From: Trichosphaerium sp. ATCC 40318 | Taxonomy: Eukaryota > Protista > Tubulinea | Reading direction: 5' to 3' | DNA: 64,000 nt | Assembly (NCBI GenBank): GCA_038496445.1 | Contig: JALMLS010000097.1 | Location: forward strand, 1-64,000 | Shown: piece after piece, positions 1 to 64,000 of the stretch | Layout of the letters: the number at the start of each line of letters is the position of its first letter | Position numbering within the stretch: position 1 is the first letter of the stretch | Notes under the pieces: generated by a model | Database searches by the model: none | Told to the model about the DNA's origin: nothing | What the model saw: the letters and a program-made list of their open reading frames with translations, nothing else | Position numbers and translations under genes: made by a program

Positions 1-416
1 ACATTTCTGCTCAAAATGCCACCAAGCATGGTGTAGCAAACTGCAATGTCGGTTCAGAATTGACTGTTGGTCATACTTACACTGTTCTCTTGAGCCGTTC
101 TCACCTGAGGTATGCCTACAAACACGTTGAACAATAAAACTAAGACTTACGCTAACTTTCTGAAAAGAGCTTTATTCGCCTTCACAGTTGATTCTATTGG
201 TCCTCTTCCAATTACCAAAGAGACTAAGATGGATATCACATATGGTATGAAAATAGTTAATCCATTAAAACCAACCATGCAATGCAATGAGTGTTAAATC
301 AAACTTATTTTTGATTAGGATTATTGATGAATCAACGGTCTTCAGTTGAAGCTCGATCACCAGATTTCGATTGGAGTAAACCTATTGGTGAACTTGATGT
401 AAAAATTACACAATAA
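1..416 (+). CDS. 3' end (3 exons) of a protein of unknown function, 5'-truncated by the window edge
   Basis: Open exons ISAQNATKHG...SHL / ALFAFTVDSIGPLP...DITY / GLLMNQRSS...KITQ* joined by GT-AG introns (about 110-168 and 245-318). Confidence 0.55.
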
Positions 417-524
417 AGTTTCATTCCTCTTCAAACAGTAAACAAAACAAATGAGTTTAAATAAACAGCAACAGATCTTGTTAAGTACTATGTGAAACAT
501 AGGCTTTAGATTGTATTGTATACT

Positions 525-1440
525 TTACTTTGCATGTCTTAATACGTTACACATTGCATCTTTTAGCCTTGTTTCATCAACGCTGGTGTAAAGTATAACA
601 TTCGCAGAACGGTTCCAAACATTCTGAAAATCACCAATAGTTGCACCTGTTGTCAATTCGCCTTTTGTCTCAACATCAACGCATATCTCACGTGATGTGA
701 ACATTGTAGGTTCTAGTATTGTCATTGTAGACATAGGATCGTCAACCTTACTTAAAGTTTCATGTACTTGTAGGTAAGATTAAAATCAGAAATCTCAAAG
801 CTTCTCACTTTAGAAAAAAACATTACCTGCATTAAAAAATATTTTGGCTGCTTCAGGATCAATCGATACTGCCACAATTATTAGCTTTGAACGTTCATTG
901 TTGTACTTACTGTTAAATTCAGCTGCAGTTGTTCTATTACCAGGATAACCTACAGCACCTCCCATTGTGTAGACTTCATGGACGTAATTTATCTGAAACT
1001 TTACGATCCGTTTTAGGATAGTCTAGAAAAAACCAGTAAACAAACCAGCGTATTTCTTTGTTTGTGTACCTGTGTCACCCATACCATCATAGCCATATAC
1101 ACAATAATCACTGGGTCTATGAGCACGTGCTAAAGGCTTCAACGCGCCAACAAAGACCTGTTTTGCAATGAGCAAATACAAAAAAAAAGACTGATTTTTT
1201 GTCCGTACCGGCACGTGGCGCCTGTTTGCTACTTCTAGGATCTTGAACGCGTTTTCCGCCATTTGTTTAACGTCACTTAGGTTCCCAGGTACGATTGTAA
1301 TCCCGAGAACCTTAATTTTAGGCGAAACAAGCGCTAGGAGTATAGCTAGAGCGTCATCGACTGGGTTTTATGTTAATTAATATCAAAAACGGTATTAGCG
1401 TACCTCCTGGGTCTGTATCTATTATAACTGGGCGTGCCAT
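525..1440 (-). pseudogene. Inosine/uridine-preferring nucleoside hydrolase, internally deleted
   Basis: MARPVIIDTDPG-VDDALAI (DxDxxxDD motif), MGGAVGYPGNRTTAAEFNISIDPEAA, VDVETKGELTTGAT. The GPLTN segment and about 60 aa before the HDP-equivalent are absent, with a frame break near 990. Confidence 0.75.
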
Positions 1441-1857
1441 ACTGTTTTTAACTAGTTTACCTCGTTTGAATCATGCTATGAAGATATTTTTCTATTTATG
1501 GCTTTTTGTACCGTATGACATTAGTCTTGTTCAATACAAACGTTAGCGCTAATCGAACAGTATTTAGTTGCGTGTACCTCTTTTGGCGTGGATTAAGCAC
1601 ACTGCCAAAGAAGGAGAACATTTTTTGCCATTTTCTAAAGTGCAAGCTAATTATGCTTTGTACCATTATTTTTGCCACCATTTTTAAGCTAATTCGGTAC
1701 AAAAGATACCACACAAGTCATATTAAGTTTACTTTGAGTAATCACGTGATAACAGTCTGTAATTTGCCTTTCAAAACGACAAAATGTTGCCTCTTGATTA
1801 ATTGTGTGAATTACGTTCATAATAAGATCATTTTTCTCAACATCGTAACAACTGAAG

Positions 1858-3321
1858 ATGCAAAACTTTGTGTCAGGTACACGTTAGAATAAGTACAAGA
1901 GTCTCCTTGGCAATCCAAAACAATTCAACTTTACGAGTCTTAAATAATTTCCAAAAAACTTTATACTTTTGTCACGTGTCATTTATGTTATTTTTTCTTG
2001 TTGTTTTTGTATTTTTAATATTTGCGCTTGGTTTGTTATTATTTTGGATCAAACAACTTACCACAACTAGTCACTTGCTTGATTCTATGCTTATGTGTGA
2101 CAACAGTATTTCTACAGCAGTATACTCCAGATCCAGCTGATTGGTCGTCATTCGAAACAAAAGCGATTTCCAGCAACCAAGTATCACATGATCCTGATGG
2201 CGTACTTTGGATTAACGCTCAAGCATGGGAAGACTCTAAATGGGATGGAACTATTTACAATCCTTCCAAAATGAACAGAGAGGACTTCTGGAAGGCTATT
2301 TGCCCTCAAGTAGATCGTATTAGAGGCATACGCGAGGTATTCTATAAGCACAATCCTTTTGCCGACGTCTTGAATCCAACGAAAGCAGAAGTCGATGAGT
2401 GGCATCGTATAGCGTTAAATCACGTGCGAGCGCTAGTAGGTACGAAAAAAAGAGTATACCAATTAATTTGTAAAAAAGCCACTTTGGCATGTCACGTGTT
2501 TTCTACATGCAGCTTAGGAAGTAGAAAAAACAAAAGTGATCTTTTTTAGGCTATACGAGTGCTGACAGACAAGTAAAGAAGGATTACTGCATGTTTGCTC
2601 GTGCTCAGTGGGGTGCTGAACGCAAGTTCACTACAATGTGGGACACAAAATACCCTGCCACAGCAGATTCTGCAGAAGTTTACGGTCCTTGTCAAAGCAG
2701 TACAAACTCTCACTGTGGAGCAAGTTTCGTACCTTCTGATCCTGACGATCAAAAGCCTTACTTACCTGATGGTCATTCTCCTTGTGTTGCCGCAGGTGGT
2801 GGAGCTGAGGGCATTTTTCCTGGTCCAAAATCAGGAATTCCTTGGTCGCTCAAGTGGTCTCGTGGTCTGTGTAATACTTTGGCTGATGAAGGATTCTGGG
2901 TGGCCATGTTGGTCCATTCTTTCATAGAGAAAAGTTTGGATACAGCTTCTGGGATACTAACAAAGCCGACAGCCAAAGTGTTGCTGAGTTGAGAGCGAAA
3001 TGGCACGGTACTTTGATGCCTAATCTTTACTGTGATCCATCAGAGTCTGGATGCAATCCTACAGACATACCAACAGCAGAACCGAGTATGCCATCAGAAG
3101 CTTCACCAACAACAGAAGCGCCTTCACCAACAACAGAAGCGCCTTCAGCAACTACAGAATCGCCTTCAGCAACAACAGAATCTCCAATGGCACCTGATGC
3201 GCCTAGTGATGGATCCGTGATGCCGAGTGAAGTGACTGTTGCACCAACGGAAGATACTTCTTCCAGCACTAACCTTGTATCCTTCTCTTTGGTCCTTCTC
3301 TTTGTCTCATGGAGCATGTAA
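1858..3321 (+). CDS. Secreted, probably GPI-anchored protein: Trp/Cys-rich globular domain plus TEAPS mucin-like stalk
   Basis: Signal peptide MQNFVS|VTCLILCLCVTTVFLQ; introns about 1877-2070 and 2440-2549; one-base shift in a G run near 2900 restores GFWGGHVGPFFHREKFG; S/T/P/E stalk; hydrophobic C-terminus. Confidence 0.7.
3095..3185 (+). repeat. 21-bp coding tandem repeat (TTEAPSP-like heptapeptide, about 4 copies)
   Basis: Repeated cagaagcgccttcaccaacaa-like units. Confidence 0.8.
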
Positions 3322-3427
3322 ACTCATTAAGCAGTACTTCAAATATATTTCATTTACCACAACAGTTTTTTTTTTGATTAACACGTGATGCAAATCAGTT
3401 TTTATTTTAGACAAACCAATAAGAAAA

Positions 3428-4546
3428 ATGACTAACACAAATAGTCTTTATTTTTCTACACATTTGTTATGTTTCCATTCGGTAGTAGGCGTAGTGATAT
3501 TCGTAATGATGAATACAAACTTATAATTGAACCACATCAACGTTTTTTAGGAGTATTTTTGGGCGAAATAAACAGCGAAAAGCGTATGTTTACCTGTTCT
3601 CTAACACCAGGCCGTTCTGTGTATGACGAGGTGACAGTAGCAGTGAAAAGCCAAGTACGACGATTCAAAACAATTAATAGCCAACAGAAGCCAGGAACAC
3701 AGTCTTAACTCTTAATAGGAACCTAATGAGAAAAAAGAATACAGAACATGGAATCCATTCCAATCAAAGCTTGCAGCAGCAATCATCAGCGGTGTTATTA
3801 ATATTCACATGGCGCCTGGATCAAGAGTGCTCTACTTGGGTGCTGCATCTGGTATTACAGTCTCTCATGTGTCTGACATTGTTGGAGAGGTATGTTGCTT
3901 TGTAACAAATACCAGACTTAGTTACATACATTTTAGAAGGGTGTTGTTTATGCTGTAGAAGTTTCTCACAAACGTGGTCGTGAGTTGGTTGAAGTTGCCA
4001 AAAACAGACCAAATATTGTTCCAATCATTGAGGATGCCCGTTATCCACATAAATACAGGTAGAGTAGATAAAAGACAACTGCTTTCTACTCAATAACAAA
4101 CTTAGAATGCTGGTCAATACAGTTGATTGCATCTTCTCTGATATTTCTACACGTGACCAAGCACATATTATTGGTGTGAATGCGCAATATTTCCTTTCAG
4201 ATGGAGGAGGCTTTGTTATTTCTGTCCATGTACATATGATCCCTTCTTTTTGTTGCTGTAGCTGAAGGTTATTTAACTCACTCGCTACCACAGGCCAAGC
4301 GGCAAATCTTTGGTGATGCAATGCTACCTGAGCAGTTTTACTCACAAACTGTAAAAGATCTAAGAGCAGAAAAGTTCACCATTCTGTTGTTAAATTTACT
4401 TTGTTGCACACAAGCATAAACTAAAAACGCTGTTAGACAACTTATAGTCTTACAGCACTTAGGCCTAGGAACAAATTACTCTGGAACCATATGAAACAAG
4501 CCATGCTATAATTATTGGAACTTACTTACCAAATAGAAAAAAATAG
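3428..4546 (+). CDS. Divergent fibrillarin paralog lacking the GAR domain
   Basis: [61 protein letters not shown]. Several intron positions match the canonical copy at 27383-29060. Start codon uncertain. Confidence 0.85.
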
Positions 4547-4762
4547 TTTCCCTTTCTGTTGATCAACGACAAGTAGCATGTATTAGCTTTTCTCACAACG
4601 TGCTATAGCACGCGAATAAACACCGACCATATTACGTTGGTAGTTCCTATAAACCAACACAGAAAGATACAACTGCTTTTGTGCAAAACATGTTTTCAAT
4701 GAATAAAAAAGCTATAAAAATCTGTTCAATTGAACCCGTCACATCTCTTTGCTTTGTTTTTG

Positions 4763-6958
4763 ATGACTTCGGTAAATGATCTACCCAATGAGATACTCCA
4801 ACACATATTTATGAACCTTTCTCCTCAACAACTATGCCACAACTGCTCTACAGTATGTACAGTCACCACGCGCACGTGACTAACGGTATTTAGGTTTCAA
4901 AAATTGGTGTGCTGTTTTTGCGTTACCTACAACATGGATTAAACCGCTGAGCGAAAAACGGCATCAAATATGAAGATGGTAAGACTACAAATTATTTATG
5001 GAATACTAACGTCTACCAAGCATCTAAAATGCTTGAACTGTGTCGTGGTACATGGGTTGCGCTTGTACGCATACTTGTCAAACCTACCGTTGAAATTGCT
5101 ACAGAAACATCCTCAAATTGACACCGTACGTTAACAAACTACTTGTATACAAACCACGTGACAGTGAACCTAATTTTTGCATCACAGTGCTCAATAACGA
5201 CTTTTTTTACTAAGTGATTTTTGCTTTAGTTTATACACAAGGACATCAGGCTATGCAAAGAGTTGGAACAAACTGAGAAACCAAGCTATGGTTGTCTTTT
5301 CAGCATAGAATCTATACACGTGTACAGTTGATGGATTTGTCAAACTGATTTGTCACAACACAAAGTTTGCTCATACAGAACTTGTTGATGACTTATGTTT
5401 TAATATTAAAACGATCAACTATGACACCTCAAGTATGTTCATTGTAGTGATTAATGTTTAATCAAATTAGGTGACTTGGTTGCGCTCATAGCAGGCCATC
5501 TTTGTTACAAACATGAGTTTGTTTCTCATATTATTCCTAAACTCATGTCAATATACAAGGCGAATTCAAAAAGTGTTGATGCTCATAGGTACACACCGTC
5601 ACCCTTTCCTCATTTGCCTTCATAACACATTTGGTGTAACTAATCAAAATAAAACAAGGGTAATCCAGTTTTGGGATATGTTTTATCACACGTGCCACTT
5701 TGTGATGACATTGCAACTTCATCGAATACTTTCTCTTTACAATTTGAAGCTTCTCTTAAAGTGTTATCGCCAGATCACTACAAAGTACTATCAAAAGCGT
5801 TCTCAGATAGAATACAAGTGATGCTTCAAACCAAAAAACAAACAGGTAAAATCACATGTGCTTACAGATATGTTTTTGTAGAAAAAAAATCAGAGTTCTG
5901 TTTCCGAGGATTCTGTTACACTGAGCCATTGGCATCAAATCTGTTGATACCAAAGAAATGTATCAAGAAAACAGATGTATTGTGGGATATACCACAAAGA
6001 GAACTTGCAATAGAGATGACACTAAAGACACATGAATTGTATGGTTCTCTTTTTTGCTTGTTTACACATTCATTTACACATTGTTTCAAGAATGAGGAAA
6101 TGTTTGATGATAGCTCTATTCTTTTGCCCATACCCTTTTCATAGATCAGTACAGGCACTTAGAGATCATTTCACATTAGTACGATATTAAAAGTATGAAT
6201 GGCTTTCTGACCAACGCTTTTAGGTGGCTGGATATGTAACTGAACAAGTGTTGCAGGGAAAGACTGCTGACATCCGTGCAAAGCGAATTTCATACTTTAT
6301 TAAGTTGGCTCAACAACTTGTTGATATTGGTAATACTCATGATGCTTGTGGTGTTATTAGTGGACTACATAGTGGACCTGTATATAGGCTAAAAGGCACA
6401 TTCAGCAAGGTTAAGATTTCAAACAAAATACCAATTCTGAGCCGCACTCTTTTTTTTCCTTCTTTTTTCTCAAACGTGGCTAATCAAGAGCCTGTAGATT
6501 TCAATATCAACGATGTTGTCACATGAAAGTTTAAGCGTTTTATTGAGTGTAACTGAACGCAACAAGGATATTCGAGAATTTTGTTTGTACGTTTAAATAA
6601 GTGTTTTGCAACGTTGTCCCATTACCTGAAGACCTCGTCTTCTCATTCTTTGTACAGAAAGCGTAGTGAGTATAACCAACCACAAGTTCCTTACATTGGA
6701 TTATATCTACGAGACATAGTTCTTACACAAGAAAGTGGTTGTTTACGTCCACCATTTCCACAATACAACATGAGAAAATACAACATCCTGTTAGAGGTTA
6801 TTGGTTATTTTAACAAAACATTAAAACCTTGCTATAACTTTAAATCAGTGGCTTGGCTAAGATCAACCATAAATGGATGGAGAACTACAATGAATGAAAA
6901 CGAAAAATACAACATATCTTTGGAGGTTGAACCGAGGAAACATAAAATAAGAACATGA
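4763..6958 (+). CDS. F-box + RasGEF (CDC25) domain protein, copy 1 (contains indels)
   Basis: MTSVNDLPNEILQHIFMNLSPQQLCHNCST|VSKNW (F-box); FIKLAQQLVDIGNTHDACGVISGLHSGPVYRLKGTF and VPYIGLYLRDI (RasGEF core). Confidence 0.8.
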
Positions 6959-7558
6959 AGTAATATCAAAAGACTGGACAAATTTAAGCTTTGAAATTGA
7001 CATTGTGAATAAAGAAACAACATATTGTACTGCCACATGTTGTAATAGTATTGCTAGAGCAACTACCGGAGTCATCAAGACAAAGCAAAGAGATGCGATG
7101 GTGTTAACTATTCAGTGGGTACACGGTCAATGGAAAGAGGTTTGTTAAGTCAATGATTATATGCCATTTGGCATTCACTTAGTCTATTGTTAGTCGATGG
7201 AATTACTTCATCTCATCTTCAAAAAATCTGCGCATGAGGCACCAGTCACCAGGCGTCAAGTAAAAAAAATGCTCACGTGTTTGTTTTAAAATAGAAAAAC
7301 TCAAAAAAAATCTTGAATCTTGATAAAACCCAACCGAGGAGATTGTTTGTTTGTAGACATACTACTTATTGTAAGGTACGTAGATATAGGTTAAACGAAC
7401 TGTTTATTAAGTTAAGCGCTGACATAGTCATACCTCGTCAAGGTACATCACACTTATTAACAAACAATAATTACAATACACCACCGAGAGCATAGCATCC
7501 ACAATAACAAAAACAACACAAACCTTTACGAAAAACACCAATAGCATCAATAACAGCC

Positions 7559-8498
7559 ATGGGTGTTAATTATCAGGGTAAACGAAGAAATAGAGCTAAC
7601 AAATCAAGATCTCCTACAAAACCAAAAAAAAAACACGTCCAAGACGCCAAAATCAACACCCATCACCACATTGGAAGAGAGGTAGATCAAAAGACGTACT
7701 TACAATGAAAGGCCACTATCTCTATATTGTTCGAGCCAAAATTATGCCCCTGTAAGCACAGGTTACTGTAGTTCAAGCCTTGAGTATTGTCCAACATATT
7801 CTACTATAAGCCCAAAGTATGCTCCTATATCACCGGCAAGTCCAAAGTATTCTCCTACCAGTCCAAAGTATTCTCCTACAAGTCCAATATATGCTCCTAC
7901 AAGTCAAAGTACTCTCCTACAAGCCCAAAGTATTCTCCTTCAAGTCCAAGTATGATCCTATCATCCCGGCATATGATCCTACATCAACGGCATATTCTCC
8001 TATAAGCCCAAGGTATACTCCTATATCACTGGCAAGTCCAAAGTATTCTCCTACCAGCCCAAAGTATACTCCTATATCACTCACCAGGCAAGTCCAAAGT
8101 ATTCTCCTACAAGTCCAAAGTATCCTCCTTCAAGCCCAATATATGCTCCTGCAAGTCCAAAGTACTCTCCTACAAGCCCAAAGTATCCTCCTTCAAGCCC
8201 AATATATGCTCCTACAAGTCCAAAGTATTCTCCTACAAGCCCAAAGTATACTCCTATAAGCCCGAAGTACACTCCTTCAAGCTCAAGTTATACTCCTTGT
8301 ATATTACCTGCACATTCTTCACCAGCACCCTCATATGTTCTTGATCAAAGCTCAATGTATTCTCCGTCAAGGAGATCAAAATATAGCTCTTCAAGAAAAA
8401 GACACACGAATAACCGATCTAGATCATATGCAAAGCGAAATAGGAATACTTGGGTATCATCATTCACACGAACAAGGAACCACAGAAGATACAGGTAA
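7559..8498 (+). CDS. Intronless stand-alone protein with about 22 RNA Pol II CTD-like heptads between basic R/K/S-rich termini
   Basis: [19 protein letters not shown]...; array of [28 protein letters not shown]; ends ...[27 protein letters not shown]...RRYR*. About 5 single-base deletions must be repaired for one frame. Confidence 0.7.
7797..8296 (+). repeat. 21-bp tandem repeat encoding YSPTSPK-type heptads, with three longer YxPISxASPK units
   Basis: Consensus tattctcctacaagtccaaag repeated about 22 times with synonymous-site variation. Confidence 0.95.
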
Positions 8499-8892
8499 AC
8501 AATAAACAATTGATTCTCTATGTACTGTTGAAGATGTGTAATAAATAATACATTACCTAACAAAAACTATTCTGTATCTTATGACGTTCTTACTGGTACA
8601 CCACTTTTAGGATATAAATTATAGCCAAATGAGTTGTTTTATATTGACCAACCACATGATTTCTTTGAAATAAGCGCAAGTTACAAGTTGTGAACAGTAC
8701 ACTAAATATAAATGACGCCTTTTTTATTTGGGGTTTTACACTAAAAGAATTTGGCAAGATAACTACCATGGTAGAATTGCAAAGTTCGGATTGGTTGTGA
8801 CTGCGAAACATGGTGTCTTTACAAAATAAAGTTAAAAGTCTACCTGATATACAAAAAAATTGGTAAGCTGCAGTTAGCTATAACTTTGTTTA

Positions 8893-11022
8893 TTATGATG
8901 GTTGTAAAGACTCCACATCTTCTTCATTAACACTAATATCAAAATATAAGTAAGAGTGATTTAAAGTGTCAAACTTACGGGTGTGAAGGACGTGTTAGTA
9001 TCAAGCCGTTATAGTTTGCATCGCGAAGTGCAAATGCGAATCCAAGTAGAATTGCTGTAGGAACTACAGATACAGCAAACATGCCAAAGTTTACCCAATA
9101 ATAATAGTTATTAGGTGACACAAGTGTATCGAGAACAGGTGTCAAGAATGTACCAATACCACTGATACAGTATCCTCTACAGTCAAAATAACTTGTCAGT
9201 ATCACATGATAAAAAACTATATTTGAACGTCTTTTGTTTATCACGTGTCAATTATATGGTGTTTGGTTTTGATTTAAATTAGTATTTGATGCGTACACAA
9301 CTACGATTCTACTAAAGTTTCTTGGACAGTATTGTTGAATCAGCTGATTAGAGAAAAGAAAAGTTGACATTCTCCATAAAATAAAAAAGATAAAAGTGGC
9401 GTATTGTAAGTTTGCAATCTACCCCGTAGATATTAGCTTCAAAAGTAAATCAGAAAATATACGATCTCTACCTTAATCATAGAAAAAGCAACCCACATGA
9501 GCCCAAGGATAAGAGATAGTAAGGCACCTCTCCAAGCAGTCCGCAAACCTAAGAAACATCATTTAGTTTTAAAAAAATGATTATGCAAACGAATAAGTAA
9601 GTTCACGTGTACCTTCCACTTTTGTATGAAACATAAATCCTGCCAGGGGAGCAAATAATGAAAGTGCTGGTAGTAATATAGAAAACCCTAACGTGAGATC
9701 ATGAGCAGTATCGTCATCAGCATCAACTGTTCCAATATTTGTCACCCAATTAATCTGATCAGGTACAGTACTCAAGTAGAAGTAACCCAATGGTGCTGTA
9801 CATATCGCATACGCCCTTCATATGAAAGTCTTAATTGAGACGCTTTAGATCAGATTGAACATACCATGACGCAATAACGATGGGATTTGGAGCATCTTTC
9901 GAAATCTCCAAGAGCGATGGTGGTTTTTCCCCAACAACTGGTTGGTTTTCTTGCGTCAGTAAAGAATAATCAGGGTCCATGAAGAAAGCAGATGGTATAA
10001 CGAATATGAACACAAGTACACCATATCCTAAGAAGACCCATCTAAGAAAGAGAAATCAGGAATTAGTTCGTGAACAAGAAAAAAGGAAGAAATGTACCTT
10101 AGCGATACACCCCAGTCATACACTACGAGAAACAACCAAAATATAATACCACTAAGATCCAAAGATCCTGTTAGAAAGCCATTGATATAACCAATCGCAT
10201 TTGGCTTGACTACAATACAACTTAGCTAACAGAATTAACCATTACATTGATTTGTACCTTTGGAGGCTGCGCCCATATAAAACTGCATGCAAGCGAGGTA
10301 CACCATAGCTCCGACAAAAGTAGCAATGAGCCAACACGCTGGTAGTAACCAAGATGATATCTAAAGACAGTGTATGTAAAATTGAAAAAGGCGCTGAGTG
10401 CTGTACGTAGTAAGGAACTTCTGGAGAATGAACAAAAGCTGCCACAATCCAACTTGCACTTATTACTACCCCGCAAGTATTATGTTCCATTTGACATTTC
10501 CAAGACGCACTACAAACTCTCCAGCAAGGTAGGCTAAAACATAGAATCCACCAAAAGCAATCTGAGGCAACCTGTTGAGCGCCAAGTTCTGAGCCTGAAA
10601 AAAATACGTCACAAAAAAAAAAGAACTTCCATGCCGTGACTCAAACAAATATCACGTGACTCAAAAAGTACGAACATCACAACAAGGTTCTAATCTTGAA
10701 GGAACACAAGTTTCTCTCCAATCATCACCACATAAATTAGCGTACACTTTAGACTCCAACAAGGCTGGTTTAAGCGCAGTGTAATTGGTTATTGGTCCTT
10801 TCAAGTAGATTAGGTTTTATAGTACCCTTGCAACGCAAATAAATAGGTAAAAGGCATACCTGTCACCAGTATGCATATAAGTATGGCATGAGCTACCAAG
10901 AAATAAAGGCGTATGATAAACTAGAACTGTTTTATTTACACCCTAAACGACACTAATTGTGCCTTTCTTTCAGTGTGCGCGTTAGCTTTTGAATAATCAT
11001 CAAGCAAAGGTTGTGCTTCCAT
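8893..11022 (-). CDS. MFS transporter, SLC43/LAT3/Fmp42-like
   Basis: Multi-exon, many TM segments; N-terminal GPITNYTALKPALLESKVYANLC...CCD|AQNLALNRL Cys-containing loop typical of the family. Confidence 0.65.
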
Positions 11023-11429
11023 CACTCTTCGAGATTTACTTTGCGACTTGTCAAAAAACAGTCAGTTTTAACTGAATTAGCTGGCCTCAAACACACACAT
11101 CCAGAAATGAGTACAGCGAAACACTTATTGTACTCATAAAAACGGTTTTGGCATAGGGTTGACGTTTTTTTTCTGAAAGTCCGTAGTGACTCTTTCCTGT
11201 AGATACAATTTATCAAGACGCGTTGCGTAACCAGTATGTCACCGTACAAGAGTTTTTGACGGAAGTTACATCAATTAACGCCAAGTCGGTATGGCTGACG
11301 GTGACGACTCGCTTATGGGTAATTTCTTGGCTACTGGGATAGCTCAAGCCAAGAAAGCAGTTGAAGAAGATGTATTAGGGATAAACGACCGCTCTTAACT
11401 ACGTACGAGCGCTGAACTTAGGTTTTATC

Positions 11430-11672
11430 ACGTGAATAGCATCTGCAGATAATGTCTTGAATTTCAAAAAAAAAAGTGTCACTGGTTGATTACTTTCGTC
11501 TGGCCTTATTAGTAGTACGCATCCATTTGTATCATATATTTAACCACAATAGTCCTTGCCATGCAAACAATAATTAGAAAGGTAATGTATCAGGCTTGCT
11601 TCAATTGCTCGTTTAGGTCTTCACTAAGCTCATCAGATTGGACCAAGTCAATGTCAATGCCATGAGTACAAG
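11430..11672 (-). pseudogene. Decayed fourth copy of the Cys-rich prepropeptide gene
   Basis: Reverse strand gtactcatggcattgac...ccaatctgatgagcttagtgaagacctaaacgagcaattgaag and caaggactattgtgg...tgatacaaatggatg align to exons 1-2 of the copy at 14074. Confidence 0.65.
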
Positions 11673-11948
11673 TGTTATGGTAAAATAATATTTTGTTTTA
11701 CGATCGTAAGTCTACTTTGCAAAACCCAGATAGAATACCGCTGTTTGGTTCAGTATATTGATGACTTAAGATCAAGGATAGCAAGTGTTGGATTTAGCGA
11801 AAAAGAAATGAGATAAAACAGCAAACAGTTTATGATACTTTAGTTCAGTGAATAAGAAGTACTTAAAATCGATGTCTAAGTGCATTCAAACAAAACAAAA
11901 TTATTAAACCTCAACCAACAACAAACCTCATCTTCAAACAAACAACAA

Positions 11949-12357
11949 ATGAACACAACAATATTATTCGTATTGGTGACTTTGGCATTGATACCAATTG
12001 CCTTGACGACCCAATCTAAAGACTCTGAAGAAATGCCAGACATGCACGAAAAGAGATCAACTGAGGTATGTCTATTGCTACTTTTACATTCAGTATGTTA
12101 ACTAACGCCCCATTCTAGCAAGGACCATTATTGTGTGGCGAAACATGTGATACAAATGGATGGTGTCCTCCTGGATGGCGTAAACGTGGTCGTGAAAAGA
12201 ATGGTCAATGTACGTGAAAATTAAAGGTTGGTAAACTTCTTAGTACTTACCTTTATTAGGTTCAACTACATACTGCTATCCTGGATCTCCATTATGCTTT
12301 CGCATCAGAAGTGACAAATGGTGTTGCTGGAGCGAAGCTGCATGTGGAAGCTGCTAA
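11949..12357 (+). CDS. Secreted 10-Cys prepropeptide, copy A
   Basis: 3 exons: MNTTILFVLVTLALIPIALTTQSKDSEEMPDMHEKRSTE|QGPLLCGETCDTNGWCPPGWRKRGREKNGQ|CSTTYCYPGSPLCFRIRSDKWCCWSEAACGSC*. Confidence 0.85.
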
Positions 12358-13305
12358 GATCGCAAGCCATACTTGTTGTACCATAATCATTGTATGCAAT
12401 CAATAAACGCGCCAACAAGTAGAATCAGACTACAGTTTACTAAACTGCTCGTATATCAAAATGAAGCATGCACATCAGTCACATTTATTCGGTTAATGAA
12501 TTATGGAATGCTCTTGGTGTACCAGCCAGTCATAGTTGTTTAAAATTTAATTACATTTTTAGTGTTCAAAGTTGATCCACTCTGACAGAAAATTGCCTCA
12601 TTCCAGCACCTCTCAGTTTTGTTAGATTATTAATAATCCAGGGTAGCGGTATATCAGTGTGGACAGTTTGGTTTGTTCACACTTGTAACGCTGTTCGTGA
12701 CCATGTCTACCCATTTAGTTCACTACAGAAAAATGTGTCACGCTCACAACTGTGCAAAAAATTGTTGACTTACTTCTTATGCCATAGTTCACTCACTGAG
12801 CTAATTAGATTGGACCATCAAGGCAGCAATCAATGGCATAAGGACAAACGTAAAAAGAAGGGTGTTTACATTGTCTTCAGTTACAGTCTGGATTTGTGCT
12901 GCTATGCGAATTAAACTTGCCTATATACCATTCGCTCTATCAACATCTGTTGTGTAACTGTACCATTTGGAAGCCACACCCTGCCTGGATGTTGTATCAC
13001 TTGCCCAAAAAGAAATTGTAAGTCTGTACTGCTTTACTCTAGCTCTACGTTGAACATTATTTTAGCGATTGAACAGGGTTTCACTTCTGGTTTCTGTTAA
13101 AGCTCAATTTTAAATGGCTAATGTAATTGCCTACGCTTGTTGGGTTTTACAGGCACACACATTGCCATATGCGCTGTCTATTCGACGGGCTCACAAAATG
13201 TGTTGTTAAATTGCAACTATAAACAAATGCGACCTAACTGTGATAACGAACAATAGTAAAACTTGGGTTTATTTAGTTTTACATTAATATTGGAGTGCCA
13301 AGATA

Positions 13306-13714
13306 TTAGCAGCTTCCACATGCAGCTTCACTCCAGCAACACCATTTGTCACTTCTGATGCGAAAGCATAATGGAGATCCAGGATAGCAGTATGCAGTTG
13401 AACCTAATAAAGGTAAGTACTAAGAAGTCTGTTACCGTTCTTTTGATCTTCACGTACATTGACCATTCTTTTCACGACCACGTTTACGCCATCCAGGAGG
13501 ACACCATCCATTTGTATCACATGTTTCGCCACACAATAATGGTCCTTGCTAAATGGGGCGTTAGTTAACATACAATGTAAAGTAGCAATAGACATACCTC
13601 AGTTGATCTCTTTTCGTGCATATCTGGCATTTCTTCAGAGTCTTTAGATTGGGTCGTCAAGGCAATTGGTATCAATGCCAAAGTCACCAATACAAATAAT
13701 ATTGTTGTGTTCAT
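13306..13714 (-). CDS. Secreted 10-Cys prepropeptide, copy B
   Basis: Near-identical inverted copy of A with the same introns. Confidence 0.85.
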
Positions 13715-14073
13715 TTGTTGTTTGTTTGAAGATGAGGTTTGTTGTTGGTTGAGGTTTAATAATTTGGTTTTGTTTGAATGCACTTAGACATCGATTTTAA
13801 GTACTTCTTATTCACTGAACTAAAGTATCATAAACTGTTTGCTGTTTTATCTCATTTCTTTTTCGCTAAATCCAACACTTGCTATCCTTGATCTTAAGTC
13901 ATCAATATACTGAACCAAACAACAGTATTCTGTCTGGTTTTTGCAAAGTAGACTTACGATCGTAAAACAACTATATTTTACCATAACATTTCACATGAAA
14001 TGGAGACTTAAATCATCTCAACCTTCCAGTCATAAATAAAAACCTTAACAAGAACAACTACCCTCGTAGAACA

Positions 14074-14467
14074 ATGCAAACAACAATACTTTTCGCTTTT
14101 GTACTTATGGCATTGACTGTTGCCTTGGCGATCCAATCTAGCGAGCTCAGTGAAAGAGCTAAACGAGCAACTGAAGTAAGTCAAGTCTTCTTCTTACATT
14201 TCCATCGTATTCTAACATACGATTTAGCAAGGACCATTATTGTGTGGTGAAACATGTGATACAAATGGATGGTGTCCTCCTGGATGGCGTAAACGTGGTC
14301 GTGAAAAGAATGGCCAATGTACGTGAAGATCAAAATGTGCTGTTCAGTATCTCACGTTTATTTTATTAGGTTCAACTGCATACTGCTATCCTGGATCTCC
14401 ATTATGCTTTCGTATCAGAAGTGACAAATGGTGTTGCTGGAACGAAGCTGCATGTGGAAGCTGTTAA
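14074..14467 (+). CDS. Secreted 10-Cys prepropeptide, copy C
   Basis: Different leader MQTTILFAFVLMALTVALAIQSSELSERAKRATE; mature domain almost identical to A and B. Confidence 0.85.
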
Positions 14468-14727
14468 GATAGCAAAGCCATACTTGTTGTACCATATATC
14501 ATTGTAAGGAATCAATAAACGTGCAGCAAGTAGAATCAGACTACAGTATACCATCAGTTTCCCAATACCTCTCCTATCCTTTAATATTCTGAAATATGAG
14601 AATTAAAGTGTTAGATACCTTCCAGTGGAGCTACACCTTGATATCACGGACAGTGAAGTGTACTACAAATGGCATAGATATCATAAACGACAGCAATGCA
14701 ACCATAGATGCTTAAACATCTTTCTTT

Positions 14728-16913
14728 TTATTTAACATTCTTCTTTCTTGGTTCAACCTCCAAAGATACTCTGTATTGTTCGTTTTCAGTCATTGTAGTT
14801 CTCCATCCGTTTATGAATGATCTTAACCAAGCCACTGATTTAAAGTTATAGCATGGTTTTAATATTTTGTTAAAGTTGCCAACAACCTCTAACAGCATTT
14901 TGTATTTTCTCATATTGTATCGTGGAAATGGCGGAGGTGCACAACCACCTGATTGCATAAATACTATATCTTGTAGATATAATCCAATATAAGGAACTTG
15001 TGGTTGGTTACGCACAATACGCTTTCTGTTAAAAGAATGAGAAGAGGCTTTTGGCATAAAAATAATAAAACAACAAGGTTGTAAAACGTGTTATTTCAAC
15101 GTACAAATAAAACTCTCGAATGTTCCTGTAGCTTTTATTTCTACTCAATAATGTAAGTAAACTTTCATATGACTTCATCGTTGATTTTGAAATCTACGGG
15201 CTCATGATTAAGAAAAAAGAGAGAAAAAAAAAGAGGATCATAATTGTTGAGCTTTACCTTGCTGAATGTAACTTTGAGCCTTTGTACAGGGGCAGTATTT
15301 AGCCCACTAATTATAGCCATAGCATCATGTGTATTATTAATATCAACAAGATGTTGAGACAACTTAATAAAATACTTGATTCTGTTTGCACGGATGCCAG
15401 CAGTCTTTCCCTTCAACACTTGTTCAGTTACATATCCAGCCACCTAAAAAATATTGTAAGTCTAGCAATGTTTTTAATTGTATTACAATGTTGAAATGAG
15501 CGATTGCTTTTATTGAATTACTTATATGTTGGCCGAAGATATAATAAATAAGCAAACATCTCCTCATCCTAAAAAGAGGTAAATGAGCATGTAAAGTCTA
15601 CTGTCTAAAGCACTCCATACAATTCATGTGTCTTTAGTGTCATCTCTATTGCAAGTTCTCTTTGTGGTATATCCCACAATACATCTGTTTTCTTGATACA
15701 TTTCTTTGGTATCAACAGATTAGATGCCGATGGCTCAGTGTAACAGAATCCTCGGAAACAGAACTCTGATTTTGTTTTCTACAAAAACATATCTGTAAGC
15801 ACACGTGATTTTACCTGTTTGTTTTACATTGGTTTGAAGCATCACTTGTATTCTATCTGAGAACGCTTTTGATAGTAGTTTGTAGTGATCTGGTGATAAC
15901 ACTTTAAGAGAAGCTTCAAATTGTAAAGAGAAAGTATTCGATGAAGTTGCAATATCATCACAAAGTGGCATGTGTGATAAAACATAACCCAAAAACTGGA
16001 TTATCCTTGTTTTATTTTGATTAGTTACACCAAATGTGTTATGAAGGCAAAGGAGGAAAGGGTGAAGGTGTGTACCTATGAGCATCAACACTTTTTGGAT
16101 ACGCTTTGTATATTGACATGAGTTTAGGAATAATATGAGAAACAAAGTCATGTTTGTAACAAAGATGGCCTGCTATGAGCGCAACTAGCTCACCTAAGTT
16201 GAGTACAAATTAAATATTTATAACATGATTATAAAGATATAATCAATGGTGGACTTACTTGACAAATCATAGTTTATCGTTTTGAAGCATAAGTTGTCAA
16301 CAATTTCAGAATGAACAAACTTTGTGTTGTGACAAATCAGTTTGACAAATCCATCAACTGTACACACGTGTATAGATTCTATGCTGAAAGGACAACCATA
16401 GCTTGGTTTCTCAGTTTGTTCCAACTCTTTGCATAGCCTGATGTCCTTGTGTATAAACTACAAGCAAAACTTAAGAAAAAATTTACCTTTGTTCATCCGT
16501 GATACAGACGAAATGATATGTTTACACGTGACATAGTTGTTAACGTACGGTGTCAATTTGAGGATATTTATATAGTAACTCTCTGGTAGGCTTGACAAGT
16601 ATGCGTCCAAGCGCAACCCATGTACCACGACACAGTTCAAGCATTTTAGATGCTTGGTAGACGTTATTATTCCATAAATAATTTGTAGTCTTACCATCTT
16701 CATATTTGACGCCGTTTTCCGCTAACAGCGGTTTAATCCATGTTGTAGGTAACGCAAAAACAGCACACCAATTTTTTGAAACCTAAATACCGTTAGTCAC
16801 GTGCGCGTGGTGACTGTACATACTGTAGAGCAGTTGTGACATAGTTGTTGAGGAGAAAGGTTCATAAATATGTATTGGAGTATCTCATTGGGTAGAGCAT
16901 CTACTGAAGTCAT
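14728..16913 (-). CDS. F-box + RasGEF domain protein, copy 2
   Basis: MTSVDALPNEILQYIFMNLSPQQLCHNCST|VSKNWCAVFALPTTW; NNTHDAMAIISGLNTAPVQRLK; VPYIGLYLQDI. Confidence 0.8.
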
Positions 16914-17122
16914 AACACAATGATCAAAAACAAAGCAAAGATGTGATGGGGTTTAAACCTTCAGTTGAAAGTTTTTAAGCATACAATTCAATGAAAACAT
17001 GTCACTAACTTTTTTGTTCCCTGATACCCTGAATACAATGAGAATTTGTTTGAGCGTCCATTGGATACCATTCATTGTTTTTAAGAAAATAGAAGAAAAT
17101 TTTTCTTATTGTTCACATGTTG

Positions 17123-18436
17123 TCACATTACAGTACATTTCTTATCGGATTTGTTTCCTATTGTTTGTTTTCCATCATAATCATCGTAATGGCTGAACAA
17201 CCACCCAGCTGCTGATAACTCATTAAGTACTATTTGAAATATAAGTTAACCCCAATAATTAGCCACATAAAGGAGAAAACATACATTCTTCTGCCCCGTC
17301 ACCTGTTTTTGCACTCACTTCAACATAACTATGAGCCTAAATATCACAGTGAGTACATAGGTGTAGGTTTAGAATAATAACAGAAACGTGTCAGCGTACA
17401 CCAATTTGTTTTGCTAAACTTATTCCTTCTTCTCTTGTGGTAGGTTTTTCTGTGTATTTATGGTCTTTATCCGTTGAATACAACTCCCTCAAATCAAGCT
17501 TTGTACCAACTAATATCACTGGTACATCTGGGCAATTACGTCTCTGCTCTGGATCCCACTTTATAAAACAAAACAGATTAAGATTGTGGAACATCATAAA
17601 AACAACGCTGAAGGCAGTGACTACTGTTAGATATAAATTTAGATATAACCTACCCTAGACAACACGTTTTTATAACTTGCTTTGTTTACAAGACTGAACA
17701 AGGTTATAAATACACTCTACAGAAATGTATTGAATAAGTAATTTAAATGAAAAAAAATTTCAAAACAGTTTCTTGGTTGCATACTGCTTTAGGATAGCTT
17801 AAAGCTCGATATCTGCCATATTCCTCAGAACCAGCGGTATCCCATATCCCTAAACATAAGATTATCAATCGGTTGGTCTACAAGAACATAAAATAGTAAC
17901 AAACCTATTTCTACCTTGTGTCCAAAATGCGTATTGACATGCATCCTAAAGAAATTTAGAACTACGACCAATTAGTACCTCATCAAATACATAACAAAGA
18001 ATAACATCACTATTAACACAGCGACAAAAATCACCTTGTTGTCAATTCACACGTGATGAATAAAAATAATTGACTGATGCAACGTGATGAATGAACAAAA
18101 AAACATTAAAAAAAAACGAAGTCTGAACGTACGTTCGTGCGTCGTTTTCGAAAACCGTTGGAACATAACCTTCCGGAAACCTCTCTGGTATTGTTTAAAC
18201 GCGCGAAAAAATACTTTTTACGCACTTTCAGCAAGTCTGGTGCTTAAACAAGTTTTACCTGTACCAATTTAGTTTTTACATTGTAAAACGCTTTCTCATG
18301 GCATATATACGATAGATACAGCTAATAAATGAGTAATTACTTAAATAATCGTTTGTACCAACAGAACCATCTCCAATTACTACCAATTTAACGTGAGGGA
18401 GTTCGCAGTTGTCGCTTTTAATGCCTGATTTCATCT
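17123..18436 (-). CDS. Atypical Rac/Rho-family GTPase, copy 1
   Basis: [12 protein letters not shown]|[38 protein letters not shown]-terminal CAAX (KKCTVM*). Confidence 0.85.
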
Positions 18437-18979
18437 AAAGCAAAACAATGCACTTAACTGACTTAAGTTGGTTTCTCCCAAATGGTAACGTATTATTCTT
18501 CATCGGGTTGTGGTTATGAGATAGGACATAATTTTGGTTGTAACCACGATAAAACTTCAATAATAGGTATCCTACATAACTGTAACAGAGCAGATGGAAG
18601 TGACGCAATACAAGTTAAATTTGTTCTGAAACCTATCAAAAGTAGCCTCCAAAACCCAGTGATCAGGATTGAATCAATTGTCTTTTGAATTTTTTCACTC
18701 CAGGCTAATGGATTCGCAATGCTGGAATATACACCTACGTGTCAACATTGTGGCAAAACGTGCGGTGAAACATTGCGGGTGAAGATGGCGCATGTGTAGC
18801 TAAGCTCAGTCCTGCACGACCTTGATTGTAGCTACTGCCCATTTTACTCGATAGATGTATTGCACATTGTTCCAGAAGATTATTGGAAGGAAACCCTGTC
18901 TTTGTTGTTACCAACTAACCTGATTTTTTGTTTCATATCAACCTGATACTGTTGTATGTATCACATGAATCAACTCTTG

Positions 18980-20355
18980 TATGAACATTGCAGTTTTTTA
19001 TTCAAAAAGCACACATACACAAACACAGCATCAAGAGTACAAATGTAATACGTATTTTCAGATATCCACTCTGGCTTTTTTGTGAACATGTAGATTCTTT
19101 GAAGGCCACAAGTGATTGTATCTCTATAAAATAGTTAGTCAGGAAATCATACCAATACTGTCATCAGTACCTTGACGCAGATTCAGTGTACATCCTTCAG
19201 ATGTACGAACATGTGCTGTCGATAGGTCAACAGTACAGTGTCTTCCTACTGTTGCTATTTCTACTATTTCTGCACCAACAAGTCCATCAATCACAATGTT
19301 GCCATCAAGAAACGCACACCCTTTGATATCAAGAGTAGCGCCTGCAGCAAACTTAAGTGTTGCATTTGTATTCACCACTAAATGTCCTATTTACAGCTTT
19401 AGTATTAAAACAAACCAACTACATACCATCAATGACTTCTCCTCTCTCGATAATTTCAAGAGTATCAGTGACCACGACTTCTGTTCCATTCTCTGTAGCG
19501 ACAGTGAGAATCTTTTCAGAAAAATAACAAAAGTCGTACCACACAAGCTATTGTTGAAGGCGTACATTATTGCAGCTTTTATTAAATCTCCCCCTGTCTC
19601 TGTAATATTAGCATTATCGCCCACAAATAAACCAATCCGGACAGCAGGTGATATTGATCCGCCCATTAGTATTGCACCCTTTTATAAACATTAAAACAGA
19701 ATTTTATTGGAACTTACTTTCTCGTAGACAAAGATTGATGCTGTAGTATTAGATCTTGCTACTATTGTTGCTCCTTTTCCAACCTTCGTTGCATAAACCA
19801 AACAGTCACTACAGGATGAAACAACGTCGATTTGTCCGGTGTGGCCTGCAGCCAAAGGATGTGATGGTGTGCTAATATTAAGCGTTTTTCCCGCTTTCTG
19901 CAAGCCTACTCCCATGTGGAAGCCTCTGAAAGCCTTCTCTTCATATACTATTATAGGAACGTTTGCGTTTACAAGTCTTTGGGCATTCTCAGTAAACGCA
20001 GATTGAGAGACAATCTAAACACTGTGAGACCAAAACGCACTGTTCATAACTAGCAGTACGAGGAACATACCATCACGGCGTAATTAGATGCCTCTTTTAG
20101 TGATACTGTAAGCGTACACCTAAATTCTATATCTAACCCAGCTTCTATTGCGTATTGGTGTATAGCGATATCGCCCACGCCATCAGTACTGCAGTTATTG
20201 TTGTCGGCCTATATTTTAATTAATTTTGGAACAAAACTGTGTCCACGTGCCAAAAAGAGTACTGTATTACATTTAGTAGTATCAATAGGCCTGATAGTTG
20301 TTTGCGCAAGTGATATACTAATACAAAAAGAAAACGATAGGTAAAGCCAAAACAT
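18980..20355 (-). CDS. Secreted or membrane protein of unknown function with a membrane-proximal GC-x-LDG domain
   Basis: Signal peptide MFWLYLSFSFCISISLAQ; exons include TLKFAAGATLDIKGCAFLDGNIVID; hydrophobic C-terminus. Model approximate. Confidence 0.55.
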
Positions 20356-20797
20356 CACGTGACTTGCTCTTTGTTGAGCTTTTAATCAATTTATATAGCC
20401 TTCAAAATTAATACGTGTTTTTTATTCTACGAGTTTCTATGGTACACAAAACGTAGTGCGTGGCTACAAAACAACTAATACCTTACAACCCTTACTGGGT
20501 ACTGAAAAATGTTTATTAACTACCGAAGTAGTTTCACAGTTCATATGTATGAATCTAATGATCTTCGTTTTGAACGAATAATATTAACATTGTCTCATTC
20601 AGTTTTGACTTGAAACAAAAAAATCCAGTTTCTGAATGATCTGTCAGATCTGACGGATTTGACACTTCTGACAGAACGTGAGATAAAAAAATGTGACGCC
20701 CTCGCGTTGTCAAGCGTAAAATTTCGAATCCAACCGTTTCAAACCACGTGATAATTTTTTATTTACATACTTGATCCCGGTGGTTTACAAAGCCTAC

Positions 20798-20921
20798 AGC
20801 AACGCTGGTAGTGCTGTGGGAGGCTTTCACATTAATATACCTGCTTTGATCTTTGAATGCTGCGAGACTTCTACTAGAGTGGGGTAGGCGCTAGCGTAAG
20901 CGCTAGAAGTTATACACGTAC
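20798..20921 (+). ncRNA. Candidate H/ACA-like two-hairpin RNA
   Basis: Hairpin aaagcctacagca...tgctgtgggaggcttt followed by ACATTA (ANANNA); second hairpin acttcta...tagaagt followed by ACA. Confidence 0.35.
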
Positions 20922-21696
20922 GTTGATTTATTAGAAGCAATAGAAACGGCAAACTGCGTTTGAGGCATTCTTACTGTGTTTGGCGGTAATCCGAAAGCTT
21001 TGTAGACTATTGAACCTATTGATTCGCTTTTAGCTCAATATCTACTGGTGTCGTTTTAACGTACCATGTGCAGTGCCTAGGTAAATACTGCGATCATATT
21101 GCTAAGGTCTTTGAAACTGACATCGGACATTTGTTTGTCCCTTAAAGGTACTATGAGACAGTTGACGCAAATAGTTCACATTGTGATAGACCTACACCAC
21201 TTGCCAGAAGTGTCACATCTTGCTAGATCTGCTACAGTGCTAGAAACTCACTTTCCAGAAACTCTAGTAAAACTTGAAGTAGACGGACAAAACAAAAGTA
21301 CAAGAGAACTTTCGTTTTCTTTTTTTTTTCAAAACCCCTTTCGTAAACAACGTACTACTGTCGTTTAATGAAGTTTTGCGCAATGGAAAACGTGAACAAA
21401 TACACAGGGTAATTCACACCCGTAAAGTTAAAAAACAGTTTTGTGTCTTACGTATATCACGTGGTAGAGAAATAGGCATTGATATAAAAACGAAACGTTT
21501 CTCTTTTTCTCGCTAGTTTTTTTCGCTAGTAGGCGTATTCTGCTGTATAATCACTCACGTTGTTTACTCTCACTAGTGCGTAATATATTTACCAACTAGC
21601 GCTAAATACAAACTCGCTTTATTCTGTAAAAATCGCGAAATAAATAATCAAAATTCGCAACAACAAGTTTCGATAGCAACAACTCTTGGAACAACA

Positions 21697-24490
21697 ATGA
21701 ACATTTTAGTTATACTACTGCTCATATGCTGCCCTTTGGGTTACATGGCTGGCACAACGACGTATAATTTTGACTCTTCTAAAACACACGAAAATCCATT
21801 ACGTGGGTTCGTTCCTTACAGACCTGGAACTGATAAGTTCCCTTACAGTAAGCCTGTCAAAATTATCGCTAAATACTTACTCAGTATCTTAGGCATGGAG
21901 AACTTTTACGTCAAGATGAATGATCTAAATGATGGCTTAAACAGGTAAACAAACTAGCAGTATACTCGACTTCTAAATACTAATATGGTTGCCTCTCAGT
22001 TACACATTCGACACAGGGTTGGAGCCTTTACTAAATGATGGTACGAATGTGTATTGAACAGAGAACACAAATGTTGTGAATCTTCTTTTTTTTTTGTTAA
22101 TCTTTTTATCTCAGTGGCTAGCCGTGGACATCATGCAATCTTTCGAGTCTTTGTAGATTATCCAGGACAAACAACATCCCCAAGTGACGCTATACCCTCG
22201 TATTTGTTGCCTGGAATGAATTTATGCTACTATTCGAGGGTTGGTGGAGGTAAGACACTTGTTGCTGTTTGAGCAAAAAATAAGCTGTTTCTTCTTTGTT
22301 TTTTATATCGCTAATGGGAGAAGGTGTCGCTCCTGATTATGAAAACGCTAAATTTCAAACTGCTGTTGTAAACCTTATAAAGGAAATGGGTCGAAGATAC
22401 GATGGTGATAGCCGGATAGGTATGCAAAAACTCTGACTTTCCGGGTTTTTTCTTGATTTCCAAAACAACTAATCTGTTTTCAAGGTGTAATTCAGCTCGG
22501 TTTTTACGGACACTGGTACTTAACTATACAATGATTAACATCCTTCTAACTCTCTATTTCAGGGGAGGTACATGGTTGAGAATAAAAAAGTGACCATAAA
22601 CGATCAATTTCTTTAATCCTTGTTCTAGAGTGGCATAATGGAGGCTGCCAAGCTGCAAGCAATAACTTTCTTAACAAAATCCTCAAGGCATTTGATGAGT
22701 AAGTTGACAGTATCTCCTTCCCTTCTTTAATCTATACCATAGCTCTTTTAAGATAACATCTATTCAAGCGAGATATCCAAATAAGCTTGGTACTTACACA
22801 CCTTCACAACTTCGCATTGGATTTAACGATGACTCATTTGTACATACTAAGATGATCATTATTATTTGTTGTTAACTTGCTGTCTAGGCGCAAAGCACTT
22901 TAACCCCGAACTGGGGCTTTTTGGCCCAGATAACCGATTTTAACGCTGATAACAATTGGAAAACGGCTCCTATTGGTGGAGAGCTTCGTCCTGAACTTCA
23001 ACGTTGTATTATGGAACCAAGTACAAAAAAAAGCATGCTGAAACAGAGTTATACTGACCATACTAGATCCTATATCTGCTTGTTCTGGTGAGGATGTTGA
23101 TCCTCAAGATTTCGACGATTGTGTTGATGCTGTTCGTCCTTCTTGGCTATGGTACTTACTTCTTCATTATTCACTTGTACAAACCGTTGGCTAAACAATA
23201 ACTATAGGAATAACGCTGCTTTCAGCAATGGTGGGTATCCTTCGAGTGATAAAACAAGAGCACTTGCTGTACGAGAAACACGTGACATTATACATTGTAT
23301 TAATTTACCATCAAGGCTGCCTTAAAACTGGGATATATGTTCTACATTCAATCAGTTACAACTTCCATAAGCGGTAGCCAGCTAACAGTTACTGTAAAGA
23401 TGTTTAATAGGGTACATTGAACTCATTTAACATCTCTAATTCATCGTAAAGGGTAATGCTCCTTTTTACTACCCATTAAGATTGACAATGGACTATGGTA
23501 GTTCCACAGTAAACTTCCCTGGCACGCTCATTTTAAAATTCTGTTTTGGTTGCTCATACTGACTTTTCATTTAGGAAATGCTCATAATATACTACCTTCG
23601 AACTCTAAGACATTTAAAGTAACAGTCCCTGTACAATCGAATACAGACACACTTGATTTGAGATTATCAGGAAACATTCTATTGAAGCCAATCGTGTTTG
23701 CCTCACAGGTACTGCAAGCACTTTCCTTTCTCGTTAACAACTGTAACAAAGGGTGCTAACACAAATGGAAAATTGACAGTGTCAGTAAGCGGTAAGCACC
23801 TCCTAAAGCTCCAATCTTATTTCATCTATTTCTTTGTATTCAAACCAGCTCCGTTTTGTAACTGTTGTATTTAGGTGGTGGATCTTCAAGCAACATTTTT
23901 ACTCTCCAAAAAGGGAACTCACTATCTTATGCTCTTGATGGTAAAAGTGGTGGCTCTTACGGTCAAAACGTACGCTTTTCTACTCACATAGTTGCCATGA
24001 CTGATAAGACTTTAGGTTGTTCTTAACACTCATGACATAAACAATGTAAACCAGCAATGGGTTGAGATTTCTCGAGGAGATGGATACTACTCTTACCAAA
24101 AGAGAAACACTCAATTCTGCCTTGATGGTAGTTCAGGAGGTACAAATGGACAAAACGTAAAACTATGGATTTGCGGAGCAAACAATCACAACCAACATTG
24201 GAACAAAGGCACGTGTCAAAAACATAACTTTAACAAAACGTCATTTAAACAAAAAGTCTTTCAATCACTTTCTTATTGCGACTAGTCTCTGTCGGAGGTA
24301 GTAAGTACAGGCTAGAAAAGAGAAACGCACCAGCTTATTCTATTGATGGTAACAATGGTGGAGGTAATAATCTATTTGTTTTGTAATTAGGTGTTGATGT
24401 TTTGTTGCAGGCAACAATCAAAATGTTTACATGTGGCAATCAGGCAATAATAACGGAAACCAGCAATGGAAATTCAACAGTGTTAACTAA
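21697..24490 (+). CDS. Secreted glycoside-hydrolase-like (DUF4832-type) protein with C-terminal ricin B lectin domain
   Basis: Signal peptide; NPLRGF, IFRVFVDYPG, LGFYGHW|GE|WH, IGFNDDSF, PIGGELRPE, NRGNAPFYY; three QxW repeats (NVNQQW, NHNQHW, NGNQQW). About 19 introns. Confidence 0.75.
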
Positions 24491-25412
24491 ATAGATCTAA
24501 ATAAAATATGAGTTAGCGGAAGCCTTTGGCTATTATCTTTATTCGTTCCTTTGTAACTATCCTTCAGTATTCGATTGAAAAACCTCCCTCCTACCGCTTA
24601 TTCACGCAAACCTTGTATTCTTACAAGCTCTCCAGAATTGGCATCTATGTTTTGTGATTTGTCCTTCCAAGCATGAACGACAATTGCATGCAAATAGCCA
24701 TAAATCTTTTTGTACTTTTATTGCAGTTGTGGGCATACAAGCCAATACTATAACTACATTGCATGTTTGTAGGCAACACCGCGCACATTCTGGTAGCTAT
24801 TACAACACATTGATAATGCTTCACAGCAAACAGATGGTCCGTAGTGGGTGTTTGTTGCAGCACGTGGACCATTAAAAAAAGAAAACCTGCTTTTTTGTAA
24901 ATTTTCGTGTATTGTAGTGTCACCTTGACTACAACATGTTATACTGCCACCTTACCAGAACAACAAGTTTCGTTGTTTGAAGCCAGAAAGGTTTGGAGTA
25001 TACGAGCCACATCATAAACAAGGTGTGGAGCAATTTACGTTTCTTCCTGTTGCGCTTGGACAGGTATATTGTTGCCACAAGCAATGTAGCATAGAAGGAT
25101 ATCACGAAGAGTACAAAAACTGTTTTGGAGAGGTTTCTACTTGTCACATGTCACAACGTTTGGCGACTAAGACAAGAAGGTATTGTCTTGCAAATATTAG
25201 GTTGCTATATAATGCTTGCTCATGGGTTTGAGAGCGCATGTATGTCAGGATACCATAGTTCCACAATAGAAATATGAAACAACGCAAATCTTCAATAGAT
25301 GAGCTGATTTGACGTCTGGTGTTTCTTATCAAACTATTTATTGTACAAGAAAACTTAAGTATGATGCAATGAACGTTGTTGAAAATAAAAGAACATTTGT
25401 TAAGGGAACCCC

Positions 25413-26307
25413 TTAAAGTCCTTTGAACAATTTCCAACTGAAAAAATCACGTTTTCCATTCGTATATGTACAATTATTACATAGCTTACCTCCAATATTC
25501 CAATACTTGTACCTTCCATTTAAGACTCCTTTTACATAAAAACATTCCTCACGTTTTATACCGGTCCACCAAAACCTTGTACACCGTCCATGCTTTTCAT
25601 CATTAACATAGTTGAACTGTTCATCCAAAGCTCCATTTTTTTCGTACCATTTCAGATAAACACCTTGCTTCTTACCTCCCTTATATACAACTTTTTCTCG
25701 TATCTTTGTATTTTCGAAATAGCTTGTATATGTACCTTCTAACATATCATCTACATAAGAACATTGTGAACGTAAAGTACCATTTTGCCGCCAGTTTTTA
25801 AAAATTCCTTCTTTTTTCCCATTTACATAAAATCCAGTCTCATACAATTGACCGTTCATATACCATTGCTTCCTCTCTCCTTGCATCTTACCCCTTACAT
25901 AGAAGGATAGGTCACGTAATTGAATCTTATAGCCTGTGTGCCACTGTTTGTATTCGCCATGTAGCTCTCCAACGATATAAAAACAATGACTCACCAAATC
26001 TGTGTATTCTCCGTCCATCTTACCATCTATAAATTGACATTGTTTAACAACACTTCCTTCTTCGATTCCTAACCATTTACCGTGTTTATTCAAGTCCTTA
26101 TTAAACCTTGACGTTATCGCTGCTTGTTTCGATAATAAAGGCCATAAAATAAATACATAAAGGTCAATTTCGACTATATACACGTGTAGCTCTACTGGAA
26201 GGCTTAAAAGTCGATTTTTCTTCTTGTTACTGTGTAGCTAGTGTTTGGTGAATAAAAAAACCGTTTAGAATTGTACACGTGTTTATTACCTCAATAGAAG
26301 CTGCCAT
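25413..26307 (-). CDS. MORN-variant (YwqK-like) repeat protein with F-box-like N-terminus
   Basis: Repeats such as GKMQGERKQWYMNGQLYETGFYVNGKKEG; N-terminus MAASIE|LHSNKKKNRLLSLPVELHVYIV; single 5' intron. Confidence 0.8.
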
Positions 26308-27382
26308 TTGTTGTTGTTTACAAAGGCTATCCAATTAAGTCTTGTTCAGAGATTGTTCTTGTTTAGTTGTAGTCCACCAAGCCTACTAGTGGGTGGTTCA
26401 AACGCCCTTGGTAGCACTTACTATTGACATTCTGATATCATTCAACATGTCTGTCTATCACGTTCCAACTTTACATTGCAAAAGTGCTTGGTATACCTTC
26501 ACATTGCTCCGGAAGGAAAGCACGTTTAATTCGTTGCAGAGGTGATATCCTGATTGTACATAAATACCTTCATCTGTAAATGCATTTGTGCAAGTTTAGA
26601 GCGCTGCAAACAATACGTAGTAGTTCTACCCTTCTAGGTTCTACGTTGCATTTTGACGACTACTTGTGGTAAACGGTAGATGTTGCAACGCCTGTAAGTT
26701 AAGGTTGTTGTGTGTGGCTTCCTACCGAGGTTTTACAAGTCTGCGTATGACATTTTATCTGTTGCTGTTTATAACGACGTACCAGAGATGGAAAGGTAGG
26801 CGTATAACGCTAGGGAAGCCTTTGTCCTAAGGACTCGCCCTAGTCCAACAAACAGAAAATTGTTACCGTGAGAATGAGATCAATTGGTTGCCGCTCCTGC
26901 AACTACCGTATACCAGCGAAAAGGACAACACAATTCAACAAAAAAGAGGTATTGTATGCTGTACAATATACATAAAAATCTGGGGCTGTAAAAGCATTCC
27001 AGCACGTGGAGCAATAAGATTAACACAATTGCATTGATTCGCACAAAAAGACGAAAAACAAAAAGAGAACTAAACAAGAACTAGGGCAACGAAGTATAAA
27101 AAGACAATCATTTATTACATTCTTGTCATATATTGTGCAAAAAATAAAAAACACAATCGTTTTTCTTTTGCAAAATACAAGGAACTACAAGGTCGAATAC
27201 AAGTGGTCTCAGTAAGGGTCGAGTAGGGGGTGATCTTTTTGTGTTCAACGCCATGACGTGTTTTAGACATTGTTCCTTATGCATGAAATAAAACAAGTCT
27301 AGCGCCGATACCCACTGAGATACAAGAGGGCGAAGGGGGTAGAGAAAAAATTAATTAAGTCAAGGCAATCGAGATGTTAAGT

Positions 27383-29060
27383 CTACTGCTTTTTCTTGCT
27401 GAAAGGTCTGTAGTCTCCAGTAACTACAGCGTGGTCTCTTTCATATGGTTCTAGAGACATTTGTTCACGTGGTCTAAGTAGAGAGTAAGAAAACTGAAAA
27501 CAAACAGCGAAGAAGGAAGGAGGTTTTTGGTTTTTTTGCTCGCTCGCTACGCGTGAATGAAACAAGTAGTGTACCTGAATTTTTCTGCTTTAAGTTCATT
27601 TACAGTTTGTGCGAAAACGTGTTCGGCTGGTACTGTTGAGTCGACACAGTTGGCCTGGAGTAGGAGTAAGTAAGATTGCCTTCAAGTAAAGCAAAAAAAA
27701 GAGTGAATTTTCTTTCGTTTTTTAGGCTTTTTTTTACGTTGTCATAAGTTAAGTGGAATACGTCCACACCGTAGGTTAAGTATCGCTCTCCGTTCATCAT
27801 TTGACAGCGCAAAAAACAAAAAGAAAAAAAGTGCAAAGAAGTTGTTTTCAGAAAAAACAAAAAAAAACGAAGAAGACTAAGTTTAAACATACCTTGATGG
27901 AAATAACGAAGTGTCCACCGTTTTTAAGGAAATATTGAGCGTTCAAAGCAACAATACGTGCTTGATCAGGTTGAGCGACATCAGAGAAGATGCAATCTAC
28001 CATACCGACCAACATTCTAACGAACAAAAAGTCAGTTACGGCTTTTTTGTAAACAAAAAAAAAAAATTATTTCTCCAGATTTTTCGTCTCTTAAGACAAC
28101 TCTCCAGAGTTGGGAAAAAACAGATAAAAAAAATTGAAAACTTTTCTGTTTTAACGCACCTGTATTTTTGTGGGTAACGTGCGTCCTCAATAATTGGAAC
28201 AATGTTACGTCTTTTTTTGGCAACTTCGATCAATTCACGACCAGTTCTGTGAGAAAATTCTACAGCGTATACAACACCCTCCTAAAGATGCAAATATAAG
28301 TATTTTATTTCACTTGATACGCGTAGAAAGAAAATATAAAAAAATCTGTTATTTCAAAGCGACATACCTCTCCGACGATATCAGATACATGAGAAACTGT
28401 GGTACCAGATGCAGAACCCAAATAAAGGACTCTTGAGCCAGGTGGCATGTAAATGTTTTTAACACCACCCAAGATGGCTGCACCGAGCTTAGATCTGAAA
28501 GGATTCCAGACTCTGTATTCTTTTTTCTCACCAGGTTCCTTTTTAGTGCGTTAGAGCCGAATTTATGTTTTTGAATGTTTTTTCTGTTTTCTATGCACGT
28601 ACTTGGTTTTCAACTGGTACTTTCTTCTCACCGTAGACAGACTCGCCCGGTGTTAAATTATAGGTCAAAAGGACGTCATCTTTACCGGTACGGCCAATAA
28701 ATACGCCAGGCATACGGCTATGTGGTTCAACTGTGATTCTAGATCCACCACGGCCTCTACCGCGGCCACCACGACCACCACGACCGCGACCGCGACCACG
28801 GCCACGTCCACGACCACCACGTCCACCACGACCACCGCTACGGCCTATAATAATTAATTACGCTGTTTTTACACATTTTCCGTGATGTTTCTCATACCTC
28901 TACCACCGAAACCACCGCGTCCACGGCCACCGCCACGTCCACGACCACCGCTACGGCCGAAGCTGTTTCTTCTGTCACCACCGCCACCGTAGGAATCTCT
29001 TCTACCGCCTCCACGGCCACCTCTTCGGTCACCGCCACCATATCTACCCATATGCGACAT
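27383..29060 (-). CDS. FBL: Fibrillarin (rRNA 2'-O-methyltransferase) with GAR domain
   Basis: RGG-rich N-terminus; [64 protein letters not shown]. Confidence 0.97.
27737..27809 (-). ncRNA. Candidate intronic box C/D snoRNA in a fibrillarin intron
   Basis: Balanced-composition island in a T-rich intron; box C ATGATGA, terminal stem cgctgtca/tgacaacg, variant box D ATGA. Confidence 0.5.
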
Positions 29061-29589
29061 CTTTAGTTGTTCTAAGGTTGTCTGTTTTGAATCGATACAA
29101 CTTAAAAAAAAAGTTAAGTATTTAGCGACTTTTTGCGACTATTCTCAACAATATCTCGCTACATTATCTACGTGTGGGTACTCTAGCTATAACGTACATC
29201 GCTTTCGCGGCCTATTTAAACCACATTACAAAAAAGGTAGAGAAATTCGAGCGAAAAACAAAAGACATGCATAGAAAGCAACTCTTACATACCGCTAACG
29301 CGTATATAAACTAAAGAGAGCCACTAGAACAATGTACACTACATAACAAATTCCAAGACACCTGAACCTTCACAAAACAATCCTTACCGTTTTAATCACA
29401 ATTCCAGACACAAAAAAAAAGGAAATGTCAAAAAAAATGAGTACAAGCCAAACGACTTTCCAAAAAAAAAAAAAAGCACGAAGTTCCAAGACAATTTTTT
29501 TTTTTTCAAAAAAGTCTCTAAGGTTACAAGTTATATCTACAAAATTAAAACAAACCCTTTGGGTTTACAAGTTTTCGCTGAGAGAGGGA

Positions 29590-31316
29590 TTACTGCGTAA
29601 AAAAACCTCCATCCAAATTATCCAACCCTAAGTCTAAATCTCCAAATGTAACATCTGAAGCAAACTGAGAAGCATCAGAAAACGGAGATTCATCAACTCC
29701 AGAAATATCATGTTGAAAGGGCTCGTCAAAATGCATTTGAAATCCGCTCTGTATAGTCTCTTGCTGTATAGGCGAAGGCTGAGGGGGTGGCTGTTGTTGC
29801 TGTTGTTGCTGAATAGGTACTTGTACTCTAGTACTTAACCGCTGTTGCTGTTGTTGCATCCGTTGTTGATGCATTTGCATCTGTTGTTGACGCTGAATCG
29901 CTTGTTGTCTCTGCATTGCTTGCATAGCTTGCATGTTTTGTTGTTGTTGTAAAGGGTGAGGATGTCTCACATTCTGTCTTGGCATGACTTGACGTTGCAT
30001 ATAAGCAGGTACTTGTTGACCACTACCAAAAAACCGTTAAGGAAACGCTTCCACGCAAAACAAAACTACAAATTGTAGCAATGAAAAAAAATCATGATCG
30101 ATTTATGAGCTTACCTTTGTTGTTGTCGCGATGTAATCCCTGGAGGTACTTGATGTCGTTGAGTTTGAAATTGTGTATTTGATGTACGCATTTGATGTTG
30201 CATTGGCATGACAGGAGGAGGCTGAGATAATTTTTTTCTGTCGCCTCTGGGAGATACTGAAAATTGTGATTGACCTTGTTGTAAAGTTCTATAATTTCCT
30301 TGAGCTGACACTGATTGAGGATGTGATTGTAAAACAACTTGGTTCCTGCGAGACGTGATTTGCTGTGAAACAGAAAAAGTAGTTTGCATATTTGACATTG
30401 GACCATGACCTGCATGAGACCCACTCGTAGAAAGCTGACACATGATAAGTAAACCCACGAAAAAAAAAAAAAAACTGTCCAAAAAAAAAACCAAAACGTA
30501 CTCCTTTCTTCGCTTTTTTGACTGTGCCAGGCGCTGGGTTGCTTGGAGATGATTGTATGAATTTAAGAGGCATTGAAGGACGTGTAGGAGGTGGTGGAGT
30601 AACACGTGGTGGACCTGTTGTCTTTGGTTGCATCGCTGTAAAATTCAGGTTTTTTTGATTTGGCGGTAGCTGTGTACGCCGTGGGGTTATCCCTTGTGTA
30701 TTAATTTTACGTTGTTGATGTTGTTGGTGTATTTGTTGTTGATGTTGTGGTTTGTGCATTGAAATAGCCATAGCGTTCTTTTTCAGCTCTTCGTCCTTTT
30801 TACCGCTTTTTACGAGGACTATTTGTTCTTTTGTGTGACTGAATAGAAAGTTAGAAAAAAACGTTGTTTCCTGTGTGAGTTTGGCAAAAAAGACTCATAC
30901 CATATTTCTCGTTTATACACTTGTACAGCTTTCTCGAGAAAAGCAATCCGTTGTGCCAGAACTATATCGGCAATTGCGTTTACTAAAAACCAATTACGCT
31001 GTGTTTTTGTGTATATATAGCGTACCTTGCATGCTAGAAGAACGCTGGGAGCTATTAAGAGCGTTATGTAAAATAAAAACAACTAAAATGCCGAAATTAA
31101 CGCGCACTTCAGTTTCATTTGCAAGTGTTGGTATTGTTCCCTACAATACTTCGGTTGGAAACGATTTGGATCACCACGATAATTCCAAGCCTGTTTACAA
31201 GCTTGTGCGACTTGCGTCCAATTTGACAGTCCATATTTTGCTACAACTTGTACCAACAGTAATACATCGCGATCTTGCCACCCTTGGTGTATTACAGTAC
31301 CGTTTTTATTGGCCAT
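29590..31316 (-). CDS. SANT/Myb-like nuclear protein with BRD8-like N-terminus and Q-rich C-terminus
   Basis: WQDRDVLLLVQVVAKYGLSNWTQVAQAC...FQPKYCREQY and IADIVLAQRIAFLEK, then P/Q-rich exons and an acidic aromatic tail. Confidence 0.7.
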
Positions 31317-31475
31317 CGAGTGCGTATATTCCAGTAAACGCCCACAGGCCGTTTATCCTCTGTCCTAAACGGATTTTTTTTTTTATTTCAAGCGTGCAGC
31401 ATAAGGCAAGGTTTGTTATATCGAACTTAACGAAAATTGTTGAACAATCTTTAGGTAGACGCATCTTTATCACAA

Positions 31476-32104
31476 ATGTCCAAGAGAGGTGCGCGTTCGT
31501 ACTGTTGAGTACCTGTTTCTCAAATATTACGCATAGGTTCCGGCGTAGGAAGTAAATACAGATTCACAGCTGGTTTGCCAGTAGGCGCTACTATTAACTG
31601 CGCTGATAACACAGGCGCAAGCAATTTGTACATTATTGCCAAAAAGCAGCACAAAGGTAGATTGAACAGACTACCAAAAGCTGCCGTTGGAGACATGGTT
31701 TTGTGCACAGTAAAGAAGGGTAACAAACCTGAATTGCGTAAAAAAGGTAGAAAACTCGCTACACTCGCTTGGAGCTAAGATCGCTTTTTAGTCATGCCTG
31801 CCGTCGTTATTAGACAGCGTAAGATCTGGAGACGTAAAGATGGTATTCACATCTACTTTGAAGGTGCGGTTGCTTACTTTCGTGTGTTTTTTCTCGCTTT
31901 TGATCAAATCCTCACGTTTATACGCTTAGACAACGCTGGCGTCATTGTAAACATCAAAGGTGAAATGAAAGGATCATCAATTACTGGACCAGTAGGTCGT
32001 GAAGCCGCTGACCTATGGCCACGTATCTCCGTACGTAAAATATACCAAACGCGAAAACTTTTACAACCAGTGTAAAGAAAACCGCTCAAATTCTGTTGTT
32101 TTAA
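31476..32104 (+). CDS. RPL23: 60S ribosomal protein L23 (uL14)
   Basis: [62 protein letters not shown]. Last exon boundary approximate. Confidence 0.97.
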
Positions 32105-32435
32105 TGTATTTTTCTTGTTTTGTACTTCATCGTTACTTACGTTATTACATTAGTCCTCTGGTGGTATGGTTGTATAAACGATTGCATTATAAAGAAAAAA
32201 AACAATAAAATAGCTTGTCGAGAACCTATGGCGATTTTTGAAGCTTGGGACGCTATTAAAAAAACCCCCTACTGTCACACGTCAGTGTGTAATGATGATC
32301 ACCCCGTTTACCCATAACCAGAAAATCAACGAGCAATTTTTTTTAAAATACATTGTTTATTTACATCAAAGAACACCGCTTCACGTTTTTCTCCTTCCAC
32401 TTCAATATTGTTTCTTTTAAAACAGACGTCAACGC

Positions 32436-33611
32436 TTACTTTGGCTTGAGTAACTTAAGATGCCACTTTCTCTCCTCCACTTGAGCATGCAATTGACCAT
32501 ATTCTTCAACCAAAGTGTCAAATTCTGTACCAAGTTGATATTTTTTGAGACGTTTTTGGAGTTTAATCTTCTGTATATTCATATCCTCCAACCTCGATGT
32601 AAGAGCTGATCTGATTTGTCCTAACGCTGCGACTTTGTGTGCAGGGTAAGAGTCAATCAAAAACTCGTTTTGGATTTTGCTACAAAAGCGTCAGGTGTCA
32701 AAATGTTGAAAATCCAAAAAAACAGCGAACCGAGAAAGGAAAAAATCTTCATTTCATATAAAATGACGTACTTGAGTTTTAAGACCATAGTCTGCACTTG
32801 CGATTGTAATGCTTTGAGTTGTAGTTGAGCATTTTTAAGCGCAGTGTTTAGTTTGTATGACCGACAGATGGTGACACATGTTTCTATGAGTGATAGGAGG
32901 AGTTTACAGTGCTCGGTTACTTCTTTTCGTAAGGTATCGTTTAGGACCTTTACTTGTTCTTCTTGAGCCGTTAACTTCGTTTTCAGATGGCGCACTGCTT
33001 CCGTAAGCGGTGTTACACCGTTTTGGGATGCACTAAAAGTGTTGGAGTCAAGTTGTCTAATGTTCCCAATACGTACAGTTCTGTTCCGCTAGCGTTAGAA
33101 TGGAAAGTCAGGAGTTGGTTGGTTAAGCTGTAAAGCCAATCATGATGTACTCTTGCGTTGCTAATGTCACACAGTACGTTATTAGCGAGTCTAGTTATTG
33201 CAGTATCGTTGAGCGTTTCTGCCTGTCATTGGTGTCAAAATGGAGCGGTAAAACAAGTCAACTGCGTTTAAATCGTACACTGGCGTTCTCCATCATGATG
33301 GTAGCTACTTGGAGTTGTTCTTCGAGTGGCTGCGAAGTGTTAGTTGATAGTTACATTTCGAACTATTACCTGTTCTTCGAGTGTGCGTTGTGTAAAACCA
33401 TCCAGGGCTAGCCTTTTAGCTAAATAACGTCGTTTTTCTTCTTCACAGTACGTACGCAACTATAAACGGTTAAAACGTTGGTCGAGAGTAGCCACTAGCA
33501 TACTGCGCTTATTTCTGCCTTTAGTTTAGTAATACTCTTCGGTTCAGCAGTTATTGGTTGGCTTTCAAATTTACTGAGAGGAGGAGAACCTATAAAGCGT
33601 CTAGAGGTCAT
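32436..33611 (-). CDS. HAUS4: Augmin subunit HAUS4-like coiled-coil protein
   Basis: C-terminus LKLK|..DSYPAHKVAALGQIRSAL...YQLGTEFDTLVEEYGQLHAQVEERKWHL matches the HAUS4 C-terminal pattern. Confidence 0.7.
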
Positions 33612-34034
33612 ATTCGTATCGCGTTCGATGACTAGTTCAAAAAAAATGGCGGGACAAGAGAAAATGACGTTTTGAGCCAGACTCAAAAAAAAAAAGAAAA
33701 TTAACGAATTTTCACTTGACTAATACGGTTTTGACCTACCAAACAGTTATATCGCTCCCTATATATGTTACTATTACAAGGATGGCATTTAAATACGAAA
33801 AACATTACTTTTTTCGGCACAAGCCCACAATAATAACTTAACGCGCGGTACATCGTTATATGTATCATTGGATGAGTTGGGTATATTCTCGGGGCATTCT
33901 GACAATATTTTGTTTGTGTGGTGTTCGTGTTCACGTCCATTTTTTTCTTTTTCTGTTTTTTTTTTGTCCATTTTGCCAATAACTTTCTTGTGCGCAACAA
34001 CTCCTCGCAAAGGGAACAAAAAACAACAACCAAC

Positions 34035-37000
34035 ATGAGTCACGAGATGGAGAGGCTCGTGCCTCTGAGCAGTGACTACGAGATCACACAAGAGAACCTT
34101 ACCCTTATGGTACAGGAGAGACTCACTGACGGTAAGTGTTTACTAAATTTGTCACGTGACGTGTTACTAATGTCGGTTAAAAGGAAGGGGAATGTTAAAG
34201 AAATGGGGAGGCCCAAAAAAGCTTACACGTTTGCTTAAGTCTGATGTTGACGCTGGTATTGCTGATGACGAAGCTCCTGATTACACAGACCGTATTGCTT
34301 CGTATCCTTGAAACTCAACTTTTTTTTTTTTGTCATTTTTCTCACCAACAGACACTTTTTCTCGCTTGACTCTTTGAGATATGGTGTAAACAAGTTCGCT
34401 GAGGTCCCACCAAGGTCTTTTTTTTCGTTTTTATGGGAGGCTCTTCAAGATAAAATTTTGGTTCGTTTTCGTCGTAAACGGCCATTATTTAACTTTAGCT
34501 CTTTTGTAGATATTGCTTTCAGTGGCAGCTGTCATTAGTATAGTGCGTTTCGTTTTAAACTGTTTAACTAAAAAACAACTTCTCAGTTTAATCTAAACGC
34601 TTCGCTAGGTGCTAGAAATGACTGTTGGACATGATAGAAGAACTGGATGGATTGAAGGAGCTGCTATTTTATCTGCTGGTTAGTTTGAACAAAAAAACTG
34701 TTTTGTTGTTTTCGGTTTTTATTTTCTCCACGTTCTCTGACGTTTTGACTTTCTAGTCGCTCTTGTATCCCTGGTAACTGCTGGTAATGATTTTTCAAAG
34801 GATAGAAAGTTTAGGGCTCTTGCGAAAGTGTCCAAAGATCGTAGCTGTACGGTTATTAGAGGCGGAGAAAATAGAGTTATTTCTGTATACGATCTGCTAG
34901 TTGGAGACATTGTGCTTTTAGATACTGGTGATTACATTCCGGCTGGTACGCGTTTTTAATCAAAAACCCAATTCTTTTGTTTTCTTTTTGTTCTACACAA
35001 CTCTTTTTTTGGGTTAATATCATCACGTGTTTTGGCACGTGATAAATTGAAAAAAAGTAGGCGTTTGTTTTTGAGATAATTTTTTTTCTTCGCTGCTTTT
35101 TCTGATTTTTTTCAATAGATGGTGTTTTCCTCGCTGGTCATGCTATACGTTCTGATGAGAGTTCAATGACTGGTGAAGCAGACGCTGTGAAAAAAGGAGG
35201 TCAAGATTTGTTCTTCTTATCTGGATGTACAGTCGCTGAAGGTACTGGTAAGATGGTCGTTGTTGCTGTTGGAATGAACAGTCAATGGGGTGTCCTTAAA
35301 TCCAGTTTGACAAAAGACGGAGAAGAGAGTACACCACTCCAAGAGCGTCTCGATTGGCTTGCCGATTTAATTGGTAAACTTGGTTTTGCTGCTGCCATTG
35401 TAACATTCTCTGCTTTGGTTCTTCGGTACGAGCTCACAGATTTGTTTTTTTTTTTTCGTTTTGTGAACGGAGTCTTCGGTTTTCTGCTTGTTATGTTGTA
35501 CGCCTAATCGTTTTCTCAGTTGGGCCGTTGTTAAGTATGCTGTAAACGATGACGACTGGGACTGGGCAGAACTTGATGTTATCGTCAATTTTATCATTAT
35601 TTCTATCACTATTATTGTCGTTGCTGTCCCTGAAGGTAATCACCCGAAAGCCTGCTTACTTTTTTTTCTGTAAAACCCGAAACTTACCACGTGTTTTTTT
35701 AAAACAGGTTTACCTCTGGCTGTAACTATCTCCCTTGCTTACAGTATGATGAAGATGATGAAGGATCAAAATTTAGTCCGTCATCTAGTCGCTTGCGAGA
35801 CTATGGGTTCCGCCACACAAATTTGTTCTGATAAGACTGGTACACTCACACAGAATCGTATGACTGTTGTAAAATCCTGGATGGCTGGTGTTTATTTCGA
35901 TGAGAGGAACCCTGCTACTGCTGGAAAGATGGACAAAAAAATAGTTCACTACTTAACTGAAGGCATTGCTGTTAACTCAAACGCCTACATTACTGAACAA
36001 GAAGCTGGTCTTCCACAATACAATGGTAACAAGACTGAATGCGCTTTGCTTGTTTACGGACAAGCCCTTGGATGCAACTATGTCACTGTAAGAAAAGAAT
36101 CTAAAATCCATGATGTCGTACCATTCTCAAGGTAAGTGCGATTTTTGTTTTTGTGCACGCGATTTTTTTTTTCTCTGTTTTTTTTGGATGTTGGAAAAAT
36201 ATTGAACTTGTTTAGTGCTGCGAAGAGAATGAGTACAATCATTAAGACTGATGATGGATACCGTCTTTACTGTAAAGGAGCATCTGAAGTAGTCCTTGGT
36301 CTTTGTAATAGCGTTATTACTGCTGGTTCTGACGGAGTTGAAGAAGTCAAACTCACAACAGCTCACAAACGTCGTTTGACAAAGACGATTGAAAAAGTGC
36401 GTTCTCTTTTGCTGGTAAATCTTATCTCTAATTATTTATCTATAGTACGCTACTAATGGTCTACGTACACTATCCCTAGCGTATACAAACATTCCATCGG
36501 ATAGCGCTGTTGGAAAAGCCTTAGACGCTGGTGAAGGAGCATCTGATATTGAAGGGATCAATAATAACATGGTGCTCATTGGTATCGTTGGTATTGAAGA
36601 TCCTATTCGTCCTGAAGTACCTCACGTACGTATTTATAGTTGGAAGTTTTATATCGATAGTATATTGTTTCTAATGAACTTGTCTTTTAGGCTGTAGAGA
36701 TGTGTCAAAGAGCTGGTGTACAAGTTCGTATGTTGACTGGTGATAACATCCTCACTGCAAAGAACATTGCTAAGCGTTGTGGTATTCTCACAGATGATGG
36801 TATTGCTATTGAAGGTACGGGATTGCGGTTATCCCTTCTATCCTGACTTGTTTCGTAGGACCAAAATTCAGGAAATTGAGCGATAAGGAAGTTGATCGCA
36901 TGTTGCCTAACTTGCAAGTTATGGCAAGGTCTTCACCAAATGACAAACTCAAAGTAGTAGCTGCTCTTAGAAAGAAGGGAGAAGTTGTTGCAGTAACAGG

Positions 37001-38406
37001 TGACGGTACAAATGATGCACCACAATTGTTTGAAGCCGATGTTGGATTCTCTATGGGTATCTCTGGTACAGAAGTAGCAAAGGATGCTTCTGATATTATC
37101 TTGTTGGATGATAACTTCAACTCGATTGTAAAAGCCGTCATGTGGGGTCGTAACGTATACGACTCTATCCGCAAGTTCGTACAATTTCAGTTGACAGGTA
37201 AGTAAATTTTTTACTCGTATCACGTGAAAATCACGTGTTTTTTTTTCCTTTTTTCGCCGCTGATTTTCTTCTTTTAGTCAATGTCGCTGCTGTTATTGTA
37301 GCTTTTGTCGGTGCTGTAACTGAAGGTGACAGTCCATTGAAGGCTGTACAATTGCTTTGGGTAAACTTGATTATGGACACTATGGCTGCACTTGCTCTCG
37401 CTACAGAACCGCCAACGGAGAAACTTCTTGAACGTAAACCATACGGAAGAAAAGGTCAATTGATTACTTACAGGTACAACCGTCGTTTCCTTTGCTCTCA
37501 GCAACACTATATTGTTTTTTTTGTACACTGTACTTACCCTCTCACTAGAATGTGGCGTTTCATCTTTGGTCATGCTGCATACCAACTTATTGCTCTATTT
37601 ACAATATTATACTTGGGTACACACTGGTTCCCATGGTTGTACACAGGTGTCGATCTTGACTCTACTTACAAGACTGAATTGATGGTTACAATCATCTTCA
37701 ACTCTTTTGTATTCTGTCAAATCTTCAACGAATTCAACGCAAGACGTCTCGATGACAGTACGTCCAAAAAAAAAAGAAACATCACGTGATTTTTTTTGAG
37801 AAGAATTCTTTCTAACTAGTTTTGTTTTAAAAAAGCTTTGGACGTATTCGGTGGATTATGGAATAACTACATCTTTATCGGTGTCATCGTTATTACTGTT
37901 ATTGTACAAGCTATAATCGTTCAATTCGGTGGTAAAGCATCACAAACTGTCGGCTTGAGTACGTCCTATACACATCTTGCGCTTTACCATCTAAAGTTCC
38001 CTGTAGACTGGAAACAATGGCTATTCTGTGTTGGTGTAGGTGCCGTCGAAGTACCATGGGTACGTAACTATGTCTTGTTACTTTTTTGCTCTTTACCTAA
38101 CTGTTTGAATAGGGTTTCTTTTTGAAACTCATCCGTGTTCCTGATGAGCCAACTCATGAGTCAGCAAAGGCTGAACCTGATGAGAGTACTTCTCTTCTTG
38201 GCGCTAATGGACGTCGTGAAGTCGAATCTGAATCATCTAGCGATGAACCTGAACTTGACGACTTTGATGCAATAGATGCTGAAAAAGCAAGAAGAGAAAG
38301 AAGTCGTGAGAACTGGGGTCGTGCTAGAAAGGTTCTTTCACGTATCCAGCTTGTAAGATCTCTCAGAAATTCTACGCGTCGTGCTGAACAAATTGAATTG
38401 AGTTAA
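34035..38406 (+). CDS. PMCA: P2B-type plasma-membrane Ca2+-ATPase (PMCA)
   Basis: [57 protein letters not shown]; basic amphipathic C-tail [19 protein letters not shown]. Confidence 0.97.
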
Positions 38407-38659
38407 AACAATGGAAAGAAATCCAAAAATATTATTGTGAAAGCTTAGAAACAAAGAAAAAAAAAAAGTTAACTGTATTTTCTTAATAAACAGTCAACGT
38501 TTTAACGTACTTACCTCTGATCCTTTTTTTATCGCTTCCTGTAGTGCCAATTGTAGTGTACTACCACTTCAATAAGTGGTAGCGATAGAACCTAAAATAT
38601 TGTGTCAGAAATGACTGTCTTTAGCTCATTTGAAGCACGATTTTCAAACAAATTACATA

Positions 38660-38848
38660 CAGCATTGCATAGCTTAAATGTCGAAGTCTGTCATAATCAC
38701 CAGACCCGGCAGTATCCCATATCTCTAAACATAAGATTGGCAATTCATTGGTTCAAAGAAAATTTAAATAGTAACAAACCTATTTGTATCTTGTGCCAAG
38801 AACATGTTTGCTTGTATCCTAACCAAAGAGAAATTTTAGAACTAGTTT
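38660..38848 (-). pseudogene. Fragment of a third atypical Rac/Rho paralog
   Basis: Nucleotide similarity to 17830-17965 including the intron; encodes IWDTAGSGDYDRLRHLSY. No intact flanking exons found. Confidence 0.7.
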
Positions 38849-39581
38849 TCATTTACATTCCGAGTTGTACAACTACAAACTTAGCATTGTTCTGCTTATT
38901 AGTACAATTCATACGTATCAGCAGTACTATAAGTTCACTACCTGTGTTAACCGAAAATGGTACAGAAAGTGTTAAAAATGATATGTAGCTCGCTAACTAA
39001 ACAGATAGCGTAGGAGGGTCCTTGTAACAGAAATTAAAAGTTGTCATCTATTTCACAAAGAGTACCTATGTTTTTCACAAACTAGTGCTTGGAATAAGTC
39101 TGAATGCTCAAGTAGACATATTAATACAACACCTAGCTTGTACAAAAAAAAACCAAAAAGTGACAGTTTTTCACAAAAATTTTGGCAGTTTTTATGATCT
39201 CCTGGAGTGTGAAGTTCACGAAAGTTCTCCAAAGCTAACCAACACGCGTTGGTAAGGTAGTGCCATGTCAACCACACCAATGTGCGCTTGTAATTTCTGG
39301 TATTGGCGAGATCAGACAAAATTAAGTGAAACAAAACAGCCATGTTTATACAATTTAATTAACGCAGTAGGAAGTAATGGGGTGCAAAGACTGATGCTTC
39401 AGGTACAAAGCAAGAGGTAGAGCACAATCAGAGAAATAGCAAGTACAAATAGTCAACAAAAACCCACGCTTAACTTGGGTCGCTAAATAATCTAAAAAAA
39501 GCTCTTCATACGTACCACTACTGAGAATCGAACAACAAGAGCAACATAGCCCTACAGAAGCAAACAATCACGCGAAGCTCC

Positions 39582-40823
39582 ATGGAACAGCCGGAATCCA
39601 TTCTTGTTACGCTCCCACTTGAAATTATCGTTACTATTCTTAAATGCGGGCAGCATACGCTTCGTTCAGCTCAAACATGCCGATTATTGCGAGAAATAGT
39701 AACCGAACACGTCGGATACGGTTGTATAAAAGTGAAGGATGAAGAGGAACTACTCCGTCTTTCAGGGAGCCCTCTGCTCCGAAATACTCGAATTTCTTTG
39801 TGTGACTTATCCGAAATAGTAAAAGATAGTCATCTTGCCTTGCTTAAAGGTGTTCATACAATCGATATTGGATGTTGCAAGGGTGTTACAGATAAAGGGC
39901 TATCTGTGTTAAAAGGAGTTCACGAAATAAATGTGAATAGCTCCTTGGTCGGGCGTATTGAGGTATTGGCAGGTGTACATACCATCGACTTGTCCAAGTG
40001 TCAACGTATATTAGATGAAGGAGTAACGGCTTTGGCAGGTGTTCATACCATTGATTTATCAATGACGAAGGTCACAGATGTAGGTATCAAGGCTTTATCC
40101 GGTGTACACAAGATTAGTTTAGCTTTTACAAGAGTTACAGATGAAGGAGTTAAGGCTTTGGCAGGTGTTCATACTATTGATTTGAGATTCACAAAAGTTA
40201 CTGATGAGGGCATCAAGGCTTTAAAGGGTGTACATAGTATCTGGATGAGAAAATGTTCTCATATATCAGATGAAGGTATAAAGGAATTGACGGGCGTCCA
40301 TGACATCGACGTATCAAGTACAAGTATTACAGACAAAGGTATCGAGTATTTAGCTAGTGCGCACGTGGTTGACTTATCAGATACACGTGTTACAAATGAG
40401 GGTTTGAAAGCATTGACCTGTGTTCAAGACCTTAAATTAGCACGGACTTCTATTATACATGAAGGTTTCGAGGTATTAAAGGGTGTACCTAAACTGGATT
40501 TATCCTTCACATCTATTACAGATGAAGGGTTAAAGTTTTTAGCTGGAGTTCGCTCAATTAAGTTACATTTTACGGGTGTGACAGACGCTGGTATTTCAGC
40601 GTTGGCTGGTGTACATACTATCGGGCTCAGAGGCTGCGGTTTGATAACCGATGAAGGTATTTCAGCGTTGGCTGGTGTACATGAAATTGATCTACGTGAA
40701 ACAAAAGTTACAGACAAAGGAGTCAAGGCTTTGATTGGTGTACACACAATAAATTTATATGGAACGGCAGTGACACAAGAAGGACTGGATGCTTTGGTTC
40801 GTACACACAATGTAATAGTATGA
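39582..40823 (+). CDS. Intronless F-box + LRR protein (LAGVHTIDLSxTKVTDEGVKA repeats)
   Basis: LVTLPLEIIVTIL...AQTCRLLREI, followed by about 15 repeats of 22-23 aa; 413-aa ORF. Confidence 0.9.
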   Translation: MEQPESILVTLPLEIIVTILKCGQHTLRSAQTCRLLREIVTEHVGYGCIKVKDEEELLRLSGSPLLRNTRISLCDLSEIVKDSHLALLKGVHTIDIGCCKGVTDKGLSVLKGVHEINVNSSLVGRIEVLAGVHTIDLSKCQRILDEGVTALAGVHTIDLSMTKVTDVGIKALSGVHKISLAFTRVTDEGVKALAGVHTIDLRFTKVTDEGIKALKGVHSIWMRKCSHISDEGIKELTGVHDIDVSSTSITDKGIEYLASAHVVDLSDTRVTNEGLKALTCVQDLKLARTSIIHEGFEVLKGVPKLDLSFTSITDEGLKFLAGVRSIKLHFTGVTDAGISALAGVHTIGLRGCGLITDEGISALAGVHEIDLRETKVTDKGVKALIGVHTINLYGTAVTQEGLDALVRTHNVIV

Positions 40824-41463
40824 ATGGGATTCTGCTTGAAGATATTAACAGATTGAGTAAAAATGGCTAAGAGTACTCTTAGAACGCACAACTAAAACAA
40901 AATTGACTTTTAGAATAAATCTAAATTAGCCCAAAGTATGTTTACTCACACATTGCTCCCTCACTCACACATTGCTCCTCCCACACTCACACTTTTAATG
41001 TTTTTCATACTTCTTGTCATTGTTTATCTAGTAATGTACTGTTTAGACTCTGCCAGGAATAAACTTGAAGCTATTATGAGGCAATTTATATTCCCGCATT
41101 TTTCTATCAACCAGTGTACCTTTTTTTGTTCAGCTACCTAGGTTAGGAAAGATTAACTATCCTAGAATTGTTTTACGATAATTCGTGTTCCTTACATCAT
41201 TGGTTGTTATCTACATGCCATACAGCGCTATGTACGTTCTCTGTGGAAATAAAAAACCAGAGTCTTATGCTGTATCTATTGCACTTACATAGGTTATTTG
41301 CTTGAATTTGTTTCGGGTGTTAACGACTATATACTTTACAACCAACAAGAGGGTGTCAATAAAAAAAACCGTGAAATCAAGCACGTACTCGTCGACAAAT
41401 CTCAGCGATTCAATGAAAACTAAATTTGGGTTTTTCAGTCCATGTCAGTCAATTCTGTTTCAG

Positions 41464-42233
41464 CAAACTTACAAGCTTGTAAAATGGCCAGTATTACAAC
41501 TATACCAACGGAGCTCCTATTAGATGTATTTTCGTTGTTTAAAGCGAGCCAACTTCCTTCTCTTCGTTTAATTTGTTCACAATGGCAATCAATAGCTTCT
41601 TCTGATACTCTCTGGCGACCTTTATTCTGTTCTCGTTTTAAAAACGTTAGCATGGACCAAAAACAGTCAGTTATCATACAATACGCACGAGAACACCTAA
41701 TAGTACACGCTAAGAACGGTATGGACAGAAATGTAGTACCATACGTTGTAAACGATACAATCGTATGCCACAGAGGCAGCTATAGCTGGTACATACCAAA
41801 TATAAGCGAGCTAGCTAAGAAAGGGGACTCTGTATCACTTGAAGAAGCAAAGAAGTATATTTTCGATGTAGCAGAATCCGACTCGGAGATACTAAAGTGG
41901 AAGCTACCCAAGTCAATGCAGAGAAAACACTGGCGTGACTTTGTTACATTGAATATTTCTGTTAGGAGCACAAAAGAACAAAGAGTATATGGTTGCTCAC
42001 GTGATAGAACAGGATGGATGGCCACAGTCACGTGGTTTGCGATGCAAATACTTGTTAAAGGAGAAGTTGTTGCAGAAAAAGTTTTACAAACAAGGAACCC
42101 ATTTAAAGGTTATCAAGAAAGTTTTGAGCGTCAAGCTCAAGCATGGTATGATAAAAAAGGAGGTTATGTTATTATACATCATGCTGATATTGGTTGCCTT
42201 TTATTTGTAAAACCGAATGAATTGTATTGGTAA
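41464..42233 (+). CDS. Intronless F-box protein with unknown C-terminal domain
   Basis: ITTIPTELLLDVFSLFKASQLPSLRLICSQWQSIASSDTLWRPLF; likely start Met near 41484. Confidence 0.85.
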
Positions 42234-42467
42234 TAAATAAAATCGTTGATTTTAGTTTGTTTTTTTTTGAACACGTGTTCGTAATCAGAAGCCTGGTCTA
42301 TATTGAGCTGGTAAAATAGGACTCAACAAGAAGGATATTTTATGTAAACGATAGTGTTATGTAGAACACATACTGCAGCTCCATGAAAATACGGAAGCAA
42401 GTATAACAAGGTAGTTTGAAGTCTAACTTCACAAAGTGATTCTTAATTTTTTAATTTTTTGAAATCC

Positions 42468-43135
42468 AAGGCGTCAAGTCATTGAAAGGTGTCATACCAT
42501 TAAGCTCACTTCGACTACAGATGAAGGTATCAAAGCATTAAAGGGCGTACATACTATTCTTCCCCACAGAGGAGGTGCTCACACCATAGATCTATTACAC
42601 TTCAGTGACCCCTGAAGGCATCAAAGCATTGAGAGCTCTCACAGTCAATAGATGAACTCCAGAAAGTGGTTTGATGCCTTCATCTGTCACCGTTGTGGAA
42701 GTAAGATCAATAGTATGAACGCCTCTGAATACTTTTGGAAGGAAATACGAGCAGAATGTAGTTTTTAGCGTGCGATTCAATGAAACGAAACAACGAAGTT
42801 AAAGTAGACATTGAGCTCCACAATGTACCTCCTTTTGTGACAGCAACTTTCGCGGTTGGCCTCTCTCTGGCGACTGTCTTCGTTACAATTCTCATCGTGT
42901 TCTTAAAACAAAACCTGTGACTTTAATTAGTTAAGACTACTTACTACATCTGTCAATTGGTGGCCCAGAAAGATTAATTGTATGAACTAGTGCATTGATT
43001 CCCTTATCGTTCGCTGTTGTTTTCTTCGACTGATATCTTGTATACCAACAAGTGTTAGTTAGTCAATGTATGACAAGACATAAGATGCCTCTTCAAGTGC
43101 TTTATTGCAATATCAGATAATATGATTCTATTCTG
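42468..43135. pseudogene. Shattered GVHTIDL-type LRR gene remnants on both strands
   Basis: Plus strand TDEGIKALKGVHTI (42515-42560); minus strand GVHTIDLTSTTVTDEGIKPLSGVH (42650-42725) and NDKGINALVHTINLS (42965-43015). Confidence 0.75.
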
Positions 43136-43301
43136 TTGCCTATTGCGAGAAGTTAACCTGGAGTAAAGCTGGATTAAAGGACACTTTATATAGTGTGCAT
43201 GATAATTGCTTTAATCCGGCTAACCACTTCAATATTGTTTGCAAGCTGTAACTGTATAGGTACGCGTTGTCTAGGCAGCAAGAAGCAAAAGATGACGCAA
43301 C

Positions 43302-43375
43302 GAACGATGCTGGGGATTGAACCCAGGACCTACCGCGTGTAAGGCGGGCGTGATAACCAACTACACTACATGAAC
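43302..43375 (-). tRNA. tRNA-Val(TAC), acceptor stem mispaired (possible pseudogene)
   Basis: GTTCATG TA GTGTAGTTGGTTATCAC G CCCGC CT TAC AC GCGGT AGGTC CTGGG TTCAATC CCCAG CATCGTT C; intact A and B boxes. Confidence 0.85.
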
Positions 43376-43664
43376 GAAGCGCCAATGGTATCAGACAAGT
43401 GCTATCAAACCTACATACCTCAAGCACGCTTCTTGTTCAAGCGACAGGATCCTGAACTTTAGAAAAAAACAAAAGATTTTTTTTCAGTAGGTGTCTTTGA
43501 TATTAAAGTGGCATTCGCTAAGCACTTGCCAGAATGATGATAAATTACCTCTACCTGTCATAGTTTTGTTTATTGTGAGTGATAAGACCAATGTGCTAGA
43601 GACAAACAACTTACGTGGTACAGATCACGACAAAATTAGGCGGAAAGAACATTTTAGATGTTTA

Positions 43665-44987
43665 TTAGCTAAGAGTGCTTTCTTCTTCAAAATAAAGAAC
43701 AAAGTCTTTTTCAATTTTACAGCCTGGGTACCAACTAATGCCACCACTACATGCTAAGAGTAAAGCTCCCATGAATTGTTTTTCAGTAAATAACATTTCT
43801 TCACCCTCTTCGAGGTGTGGTTTGATGAGATTAAAGACTTGTTTTTGAAGCTTCCGCAACGGGTTTTTCCAAAAATCAATATTCTGTTTATACACTGCAT
43901 CTTCCTTGTAGAAAAGAAAATCAAACTCAGGGTAGCAGGATAGAGCCTCTGGTTTAACTCTACTATACTGTTTCATACTGGCTGTAGTTGCATATTCAAG
44001 GCTGTGGTACTGTATTAGGGTGATTCTAGCAATGTAGGTAGGTTCTGAAATATGATTAAAATAAAACCCAACAGCAAATTCATTTCCGAACTGTATCTTG
44101 CTGCAGATTTGTTGCATGTAATTAACCTCGCATTCCATGGATTCTAGGAAGTCTATAAACATCAGGTTGAAGCCTACACTTACCATAACCGATAATAGTG
44201 ATAATGTTTTTAATCGTTTCAAGTTGTTTAATTTGACAGTCAAGTTTTGGGCACGTGTATTCTTTAAGCTTACGCAGCCACTCAGCAAACCTCTCATGGA
44301 AAGCTACCATGCTTCTTTTAGCCGTTAACTTCTTGATGAGTTGCGACAACACTTTTTTCTGCATATCAGTATTGTTCTTGAGTGTTCCAAGCGTAATAGA
44401 GGGTACACCCAAGTCAAATAATGATTCTGAAACCTTGGTTGTGTAAACATGCGCCAAGCGATCAGAAAAGTGTTCAAGAACAGGAGCTGGGGTATTGTCT
44501 AGGTTGATGATTTCTTGAAACTGCTCGTCATTCATGCTGCTCAATACAGAGATTGCTTGTGTGGTTAGCTTCTTTGGAGTCAATACTGAGCGTCTCATCC
44601 GTGGTGTTCTTGAGGATATGTTTATATAGATAAGCCCACTGTGCGACACAGTGGTAAACTATTAGCACATTGTTGTAGGAATTCTGTGAAATACAGTAAA
44701 AACAGCAAAAGATATTTCTTCTTGTAGTCGTGACAAAGAACACATTCTTTGATGGCTAAATCGTTCTTCAATACGCCCATCAAGTATTTCTACTGAAAAT
44801 ACTGTACGGCTTTGGCTACCCTTGATATTGGTAAAATACAATCTAGCCATACCTCCTTTCAACAAATTAATCTCAGCACGTGCATAATGCGAAAAACCAA
44901 GCCAAAAAAAGAAACATGTGAGATAACCAATACGCCAAGTTTCTTATTATTCACCCAAAATCAAATATTACATACCGAGGTAGTCCC
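43665..44987 (-). CDS. Hypothetical protein (multi-exon)
   Basis: ORFs 44122-44649 and 43665-44297 join via a 31-nt intron gtaagtgtagg...tttatag. The 5' exons are uncertain. Confidence 0.55.
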
Positions 44988-45992
44988 ATGATGTGACAGG
45001 AACCGTTGAGGTTCATTAACATACAGAATAGGACTTGTGTAGTTCACAATTTGGTTGGCTGGGTACATCCACAGGTGATGTTTTCAGAAAGGAAGTTAAG
45101 GTATATATTCTAGTCAAAAAGCAAGCTAACATTGTTCTCTCAGGCGATTCTTAAAGAGTTCTGGGATGGAGTACTGTTGGCAAGCGCAGAGAATCCAAAC
45201 AGTGGGTTCGAAATTGAATCAACTCCAAATACTTGTTACTATGGCGAACCATTAAATGACTACACAAGTATCTGATCGTTTGTAGGTTGAAATGCAACGA
45301 CTATACGAGCACCGAGTGTTATGATTTATTTGATGGACAAGGAATAGTAGGCCAAAAAGGTGATGTGTTTGGTAAAATGTAATGGGTATGTAAAAACCTT
45401 TTTTTTTACGACACTATTCTTAAGATTATCGTAACACATGACAATTGTAAACGCTTTGTTACAACTTACTGTATAAGGCTACAACTGAAAACATCACTCG
45501 GCTACTCAAGCATTTACAACTATTCTATTTGTTGAGTTTTTGTTTAACTAACCACATGACTAGGTGATCCAAAATTAAAGCCTGGATACTTTAGAATAAA
45601 CCTCACACTTGAGAAGACAGGTCTATTACTTGTAAGAGATCGTGTCATTGAAATATTTAAAGGAAATACTAATTAAGTGTTTCCATACTCAAACATGGTT
45701 CAAGATGATGACTTCTTGTTGAGTAAACATCTCAAAAAACTCATTCGTAATAAAGAACTTTGAACCTTCACAATGCTAGTGTTTGTTGTACACATAATAA
45801 TTGAATGGGTCCAACAAGAATAGAACTGCTGCTTGTCTTGAAACCCTAAGTACTTATTTTATTAATTATATGAGACCTGTGACTCTAAGCCAAGGCGTGC
45901 TCTATGTCTATCAATTGCATGTATCTTTTGTAGTGTTACTTTCTGTCGACTATCACGTGGTTTTTTTGTATAAAACAATGACCTCACCTCCT

Positions 45993-46815
45993 TTAGTAGT
46001 AAGGAATCCAAGTTATACCATATGCCTCAACGTATTCTTTTGTAATAAGGGTTTCATGACTCTCGAGTGTTTTGAGAGAAGTCAAGTGTTTCAAACAATC
46101 GTTTGTAATCGAAGAACAAAAAAAAAGTATCAAATGTTCAAGATTGATCAAATGCTTGAAAACAGAGTCTGTTACTTCAGAACAATTATTCAAACGTAAC
46201 TTCTTGACATTGACCAATGATTTGAGTCCATCATCTGTTATTGATTGTCCTTTGAAAATAGTAACAGTGTGGACATTACCAAGGTGTTCGAACCACCAGT
46301 TTTCTGGGACATTATTGTAATTTCATGTGCGTCTTTGAGTGCCTTTAATCCTTTACCTCTAATATTCGGACAGTTCCATATATTAATTGTGTGTACACCT
46401 CTGAGTGCAGTTAATGAATCATCTGTTATCTTTGTGGAAGCCAAGTCAATGGTGTGAATGGTGTGCTTGCCTCCTTGTACTAATGTAAGGATACCTGAGT
46501 CTGTAATGTTTGATTCTCTCAAACTTATTGACTTAACACCAGAAAGTCAACTCATCATGTGATAGATCCAACCAACTACAATCAATCGTTGTGTTTTTCA
46601 GAAACGGACTGCCTTTGAGAACGCTACATTCTGAGGATTCTTTCAAATTGATTTCATAAACGCCAATTTTATTGCGAATGATGTTATTAATATATGTTAT
46701 TAATCACGTGAGAAACTGTAGATGCGTTAATACGTTGTTTTTTGTTTAAATGGCGTAAAATGAGCGCTAATGTCTCTGGTGTCAAATCGCCATGTGATTT
46801 CTCTTGGTTCGCATG
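45993..46815 (-). pseudogene. F-box + LRR paralog of 39582-40823, frameshifted
   Basis: DLTPETLALILRHL...STVSHVINNI, LKGSPFLKNTTID (cf. LSGSPLLRNTRIS), HTIDLASTKITDDSLTALRGVHTINI; several frame breaks. Confidence 0.75.
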
Positions 46816-47146
46816 CACCAAACTTCGTTTGCCTTGATGCATACCAGCCTACAGTTTGTGACTTTGCGAAACAAAGAAAAACATTGACATCACATTTTTT
46901 TGCTCTGATGCTCACAAGTGGCCGTAGTTTTGAAATCAAAGGTTTGTTGATGTTTCTTGTGTTCCACTGGAAGAGACAAATTTAATATCTATTTTTACTA
47001 AAGACTTGGTTACCGATAAGAGCGTAGTGGTACTGTATGATTAGATACAAACTACCAATTAAACAAAATAGTTAATTCGTTTCCAAAATAGTGGATTGTT
47101 TACAATATCAAAGAGGTTACACTAGGTGTTACGAAGAGGAGAACTC

Positions 47147-49337
47147 CTATTTATTAGCAGCATCCGGTTTTAACGATGGTAGAACTGACAGGAGATGTCT
47201 TACAGGTATTGTATCTCCTCGTTCTTCAACAAAGCTTCGAATCAATGTTGAATCTTGGGAGAGGACCCAAGAAGTAAGAGTGTTTCTGATAACAGGGTTA
47301 CATGCCAATAATCCGTATTCAAGAATCTCACTCATTATCTTTATATTTGTTGCACTATGATTAAGGAGATCATTCATCACAAGAGATTGTAAAGAATCTA
47401 TGCAATATTTATCAGAGAACTTTAAGACTTTAAATAGAGTAGCCAAATCAAGATCATGAGGTATTTCATCAAGGTAGACAAAATGAATAAAAATGTTGAT
47501 AATCAAAGGATCTTCATTTAAGGTAATACTATCGTTTTTGTCACCACTTGTCCCAAGTTCTTTAGATAGAATAGCACCTTCAAAGAACGAAGACCGACAC
47601 ATAAGTATAGACTACAGGAAAATAAATATAAAGGAGATAGAGTGTAGTACAGTAATAACAAACCTTGTGACATTTAATACTGTCTTTTCCAGCAACAATG
47701 GTAAAGTCCTGAGTTTCCGATTCGAACAGCTTTTGAAGGGATTCTAGAAGTGAAGTCTTATCTGACACGCATTCTTTACGCTTGTGTTCGCGTATTGCGC
47801 ATATGAGAGCGTTATCTGTGTTGCTTTTAGCATACTGTTCTTGGCTCAATTTAGTCAAGTCTGTTATCAATGTTGACAGCTTTCTTGGAACTATTATTGG
47901 TTGGATTGATGTTGCTAACGTTTATCAGTATTCATTCAAGATATAGTTTTTACTTACGTGGCGAAATATAAGTTTTCTTGTCTATTTGGACCTCTCTTTT
48001 CTCTGGTATTTGTTTTACAAGGTATGGAATGAGGTTTGTATTTTGTTCCATCAAAGAAACAAAAAGAACTTTAATAACACCTCTTGGATTTTCTATTCTT
48101 GAACATAAAACATCGACCATATACATGCCACAATCATAAGCGTTCATTTTTCCTAATGATAAAAAGCTAATAAGTATATAAAATTACAAATAAAAAGGTC
48201 AAAAGGATGTTGTACCTTTGTAATCTGGGAAGAACTCTTTGAATTTTTCTGGATGGTTTTGTATTTCTTGTTCAAAGATGTCAAGCTTTGTCATTACAAG
48301 GATAATAGGAGCAGTGATGAAATTTTGATACTTTGCAATAGTATTGAGAAACATACAGGAGTCTTCAAAGTCATAGGTTGTATGAGAAACGAAATACAAG
48401 TAACTGTTGTTGCGAGTGAGGGAAAAAACTACATAATAAGAAAAAAACAAAAAAAAAAAATGACAGCAGGTGAGGATACCTAATGAGAGATACACAAAAA
48501 AATATGCAGTCAGCACCATAGAAGCTAAGAATTTTGATTTTTTTGCGTTCATGATAGAAACCTATGAAAAAAGAAGTAACAAAAAACAACAATCACAATT
48601 CTGCTGTTACCCACCTGAAGTATCTACTATTTTATATCTGGTACCATCCACAATGTAGATATCTTCTACAACACCAGTGGTTAACGAATGTAGATTAAGA
48701 AGCTGTTCATTGGTCACAAAGAATGCATCAGCAGATTGACAGCAAACTGAAGCAATGTAACTGAAAGTAAAGAACTCAGCATGGAAAATAACAACAGACT
48801 TAACTCACGTTTTTGCATTTGTCTTGAGGGAGAACGGCATAGATTTAGACGTAATAGATGTAATCATGTTCATGAAAGCTTGGTCTTGTTGCAACCTGGG
48901 TCAAAGCCGTTAACCGAAAAATGTTATGAAATAAAGAAGAGTACAGTTTCAATGTGTCAATCCGTTGTTGTGTCCAAAACATTTTGTCGGTTCGAGCCAT
49001 AAAAGAGTTGACAGTATCTTGTGTCGTCTAATATTTATGTGTAAGACGTTACGAAGTACTGTAAATATTGTTTACACTCTCCAGACTCGAGAATTCGGGT
49101 AATTGGGATACACTCCAAAAAAAACTCTGCAAAAACCATAAACCACGTCCATTGTACCAATCACTAAGCCTTATTTTACAAAACAATTTAAAATGCATCA
49201 ATAGCGTTGATTTACCTAAACTCTCTTTGTAAGCAATAAAAACTGCCCATAATACCACAATAGTACCACTCTTGGATGGTCCTAACGGTTCGTTATTGGG
49301 TTGTTTGTATTAGCTGTCACTTACCTACTACTAACGC
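47147..49337 (-). CDS. Divergent G-protein alpha-like domain fused to a C-terminal BTB/POZ domain
   Basis: LVVG|PSKSG|KST; NLHSLTTGVVE; IVDTSG|FYHERKK; ADCIFFCVSL; PIILVMTKLDIF; then LFESETQDFTIVAGKDSIKCHK|VILMCRSSFFEGA...FIHFVY...FSDKYCIDSL. Confidence 0.8.
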
Positions 49338-49420
49338 TTTTTTGGTACAGGAGTCATGATTTTCTGTTTGAAACGCATTTTTGCGTTTTTGTTTCGACCC
49401 TTTGCTTCCCATGCTTTACA

Positions 49421-49516
49421 ACAAATGTTTTTGTTTAGCGAAAACTGAAACAATTCAGTTGTTGTTTAGCGAAAACTGAAACAAATGTTTTTGTTTAGCG
49501 AAAACTAAACAATTCA
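49421..49516. repeat. Three copies of an ~30-bp unit (ttgtttagcgaaaactgaaacaa) just upstream of the G-alpha-BTB start
   Basis: Direct tandem copies visible in the sequence. Confidence 0.85.
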
Positions 49517-49657
49517 AAGAAACCTAATTTTGTTGCACACGTGATTTATCTACCACAGAAGAAATATCAACACGGTTAAATAATTAAAAGAAATCAAAGA
49601 GATCTTCAAAATGTGGTAGGAAACTTATGAGAAAATCCTGATAGTGTCTTTATTTGT

Positions 49658-50100
49658 CTACTGTTTTTTCTGTAGTTCTGGACATAGTTCTTCATAGTAG
49701 ACCTACACAAAGTTTTAAATTCCGAAATGTTTGCAACTTTACTGCACATACCCCACGCAAGTGCCTGTTGCCTGAAAGCGCATTACGGCCATGAAGCATC
49801 CTAAATTGACATGTTAATTTTTTATCTCAGCCCATACCAAAAAAAAGACGTACTTGTAGTTATCATAAACAACAAACTCTCCTGGATTTAAATCACAACG
49901 ATATTGATTTTCTGGATTACGAGCAAGTCTAGTGAACTTGATATAAGCATCATACCATGTCTCAACAACACCCAAAGGCTTCTTCTATAGAAACTGATAA
50001 GAGTCTTATCGATTTATGTGAATCAAACAAGATTTTGGTTACCAGTGGTGCCATTGTGAAGTACGAGTATCTAATTTGTTTCAACTCTACCCAAATTGAA
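49658..50100 (-). pseudogene. 3' fragment of a TauD/gamma-butyrobetaine dioxygenase-like gene
   Basis: IRYSYFTMAPL...WYDAYIKFTRLARNPENQYRCDLNPGEFVVYDNYK|MLHGRNALSGNRHLRG|VYYEEL...*. No 5' part found. Confidence 0.7.
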
Positions 50101-50149
50101 CAAGCCATGAAAATTAGCATCAAGTCAAGGCTAGTATGCTTTAGCCGAA

Positions 50150-51326
50150 ATGAAATCCTCAACAGACAATAAAAGCGACAACGGCGAACTTCCTCGAGTA
50201 AAATTAGTAGTATTTGGAGATAGTGCTGTTGGTAAAACAACATTTTACGTGAAAGCTCATTAAATACCTCGTATCTTGCGTCTTCATTCTTTTGAGGGTA
50301 TGTTACACCGTAAGCTAACTTAGACACAGGTAAAACAAGCTTACTGAGCAGAATAGCCTTAAGTACGTCCAGAGTATTCAATCACCAGTAAAAACAGTAC
50401 CAGAGAGGTTTCCGTCGGGTTACACTCCGACAGTATTAGAAAATAATGTGTACGCAGAGCATTGAGGCTTTTATCTCAGTTTTTCTTGTCTCACGTGACC
50501 TGGCTTTAGTATACATTTGGACACTATGTAACTTTTTTTTTCTGTCCTTTAGACTTTACTTATTCTCTTAGGATGCATGTCAACACGTGTGGACACAAGA
50601 TAGAATTAGGTTCGTTGCTTTGTTTATTGTAACTCATGTTGTACCTTATAGGCTTGTGGGATACTGCAGGGCCTGAAAAATACGACAGGATTCGATCTGT
50701 GAGCTACACCAATGCTGATGTAAGCTATAGTTAGTTGTGAAGTATCTGTTGTTAATTCTTTGCTTTCTGTAGAGTGTAGCGATAATTGCTTTCAGTCTCG
50801 TAAACAGGACTAGTTACGAAAATGTATTGACAAAGGTAAGCCACATTGTGCACTTAATTATTGCCACAATTTTTTGTTTAACTCAAGAGTCACTAAGCTA
50901 ATGATCTCGTTTGCGTTGTAAAGTGCTACCCTGAACTTCGATATTATCGCCCAGATGTACCTGTTGTATTGGTTGGTACAAAGCTAGACTTAAGGGAGTT
51001 GCACTCAATGGATAGAGGCCATAAACGCACAGAGAAAGCCATCGCAAGAGAAGAAGGAATACATTTAGCAGAAAAAATTGGTGTATGTACTGCCACATTT
51101 CCGCCCATTGTTCTAAACTTACTCGCTGTGATTTAGGCTCATAGTTATGTTGAAGTGAGTTCAAAAACAGGTGACGGGGCAGAAGAGCGTATGTTTGCAC
51201 CTTAGTCTGAGTACTAAACTAACTATTTTTGTAGTACTATGCCAAGTATCAGAAGCTGGTTGGTTATTCAGCCATCACAAGGGAACAACAGAAAATAAAT
51301 CCGATAAAACATGTGCTGTCATGTGA
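50150..51326 (+). CDS. Atypical Rac/Rho-family GTPase, copy 2
   Basis: VKLVVFGDSAVG|[49 protein letters not shown] (CAVM*); same intron layout as copy 1. Confidence 0.85.
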
Positions 51327-51696
51327 CTAGTCACGGGAAGCAACACTTTGTAACTTTTTTGTCATTTTCATGAGACTTTTCGACACTACATTTTTTAATG
51401 AATTAAACACCTGTGCGTCGTATCCATTTAAAAATGAGGGTTCTTAAACTTTTCTTTGTTTTTTTGACAAAAGCTAAACAGTATATAGCTAAATTTCCTG
51501 CCTAACCATACCAGGGCACCAGGCAACAGCGTGTGATGACATATAAGAAGTAGGAGATATTTTATCACGTGATAAACAAAACCAAAACAAGTTGTTTGTG
51601 AATCCAGGTATTAAGTCACTACCACTTCCAAAACGCGTTAATTACACCCAAAAAGCCTAGCAAGTTCTTTTAGGTTCTGTTTACGCCAATTACAAT

Positions 51697-53714
51697 ATGG
51701 AGGAGAGACAGATTTTAATATTAGTATTGTTGGCCATGATTACGCTTACGCAGTGTGCGTATAGTTTTGTTTGAAAAAATACTAAATTAGTGTTGTAAAA
51801 GAAAGTTCCTCTTACAAACTTTTGCTCTTAATTTTATTGTAAGGTACTCCTGCTGGTATGGTAGCTCATTTTGAAAGTGAAGGAAACCAACGTTTTAGTT
51901 TCAATGATGGTATACGCGTTGACGGCGAAAATTTTAGCAATTACAGCGTAATATCAGTTGGTGCATGGGTAAAATATAGTATTACTTGGTTAGTTCGTAC
52001 TTTGTCGTCGTTACTCTCGAATAATTTCTGTGCACTTATTTTTGGTTTTTTTGGCGTTTTGCCCACGTGCTTTTCTTCTTTTGTCGATATCTCTTTATCT
52101 GATGTAAGTAGGCCTTGTCCAACCAGTAGTAATTGTCCATTGTATACTATATTTTCAACAAAGCCTTCGGGAACAGCTGGTAGCTATGGATCCATGATTT
52201 ATGTTGGAAGCTATAGCCGAACCTTGTACCCTCGGCAACTCACATTTGAGACCTATGACACAAGTTTCAGAAAGTACCCCAGCAGTTCTTTTAACCCAGC
52301 GATTCACCCACAAGTCATGCTACAACAATGGGTATGGCTTACTCACTTTAAGACGTTTGTTGCTAACCCAATATAATATTAGACGTATGTTTATTTTTCA
52401 CGTGATTTGAACCAAAATAGAATAACTATAAAGACATTAGACGATACAATAGTGAAAACTGCAACTACCTCCACCTTTACATTATCTCCATCACAAAGAG
52501 TACGTAGCTAACACTTTAATTTCCATACCTATTAAGTACAAACATAGGAGTACTTTACAATTGGTTGCTTATCTAATCATTTGGACGCTCCTGCGTACGG
52601 GTTCTATGTGCGTTCACAAGAGTGCTATAAAACGCCTAGATATTAATGAGCACAATTAGGGTGATATTGACGACGTGGGTATATGGAAAAGGTTCTGTTT
52701 GTCTTTTGTTTAGTTTAATTAAAGTTTGATAGGGAACTATCGGATGATGAGATTATTGAACGAGCAATGAACCCTGATGTGCACTTAGCAGACGAAGATC
52801 TGCTTTACTTTTTTGACTTTGAAAAGGATTATCAACCCACTATTAATGCGACCATTGTGACTGCGTCCACATTTGGCAACTCTTACGTTCAGCGAGTGGA
52901 CTCGTACGTTTAGTTGAACGACATAGTTTCCGTTCTAAATTACATTAGTACGATTCCTGCTCGTCCAACAATTTCTCCAACCATGTTACCTACCTCATCT
53001 CCTACAGTTTCTCCTTCCAACTTACCAACAAATCCTCCTACCACAGCATTTAATCCTACACCTCAACCTTCTACAGCAGTACCAAGCACACCTTCCGAAC
53101 CTGTGATACAAATAAACATAGAAGTAAATAAAGTCATAGTATTCAATGGAGATTATGTGCTTAGTCCAAACCATACACTCACCTTTCGTAAAGGAGGGCA
53201 TATGAACATTACAGGTATTTATGAGAACAAGTACTAGGTCGGGGTTTTTTCTTTTGACAACTGTAGGCTGCTTTAATCCTTCAGGAAGTCTTATTGTTCA
53301 CACTGATGACAAGGAAAGTACCGAGCATACTTTATTTGAGTATTCATGCCTGAACCACACTGATGGCTTCTCAAACATTGAAGTTATTCACAGTGACAGC
53401 TGTAAAACATCAGAGTATGAACAAAAGTGGGCTACATCCAAGTTCTCACTTGTTGTCACTATCAATAACACGTGTTCTCATTGGTGGACATACTTGATCA
53501 TTGCCATTGTAGTTATAGTGATACTATCGATAATAATACTAATAGTCGTTGCATACTATGTACCGGTACAGTGTTACAAACAAATGACTTGTAGCATAAT
53601 GTACTAATATTGAACTAGGCATTCAGAAAAAGATTATTTCCTTTTAAAATGCGAGATGTATTTAACAGAGAAGTGGGGACTGCTAAACATTTTGATGAAA
53701 CAGAAAATTCTTAG
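51697..53714 (+). CDS. Type I membrane protein: LamG/concanavalin-like domain, P/T/S stalk, juxtamembrane domain, TM
   Basis: Signal peptide; SVGAWVK, FTIG, FY|GDIDDVGIWK|RELSDDEI; PT-rich linker; TM WWTYLIIAIVVIVILSIIILIVV. Confidence 0.8.
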
Positions 53715-54119
53715 TAGTTAGCACGTGGTCCTTATTCCATTTAGAAATAAATTTAGAGTTACATCAACCATTTTATTTTATGCTTGAAATTACATAAATA
53801 GGCATTTGCTGTACAGCTCCGCCAAAAAAATAGTGTTGGAGTAGAAGTCAACAGGTTGCCAGCAAATGAACTGAAATGAACCATCCTTATCTTAATGAAA
53901 TGATTGAAAGGGCTTTGTAGTATACAATAGCCAGGTTCTAAAACTATGAGCATCAAGTAATACCAACGTGCTTTCTGGGTCATCCTTTTGCTTTACGGTA
54001 CTCACAAAGAACTCAAATCACTCAATTTGTGGTGTAACAGGGAGTGTTTTAAGCTGTTCTTGCTTGTTGTCTCCTTGAGAGGGGTGAAGCTACTCCAAGT
54101 TCTTGCAAAGGTACACTTC

Positions 54120-54992
54120 TCAGATATCATCATCTTCTGGAAGTAATGGTACTTTATAAATATTTTCTCGATCAATCTCTAATTGATTTCTTTGTTCTTC
54201 TGTTAAAATAATAGCAGGTGGTCCTAGTGCCATGCCTGTAACTAGTTCAAGCTTATGGTCTCTATAACACGAGTTAGAGATAAGAAAGAAGCTAGAAATA
54301 AACTAAAAAAAGTCATACCCAGACAGTATTTGAAGAATGCTTATGAATGGTTTCTCGATATTGTAGTTTGCTTTTACTGATGTTTCATAATACGGTATAT
54401 CTTTTTTTCTGTGAAAAGTTATATAGCGCGGTTTAACCTACACGCAAAAGGCCAGTTAGTATCAAGAACATCTCAAAAAAAAAAACTCAACTATTTCATA
54501 CTTTTCTTTCTTTGATATCAACTTTGTTTCCAATCATGACTATTGGTATCTTACCACAAACCCTTATTATATCTTTATACCACATATGTACATGTTTGTA
54601 TGTCATTCTTGAAGTCACATCGAACATAACAATGCCGGCAGCTGCATCAAAACTAAACAAGAAAAACATAAATATTTTTGTTGACAACTAAGACTTACAA
54701 ATATGAATCTCGTAGTCTATATTGCCCGGCTGCATCCCACACGTTTAAAACTACTAATCCACGTGTAGTATACCAAGTCATAGGATGCACTTCAACACCT
54801 ATTGTGGGATAGTATCTTCTGTCAAACTCACAACCTTGCAGCCTCCTAACAAGTGAAGTCTTTCCTACACCTCCATCGCCACAAAGAACTATCTTGAACT
54901 GAGGAATTTTGCTCTAAACAAAAACAAAGTCAGACTCGGATTATTTGTGTATGTCTCACAGGAACCGTTGAAAATGCTGGTGTTGTTGCCAT
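54120..54992 (-). CDS. Divergent Ran GTPase paralog
   Basis: [55 protein letters not shown], acidic tail LPEDDDI*. Confidence 0.9.
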
Positions 54993-55234
54993 CTATATGT
55001 TATGAAGTAACTAAAAAAGCTCTTTCTGCGCAATTTCTGGTAGAACCTTCTAGAAGCATGTGACTGTTTATATTCACTTAACCATTGCTGTAAAACGTAA
55101 TTAACGTTGTAACCTTGGTCGTTAAGAATAGCTTGGCAGTACCAGTGTATCCAGTAGTCATAATCAATCCGTTTTAGCGAGATTCGGTTAAAAGTACATT
55201 GAAACAGGCGTATAGTCGTCATAACGGTTCTTCG

Positions 55235-56830
55235 ATGGCGAGTATCAAGGCATACGTTCCCTCCGAATTGTACAACACGCTAGAAGCGAACTTACAACGA
55301 TTAGATAATTTCGCTCGACGAACTGTATGCTGGAGACACAAAAGCCGTCTCAGAGTTTACTGATAGCGTAATTAAACGTGGATTTGCACTTTTAAGCCTT
55401 CAAAAGGAAGAAAAAACCACAAAATTGGCACAAGACAATATAAACCGTACAGTTACCGCCTGTAACGGTTTCTTCTCAGCAAATGACAATTACAAGCAAC
55501 ATTACTTCTTTCCTCCTGTATTTGGGTACACGTCGTTACCTCACAAGGAGGGATTTCGATATTTGACAGGAAGGTAATGTTTGGTTTTTTTTCTCTAAGT
55601 TTTTTTGGCTAAGTTTTTTGCAAGTCATTTCGTCTATGATATTATGCCGAATCACTTTCAGAATGTGTTAAGTGTATTCTTGGCTATGGAAAAAGTGTTG
55701 ATTGAAATAACTGGTCACGTGTCAAAAGGTAAAAAGTGGTTCAGTGTTTCAATAGATGAGTCTTTAAGCTAATGCTCACTCTTTTTAAGACTTATTCGGT
55801 GCTACTGTTAATGAGCTTGGTAAAAAGATGTCTTTACCTTGTCTTCAAGAAGACGACAAAGAAAAGCACTATGCAATGGTAGATATTGTTAAATATTACA
55901 ATACAGGCACGTGCCTTCGAAACGAACATAATTGCAGCTACTAACGTTAAAAAAAGAAATCTTAGATGCAACAAATAAAAAAGTGCCTGAGATGAACTGT
56001 ATGGAGCATTATGATCCAGGTACTGTTTAATTTTATACATTGAGCTAGTTTACCTTAAAGTTGCTGATAGTTCAAGGTCTGTTTTCGTTAAACATTGTTT
56101 CCACTGAACCTGGGCTTCAACTGTATGATCACAACTCAAACGCATGGCTAGATTGCCCACCTGATACTGCTGTAATATGGTGCGGTAAAGCTGCAGTTGA
56201 AGCGTCAAATGGTCGTATTAAACCTGGTAAACACCGCGTTCTGTACTCGGAAAAACCCAGAATCACTATTTGGCTTGAGGTGCGTTTCAGTATGTTTTTA
56301 TTCATCATGGTATTACTCGTTGCAAATTGCTTCAAACTGATGAAACCATTACTTCTGTTGGATATTTATACCTGTTGTAGCTTATTACTTCAAACCAAGT
56401 ACCACCAGAGACTCATGAGAAAGGTATATTAGCATTTGATACAAGGAAGAAAGATGAGGTAGCTGATAAGATGATTACTGCTGAAATGTACGATGATTGG
56501 TTTGAAATCGAAAAAGTGACTGGTATTCCGTACGTGTATTGTTTTGTGAACTACAGCGTTGTGTAATTTGATGAAACATAATTTTTACAAGCAATTTATG
56601 ACAGTGTGTTCTCTCGTGTACTGTATGATTTATCTTAAAATTTTCTTGCTTTTTTTTTGTTTTTTTTTTCTTGGTCTAACAAAAATAGTTGGTCCAAACG
56701 CCGTAACAGATGGGTACCAGAAGCCAAAAAAGCTTTTGAAAAACGTACTAATATGAAAGCTGTAACATATAGAGAACATAGAAGAGGAGCAAAAACGACT
56801 CCAATAGCACAAAATGCTCAGCCAACTTAA
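55235..56830 (+). CDS. 2-oxoglutarate/Fe(II) oxygenase (IPNS/DIOX-like)
   Basis: EHYDP|GLFSL (HxD), PGLQL, KHRV, PRIT. The 3' end is approximate. Confidence 0.8.
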
Positions 56831-57127
56831 ATAAATTGTAGCTTAGCAAAGGATTGAAGAACTTCGGTTGTATTAAAGCGTTTTTATTTTCAGTCTGCAA
56901 ACAAGAAACAATCGGAACGAGTTAGTTATAAGACTTCCAGTTACACTTTCGCCTGCCAAAATCCGTTAACGTTAAATTAAATTCTTGATAACTTGTGATG
57001 TTACCAGAAAACTCGGTGAATTTTAGGACTTTTTTAACTGACATTTGGACATTGTTGTGCACTATTCATTGCATCTCAATTCAGTTGGTTTAAAAAAACG
57101 TGACGAGGAGCTAATAAACTGAAAAAC

Positions 57128-59036
57128 ATGGATATGCTACCTCTTGAGCTGTGGGTGGCTATTACGACTAAAATGGATAGAAAAACGGCTAGTGTTGCTT
57201 GTTGGTATCTTATTATCGTTTAGATAGTGTAAACATGCTTATCATTACTGTTAGCGTTTGTAGACTACTTCATGAGTTGTGTTGGGATGAATTAATAATA
57301 CGTATCGGCTATACGCGCTTCACGTACGTTTAAGACGTAAAGGTGGCCAACAGGGTCCTTTTGAAGGTGTTTTAGTAATTCAAATGCGTAGCGCTGCACG
57401 AATAGCACAAGACGGCTCAGTTTCCATCATTTTAGGTTCCTTATACGTTAATAGTGCCATAGTCGCATCCTAAACCTCATAGATAAGCCTAGTACCCTCT
57501 ACGAAGTAGGGAATGGTGTTGTATTCACTCAGCCTAAACCCAAAATGACGCCAAGTTTCACTTTAGAAGATGACGAATCATTAGATCCAGAGATGGTCTA
57601 CAACTTTCTTATCAATGCCATCGACCTTTCTATACGCTCTGCAAGAATCAAAGGTAACGGTGTATCTATTATGCTTCAAGAGATTTGACGAACGTTGAAG
57701 GAAGGCATCCAATGCGTCTGATAGTTGTTGTGCCCAATACGTTTACTGTTTTTCGGAGGACCTTGGTTCTTCAAGCGACACAGGAGCTCAGACATAAATT
57801 ATTGCGTATTGTAACAGATTCAACTTGTGCTGTTATTGGTTTTTTACTTAGCAAACCTGAGTTGCAAAAGGTGCGAGCATTGTTAATGAATCACGTGATT
57901 TTGTTTCAAAAACAACTTAATATTTCGTCAATGTATTTTTTCATTGTAAATGTCTTTAGGCCTTAGTTTGTGTGTCTGTATTGAATGAAACAGATTCCCG
58001 ATCCAAAACACAATGGGAAATTGATGAGGTAGCTAAGTTAACTGAGCTCGTTAAATCACAGCTTTGACACCTTAGAGATCTAACTATATTGTAGGGTGTT
58101 GTGGAGGAGAAGGCATGTTTTGACAAACCTCCTGAAGAGTATCATCTGGTTGTGTACTCAAATGAATCTAAGAAGATAGATATTGACGGTGGACCTTACT
58201 CAAAAGTGTATAGGTTTAACGAAAAAACAGAAGAGGAGCACACACTTGCAGTTGCGTTTTAAAAAAAAAGAAAAATAATCTTCGAAAAGTAATGTTAGTT
58301 TTTTCATCTTGTAATTAATCAAGTAGGGCGCTGCGTTATATTTTGCTATTCTTACTAGCCTTCCTCTTTTTAAACATGCTCCAAGTATTCATGAAGAAGT
58401 GATTACTCTTGAAAATACAAAGCTAACTATCTCCTTGGAAACTGCAGGCACAAAATAATATAGATAACTTAAATTTTTTGGGGTTTTCTTTAACACGTAT
58501 TCCATAGGAGGTGTTGCTACACCCATGATAATTAAGGGATCAATGATACCGACAAAGAGAAGCCAAGTATTCACAACTTATAGTGATAACCCACCTGCCA
58601 TTCTCATTCAAGTACTACGACATGCTTTCAATTAGTTTGATTTTTTTTAATTCGTCTTTCAGTTTTTTGAAGGAAATAGAAGCCTTACACGTGATAATGT
58701 TAAGATTGCAAGCTATGAAGTTGCAGGCATTGTGCCTGCACCAAGAGGTACAAAAATGATAAGTTGTTAAAAACATGTGGCAGGATCAAACCAACTTCTT
58801 TAAAATTTAGGTGTTCCTCAGATACAAGTCACAATGAATATTTCAGAGAATATGTGTTTCAGTGCAACTGCTTGCGATAAAACACAGGGAATGGTACACC
58901 ATTCATTGTTTAAATCCTAAAATCAAACATTGGAAATAGTTAACACCTGTTTTAGCCACGTGTCGGTACACATCTGATCCAAACTTACCCAGACGTCCAG
59001 AGAAAATCATATTTACATGATTCTTGTTTCTTGTAG
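57128..59036 (+). CDS. F-box fused to degenerate Hsp70 (partial NBD plus beta-sandwich substrate-binding domain)
   Basis: [12 protein letters not shown]...C|VCRLLHEL; [12 protein letters not shown]...[15 protein letters not shown]; ISLETAG|[34 protein letters not shown]|[12 protein letters not shown]...IVPAPR|GVPQIQVT. Confidence 0.85.
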
Positions 59037-59459
59037 AATATGACATATTTCAAGGAGTAAGGTTGCGATAACGCACAAAAAAAACATATTGTTAATCAAT
59101 TAAGTAAAAACTTGGATTATTTGAAGACAATGATGTCTACCTTGACATTTGCATTCATATAATTGTAAACTACAATCTTTGGCTTCTAGAATGTGACCTT
59201 TCCGTGATAAAATTACTCACAAAGAGTCTATCCCAACAATCAATGACAAGAAATAAAAAGTGTAGTTCCCAACAACTCGGTTACTAGCCATTGCAAAAGT
59301 TTATGATAAGTGGTAGCTTAATAGAATTCAGATTTTTATTAAATAGCGACAGTACTGTTATCACATTTTTCACAAAGAAATAAATCATATGGTGAACAAA
59401 AACCGGCACGCTGAAAAAAAAAAAGAGCTAATAAGTGTAATCAAATCCAAATGAATTGT

Positions 59460-60663
59460 TAACGTACTTGTTACTTTACATGGTTGATTATCCTTTACAA
59501 CCACAGCGTCTCTATCGTTAGTTTTAATAGCCGGATGTCCAGTCTAGAGTTGTATGAGAAACAGAGCAATGAGGGCGTGATACAATATAAGAAAAAACAA
59601 AGAAAAAAAAAAGTAAACGAATGTGCTCCATACGTAAGCTTCACAATTACTAAAAACTGTCAGATATTTCGCCTATCATTCTAGTTAAAGGATTTATTGT
59701 AGTCCCTTTTATTTCAGAAGAAGTAATCTTCACATTGACACCAGTTGAAAACTTGTCAAAAAATATGCTTCCCTAATGAAAAAAGTAAGAAAACTTGTCT
59801 TGGCTCATAGTTCAACTGATTTGAATTAACGTACACCAACATTATCAAGTACACTATTGTACATTTCAAAGTGTTTCATTTCGCTTATTATTTCTGTTTT
59901 AGGAGGTGTAGAGACAGTACTGTGTTCAAGGTGTATAATATCTAAAGAAAAAAAAAAGCACGTGATTAGTTTTTACTTTTCCTCGGTACAATGTAATCCT
60001 AACACATACCCGATCCGAGAGAAATATTCTTTGAGGTAGCTATAGTCGAGAAACTAGCGAACAAAGTACTTGTGATTTTTCCAAGAGCAATATTTTCTCC
60101 ATAAACTGTAGACTCTTCTAAGAAAACTATACGACTTGCTAGAAGAAGTACTGTTCCTTTCTCATATCCAAGTTTTGCTTCGTGAGCAGAAACACTAACA
60201 GCTTCGGCACTAACACTGTTGCACGTCACACAATTACGATTCAAAGCGTCAAGGCCTGAACTTGTCAAATTCTTAATTGTCATGTTATTGAGCGATGCTG
60301 TTAGGCCTCTGTATTCAGTACTCCTAAGAACCTAGAGTAAAACGGTTAATGAAGAATTATCAGGTTTGCAGCCCTTACGAAAGAGTCTATTGCAACTGTT
60401 CCTTTAGCATAAAACTTTACTGCGGCTGTATCAGCCCATATGTGATGTGCTATATAACTGTTAACCTGATTTTGAAGGCTCAAAAAAATGTACTTGGGTA
60501 GTTTCCTTGTTTAAAGCAGAATATCGCAACGAGGTTCCCCATATGCTTTTGAGTATCTAAAAGCGCGCTGTTGACCCTAGAAATTACTGACTGCGCACAG
60601 TGTCACTCCCATATGGTCCAATCCAGTAAGTACACGAAGCACAATATACTACTGAAACGCATA
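59460..60663 (-). CDS. Hypothetical, possibly secreted multi-exon protein (poorly resolved)
   Basis: Open exon 59999-60330 with splice sites and a hydrophobic start near 60663; stops or indels elsewhere. Confidence 0.35.
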
Positions 60664-60998
60664 TAAGTACAACTAGGAGAAGTTGTTGCGATGCTGTACT
60701 GTTGAACTTTGTGTACCTAAACCATGTAACCTTAGGACTTAACATTTCTACTCATTAAGGCGAGGTGTAAGGAAGCGAAAATCCGCAATGAAAGGGGTAG
60801 AACGGTTGGTAAAGGTAGGTGGCATAAAGGCCGAAATCGCTTTGGAGGCGCGAACACTTAAGTTTAAATCTCACTTTCCTAGGTGTTTCCCTACTGGAGT
60901 GGAATTGCATTAAAAGAAAAAAAAACTTTTGAAATCACAAACATTTTGTTCTGATATCTTTATTCGATTTAGTAGACATTACATCATCAATAAGGGAC

Positions 60999-63776
60999 TT
61001 AATGCTTCTTACCCTTTCCTTTCTTAAGTCTACAACAAAAAAAAAAATTAGAAACAAAGGGGTGGACCAAGAAAGACGAAAGAAAAGCAAACAACAAATT
61101 ATTCAAAAAAAAAGGAAAAAAAAAAAGTTTGAAAAAAATTACGTACGAGTTAGTGTTGTAGTGTTTTGGTGCTTCCCTTACAACTGGGATGTAAGCTTTA
61201 TCTTTCAAGAATCCTTCAGTGTAAGGTTGCAACACTTCAGGGACTTTGACACCGAGAAGCTTTCCTTCTTCGTCCAAGTCTTGGTAGTTCTCCAAAATAC
61301 AACAAATAGTACGCTCAGTAGCTGTTAATGTTGAGTTCAACATGTGTACGTAACGTGGACCACGGTCTCCTTTGGAGAAAGAATGAGAAAACTGAACGGG
61401 CAACAGCAACAGAAGAGAAAAAAAAAGAAGAAAAAAACGTCAAATCTTCTTTTTTTTTGTACCTTGCTTTGGTTGACCACAACGAATTTCTAAACGGCGT
61501 GCTTGGTAATCAGTGCAGTTAGAGCATGATACCAATTCACGGTGGACTGGTTCAGTCAATTGAGAACCTTAAATAAACGTAAATAACTCATCAAACTCAA
61601 CACGAACATGTTAAATAGCTGTCTAAGAAAAAAAACCCAAAAAAGTTTCACAAAAAAAAAAAGACGTACCAGGGAACCAAGCTTCCAAATCGTACTTCTT
61701 AGCAGCGGCGTTATTCAACTCACCAGAAACAAGGCATACAATATGGTATGGTAAATCTACAATCAAATTGTGAGCCAAACTCATCCAAAAAATGAAAAAC
61801 TCTGTGAAGCGTACTGAGTGATTGATAAAAGTCTTCAGATGCTTTCAACATAGCCTCATGCATCTCCCATGATTTTTCTGGTGTAGTGATGCAAAATTGT
61901 TCGATTTTTTCGAACTGATGGATACGGAAGATACCCCAAACGTCTTTTCCTGAAGAACCTGCTTCTTTACGGAAGCATGTTGAGTAACCAGCGTATTTCA
62001 ATGGAAGTTCGCTCTCATCAAGTCTCTCACCTCTAAGAAACGAGATTAGACAGGACTAGAGAAGCAAGAAAGCCAGTTTCAAAGAAAAATAAAACTGGTC
62101 TCCAAGTAGACATTTGGTTGCGTTCTGGGTACCTGTGGTAAGCACAGATTGGTTGTTCTGAGGTTGCAATGAGGTATTGTTCACCTGCATCCTTGTTTCC
62201 TGTTACTTTGTACAATTCTTCATCAAATTGCTATGGCAAAGGCGTGAGTGAACTGAAAGGGTTATGTAAACGTTTTGCTTTTGAGAAAAATATTTCAATC
62301 CATTAAACCCTTCAATGTGTACCTCGAGTTGTGCTACTTCTCCCATTACATCCTTGTTCATAAAGAAAGGTGTTTGGATAGGCGTGTACTCTCTCTTGGC
62401 CAAAAACTTCATTCCGTAGTTGATAAGCGCTTGGTTGAGTGCGACACCAGGTCCAGTAAGGTAGTATCCTCTGTGACCAGCTACATTAGATCCTAAATAA
62501 CAATTCATATTAGCAAGTAGAACAATGACCACTACGCAGATAAACAAAAACGTAGAAACTTTTTTTTCGACTGAAAAACTCTACTATTCGCTGAGCATTT
62601 ACATCAGCACCAGCGTCGGTACTGATTTGAAAACAAAAAAAAAGCGAAATAAAAAAAAAGTGAAAGAACAGCACACACTACCTCTAATAGGTTCAAAACC
62701 GCCAATCATGTAAAGAATTTGATGGTGATGGTACAAACCAGGCACTTTTTTAAATTCACCCCATGTTTTTACAACATCATTATCGTGCTAGAACAACATC
62801 AGCATGAGCGTCAAAACAAAAATAAAATAAGATCAAAGCATTTTGGTGTTCACGAGAAAAACTTGTTTTAAATTCGGCTGTGGGAACGCACCTCATCCTT
62901 GGAGATTGGGCATGAAGGGTGTACAATATTACCGACATGGTTGAGTTTGGCTTCAAGTGCGAGTTTTGTTTCTTGTACTTTTTTAACCAACTCTTGCATT
63001 TTGGCATCTAATGCTTTGGATTCAGCGCGTTTTGCGTTGGCTTCATCCTTTTTTTTCTACAGAGATTATAGGTTAGCCAGACTGGATATTTGGGTACAAG
63101 ATAGACGCGTGTTAACGAGAAAAAAACGTACTTCTTTGAACAATTTGCCCATTTCTTTAGACAAGGCGTTTTTCTGTTTTTTCAACTGTTCTACTTCGAA
63201 TTGCTCTGTAAATGTGTCAGATTGGTGTACATAAGAAAGTATTGAAGTCCGGACGAGTTAAAAAAAATCTTAATCGTGGTTTGGCGTATGTGTAACACTA
63301 ACCTTTCCTCCATTGGGCATCTAGCGCAATAATTTCATCTACGATGGCAGGGTCTTTAAAACGCGCCTTTTGAGAATCTTTTACTACTTGAGGGTTACCT
63401 GCTCATGTGTCAGCACGTTTACGCTATAAAAATATGGTTTGTTTTTATTCTTGGCTGTTTTCGCAAGAAATAAGGCAACACGTTACTACTATAGGCGTAG
63501 GAGTTTTTACTGTCGTTCAGTTCGTAACGCACCGCCTTTTTCCTTTCGGAACAAGTTAATATCCAAGCCTGTCTTGATTTGGTTTGATTTAGACATGTCG
63601 TCGTTATTGGTGGGTACAGAACAGTAAAAACGCTGGCTTAAGCGAATTTTTTCAGAATAAATCTTCCTTGTTACATTTGTGCCCAATTTCTTTACTCTAC
63701 AAAAACGCCTCTTATAACGTTGTGTGCTACGCACAGAATACGGTGTAAATAGTGCTCTTCTAGCAAAAACTGACAT
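60999..63776 (-). CDS. SARS: Seryl-tRNA synthetase, cytosolic type, with N-terminal presequence
   Basis: [68 protein letters not shown]. Confidence 0.97.
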
Positions 63777-64000
63777 TTTTTTTTAATTTAACAAAGGTAC
63801 ACGATTACCCGACAGGTTTTAGCGCATCATGCATGATGCAATTGGTTACCCGAAAAAAACCACACAAAATAAAACCATTTTTAGTCATAGCAAGTCACGC
63901 ACGCCAGTTCAGTGTACCTGGGGGATGATGACAACTCACCTTTCCGTGGTATCCCCTAATAACAACGCTATGAGCTCGTATAACATAAATACGTTGCAAT

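What the first reader, a model, noticed from the sequence alone, without database searches (positions are those of the whole stretch)
7559..8498. Free-standing RNA polymerase II CTD mimic
Seen: about 22 tandem heptads (YSPTSPK consensus; Y1, P3, S5, P6 strongly kept) in a ~310-aa intronless ORF. It has NLS-like R/K/S-rich ends, no signal peptide and no Rpb1 catalytic sequence nearby; its neighbours are RasGEF and an MFS transporter. Known: this heptad is the Rpb1 CTD docking code for CTD kinases and phosphatases and for capping, splicing and 3'-end factors; K7 heptads occur in Plasmodium and in the distal vertebrate CTD. Inference: a trans-acting CTD, either a decoy for CTD-binding factors or pathogen effectors, or a split-off CTD serving an Rpb1 that lacks its own. 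Caveat: about 5 single-base deletions interrupt the frame as assembled.
Basis: partly seen in the sequence, partly recalled or inferred. Interest (0 to 1): 0.88.

Follow-up and report, generated by a model that had tools for sequence, protein, structure and literature searches.

The report
Expressed stand-alone CTD-like heptad protein
A marine protist transcribes a small, very basic, disordered protein made almost entirely of about 25 copies of the seven-residue repeat that normally forms the tail of RNA polymerase II, with no polymerase attached; it is real and expressed, but whether it acts as a tail mimic is untested.

Summary
Window 7743-8300 is a 21-bp tandem array coding YSPTSPK-type heptads (TRF, Pfam PF05001). 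As assembled, the reading frame from ATG 7559 to the stop at 8496-8498 is broken five times. cDNA contigs from three public runs cover 7391-8557 without an intron and lack every break. Applying their differences gives one 312-aa ORF with pI 10.5. It has 21 strict heptads, three 10-residue variants, and K/R-rich ends.

Variation among the units falls on positions 2, 4 and 7. Y1, P3, S5 and P6 are kept, and Ser5 is kept across two codon families, so the array is constrained as protein.

No Rpb1 catalytic sequence lies anywhere in the 64 kb. No ortholog shares the non-repeat ends in 1.84 billion representative proteins.

Heptad arrays outside Rpb1 do recur in other predicted proteomes, so the class is not unique, only undescribed.

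The decoy or trans-acting reading is plausible, because artificial free CTDs are phosphorylated and titrate splicing factors, but it is unproven. The split-off CTD idea could not be tested. Whether the assembly's breaks are errors or real lesions also stays open.

The parts
7452..7558 (+). 5' untranslated region. One cDNA 5' end lies at 7452; another contig reaches back to 7391.
   Evidence: in X3 the template-switch oligo tail (GTATCAACGCAGAGTACGGGG) sits just before 7452. X1 contig 2 spans 7391-7820. Depth is zero over 7156-7339, so the transcript is separate from RasGEF.
7559..8498 (+). Coding region of the heptad protein. It is broken five times as assembled and gives 312 codons once the cDNA differences are applied.
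7559..7712 (+). Basic N-terminal region, residues 1-52, with 22 K/R, 1 acidic residue and NLS-like K/R clusters.
   Evidence: DNA at 7610-7626 is 82-88% like the heptad unit (family D3).
7624..7633 (+). Frame break 1: an A10 run. The X1 cDNA contig has one more A; the X3 contig ends here and does not show it.
   Evidence: table 4.
7685..7688 (+). Frame break 2: the cDNA has one extra A and two substitutions here, which remove the in-frame TAG at 7683-7685.
   Evidence: tables 3 and 4 (X1 and X3).
7743..8300 (+). Heptad array. The consensus unit TATTCTCCTACAAGCCCAAAG codes YSPTSPK. It holds 21 strict heptads plus three 10-residue variants.
7901..7913 (+). Frame break 3: the cDNA has one more base and a different unit (YAPTLSA) here. 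This looks like an allelic difference plus a missing base in a CC run.
   Evidence: tables 3 and 4 (X1 and X3).
7950..7965 (+). Frame break 4 at 7950 (the cDNA has one more A), followed by a self-compensating pair at 7962/7965.
   Evidence: table 4 (X2 contig 5, 7915-8017).
8082..8086 (+). Frame break 5: five bases in the assembly that are absent from the cDNA of all three runs.
   Evidence: table 4 (X2, depth 50.9) and table 7 (in X1 and X3 the loose ends at 8081 run on as GGCAAGTCCAAA).
7795..7878 (+). 84-nt block of units, duplicated at 7991-8074 with 93% identity.
   Evidence: family D2.
8088..8263 (+). Higher-order repeat of 63 nt (three heptads: [21 protein letters not shown]), 2.8 copies at 93%. 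This points to recent expansion.
   Evidence: family D1.
8301..8495 (+). C-terminal part: degenerate Y-spaced units, then a basic S/R/K/N-rich tail. Residues 263-312 hold 16 K/R and no acidic residue.
   Evidence: The region is identical in cDNA contigs covering 8184-8557 (records 6 and 19).
8499..8557 (+). 3' untranslated region with AATAAA at 8540-8545. The cDNA contig ends at 8557.
   Evidence: sequence, record 19.
5500..7034 (+). Upstream neighbour: a RasGEF gene with six cDNA-supported short introns of 45-88 nt.
   Evidence: PF00617; table 5 and record 1.
8978..10225 (-). Downstream neighbour, convergent: hydrophobic exons of a membrane protein. MFS identity is not confirmed.
   Evidence: joint 8932-8979 with CT..AC ends, meaning a minus-strand intron.

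Best explanation
This is a real, separately transcribed, intronless gene for a lineage-specific protein of about 312 aa. The protein is intrinsically disordered and strongly basic (pI about 10.5). Its core is about 25 RNA polymerase II CTD-type heptads with Lys or Arg at position 7, and its two ends are K/R-rich. It is not part of Rpb1.

The array grows by unequal exchange or slippage of 21-, 63- and 84-nt units. Selection keeps Y1, P3, S5 and P6.

Most likely mode of action (inferred, not shown):
- The basic ends take it into the nucleus and onto nucleic acid.
- Its roughly 31 Ser-Pro sites make it a multivalent substrate of proline-directed CTD kinases and phosphatases.
- It would then engage the same writers and readers as the polymerase tail, as a competitor or buffer, or as a co-condensing client.
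- Phosphorylation would flip its net charge.
For: Shown here:
- The array and its frame.
- cDNA contigs from three runs cover 7391-8557 without an intron, while the same contigs skip GT..AG introns in the RasGEF neighbour. They carry a template-switch oligo at 7452 and lack every frame break.
- Applying those differences gives one 312-aa ORF.
- Deviations from the unit consensus fall on codons 2, 4 and 7: 55 of 85 deviations in 9 of 21 columns, binomial p 6e-5. The first two bases of the Tyr codon never vary, and Ser5 is kept across AGY and TCA codons.
- Composition and charge are as stated.
- AlphaFold gives no secondary structure, with pLDDT 55 and pTM 0.12.
- There is no Rpb1 core anywhere in the window.

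From the literature:
- Artificial CTD-only proteins become phosphorylated, accumulate in the nucleus, disperse splicing factors and block splicing in proportion to the number of heptads (PMC2132451).
- P-TEFb phosphorylates K7 heptads as well as it does consensus heptads, whereas Cdk12 does not phosphorylate them (PMC3973122).
Against: - Localisation, phosphorylation and binding are all untested.
- Ser2 is present in only 9 of 21 strict units, so the canonical Ser2 mark and the di-heptad unit are only partly available.
- No ortholog shares the ends, so there is no conservation evidence beyond the array itself.
- The gene is frame-broken in the assembly.
- The cDNA source differs by about 2% in the neighbouring RasGEF exons, so it may be another strain or allele.
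- The 312-aa ORF is a composite of short contigs, and the copy number of the array is not fixed. One search shows joints that go back 170 nt within the array.
- The units are not independent, because blocks were duplicated, which inflates the binomial test.
Confidence: 0.4

Rival explanations
1. In the sequenced genome the locus is a decaying pseudogene. The five breaks are real lesions, the intact ORF survives only in the related strain or allele that gave the cDNA, and the protein is dispensable.
For: - Unique coding sequence in this assembly is accurate. The F-box/LRR CDS (1242 nt) is identical to an independent transcript, with indels only in the 5' UTR.
- About 1070 nt of RasGEF exons show substitutions but no indel.
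- Yet this 940-nt CDS has seven indel events.
- Two of them (7685-7688 and the 5-nt insert at 8082) are not simple homopolymer slips.
Against: - Three of the breaks sit in short homopolymer runs: A10 against A11 at 7624-7633, AA against AAA at 7950, and C against CC at 7901. All five net shifts go the same way. This is typical of residual long-read errors where repeats block short-read polishing.
- The 3' 470 nt are identical to the cDNA.
- No in-frame stop lies within any in-frame piece.
Confidence: 0.35
2. The likeness to the CTD is convergent. This would be a generic basic low-complexity S/P/Y/K protein, for example a chromatin- or RNA-coating protein of the H1, protamine or SR-like sort, with no link to the CTD machinery.
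For: - pI is 10.5, the ends are K/R-rich and the chain is fully disordered.
- Ser2 is poorly kept.
- The ESM Atlas feature search lists accessory-gland, protamine and bindin-like clusters, though only at low scores of 0.47-0.60.
- The gene is an orphan.
Against: - All three in-frame pieces pass the PF05001 cut-off.
- The kept positions Y1, P3, S5 and P6 and the strict 7-residue spacing are those of the CTD.
- There is no SPKK-type motif (0 found) and there are only 9 RS/SR dipeptides.
- Pfam reports only the heptad repeat on the in-frame pieces, so no RRM or histone fold.
Confidence: 0.3
3. By origin, the gene is a duplicated or retrocopied piece of this organism's own RPB1 tail that acquired a promoter and basic ends.
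For: It is an intronless gene among intron-rich neighbours: the RasGEF gene has six introns in 1.5 kb. The heptads are recognised by the Rpb1 repeat model.
Against: - No poly(A) remnant, target-site duplication or LTR flanks the gene.
- Residues before and after the array match no Rpb1 linker or tail in seven Rpb1 proteins from other organisms.
- The higher-order 63- and 84-nt repeats show that the array expanded in place.
Confidence: 0.15
4. It is a split-off CTD that serves, in trans, an Rpb1 that has lost its own tail.
For: None beyond the architecture.
Against: - There is no docking domain for the polymerase core.
- First-stage notes list several further heptad arrays on unrelated proteins in this genome (unchecked), which argues for a portable module rather than one displaced essential domain.
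- An essential CTD would not be expected to be an orphan, or to be frame-broken in one assembly.
Confidence: 0.03

Closest known systems
Rpb1 C-terminal domain (Pfam PF05001), especially the K7 heptads of Plasmodium and of the distal mammalian CTD
   Same: Tandem 7-residue units with Y1, P3, S5 and P6 kept and Lys at position 7. The chain is disordered and there are about 25 units, like the yeast CTD. YSPTSPK is the published Plasmodium and distal mammalian variant (PMC4232647, PMC4758952, PMC4802791).
   Different: It is not attached to any polymerase core. Ser2 is present in under half of the units. There are three 10-residue variant units. Strongly basic ends replace the linker and the acidic tip.
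Artificial free CTD proteins expressed in mammalian cells (Du and Warren 1997, PMC2132451)
   Same: Heptads without a polymerase. Those constructs go to the nucleus, are phosphorylated and titrate splicing factors in proportion to the number of heptads. This is the best precedent for what such a protein can do.
   Different: Those were engineered, overexpressed mouse consensus repeats. This is a natural gene with K7 heptads and basic ends, and its effect is unknown.
CTD-mimicking motifs (NIM) of yeast Trf4 and Sen1
   Same: Non-polymerase proteins that occupy a CTD reader, the Nrd1 CID (PMC4186968, PMC7110113).
   Different: Those are single short motifs inside large enzymes, not a heptad array. 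This protein has only 5 acidic residues in 312.
Spt5 C-terminal repeat region
   Same: A second repeated platform, phosphorylated by CDKs, that recruits capping enzyme alongside the Pol II CTD (PMC4066402).
   Different: The repeat sequence and length differ. It is attached to the NGN/KOW domains of an elongation factor.
Other predicted proteins with PF05001 heptads away from Rpb1
   Same: Heptad arrays either stand alone (P0033, P0064, P0096, P0089, P0001-P0003) or are joined to FHA (P0070), Ank plus SOCS box (P0109) or RING/IBR (P0136). Named examples come from Priapulus caudatus (XP_014661603.1) and Chaetoceros tenuissimus (GFH46414.1).
   Different: None shares this protein's basic N- and C-terminal parts. 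All are unstudied gene models, and some look like prediction artefacts. They are analogues, not orthologs.

Membership tests
Rpb1 C-terminal domain (PF05001, RNA_pol_Rpb1_R) | Tandem heptads that fit the Y1-S2-P3-T4-S5-P6-S7 model | tested here: met
   Pfam E 5.2e-10, 9.4e-5 and 6.6e-5 on the three in-frame pieces, all above the 20.3-bit cut-off. The unit consensus is YSPTSPK.
Rpb1 C-terminal domain (PF05001, RNA_pol_Rpb1_R) | Sits at the C-terminus of the Rpb1 catalytic subunit (domains 1-7) | tested here: not met
   The ORF starts at its own ATG, 107 nt after a cDNA 5' end. tblastn of seven Rpb1 proteins against all 64 kb hits only 7725-8354, and only through their CTD residues.
Rpb1 C-terminal domain (PF05001, RNA_pol_Rpb1_R) | Ser2-Pro3 and Ser5-Pro6 both present in neighbouring heptads (the di-heptad functional unit, PMC6548728) | tested here: inconclusive
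   Counted from the 21 units listed: S5 20/21, P6 16/21, P3 19/21, but S2 only 9/21. Runs of two or more canonical units exist, but they are a minority.
Rpb1 C-terminal domain (PF05001, RNA_pol_Rpb1_R) | Phosphorylated by CDK7/CDK9-type kinases and bound by CTD readers | not testable with these tools
   Only indirect support: P-TEFb accepts K7 heptads in vitro (PMC3973122).
CTD-mimic NIM motifs (Trf4, Sen1) | A single short acidic motif that imitates a phosphorylated heptad, embedded in an enzyme | tested here: not met
   5 acidic residues in 312, about 25 repeated units and no enzyme domain. The acidic nature of the motif is from my own knowledge of the cited papers.
SPKK-type basic DNA-binding repeats (histone H1, sperm H2B) | Repeated S/T-P-K/R-K/R | tested here: not met
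   0 occurrences of SPKK, SPRK, TPKK or SPKR in the corrected ORF.
SR / RS-domain splicing proteins | An RRM plus long runs of RS dipeptides | tested here: not met
   The Pfam scan of the in-frame pieces reports only the heptad repeat, so no RRM. There are only 9 RS/SR dipeptides, all in the ends.
Processed retrocopy of the RPB1 3' end | Intronless, with a poly(A) remnant, target-site duplications and flanks homologous to the parent gene | tested here: inconclusive
   Intronless: met. Poly(A) remnant and direct repeats at the flanks: not found. Flanks unlike seven foreign Rpb1 proteins. The organism's own RPB1 could not be obtained.

The most novel reading that the evidence does not exclude
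This is a natural trans-acting CTD. A cell would deliberately express a polymerase-free heptad array that is written and read by the CTD machinery, and would use it to tune the availability of capping, splicing and 3'-end factors, or the make-up of Pol II condensates. If the other arrays noted in this genome are real, it would be one member of a lineage-wide set of proteins that carry the CTD code as a portable address tag.
Probability: 0.22. Interest if true: 0.85.

Novelty: new variant of a known kind. Interest (0 to 1): 0.55.

Why it matters
The CTD code is usually treated as a property of one protein, Rpb1. A natural, expressed protein that consists of little else than CTD heptads would be a ready-made test of two questions: whether the code can be read off the polymerase, and whether cells use soluble heptad arrays to buffer or redirect CTD kinases, phosphatases and readers. 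So far that idea has been explored only with engineered constructs (PMC2132451).

The searches here also show that heptad arrays outside Rpb1 are scattered through public proteomes, and six full-text searches turned up no paper on them. That makes a systematic survey worthwhile.

On the practical side, the locus shows that frame breaks in a repeat-rich gene of this assembly should not be read as pseudogenisation without checking reads.

Tried and rejected
- **Wrong-frame scan.** The first JGI metagenome scan used a reference one base out of frame and is void. The repeat in the right frame found no relative of the tail.
- **IMG/VR scan.** It gave one locus, which is an Rpb1-type gene with its own short CTD and not a free array.
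- **The search for homologous proteins.** It could only see proteins of 95-303 aa, so a 312-aa ortholog would have been missed. The length-free phmmer search covered that gap and found matches only through the heptads. The one hit spanning the tail (P0073) is an unrelated S/N/Y-rich sequence.
- **ESM Atlas features.** No hit scored above 0.60.
- **Exact look-ups of the as-assembled ORF fragments.** Neither is on record, so there is no independent DNA copy of the broken form.
- **Organism name.** Not obtainable. The window's F-box/LRR protein equals a transcript of JGI sample 3300016894, and its paralogs carry MMETSP labels without a species name. No paper cites the sample.
- **This organism's RPB1.** The scan's notes hold none.
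- **RNA editing or programmed frameshifting as the cause of the RNA/DNA differences.** Rejected. The differences are a mix of insertions of different bases, deletions of 1-5 nt and all kinds of substitutions. They also occur in UTRs and in the RasGEF exons, which is the pattern of strain or allele divergence plus assembly error.
- **Secreted adhesive or cell-wall protein (extensin or mussel-foot type).** Rejected, because there is no signal peptide or hydrophobic segment.
- **Literature.** Six full-text searches found no paper on natural free-standing heptad arrays.

Full report

Yes. Tandem Repeats Finder reports arrays of period 21, 42 and 63 over 7837-8297, with scores up to 322. Translated in the right phases, the region reads as YSPTSPK-type heptads. 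All three in-frame pieces pass the curated cut-off of Pfam PF05001, the Rpb1 C-terminal repeat, with E-values of 5.2e-10, 9.4e-5 and 6.6e-5. The pattern Y-x-P-x-S-P occurs nowhere else in the six frames of the 64-kb window.

**2. The frame breaks and the transcript**

As assembled, the frame runs phase 2, 1, 0, 2, 1, 0, with stops in each abandoned phase.

Three small public runs of one sample (X1-X3) hold this locus. They are cDNA, for two reasons. Their contigs skip six short GT..AG introns in the neighbouring RasGEF gene. They also carry the SMART template-switch oligo, once directly before window 7452.

Their contigs cover 7391-8557 with no intron-like joint. They differ from the assembly at every break:
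- one more A at the A10 run (7624-7633; X1 only, because the X3 contig ends there);
- one more A plus two substitutions at 7685-7688, which removes a TAG;
- one more base and a different unit at 7901-7913;
- one more A at 7950;
- a self-compensating pair at 7962/7965;
- five fewer bases at 8082.

Applying exactly these differences gives one ORF of 312 codons from 7559 to 8498. Depth falls to zero between 7156 and 7339, so the gene is a transcription unit of its own. An AATAAA lies at 8540-8545, just before the last covered base.

Caveats:
- The ORF is a composite of short contigs.
- Some contigs show joints that go back within the array, so the number of units in the cDNA source is not fixed.
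- The cDNA source differs from the window by about 2% in the RasGEF exons, so it may be another strain or allele.

**3. Are the breaks errors or lesions?**

This stays open.

In favour of local assembly error:
- Three breaks sit in short homopolymer runs.
- All five net shifts go the same way.
- They lie in or beside a repeat, where polishing fails.
- The last 470 nt are identical to the cDNA.

In favour of real lesions:
- Unique coding sequence of this assembly is clean. The 1242-nt CDS of the F-box/LRR gene at 39582-40823 is identical to an independent transcript in JGI sample 3300016894, with indels only in the 5' UTR.
- About 1070 nt of RasGEF exons show substitutions but no indel.

I put about 60:40 on error against lesion. 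Exact look-ups of the broken ORF fragments found no second copy.

**4. Anatomy of the protein**

The corrected product has 312 aa and pI 10.5. Its composition is S 21%, P 18%, Y 11%, R 10%, T 8% and K 8%, with 5 acidic residues.

- Residues 1-52 hold 22 K/R in NLS-like clusters.
- Residues 263-312 hold 16 K/R among S, N and T.
- Between them lie 21 strict heptads, three 10-residue variants (Y[AT]PIS[PL]ASPK) and degenerate Y-spaced units at both borders.
- There are 31 Ser-Pro sites.

AlphaFold on the intact C-terminal 137 aa gives no secondary structure, with pLDDT 55 and pTM 0.12. This fits a disordered chain.

At the DNA level the array is built from higher-order blocks: a 63-nt unit of three heptads in 2.8 copies at 93%, and an 84-nt block duplicated at 93%. 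It has therefore expanded in place and recently. A stretch of the basic N-terminal part (7610-7626) still resembles the heptad unit.

**5. Is the array constrained as protein?**

Among the 21 strict units, 55 of 85 deviations from the consensus TATTCTCCTACAAGCCCAAAG fall in the nine columns of codons 2, 4 and 7 (binomial p 6e-5). The first two bases of the Tyr codon never vary. Ser5 is kept even where the codon family changes from AGY to TCA. Counted from the unit list, the result is Y1 21/21, S5 20/21, P3 19/21, P6 16/21, K/R7 13/21 and S2 9/21.

The units are not independent, because blocks were copied, so the p-value is generous. Even so, the pattern is what selection on this reading frame would give. 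It is also the CTD's own pattern, except for the weak Ser2.

**6. It is not a piece of Rpb1**

tblastn of seven Rpb1 proteins against the whole window matches only 7725-8354, and only through their CTD residues. The parts before and after the array match no Pfam family. No poly(A) remnant, flanking direct repeat or LTR is present.

A final comparison needs this organism's own RPB1, which I could not reach.

**7. Relatives**

No ortholog was found.
- The word-indexed search (95-303 aa only) gave 30 heptad-bearing proteins, none with the basic ends.
- phmmer against 1.84 billion representatives, with no length limit, gave 917 hits. All matched through the heptads, and none convincingly through residues 72-137 of the query.
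- The tail found nothing in JGI metagenome contigs.
- IMG/VR gave only an Rpb1-type gene with its own short CTD.
- The ESM Atlas gave nothing above 0.60.

The same searches show that heptad arrays away from Rpb1 are not rare. 28 of the 177 proteins collected have 120 or more residues after the last heptad. Of ten that I scanned, nine lack any Rpb1 domain:
- four carry the heptads alone;
- the others join them to FHA, Ank plus SOCS box, RING/IBR, RRM plus KOW plus TPR, or MFS_1.

Named examples come from Priapulus caudatus and Chaetoceros tenuissimus. Some of these are probably gene-model artefacts.

First-stage notes also list four more non-polymerase heptad arrays in this same genome. I could not check them.

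**8. How it most likely works**

Shown: an expressed, basic, disordered protein made of CTD-type heptads.

Inferred:
- The K/R clusters import it into the nucleus and hold it on RNA or DNA.
- The Ser-Pro sites are written by proline-directed CTD kinases.
- Once phosphorylated, the protein swings from strongly positive to negative and presents the same marks as the polymerase tail.

Two published results make this concrete. CTD-only proteins expressed in mammalian cells are phosphorylated, accumulate in the nucleus, disperse SR and Sm splicing factors and block splicing in proportion to the number of heptads (PMC2132451). P-TEFb phosphorylates K7 heptads as well as consensus heptads, whereas Cdk12 does not phosphorylate them (PMC3973122).

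A natural protein of 25 heptads should therefore compete for, or buffer, CTD writers and readers, or join Pol II condensates as a client.

I give the gene-level statement about 0.85 and the functional statement about 0.3. The stated confidence of 0.4 is for the two together.

**9. Rivals**

- Pseudogene in the sequenced isolate: 0.35. This is compatible with the gene being functional elsewhere.
- Convergent basic low-complexity protein unrelated to the CTD machinery: 0.3.
- Origin by duplication or retrocopy of the RPB1 tail: 0.15.
- Split-off CTD for a tail-less Rpb1: 0.03.

SPKK-type and SR-type families fail their defining motifs. A secreted structural protein is excluded by the lack of any signal or hydrophobic segment.

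**10. Novelty and verdict**

The heptad is the best-known repeat in transcription. A free-standing natural version is not described in the literature I could search, where the known 'CTD mimics' are single motifs in Trf4 and Sen1 (PMC4186968, PMC7110113). Because similar arrays turn up in other predicted proteomes, I file this as a new variant of a known kind rather than a new category.

The finding is sound at the sequence and transcript level. I score it 0.55.

Noticed in passing
L001:2256-5420: A contig filed as viral (IMG/VR UViG_2716884565_000001, 79.7 kb) encodes the C-terminal 1054 aa of an Rpb1-type subunit. It ends in PGFGQP repeats followed by about ten heptads with Met or Lys at position 7, so this is an Rpb1 with its own short CTD on a 'viral' contig.
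   Followed up: partly
P0033, P0036, P0037, P0064, P0070, P0096, P0109, P0136 (public proteins): PF05001 heptad arrays occur in predicted proteins without any Rpb1 domain, either alone or joined to FHA, Ank plus SOCS box, RING/IBR, or RRM plus KOW7_SPT5 plus TPR. Named cases are Priapulus caudatus XP_014661603.1 and Chaetoceros tenuissimus GFH46414.1, the latter labelled RPB1 although it has no Rpb1 domain.
   Followed up: partly
window 7386-7452: One X2 cDNA contig matches only these 66 bases and continues into unlike sequence on both sides (table 7). It is either a short repeated element or an exon used by another transcript. Its right edge coincides with the cDNA 5' end seen in X3.
   Followed up: no
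window 7610-7626: DNA inside the basic N-terminal coding part is 82-88% like the heptad unit (SPTKPK against SPTSPK), which suggests that the basic end descends from heptads.
   Followed up: no
window 39582-42233: There are two intronless F-box genes, one with LRR_6 repeats (413 aa) and one of 263 aa. The first is identical in protein to a transcript of JGI sample 3300016894, and its paralogs carry MMETSP labels. This places the genome in a cultured marine protist.
   Followed up: partly
window 35746-37789: Exons of a P-type cation ATPase lie on the plus strand (Pfam Cation_ATPase and Cation_ATPase_C).
   Followed up: no
window 43307-43371: A tRNA gene lies on the minus strand. It is the only Rfam match in the window.
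   Followed up: no
window 10676: A template-switch oligo tail in an X2 contig marks the 5' end of another plus-strand transcript, downstream of the membrane-protein gene.
   Followed up: no

Follow-up and report, generated by a model that had tools for sequence, protein, structure and literature searches.

A single intact gene lies on the minus strand between positions 49412 and 47147 of the window (the whole 64,000-nucleotide stretch of Trichosphaerium sp. ATCC 40318 DNA that was analysed). It comprises 11 exons in a frame that stays open throughout, and its introns (10/10) display GT..AG borders, with lengths of 43-76 nt (Table 1). The predicted product opens with an N-terminal motif and a divergent G-alpha domain; a conserved linker leads from these to a BTB domain, which is followed by a BACK-like helical tail. 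On sequence evidence, we regard the locus as a single genuine protein-coding gene, 579 codons long.

Table 1. Exons and associated features of the gene, in positions of the window
Feature	Position	Strand	Content
Exon 1	49325..49412	minus	ATG 49412-49410; MGSKGSKQKRKN; short N-terminal segment, beta-1 strand ALVV; ends in phase 1
Exon 2	49267..49281	minus	15-nt microexon; first half of P-loop, (G)PSKS(G)
Exon 3	49076..49215	minus	P-loop GKST, alpha-1, start of helical-domain insert; aligns to canonical G-alpha
Exon 4	48945..49027	minus	Helical-domain insert; paralogue comparison and canonical G-alpha alignment
Exon 5	48809..48895	minus	Helical-domain insert; paralogue comparison and canonical G-alpha alignment
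Exon 6	48615..48760	minus	Switch I HSLTTG 48690-48673; switch II DTSG 48624-48615
Exon 7	48480..48561	minus	Remaining switch II, (G)FYHERKKIKI; Phe in place of catalytic Gln
Exon 8	48216..48403	minus	G4 region; TKLD 48291-48280 for NKxD; Pfam PF00503 match
Exon 9	47958..48152	minus	C-terminal G-alpha part; degenerate G5, short alpha-5; ends in phase 1
Intron 9	47915..47957	minus	43 nt, GTAAGT..TTAG; predicted splice joining G-alpha half to BTB half
Exon 10	47664..47914	minus	Conserved linker of ~68 residues, then first BTB strands (DFTIVAGKDSIKCHK from 47708)
Exon 11, first part	47357..47611	minus	Remainder of BTB core; Pfam PF00651 and fold matches
Exon 11, second part	47147..47356	minus	BACK/3-box-like helical tail; stop codon 47149-47147

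The frame of exon 3 was picked by paralogue conservation (QLPEFS.LDS), and comparison with the paralogues led us to drop a first splice model, which had contained an ESLGKST P-loop, an ECKQY exon, and a 14-nt mini-exon. The likeness of ECKQY to G-alpha-i arose by chance in a wrong frame. For exon 10, an alternative acceptor at 47890 was rejected because the eight residues that it would remove are conserved. Exon 8 was also found in a scan of the organism's own genome (C99:48205-48399). The intron that the first-pass annotation had placed near 47910-47957 holds up, with a corrected span of 47957-47915, and the stretch PTSIQPIIVP directly following it is kept in the paralogues.

Upstream of position 49337, the frame stays open as far as an ATG at 49412, which a stop precedes by two codons. 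An N-terminal lipidation helix had previously been reported as absent, but the start actually lies 75 nt further upstream, and the product begins with MGSKGSKQKRKN (MGSKGSKQKRK), which matches the myristoylation-type Gly2/Ser6 motif and continues with the basic stretch KQKRK. The paralogues keep MG-x-x-x-S/T (MGN-x-x-S/T) followed by Lys-rich residues. The motif points to putative myristoylation, hence to a candidate N-terminal lipid anchor. Meanwhile, every paralogue that was inspected by eye, and the distant two-BTB clade as well, carries a conserved 15-nt segment between AG and GT, and this microexon restores GxxxxGKS/T each time. Once it is included (49281-49267), the P-loop of the present gene reads GPSKSGKST, a canonical GxxxxGKS/T, and the earlier description of G1 as altered no longer holds.

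Profile comparisons indicate that the N-terminal half of the protein is a full-length but divergent G-alpha domain. The family profile matched a canonical G-alpha of the same genome (the C56 gene) with an hhalign probability of 99.3% (E 5e-20, residues 24-270, 234 columns), and this match spans the P-loop, the helical insert, the switches, and G4. Exon 8 alone was recognised by Pfam PF00503 (E 1.3e-9, profile positions 226-280), its 38.1 bits lying below the cut-off of 48.8 set for the whole protein. The 123 residues that separate GKST from HSLTTG are colinear with the helical region of canonical G-alpha. Towards the C-terminus of the domain, the exon-9 profile had no significant match to canonical G-alpha or to the L013 ORF, and Pfam found nothing on this 144-residue ORF, which reaches from the C-terminal end of the G-alpha across the linker.

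The substitutions first noted at the catalytic positions and in G4 were recovered. The Arg finger of RxxTTG is replaced by His (HSLTTG, minus strand 48690-48673) with the Mg-binding Thr kept, and an hhalign alignment of the exon-6 profile places this His opposite the Arg of SRVKTTG in the same canonical G-alpha (probability 82%, E 1e-5). DVGGQ has become DTSGF, split by an intron (48624-48615 and 48561-48557), and the loss of the catalytic Gln is seen across the exon 6/exon 7 junction. In G4, the Lys and Asp of NKxD are kept and the Asn is replaced by Thr (TKLD, 48291-48280). The position equivalent to Gly12 of Ras is occupied by Ser, and G5 is degenerate, with VSLM where TCAT is expected. Compared with the paralogues, switch II carries one inserted residue and is devoid of the Trp that they keep, suggesting that this copy may have lost G-beta-gamma binding.

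The first-pass term pseudo-GTPase is too strong as to nucleotide binding, because the motifs for nucleotide and Mg binding are all retained: the P-loop (G1), the Mg-binding Thr of switch I, DTSG as the DxxG of G3, and the K-x-D of G4. Their conservation suggests a G-alpha module that remains able to bind guanine nucleotide and Mg, possibly weakly, given the degenerate G5 and the Thr in place of the Asn of NKxD. Hydrolysis of GTP by the normal route would be impossible with His in place of the Arg finger, Phe instead of the catalytic Gln, and Ser as the Gly12-equivalent. With binding kept and hydrolysis lost, this would be a G-alpha-like module for recognition, anchored at the membrane and cycling very slowly or not at all. 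Alternatively, the module might be a working switch to which a dedicated GAP supplies the catalytic residues in trans, so that a real GTP/GDP cycle regulates the BTB half. In Rap, Thr takes the place of the Gln and RapGAP supplies an Asn. Of the 11 clade members, none has the catalytic Gln, and L002 and L003 alone keep the Arg finger; both also retain DVGG, with Ala or Thr where the Gln would be. Together with the intact nucleotide- and Mg-binding elements, these two paralogues favour such a switch. However, the present copy is without both Arg and Gln, carries Ser at the Gly12-equivalent and an insertion in switch II, and no candidate GAP was identified, which leaves a GAP-dependent cycle improbable.

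The G-alpha and BTB halves occur together repeatedly in this 70-Mb genome. Sixteen of the 19 loci matching exon 11 carry a G-alpha match 0.6-1.4 kb upstream on the same strand, with exons in the same order and strand and with conserved intron positions. A spliced aligner recovered the same 11-exon layout in 10 paralogues, 8 of them intact; two copies are truncated (C206 and C18). The position and phase of intron 9, as well as its flanking residues, are conserved in 10 paralogues, and exon 10 displays 29 invariant columns among 7 paralogues. A second, distant clade of the same genome encodes two BTB-like domains after the G-alpha. Loci with open frames of 534-716 aa are not long single G-alpha-BTB exons but ordinary G-alpha genes without a BTB. 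By sequence comparison, the gene belongs to a family that is specific to the lineage, evolves fast, and numbers at least 16 loci.

Selective constraint was estimated against five paralogues of ~50% identity, with dN/dS values of 0.40-0.44 for the G-alpha part, 0.24-0.40 for the linker, and 0.27-0.43 for the BTB, which was the more constrained part in most deep comparisons. Recent paralogue pairs displayed relaxed constraint (dN/dS 0.5-1.0). Values of up to ~1 in such pairs, alongside the truncated C206 and C18 copies, are what one would expect if the present gene were a young, still intact pseudogene in a decaying family. The locus could also fall short of a functional fused gene by yielding two products, one of them a truncated G-alpha ending after a retained intron 9; retention of this intron would indeed give a stop after two codons. 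Nevertheless, a separate second product would have to do without a start codon in exon 10, which contains no Met codon and whose frame is closed three codons upstream. Decay is likewise opposed by the open state of all exons (11/11) with canonical splice sites, by the layout intact in 8 paralogues, and by dN/dS well below 1 in every part. Relative to a 97-100% identical copy on C348, 3/3 indels are intronic, with none in 1740 nt of exons. We consider it very improbable that the locus is anything other than a functional fused gene.

The in-frame continuation into a BTB domain plus helical tail, proposed in the first-pass annotation, was borne out by a Pfam match and by a SPOP-like fold. Pfam PF00651 matched exon 11 with 23.1 bits, above the cut-off of 20.5, over exon residues 2-85. 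The AF2 model of exon 11 has a pLDDT of 75.5, with values of 79-89 over exon residues 31-150; exon 10 folded alone gave a pLDDT of 53.6, too low to interpret. The best structural matches of exon 11 were all Cul3 adaptors (SPOP, KBTBD4, gigaxonin, KLHL11, and KEAP1), with a Foldseek probability of 1.00, TM of 0.5-0.59, and a VIA Z of 8.4 to SPOP residues 217-364. It is to this BACK region of SPOP that the confident helices at exon residues 90-143 align. Structural matches in the Atlas were BTB-BACK clusters (TM 0.6-0.67), and the language-model neighbours of exon 11 carry BTB and BACK_BPM_SPOP. At the sequence level, the exon-11 profile matched nothing meaningful among PDB sequences. With exon 11 (a 154-residue BTB) as the query, none of 1.84 billion proteins reached E <= 0.001; the organism's own ORF was not returned either, which places the genome and its close relatives outside this set. 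A single query of this kind cannot show that the G-alpha-BTB architecture is absent elsewhere. Sequence and model together identify this half as a BTB domain followed by a BACK/3-box-like tail, as in SPOP/BPM proteins. The joining of G-alpha and BTB in one gene is thus supported by the domain hits, the 99% profile match, the SPOP-like fold, and the conserved paralogue family.

The genome encodes a Cul3 orthologue, on C86. Contact with Cul3 involves a phi-x-E motif after BTB helix alpha-3, and the 3-box/BACK helices give SPOP its high Cul3 affinity (PMC3616122). By manual alignment, phi-x-E is not evident in the present gene, which has SSFFEGAILSKELG in a segment of low pLDDT in the exon-only model, where the alignment is uncertain. 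This region reads AILSKELG here and AILSNNLG, without the Glu, in half of the paralogues, again by manual alignment. A complex prediction of exon 11 with the Cul3 N-terminal exons, run as three chains, scored 0.07 against a mark of 0.34 and counts neither way. Since binding to Cul3 is lacking in many BTB proteins, the fusion could be real with a BTB half that only oligomerises or scaffolds. In that case, the product would be a G-alpha-like protein that is dimeric, bound to the membrane, and constitutively loaded, with a signalling or sequestering role, e.g., a sink for G-beta-gamma or receptors. Such a role accords with a contact motif (as defined in PMC3616122) that is neither evident here nor conserved across the family. 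On the other hand, the nearest structures and language-model neighbours consistently belong to the Cul3-adaptor class of BTB-BACK proteins, including the 3-box/BACK helices, and the stronger constraint on the BTB part in most deep comparisons also speaks against it. We hold a Cul3-independent scaffold to be unlikely, although worth serious consideration.

Based on these findings, the best explanation, to which we assign a probability of about 50%, is that one gene encodes a nucleotide-binding, hydrolysis-crippled membrane G-alpha module joined to a BTB-BACK Cul3 adaptor. The BTB-BACK half would most likely dimerise and dock on the genome's own Cul3. By analogy with RhoBTB and MATH-BTB proteins, the protein may act as a substrate receptor, or as a nucleotide-gated adaptor, of a membrane Cul3 ligase, whose candidate substrates would be the partners of G-alpha: G-beta-gamma, receptors, RGS-like proteins, and effectors. 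Toxins that target G-alpha had also been suggested as ubiquitination targets; nothing in our analysis supports this idea. The first-pass description of the gene as a G-alpha analogue of RhoBTB stands for the layout, given the domain matches, the fold, and the paralogue family; the adaptor role in ubiquitination and the expression of the gene are what we infer. On a wider and rather unlikely scenario, this protist lineage has turned hydrolysis-dead, membrane-anchored G-alphas into the recognition heads of a diversifying family of Cul3 ligase receptors that remove, at the membrane, components of G-protein pathways such as free G-beta-gamma (a target of KCTD5 in animals) or activated receptors, and in-frame skipping of the microexon, deleting half of the P-loop, could toggle the nucleotide site.

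GTPase-BTB fusions such as RhoBTB tie small-GTPase logic to Cullin-3 ubiquitination. We found no paper in the literature describing a G-alpha-BTB architecture, and, as far as could be found, a heterotrimeric-type G-alpha in this layout is undescribed. If the inferred function is true, components of G-protein signalling would be hard-wired to the degradation machinery, and the gene would represent a natural case in which a G-alpha is retained to bind and not to switch. Simple experiments on nucleotide binding, Cul3 pull-down, and substrates could start from the P-loop microexon and from the many fast-evolving genes of the family.

Compared with canonical G-alpha (PF00503; the C56 gene), the protein displays the same order of P-loop, helical insert, switch I, switch II, and G4, and the same MG start. 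It differs in the replacement of the Arg finger, the catalytic Gln, the Asn of NKxD, and the TCAT of G5, in a shorter N-terminal helix, and in a C-terminal extension of ~240 residues that carries the BTB. The closest match in fold and language-model space is to the MATH-BTB proteins (SPOP and plant BPM), through the BTB and the short BACK/3-box tail. These also place a recognition domain N-terminal to the BTB, a MATH domain there and a G-alpha here, and MATH-BTB families likewise evolve fast and undergo lineage-specific expansion. Unlike them, G-alpha-BTB shows no evident phi-x-E motif for contact with Cul3. Control of G-protein signalling by CRL3 does exist: KCTD5 is a BTB adaptor that brings G-beta-gamma to Cul3 (PMC10348674, PMC11047111), although it has a pentameric BTB of the T1 type, an unrelated C-terminal domain, and no G-alpha. 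G-alpha itself derives from an Arf-like ancestor, and lineage-specific fusions of ARF-family GTPases to BTB or F-box domains are known (Vargova et al. 2021, PMC8358228). Those fusions likewise combine a GTPase of the Arf-like lineage with a ubiquitination-linked domain as a taxon-restricted innovation; they differ in having small ARF/ARL domains, and a G-alpha-BTB is not described among them (PMC8358228). Finally, the RhoBTB proteins (animal RhoBTB1-3 and Dictyostelium RacA), which are documented as adaptors of Cul3 (for RhoBTB1, PMC13437954), share the arrangement of an N-terminal, hydrolysis-impaired GTPase followed by one or more BTB domains, and the two-BTB clade of this genome resembles them in its pair of BTB-like domains as well. 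The GTPase of the present gene is of the heterotrimeric G-alpha type with a helical insert rather than a Rho, a single BTB follows it instead of two, and the N-terminus is of the myristoylation type. The likeness to RhoBTB is one of layout only, with sequence kinship limited to the shared superfamilies.

The gene lies on the minus strand, in a eukaryotic, intron-rich region of 34-39% GC. The three minus-strand frames, set against paralogues from the same genome, gave a model of 11 exons and 579 codons, interrupted by ten introns of 43-76 nt, all bounded by GT..AG. A custom spliced protein-to-DNA aligner found the same exons again on the window and the same layout at 10 paralogous loci. An alternative with 'ESLGKST' as P-loop and an exon containing 'ECKQY' was dropped; the paralogues L002-L010 conserve another frame (..QLPEFSSLES) after the P-loop. 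A tandem repeat (31-nt unit, 3.2 copies, 86% matches; 49420-49512) ends 8 bases 5' of the start codon, within what is presumably the 5' UTR or promoter. Nearby, one open frame (45993-46522, minus) resembles a leucine-rich-repeat protein (..NITDSGILTL..STKITDDSLTAL..), and another (50898-51200) a Rab/Rho-like small GTPase exon (VGTKLDLRE..).

Exons of the G-alpha-BTB gene and location of the Cul3 orthologue
Feature	Coordinates	Strand	Basis or content
Exon 1	49412-49325	minus	start ATG at 49412
Exon 2	49281-49267	minus	15-nt microexon
Exon 3	49215-49076	minus	11-exon model
Exon 4	49027-48945	minus	11-exon model
Exon 5	48895-48809	minus	11-exon model
Exon 6	48760-48615	minus	11-exon model
Exon 7	48561-48480	minus	11-exon model
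Exon 8	48403-48216	minus	Pfam G-alpha
Exon 9	48152-47958	minus	11-exon model
Exon 10	47914-47664	minus	linker and first BTB strands
Exon 11	47611-47147, stop included	minus	Pfam BTB
Cul3 orthologue (L021)	C86:193340-196500		PDB matches of exon

Strong, if indirect, sequence evidence indicates that the G-alpha and BTB halves form one fused gene, to which we assign a probability of about 0.85. Intron 9, which joins them, measures only 43 nt, too little to accommodate a terminator and a promoter. In exon 10, whose conserved linker spans 68 residues, there is no Met codon, and three codons upstream the frame closes. A search of the 70.3-Mb assembly with exon 11 returned 19 loci, 16 of which are preceded on their own strand, at 0.6-1.4 kb, by a Pfam G-alpha match; with ~68 G-alpha loci per 70 Mb, the chance expectation of such pairing is <0.001 per locus. 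Intron positions and phases are common to 10 paralogues, eight of them open throughout. Nei-Gojobori comparisons with the five ~50%-identical paralogues gave a dN/dS of 0.40-0.44 for the G-alpha portion; the linker scored 0.24-0.40, and the BTB with its tail 0.27-0.43. Contig C348 carries a copy of 97-100% identity: its 1740 exon bases show 16 substitutions and no indels, its 528 intron bases 8 substitutions and 3 indels, and the 400 nt upstream, 31-nt repeat included, a single changed base. Judged by these comparisons, the window gene is real and intact, one of a G-alpha-BTB family specific to its lineage.

Pfam, profile and structure searches were run exon by exon, the joined protein being used in a local script alone. 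Exon 8 alone matched Pfam G-alpha (E 1.3e-9; 38.1 bits, whole-protein cut-off 48.8). In the local script, the family profile matched the canonical G-alpha on contig C56 of the same genome (GAGQSGKST, SRVKTTG, DVGGQ, NKAD, TCAV) with 99.3% probability (E 5e-20, residues 24-270), aligning the P-loop, the helical-domain insert (123 residues), the two switches and G4 colinearly. The exon-6-equivalent profile matched its switch I/II region (probability 82%, E 1e-5) and aligned the Arg finger with the His in HSLTTG, in agreement with the first-pass annotation; the Mg-binding Thr is retained. Its further claims, loss of the catalytic Gln in DTSGF and TKLD for NKxD, also held in the motif comparison: switch II keeps DxxG, with Phe for Gln, a one-residue insertion and no Trp. 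G5 reads VSLM. From these motifs, the domain is very probably deficient in hydrolysis, and it would somewhat probably still bind nucleotide.

Two other proposals, an altered G1 and a missing N-terminal lipidation signal, found no support. A 15-nt segment within intron 1 of our first model, flanked by AG and GT and conserved in L002-L010, is a microexon whose inclusion gives GPSKSGKST, a canonical GxxxxGKS/T with Ser at the Ras-Gly12-equivalent position. The distant two-BTB clade has the same microexon in the same phase (GSAFSGKST), so that half the P-loop is encoded this way in both G-alpha-BTB clades (L001-L013), whereas in the C56 G-alpha it lies within one exon. Since skipping would preserve the frame and remove half of the nucleotide-binding loop, the microexon could be a splice-controlled switch. 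As for the N-terminus, the frame runs upstream past 49337, the limit of the region in the first-pass annotation, to an ATG that lies two codons downstream of a stop. The resulting start, MGSKGSKQKRKN, has Gly2, Ser/Thr at position 6 and Lys-rich residues, all conserved in paralogues (MGNKSTK, MGNFKSK, MGNSKSK), so the claim of no lipidation is unsupported. The N-terminal helix is short, with 25 residues before beta-1 compared with 30 in the C56 G-alpha.

Exon 11 matched Pfam BTB (23.1 bits, cut-off 20.5). Its fold, predicted together with seven paralogues, reached pLDDT 75.5 overall and 79-89 across residues 31-150. The best 50 Foldseek matches were almost all Cul3 adaptors (SPOP, KBTBD4, gigaxonin, KLHL11, KEAP1, KBTBD2), with probability up to 1.00 and TM 0.5-0.59, and E only 0.017. 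VIA-align gave Z 8.4 against SPOP residues 217-364 (BTB and BACK), an ESM-Atlas shape search returned BTB-BACK clusters (TM 0.60-0.67), and the neighbours of the BTB half in a language-model search were BTB proteins with BACK_BPM_SPOP. As modelled, exon 11 has a SPOP-like BTB-BACK fold and, with the 11-exon frame, confirms the proposed in-frame continuation of G-alpha into a BTB domain and helical tail.

The genome encodes a Cul3 orthologue, an exon of which matches only Cullin-3 chains in PDB (E 4e-21); an intron interrupts each of its BTB-binding helices, H2 and H5. In solved complexes of BTB proteins with Cul3, the phi-x-E motif accounts for the largest buried surface (PMC3616122). It is not evident here, the window gene having AILSKELG and half of its family AILSNNLG, which weakens the case for docking. 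A putative Cul3 adaptor function is tentative, with the odds slightly against it. In such a scheme, myristate and basic residues would anchor the protein to the membrane, the G-alpha domain would hold nucleotide without normal hydrolysis, and the BTB would dimerise and dock on Cul3; the G-alpha-like head would in turn offer up partners for ubiquitination or act as a gate on the adaptor.

The window gene's clade comprises 11 loci (C99, C348, two each on C45 and C13, C513, C26, C194, C206 and C18). All 11 lack the catalytic Gln, having Phe, Ala or Thr instead; RIRTTG, DVGG and ERKKW survive in L002 and L003. The window gene and its C348 twin rank with the most derived members, exceeded in degeneracy by L007 alone, and the C206 and C18 paralogues are truncated. 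L007 (C13:470000-473400) and L003 (C13:485700-488700) are convergently oriented, 13 kb from one another. Their dS is 0.43 in the G-alpha part, 0.02 in the linker and 0.16 in the BTB part, a pattern pointing to gene conversion across the 3' half. There are also many ordinary G-alpha genes that lack a BTB; Pfam G-alpha matches fall in roughly 68 separate places of the genome, a very large repertoire.

A second clade (C459, C294, C36, C270, C217) combines G-alpha (Pfam 57.3 bits, one exon) with a clear BTB (E 7e-7) and, ahead of the latter, a weak additional BTB-like segment. In its C217 member, the exon for the G-alpha C-terminus (..FICSTLTEF..), the linker and the apparent start of a first BTB-like domain share an uninterrupted 144-codon frame (L013:1884-2315); Pfam gave no match on this frame.

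Searched with exon 11 alone, 1.84 billion representative proteins yielded no HMMER match at E <= 0.001, not even the genome's own ORF; the organism is therefore absent from that library, as are close relatives. A full-text literature search found no description of a G-alpha-BTB protein. Fusions of ARF-family GTPases with BTB and with F-box domains are lineage-specific innovations (PMC8358228), and KCTD5-Cul3 is a ligase for G-beta-gamma (PMC10348674, PMC11047111). The layout of the second clade is reminiscent of the tandem BTBs of RhoBTB. The GTPase-BTB kind is already known, and the window gene is a G-alpha variant of it.

Follow-up and report, generated by a model that had tools for sequence, protein, structure and literature searches.

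F-box proteins are the substrate receptors of SCF ubiquitin ligases, having a C-terminal binding module, and define what the ligase degrades. In the FBXO class this module is of neither the WD40 nor the LRR kind. In one member, the SCF quality-control receptor Fbs1 (FBXO2), an N-terminal F-box is followed by a β-sandwich binding module; Fbs1 recognises a mark of misfolding, exposed N-glycans, through its FBA sugar-binding domain and passes the clients to SCF. Recognition of unfolded segments is also coupled to ubiquitination by Hsp70 and CHIP/STUB1, where an ATP-cycling Hsp70 offers its EEVD tail as docking site to CHIP, a separate U-box ligase. For unfolded chains in general, the cell's sensor is the β-sandwich of the Hsp70 substrate-binding domain (SBD-β). 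Some atypical or truncated members of the family, Ssz1, HSPA14, STCH/HSPA13 and Hsp110, have lost part of the canonical cycle, keeping a folded nucleotide-binding domain with an SBD function that is reduced or absent. The β-sandwich by itself, as in the engineered lidless SBDs of DnaK and human Hsp70, retains peptide binding in constructs (PMC6017645), these being laboratory fragments of weak affinity and with no ligase adaptor.

The gene located at 57128-59036 on the plus strand of the window, that is, the whole stretch of 64,000 nucleotides analysed here, brings elements of these systems together in a single predicted chain. Like Fbs1, it has a β-sandwich module, here preceded by a probable N-terminal F-box, but this module derives from Hsp70 (relic ATPase and SBD-β) instead of being an FBA domain. 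Compared to the CHIP/Hsp70 pair, putative ligase adaptor and SBD are in one chain, lacking EEVD, lid and ATPase, and the ligase would be SCF. With canonical Hsp70/Hsc70 it shares the SBD-β, including the eukaryote-specific pocket residues (A and Y at the arch) and the FTTYSDN and PAPRGVPQI motifs, as well as weak colinear remains of the ATPase, whereas its phosphate loops and catalytic region have been replaced and it lacks about 150 ATPase residues, the lid and the EEVD. The situation is the opposite of that in the atypical Hsp70s, with the SBD kept and the ATPase eroded, and the fusion is a natural one, unlike the engineered lidless SBDs. Functionally, the closest parallel would be an FBXO-type receptor and, as a concept, the Hsp70-CHIP pair in a single chain.

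Reading the three plus-strand frames across 57000-59300 gave an open frame of 12 exons encoding 409 amino acids, from the ATG at 57128 to the TAG at 59034-59036, exactly the coordinates of the spliceable frame proposed in the preliminary description. The window is eukaryotic DNA with a G+C content of 37.5%, and the 11 introns of the gene measure 47-89 nt, ten of them with GT-AG borders and one with GC-AG. A stop in frame lies 33 nt 5' of the ATG, and the 60-nt 5' UTR covered by RNA holds no ATG. The RNA evidence consists of assembled contigs of two public runs, X1 and X2, which were compared with positions 56600-59400. An initial splice model had placed the acceptor of intron 3 at 57509; it was replaced by 57482 from the RNA contigs, adding 9 amino acids. 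The features are as follows.

Exon 1, 57128..57204, plus strand: start ATG and first half of the probable F-box (LPLELWVAI...); from the open frame and splice model, with the joint 57204/57255 in the X2 contig.
Exon 2, 57255..57323, plus strand: second half of the probable F-box, then IRIGYTR, which may be what remains of the first phosphate loop; joints in the X2 contig.
Exon 3, 57392..57435, plus strand: joints 57323/57392 and 57435/57483 in the X2 contig.
Exon 4, 57483..57653, plus strand: putative ATPase relic with most of subdomain IB missing; RNA joints, colinear in hhalign.
Exon 5, 57701..57870, plus strand: best-kept segment of the putative ATPase relic (VVVPNTF...), at positions 141-195 of our own Hsp70 HMM.
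Exon 6, 57960..58028, plus strand: place of the second phosphate loop, with the motif replaced; RNA joints and alignment.
Intron 6, 58029..58094, plus strand: removed in the X1 contig but kept in that of X2.
Exon 7, 58095..58250, plus strand: GVVEEKA at its start, the remainder being the unrecognisable 45-residue stand-in for lobe II.
Exon 8, 58327..58447, plus strand: last ATPase helix (GAALYFAIL), linker-like EVITLEN and the first SBD-β strands (LETAG); phmmer.
Intron 8, 58448..58507, plus strand: GC-AG intron, removed in X1 and X2.
Exon 9, 58508..58611, plus strand: SBD-β with FTTYSDN; Pfam HSP70 positions 401-434 (15 bits) and phmmer alignment.
Exon 10, 58663..58747, plus strand: SBD-β with FFEGNR...PAPRG; Pfam HSP70 positions 436-462 (16.1 bits) and phmmer alignment.
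Exon 11, 58811..58893, plus strand: SBD-β with VPQIQVT...DKTQGM; phmmer alignment and RNA joints.
Exon 12, 58956..59036, plus strand: tail of 26 amino acids and stop TAG; joint 58893/58956 in the X2 contig.

All 11 predicted splice joints were seen across the RNA contigs of X1 and X2, and an open frame over 12 exons with matching spliced RNA far exceeds what chance would give. One X2 contig of 1421 nt spans 57068-59099, extending from 60 nt 5' of the ATG to 63 nt 3' of the stop, and carries 10 of the joints, including those between exons 1 and 2 and between exons 2 and 3; because it carries their joints, the F-box and the Hsp70-like exons are on one RNA, as had been proposed. The X1 contig lacks intron 6, while the X2 contig retains it, with two extra bases, and its retention brings a stop in frame after residue 212. 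The only contig that reaches the F-box, that from X2, is also the one that retains this intron, and thus the fully spliced message is in no single contig and the frame is the union of X1 and X2. The GC-AG intron, the sole one with a donor other than GT, is spliced out in both runs. The exons are short, which together with the lack of a single fully spliced contig could favour the reading that an F-box gene and an Hsp70 pseudogene lie here as separate units, or that the assembly is mis-joined; this reading is extremely improbable, given an X2 contig in which the exons are joined from 5' of the ATG to 3' of the stop, and an exon 2 within which the F-box gives way to the first Hsp70-like residues. 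The neighbouring genes are on separate RNA contigs, the upstream one ending near 56845 and the downstream one lying near 59194-59316, and therefore the F-box/Hsp70 gene is not a read-through product.

Regarding these neighbours, the upstream one (56061-56845, plus strand) has an exon coding for a 2OG-Fe(II) oxygenase domain (56061-56432), and the X1 and X2 contigs there end near 56823-56845, probably the 3' end of this oxygenase gene. At 59194-59316, an X2 contig of 558 nt, in the opposite orientation and with both ends loose, probably contains an exon of the downstream gene. Four differences from the window are common to X1 and X2 (58173, 58184, 58193 and 58387), so both runs seem to come from another strain than the assembled one.

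The F-box, divided between exons 1 and 2, lies at the N-terminal, at residues 2-39. Neither half gave a Pfam match when its exon was searched alone. Using the first 49 residues, with the exons joined, the F-box-like family PF12937 matched with an E-value of 4.9e-5 (23.4 bits against a cut-off of 24.3, profile positions 2-39 of 47) and the F-box family PF00646 with 5.2e-4 (20.3 bits against 20.5, profile positions 3-37 of 43). The F-box of the preliminary description is then backed by two significant E-values from nearly end-to-end matches, but both scores stay just under the Pfam curated cut-offs, by 0.9 and 0.2 bits, respectively, and residues 2-39 are a probable, putative F-box whose HMM evidence is borderline. 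Searching the PDB by phmmer with the same 49 residues returned no F-box chain, only one chance match, as is usual for a short and divergent motif. The layout is that of the F-box family, having the N-terminal motif followed on the same transcript by the Hsp70-derived module at residues 40-383. The LPxEL ... CRLL pattern is common to this motif and to two other F-box open frames of the window. One of them (39582-40823, plus strand) is intronless and encodes 413 residues; its LRR_6 repeats score strongly (119 bits) and its N-terminal F-box-like match weakly (17 bits), and it is a predicted F-box/LRR gene. The other (41442-42233, plus strand), also intronless and with 263 residues, scores clearly as F-box-like (40 bits), and its C-terminal part was not recognised; a word search of 5.8 billion proteins gave no homologue for it.

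After the F-box, a relic of the Hsp70 ATPase occupies approximately residues 40-265, with about 235 amino acids in place of about 385; by the alignments, the roughly 150 missing residues were lost mostly from the upper lobes IB and IIB. No exon of residues 40-252 matches Pfam HSP70. In a local pairwise alignment to the nucleotide-binding domain, the z value is 2.3 and 16 of 500 shuffles reach the score, while the control alignment to the remainder of Hsp70 scores below the shuffle mean. With our own HMM, the ATPase segment ranks third of 1001 (itself plus 1000 shuffles), at the expected place (profile 141-195), and hhalign aligns it colinearly with positions 12-279 (P 0.0047). For exon 5, the top four PDB matches are all Hsp70-superfamily chains at matching residues, with E-values of about 0.7, the chains of Ssz1 and Hsp110 being the top ones, and by language-model features 94 of its 100 nearest named Atlas clusters are Hsp70. 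Exon 7 is not recognised in the same Atlas comparison (best score of 0.43) and has no Pfam match. Taken together, the homology of residues 40-252 to the ATPase (p approximately 0.003-0.03, plus the features of exon 5) is weak but consistent.

The nucleotide-binding motifs DLGTT (phosphate-1), NEPTAA (connect) and DLGGGTFD (phosphate-2) are absent, their places being taken in the alignments by IRIGYTR, VTDSTC and SVLNETD, respectively. The eroded ATPase claimed in the preliminary description is there in its replaced motifs, IRIGYTR at residues 41-47 and VTDSTCAV at residues 153-160, but its homology is weaker than was implied. Likewise, IRIGYTR is present, but its exact pairing with GIDLGTT is plausible and not demonstrable, because MAFFT E-INS-i, run with the whole protein and 25 Hsp70s, aligned the N-terminal 60 residues otherwise than hhalign did; the residue-level pairing at this end of the relic is uncertain. 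The shrinkage of lobe II holds, with only 45 residues between GVVEEKA (residues 201-207) and GAALYFAIL (residues 253-261). The predicted nucleotide-binding-domain relic is then shrunken and catalytically dead.

The SBD-β was compared with a eukaryote-type Hsp70 (from a contig of a viral collection), the DnaK of E. coli K-12 and 160 further Hsp70/DnaK genes. By phmmer, residues 252-383 match positions 371-497 of the eukaryote-type Hsp70 with 109.5 bits, and DnaK 387-496 is matched with 78.9 bits and zero gaps over 110 residues. Scored with an HMM of these 160 sequences, the whole protein reaches 111 bits, nearly all from the SBD-β segment; in the single-exon Pfam search only exons 9 and 10 match HSP70, weakly, and those of the ATPase half do not. 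Over the 110 aligned positions, 54 are identical to the eukaryote-type Hsp70 and 46 to DnaK, while these two references share 76 between them, so that the identity to the eukaryote type is 49%, against 69% for DnaK and eukaryote Hsp70. Residues 275-383 are clearly assigned by these alignments to the Hsp70 SBD-β, of the cytosolic eukaryote kind, which by the same identities has evolved faster here than in canonical Hsp70s.

The β-sandwich with its hydrophobic pocket and arch is recognisable in the chain. Of the 11 positions at which DnaK contacts the peptide in the DnaK-peptide crystal structure, 10 hold the eukaryote-type residue or a conservative substitute (L, T, A, F, T, T, Y, I, I and I, equivalent to DnaK 401, 403, 404, 426-429, 436, 438 and 472), the sole change being DnaK Q433 to P. 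The interdomain linker DLLLLDV of Hsp70 is EVITLEN here. The conservation of the SBD-β that had been claimed is borne out, with FTTYSDN present and PAPRGVPQI formed by splicing across intron 10, except for the motif VFEGNR, since the spliced product has QFFEGNR instead. The end of exon 11 corresponds to the last recognisable Hsp70 residues, equivalent to about 497 in the eukaryote protein, and the chain ends 26 residues later, its final β-strand being unrecognisable. This tail, encoded by exon 12, resembles nothing in Hsp70 (local alignment score of only 16 against Hsp70 residues 491-560), and neither the helical lid (SBD-α) nor the C-terminal EEVD is present, in agreement with their reported absence. 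With neither the ATPase motifs nor the lid, the protein is Hsp70-derived and not a functional Hsp70 chaperone, and cannot be ATP-driven.

The two halves of the Hsp70-derived module have decayed unequally. Identity to the eukaryote-type Hsp70 is 49% in the SBD and 14/55 (25%) in the ATPase segment that aligns best (Fisher p 0.004), whereas both parts are equally kept between canonical eukaryote Hsp70 and DnaK (76/110 and 39/55). There are zero indels in the SBD relative to bacterial DnaK, against the large losses of the ATPase half. Neutral decay would erode both halves alike, and thus the better preservation of the SBD argues for selection on the peptide pocket, together with the intact frame. 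The selective retention of the SBD proposed beforehand agrees with this imbalance and with the 10 of 11 retained contacts. In addition, the window and the X2 allele have 14 differences, approximately 6.5 synonymous and 7.5 non-synonymous (dN/dS about 0.33, binomial p 0.02-0.07), a purifying signal that is suggestive only.

Relatives were sought in several collections. Exon 5, searched against 1.84 billion representative proteins, gave no true relative and only one spurious repeat protein; the 93-residue open frame around it matched nothing in a word-indexed protein collection, and exons 4 and 5 had no match in metagenome contigs, all these being short queries, which detect close kin only. The lineage seems poorly represented, and therefore the lack of relatives says little. 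By tblastn, the 64-kb window holds no paralogue of the 409-residue protein, and a literature search returned no relevant paper on a fusion of F-box and Hsp70 domains.

Considering the domains together, the F-box would dock on Skp1 of the SCF ubiquitin ligase and the β-sandwich would bind extended hydrophobic peptide stretches with no ATP control, the dead ATPase relic keeping the two apart as a rigid spacer. Proteins exposing hydrophobic segments, or a narrower client set evolved from them, would then be delivered for ubiquitination; the preliminary description had suggested unfolded or foreign proteins as the putative clients. We give this reading, a predicted SCF receptor for exposed hydrophobic segments, a probability of about 0.45; the role is inferred because F-box proteins and Hsp70 SBDs so act elsewhere. 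Several points speak against it: the borderline F-box, the divergence of the SBD and its unrecognisable last strand, the retention of intron 6 in the contig with the F-box, the weak selection signal of the 14 allelic differences, and the absence of any orthologue or paralogue among the searches. Moreover, model peptides are bound weakly by lidless SBDs and exchange rapidly, the KD being approximately 1.3 mM for a human construct and the koff of lidless DnaK 12.5 per s (PMC6017645). High affinity in a simple receptor is thus not what one would first expect, and a useful receptor would have to rely on avidity, on a specialised partner or on the novel tail.

The same weak affinity, favouring a dedicated or avid partner, gives room to another reading, in which the SBD engages the Hsp70 system or one specific partner, for example the hydrophobic interdomain linker of canonical Hsp70, bringing Hsp70 to SCF with or without a client. 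Contacts of this kind, between the SBD of Hsp70 or BiP and the interdomain linker of another protomer, are reported in PMC3696110 and PMC4608358. The pocket is of the eukaryote cytosolic type, and the SBD diverges faster than in canonical Hsp70s, as expected after specialisation; on the other hand, the sequence indicates no particular partner and the pocket residues are almost the same as in the generalist parent. Recruitment of Hsp70 is, then, credible but rather unlikely. A chimera produced by domain shuffling, lineage-specific and expressed but functionless or decaying, would account for the extreme erosion of the ATPase half, for the GC-AG intron and the retained intron of the assembled transcript, and for the lack of relatives in the three collections searched. 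It is on the whole improbable: a functionless young chimera fits poorly with the unequal preservation of the halves, which neutral decay of the whole gene would not produce, and it also has against it the frame of 409 codons unbroken over 12 exons, the SBD with its pocket retained and free of indels, and the excess of synonymous differences.

The borderline F-box scores leave some weight for a Skp1-binding F-box working outside a cullin ligase, or for a non-working F-box attached to an ATP-independent holdase, and some F-box proteins do have non-SCF roles, such as yeast Rcy1. This is decidedly unlikely, as the matches to both F-box models span the profiles and have significant E-values, and the motif is N-terminal, as in typical F-box proteins. 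Returning to the SCF receptor, its strongest form, a natural one-chain counterpart of the Hsp70-CHIP triage pair, in which the lidless SBD would be a degron-agnostic receptor and the ATPase a spacer, is doubtful. If true, an SCF ligase could ubiquitinate any protein exposing Hsp70-type hydrophobic segments. The fusion would show chaperone-type recognition wired to ubiquitination without ATP cycling, co-chaperones or CHIP, and would give a compact natural template for an adaptor of the kind "degrade what is unfolded". The gene is, besides, a clean case of differential domain decay, in which the engine was lost and the sensor kept, useful for the question of the minimal functional Hsp70 SBD.

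Elsewhere in the window, an open frame at 25413-26183 (minus strand) encodes 256 residues with MORN_2 repeats, and an exon at 37235-37789 (plus strand) encodes the membrane region at the C-terminal end of a P-type cation ATPase (93.7 bits). The sole RNA family found in the window by Rfam is a tRNA-Val (anticodon TAC) at 43302-43375, on the minus strand.
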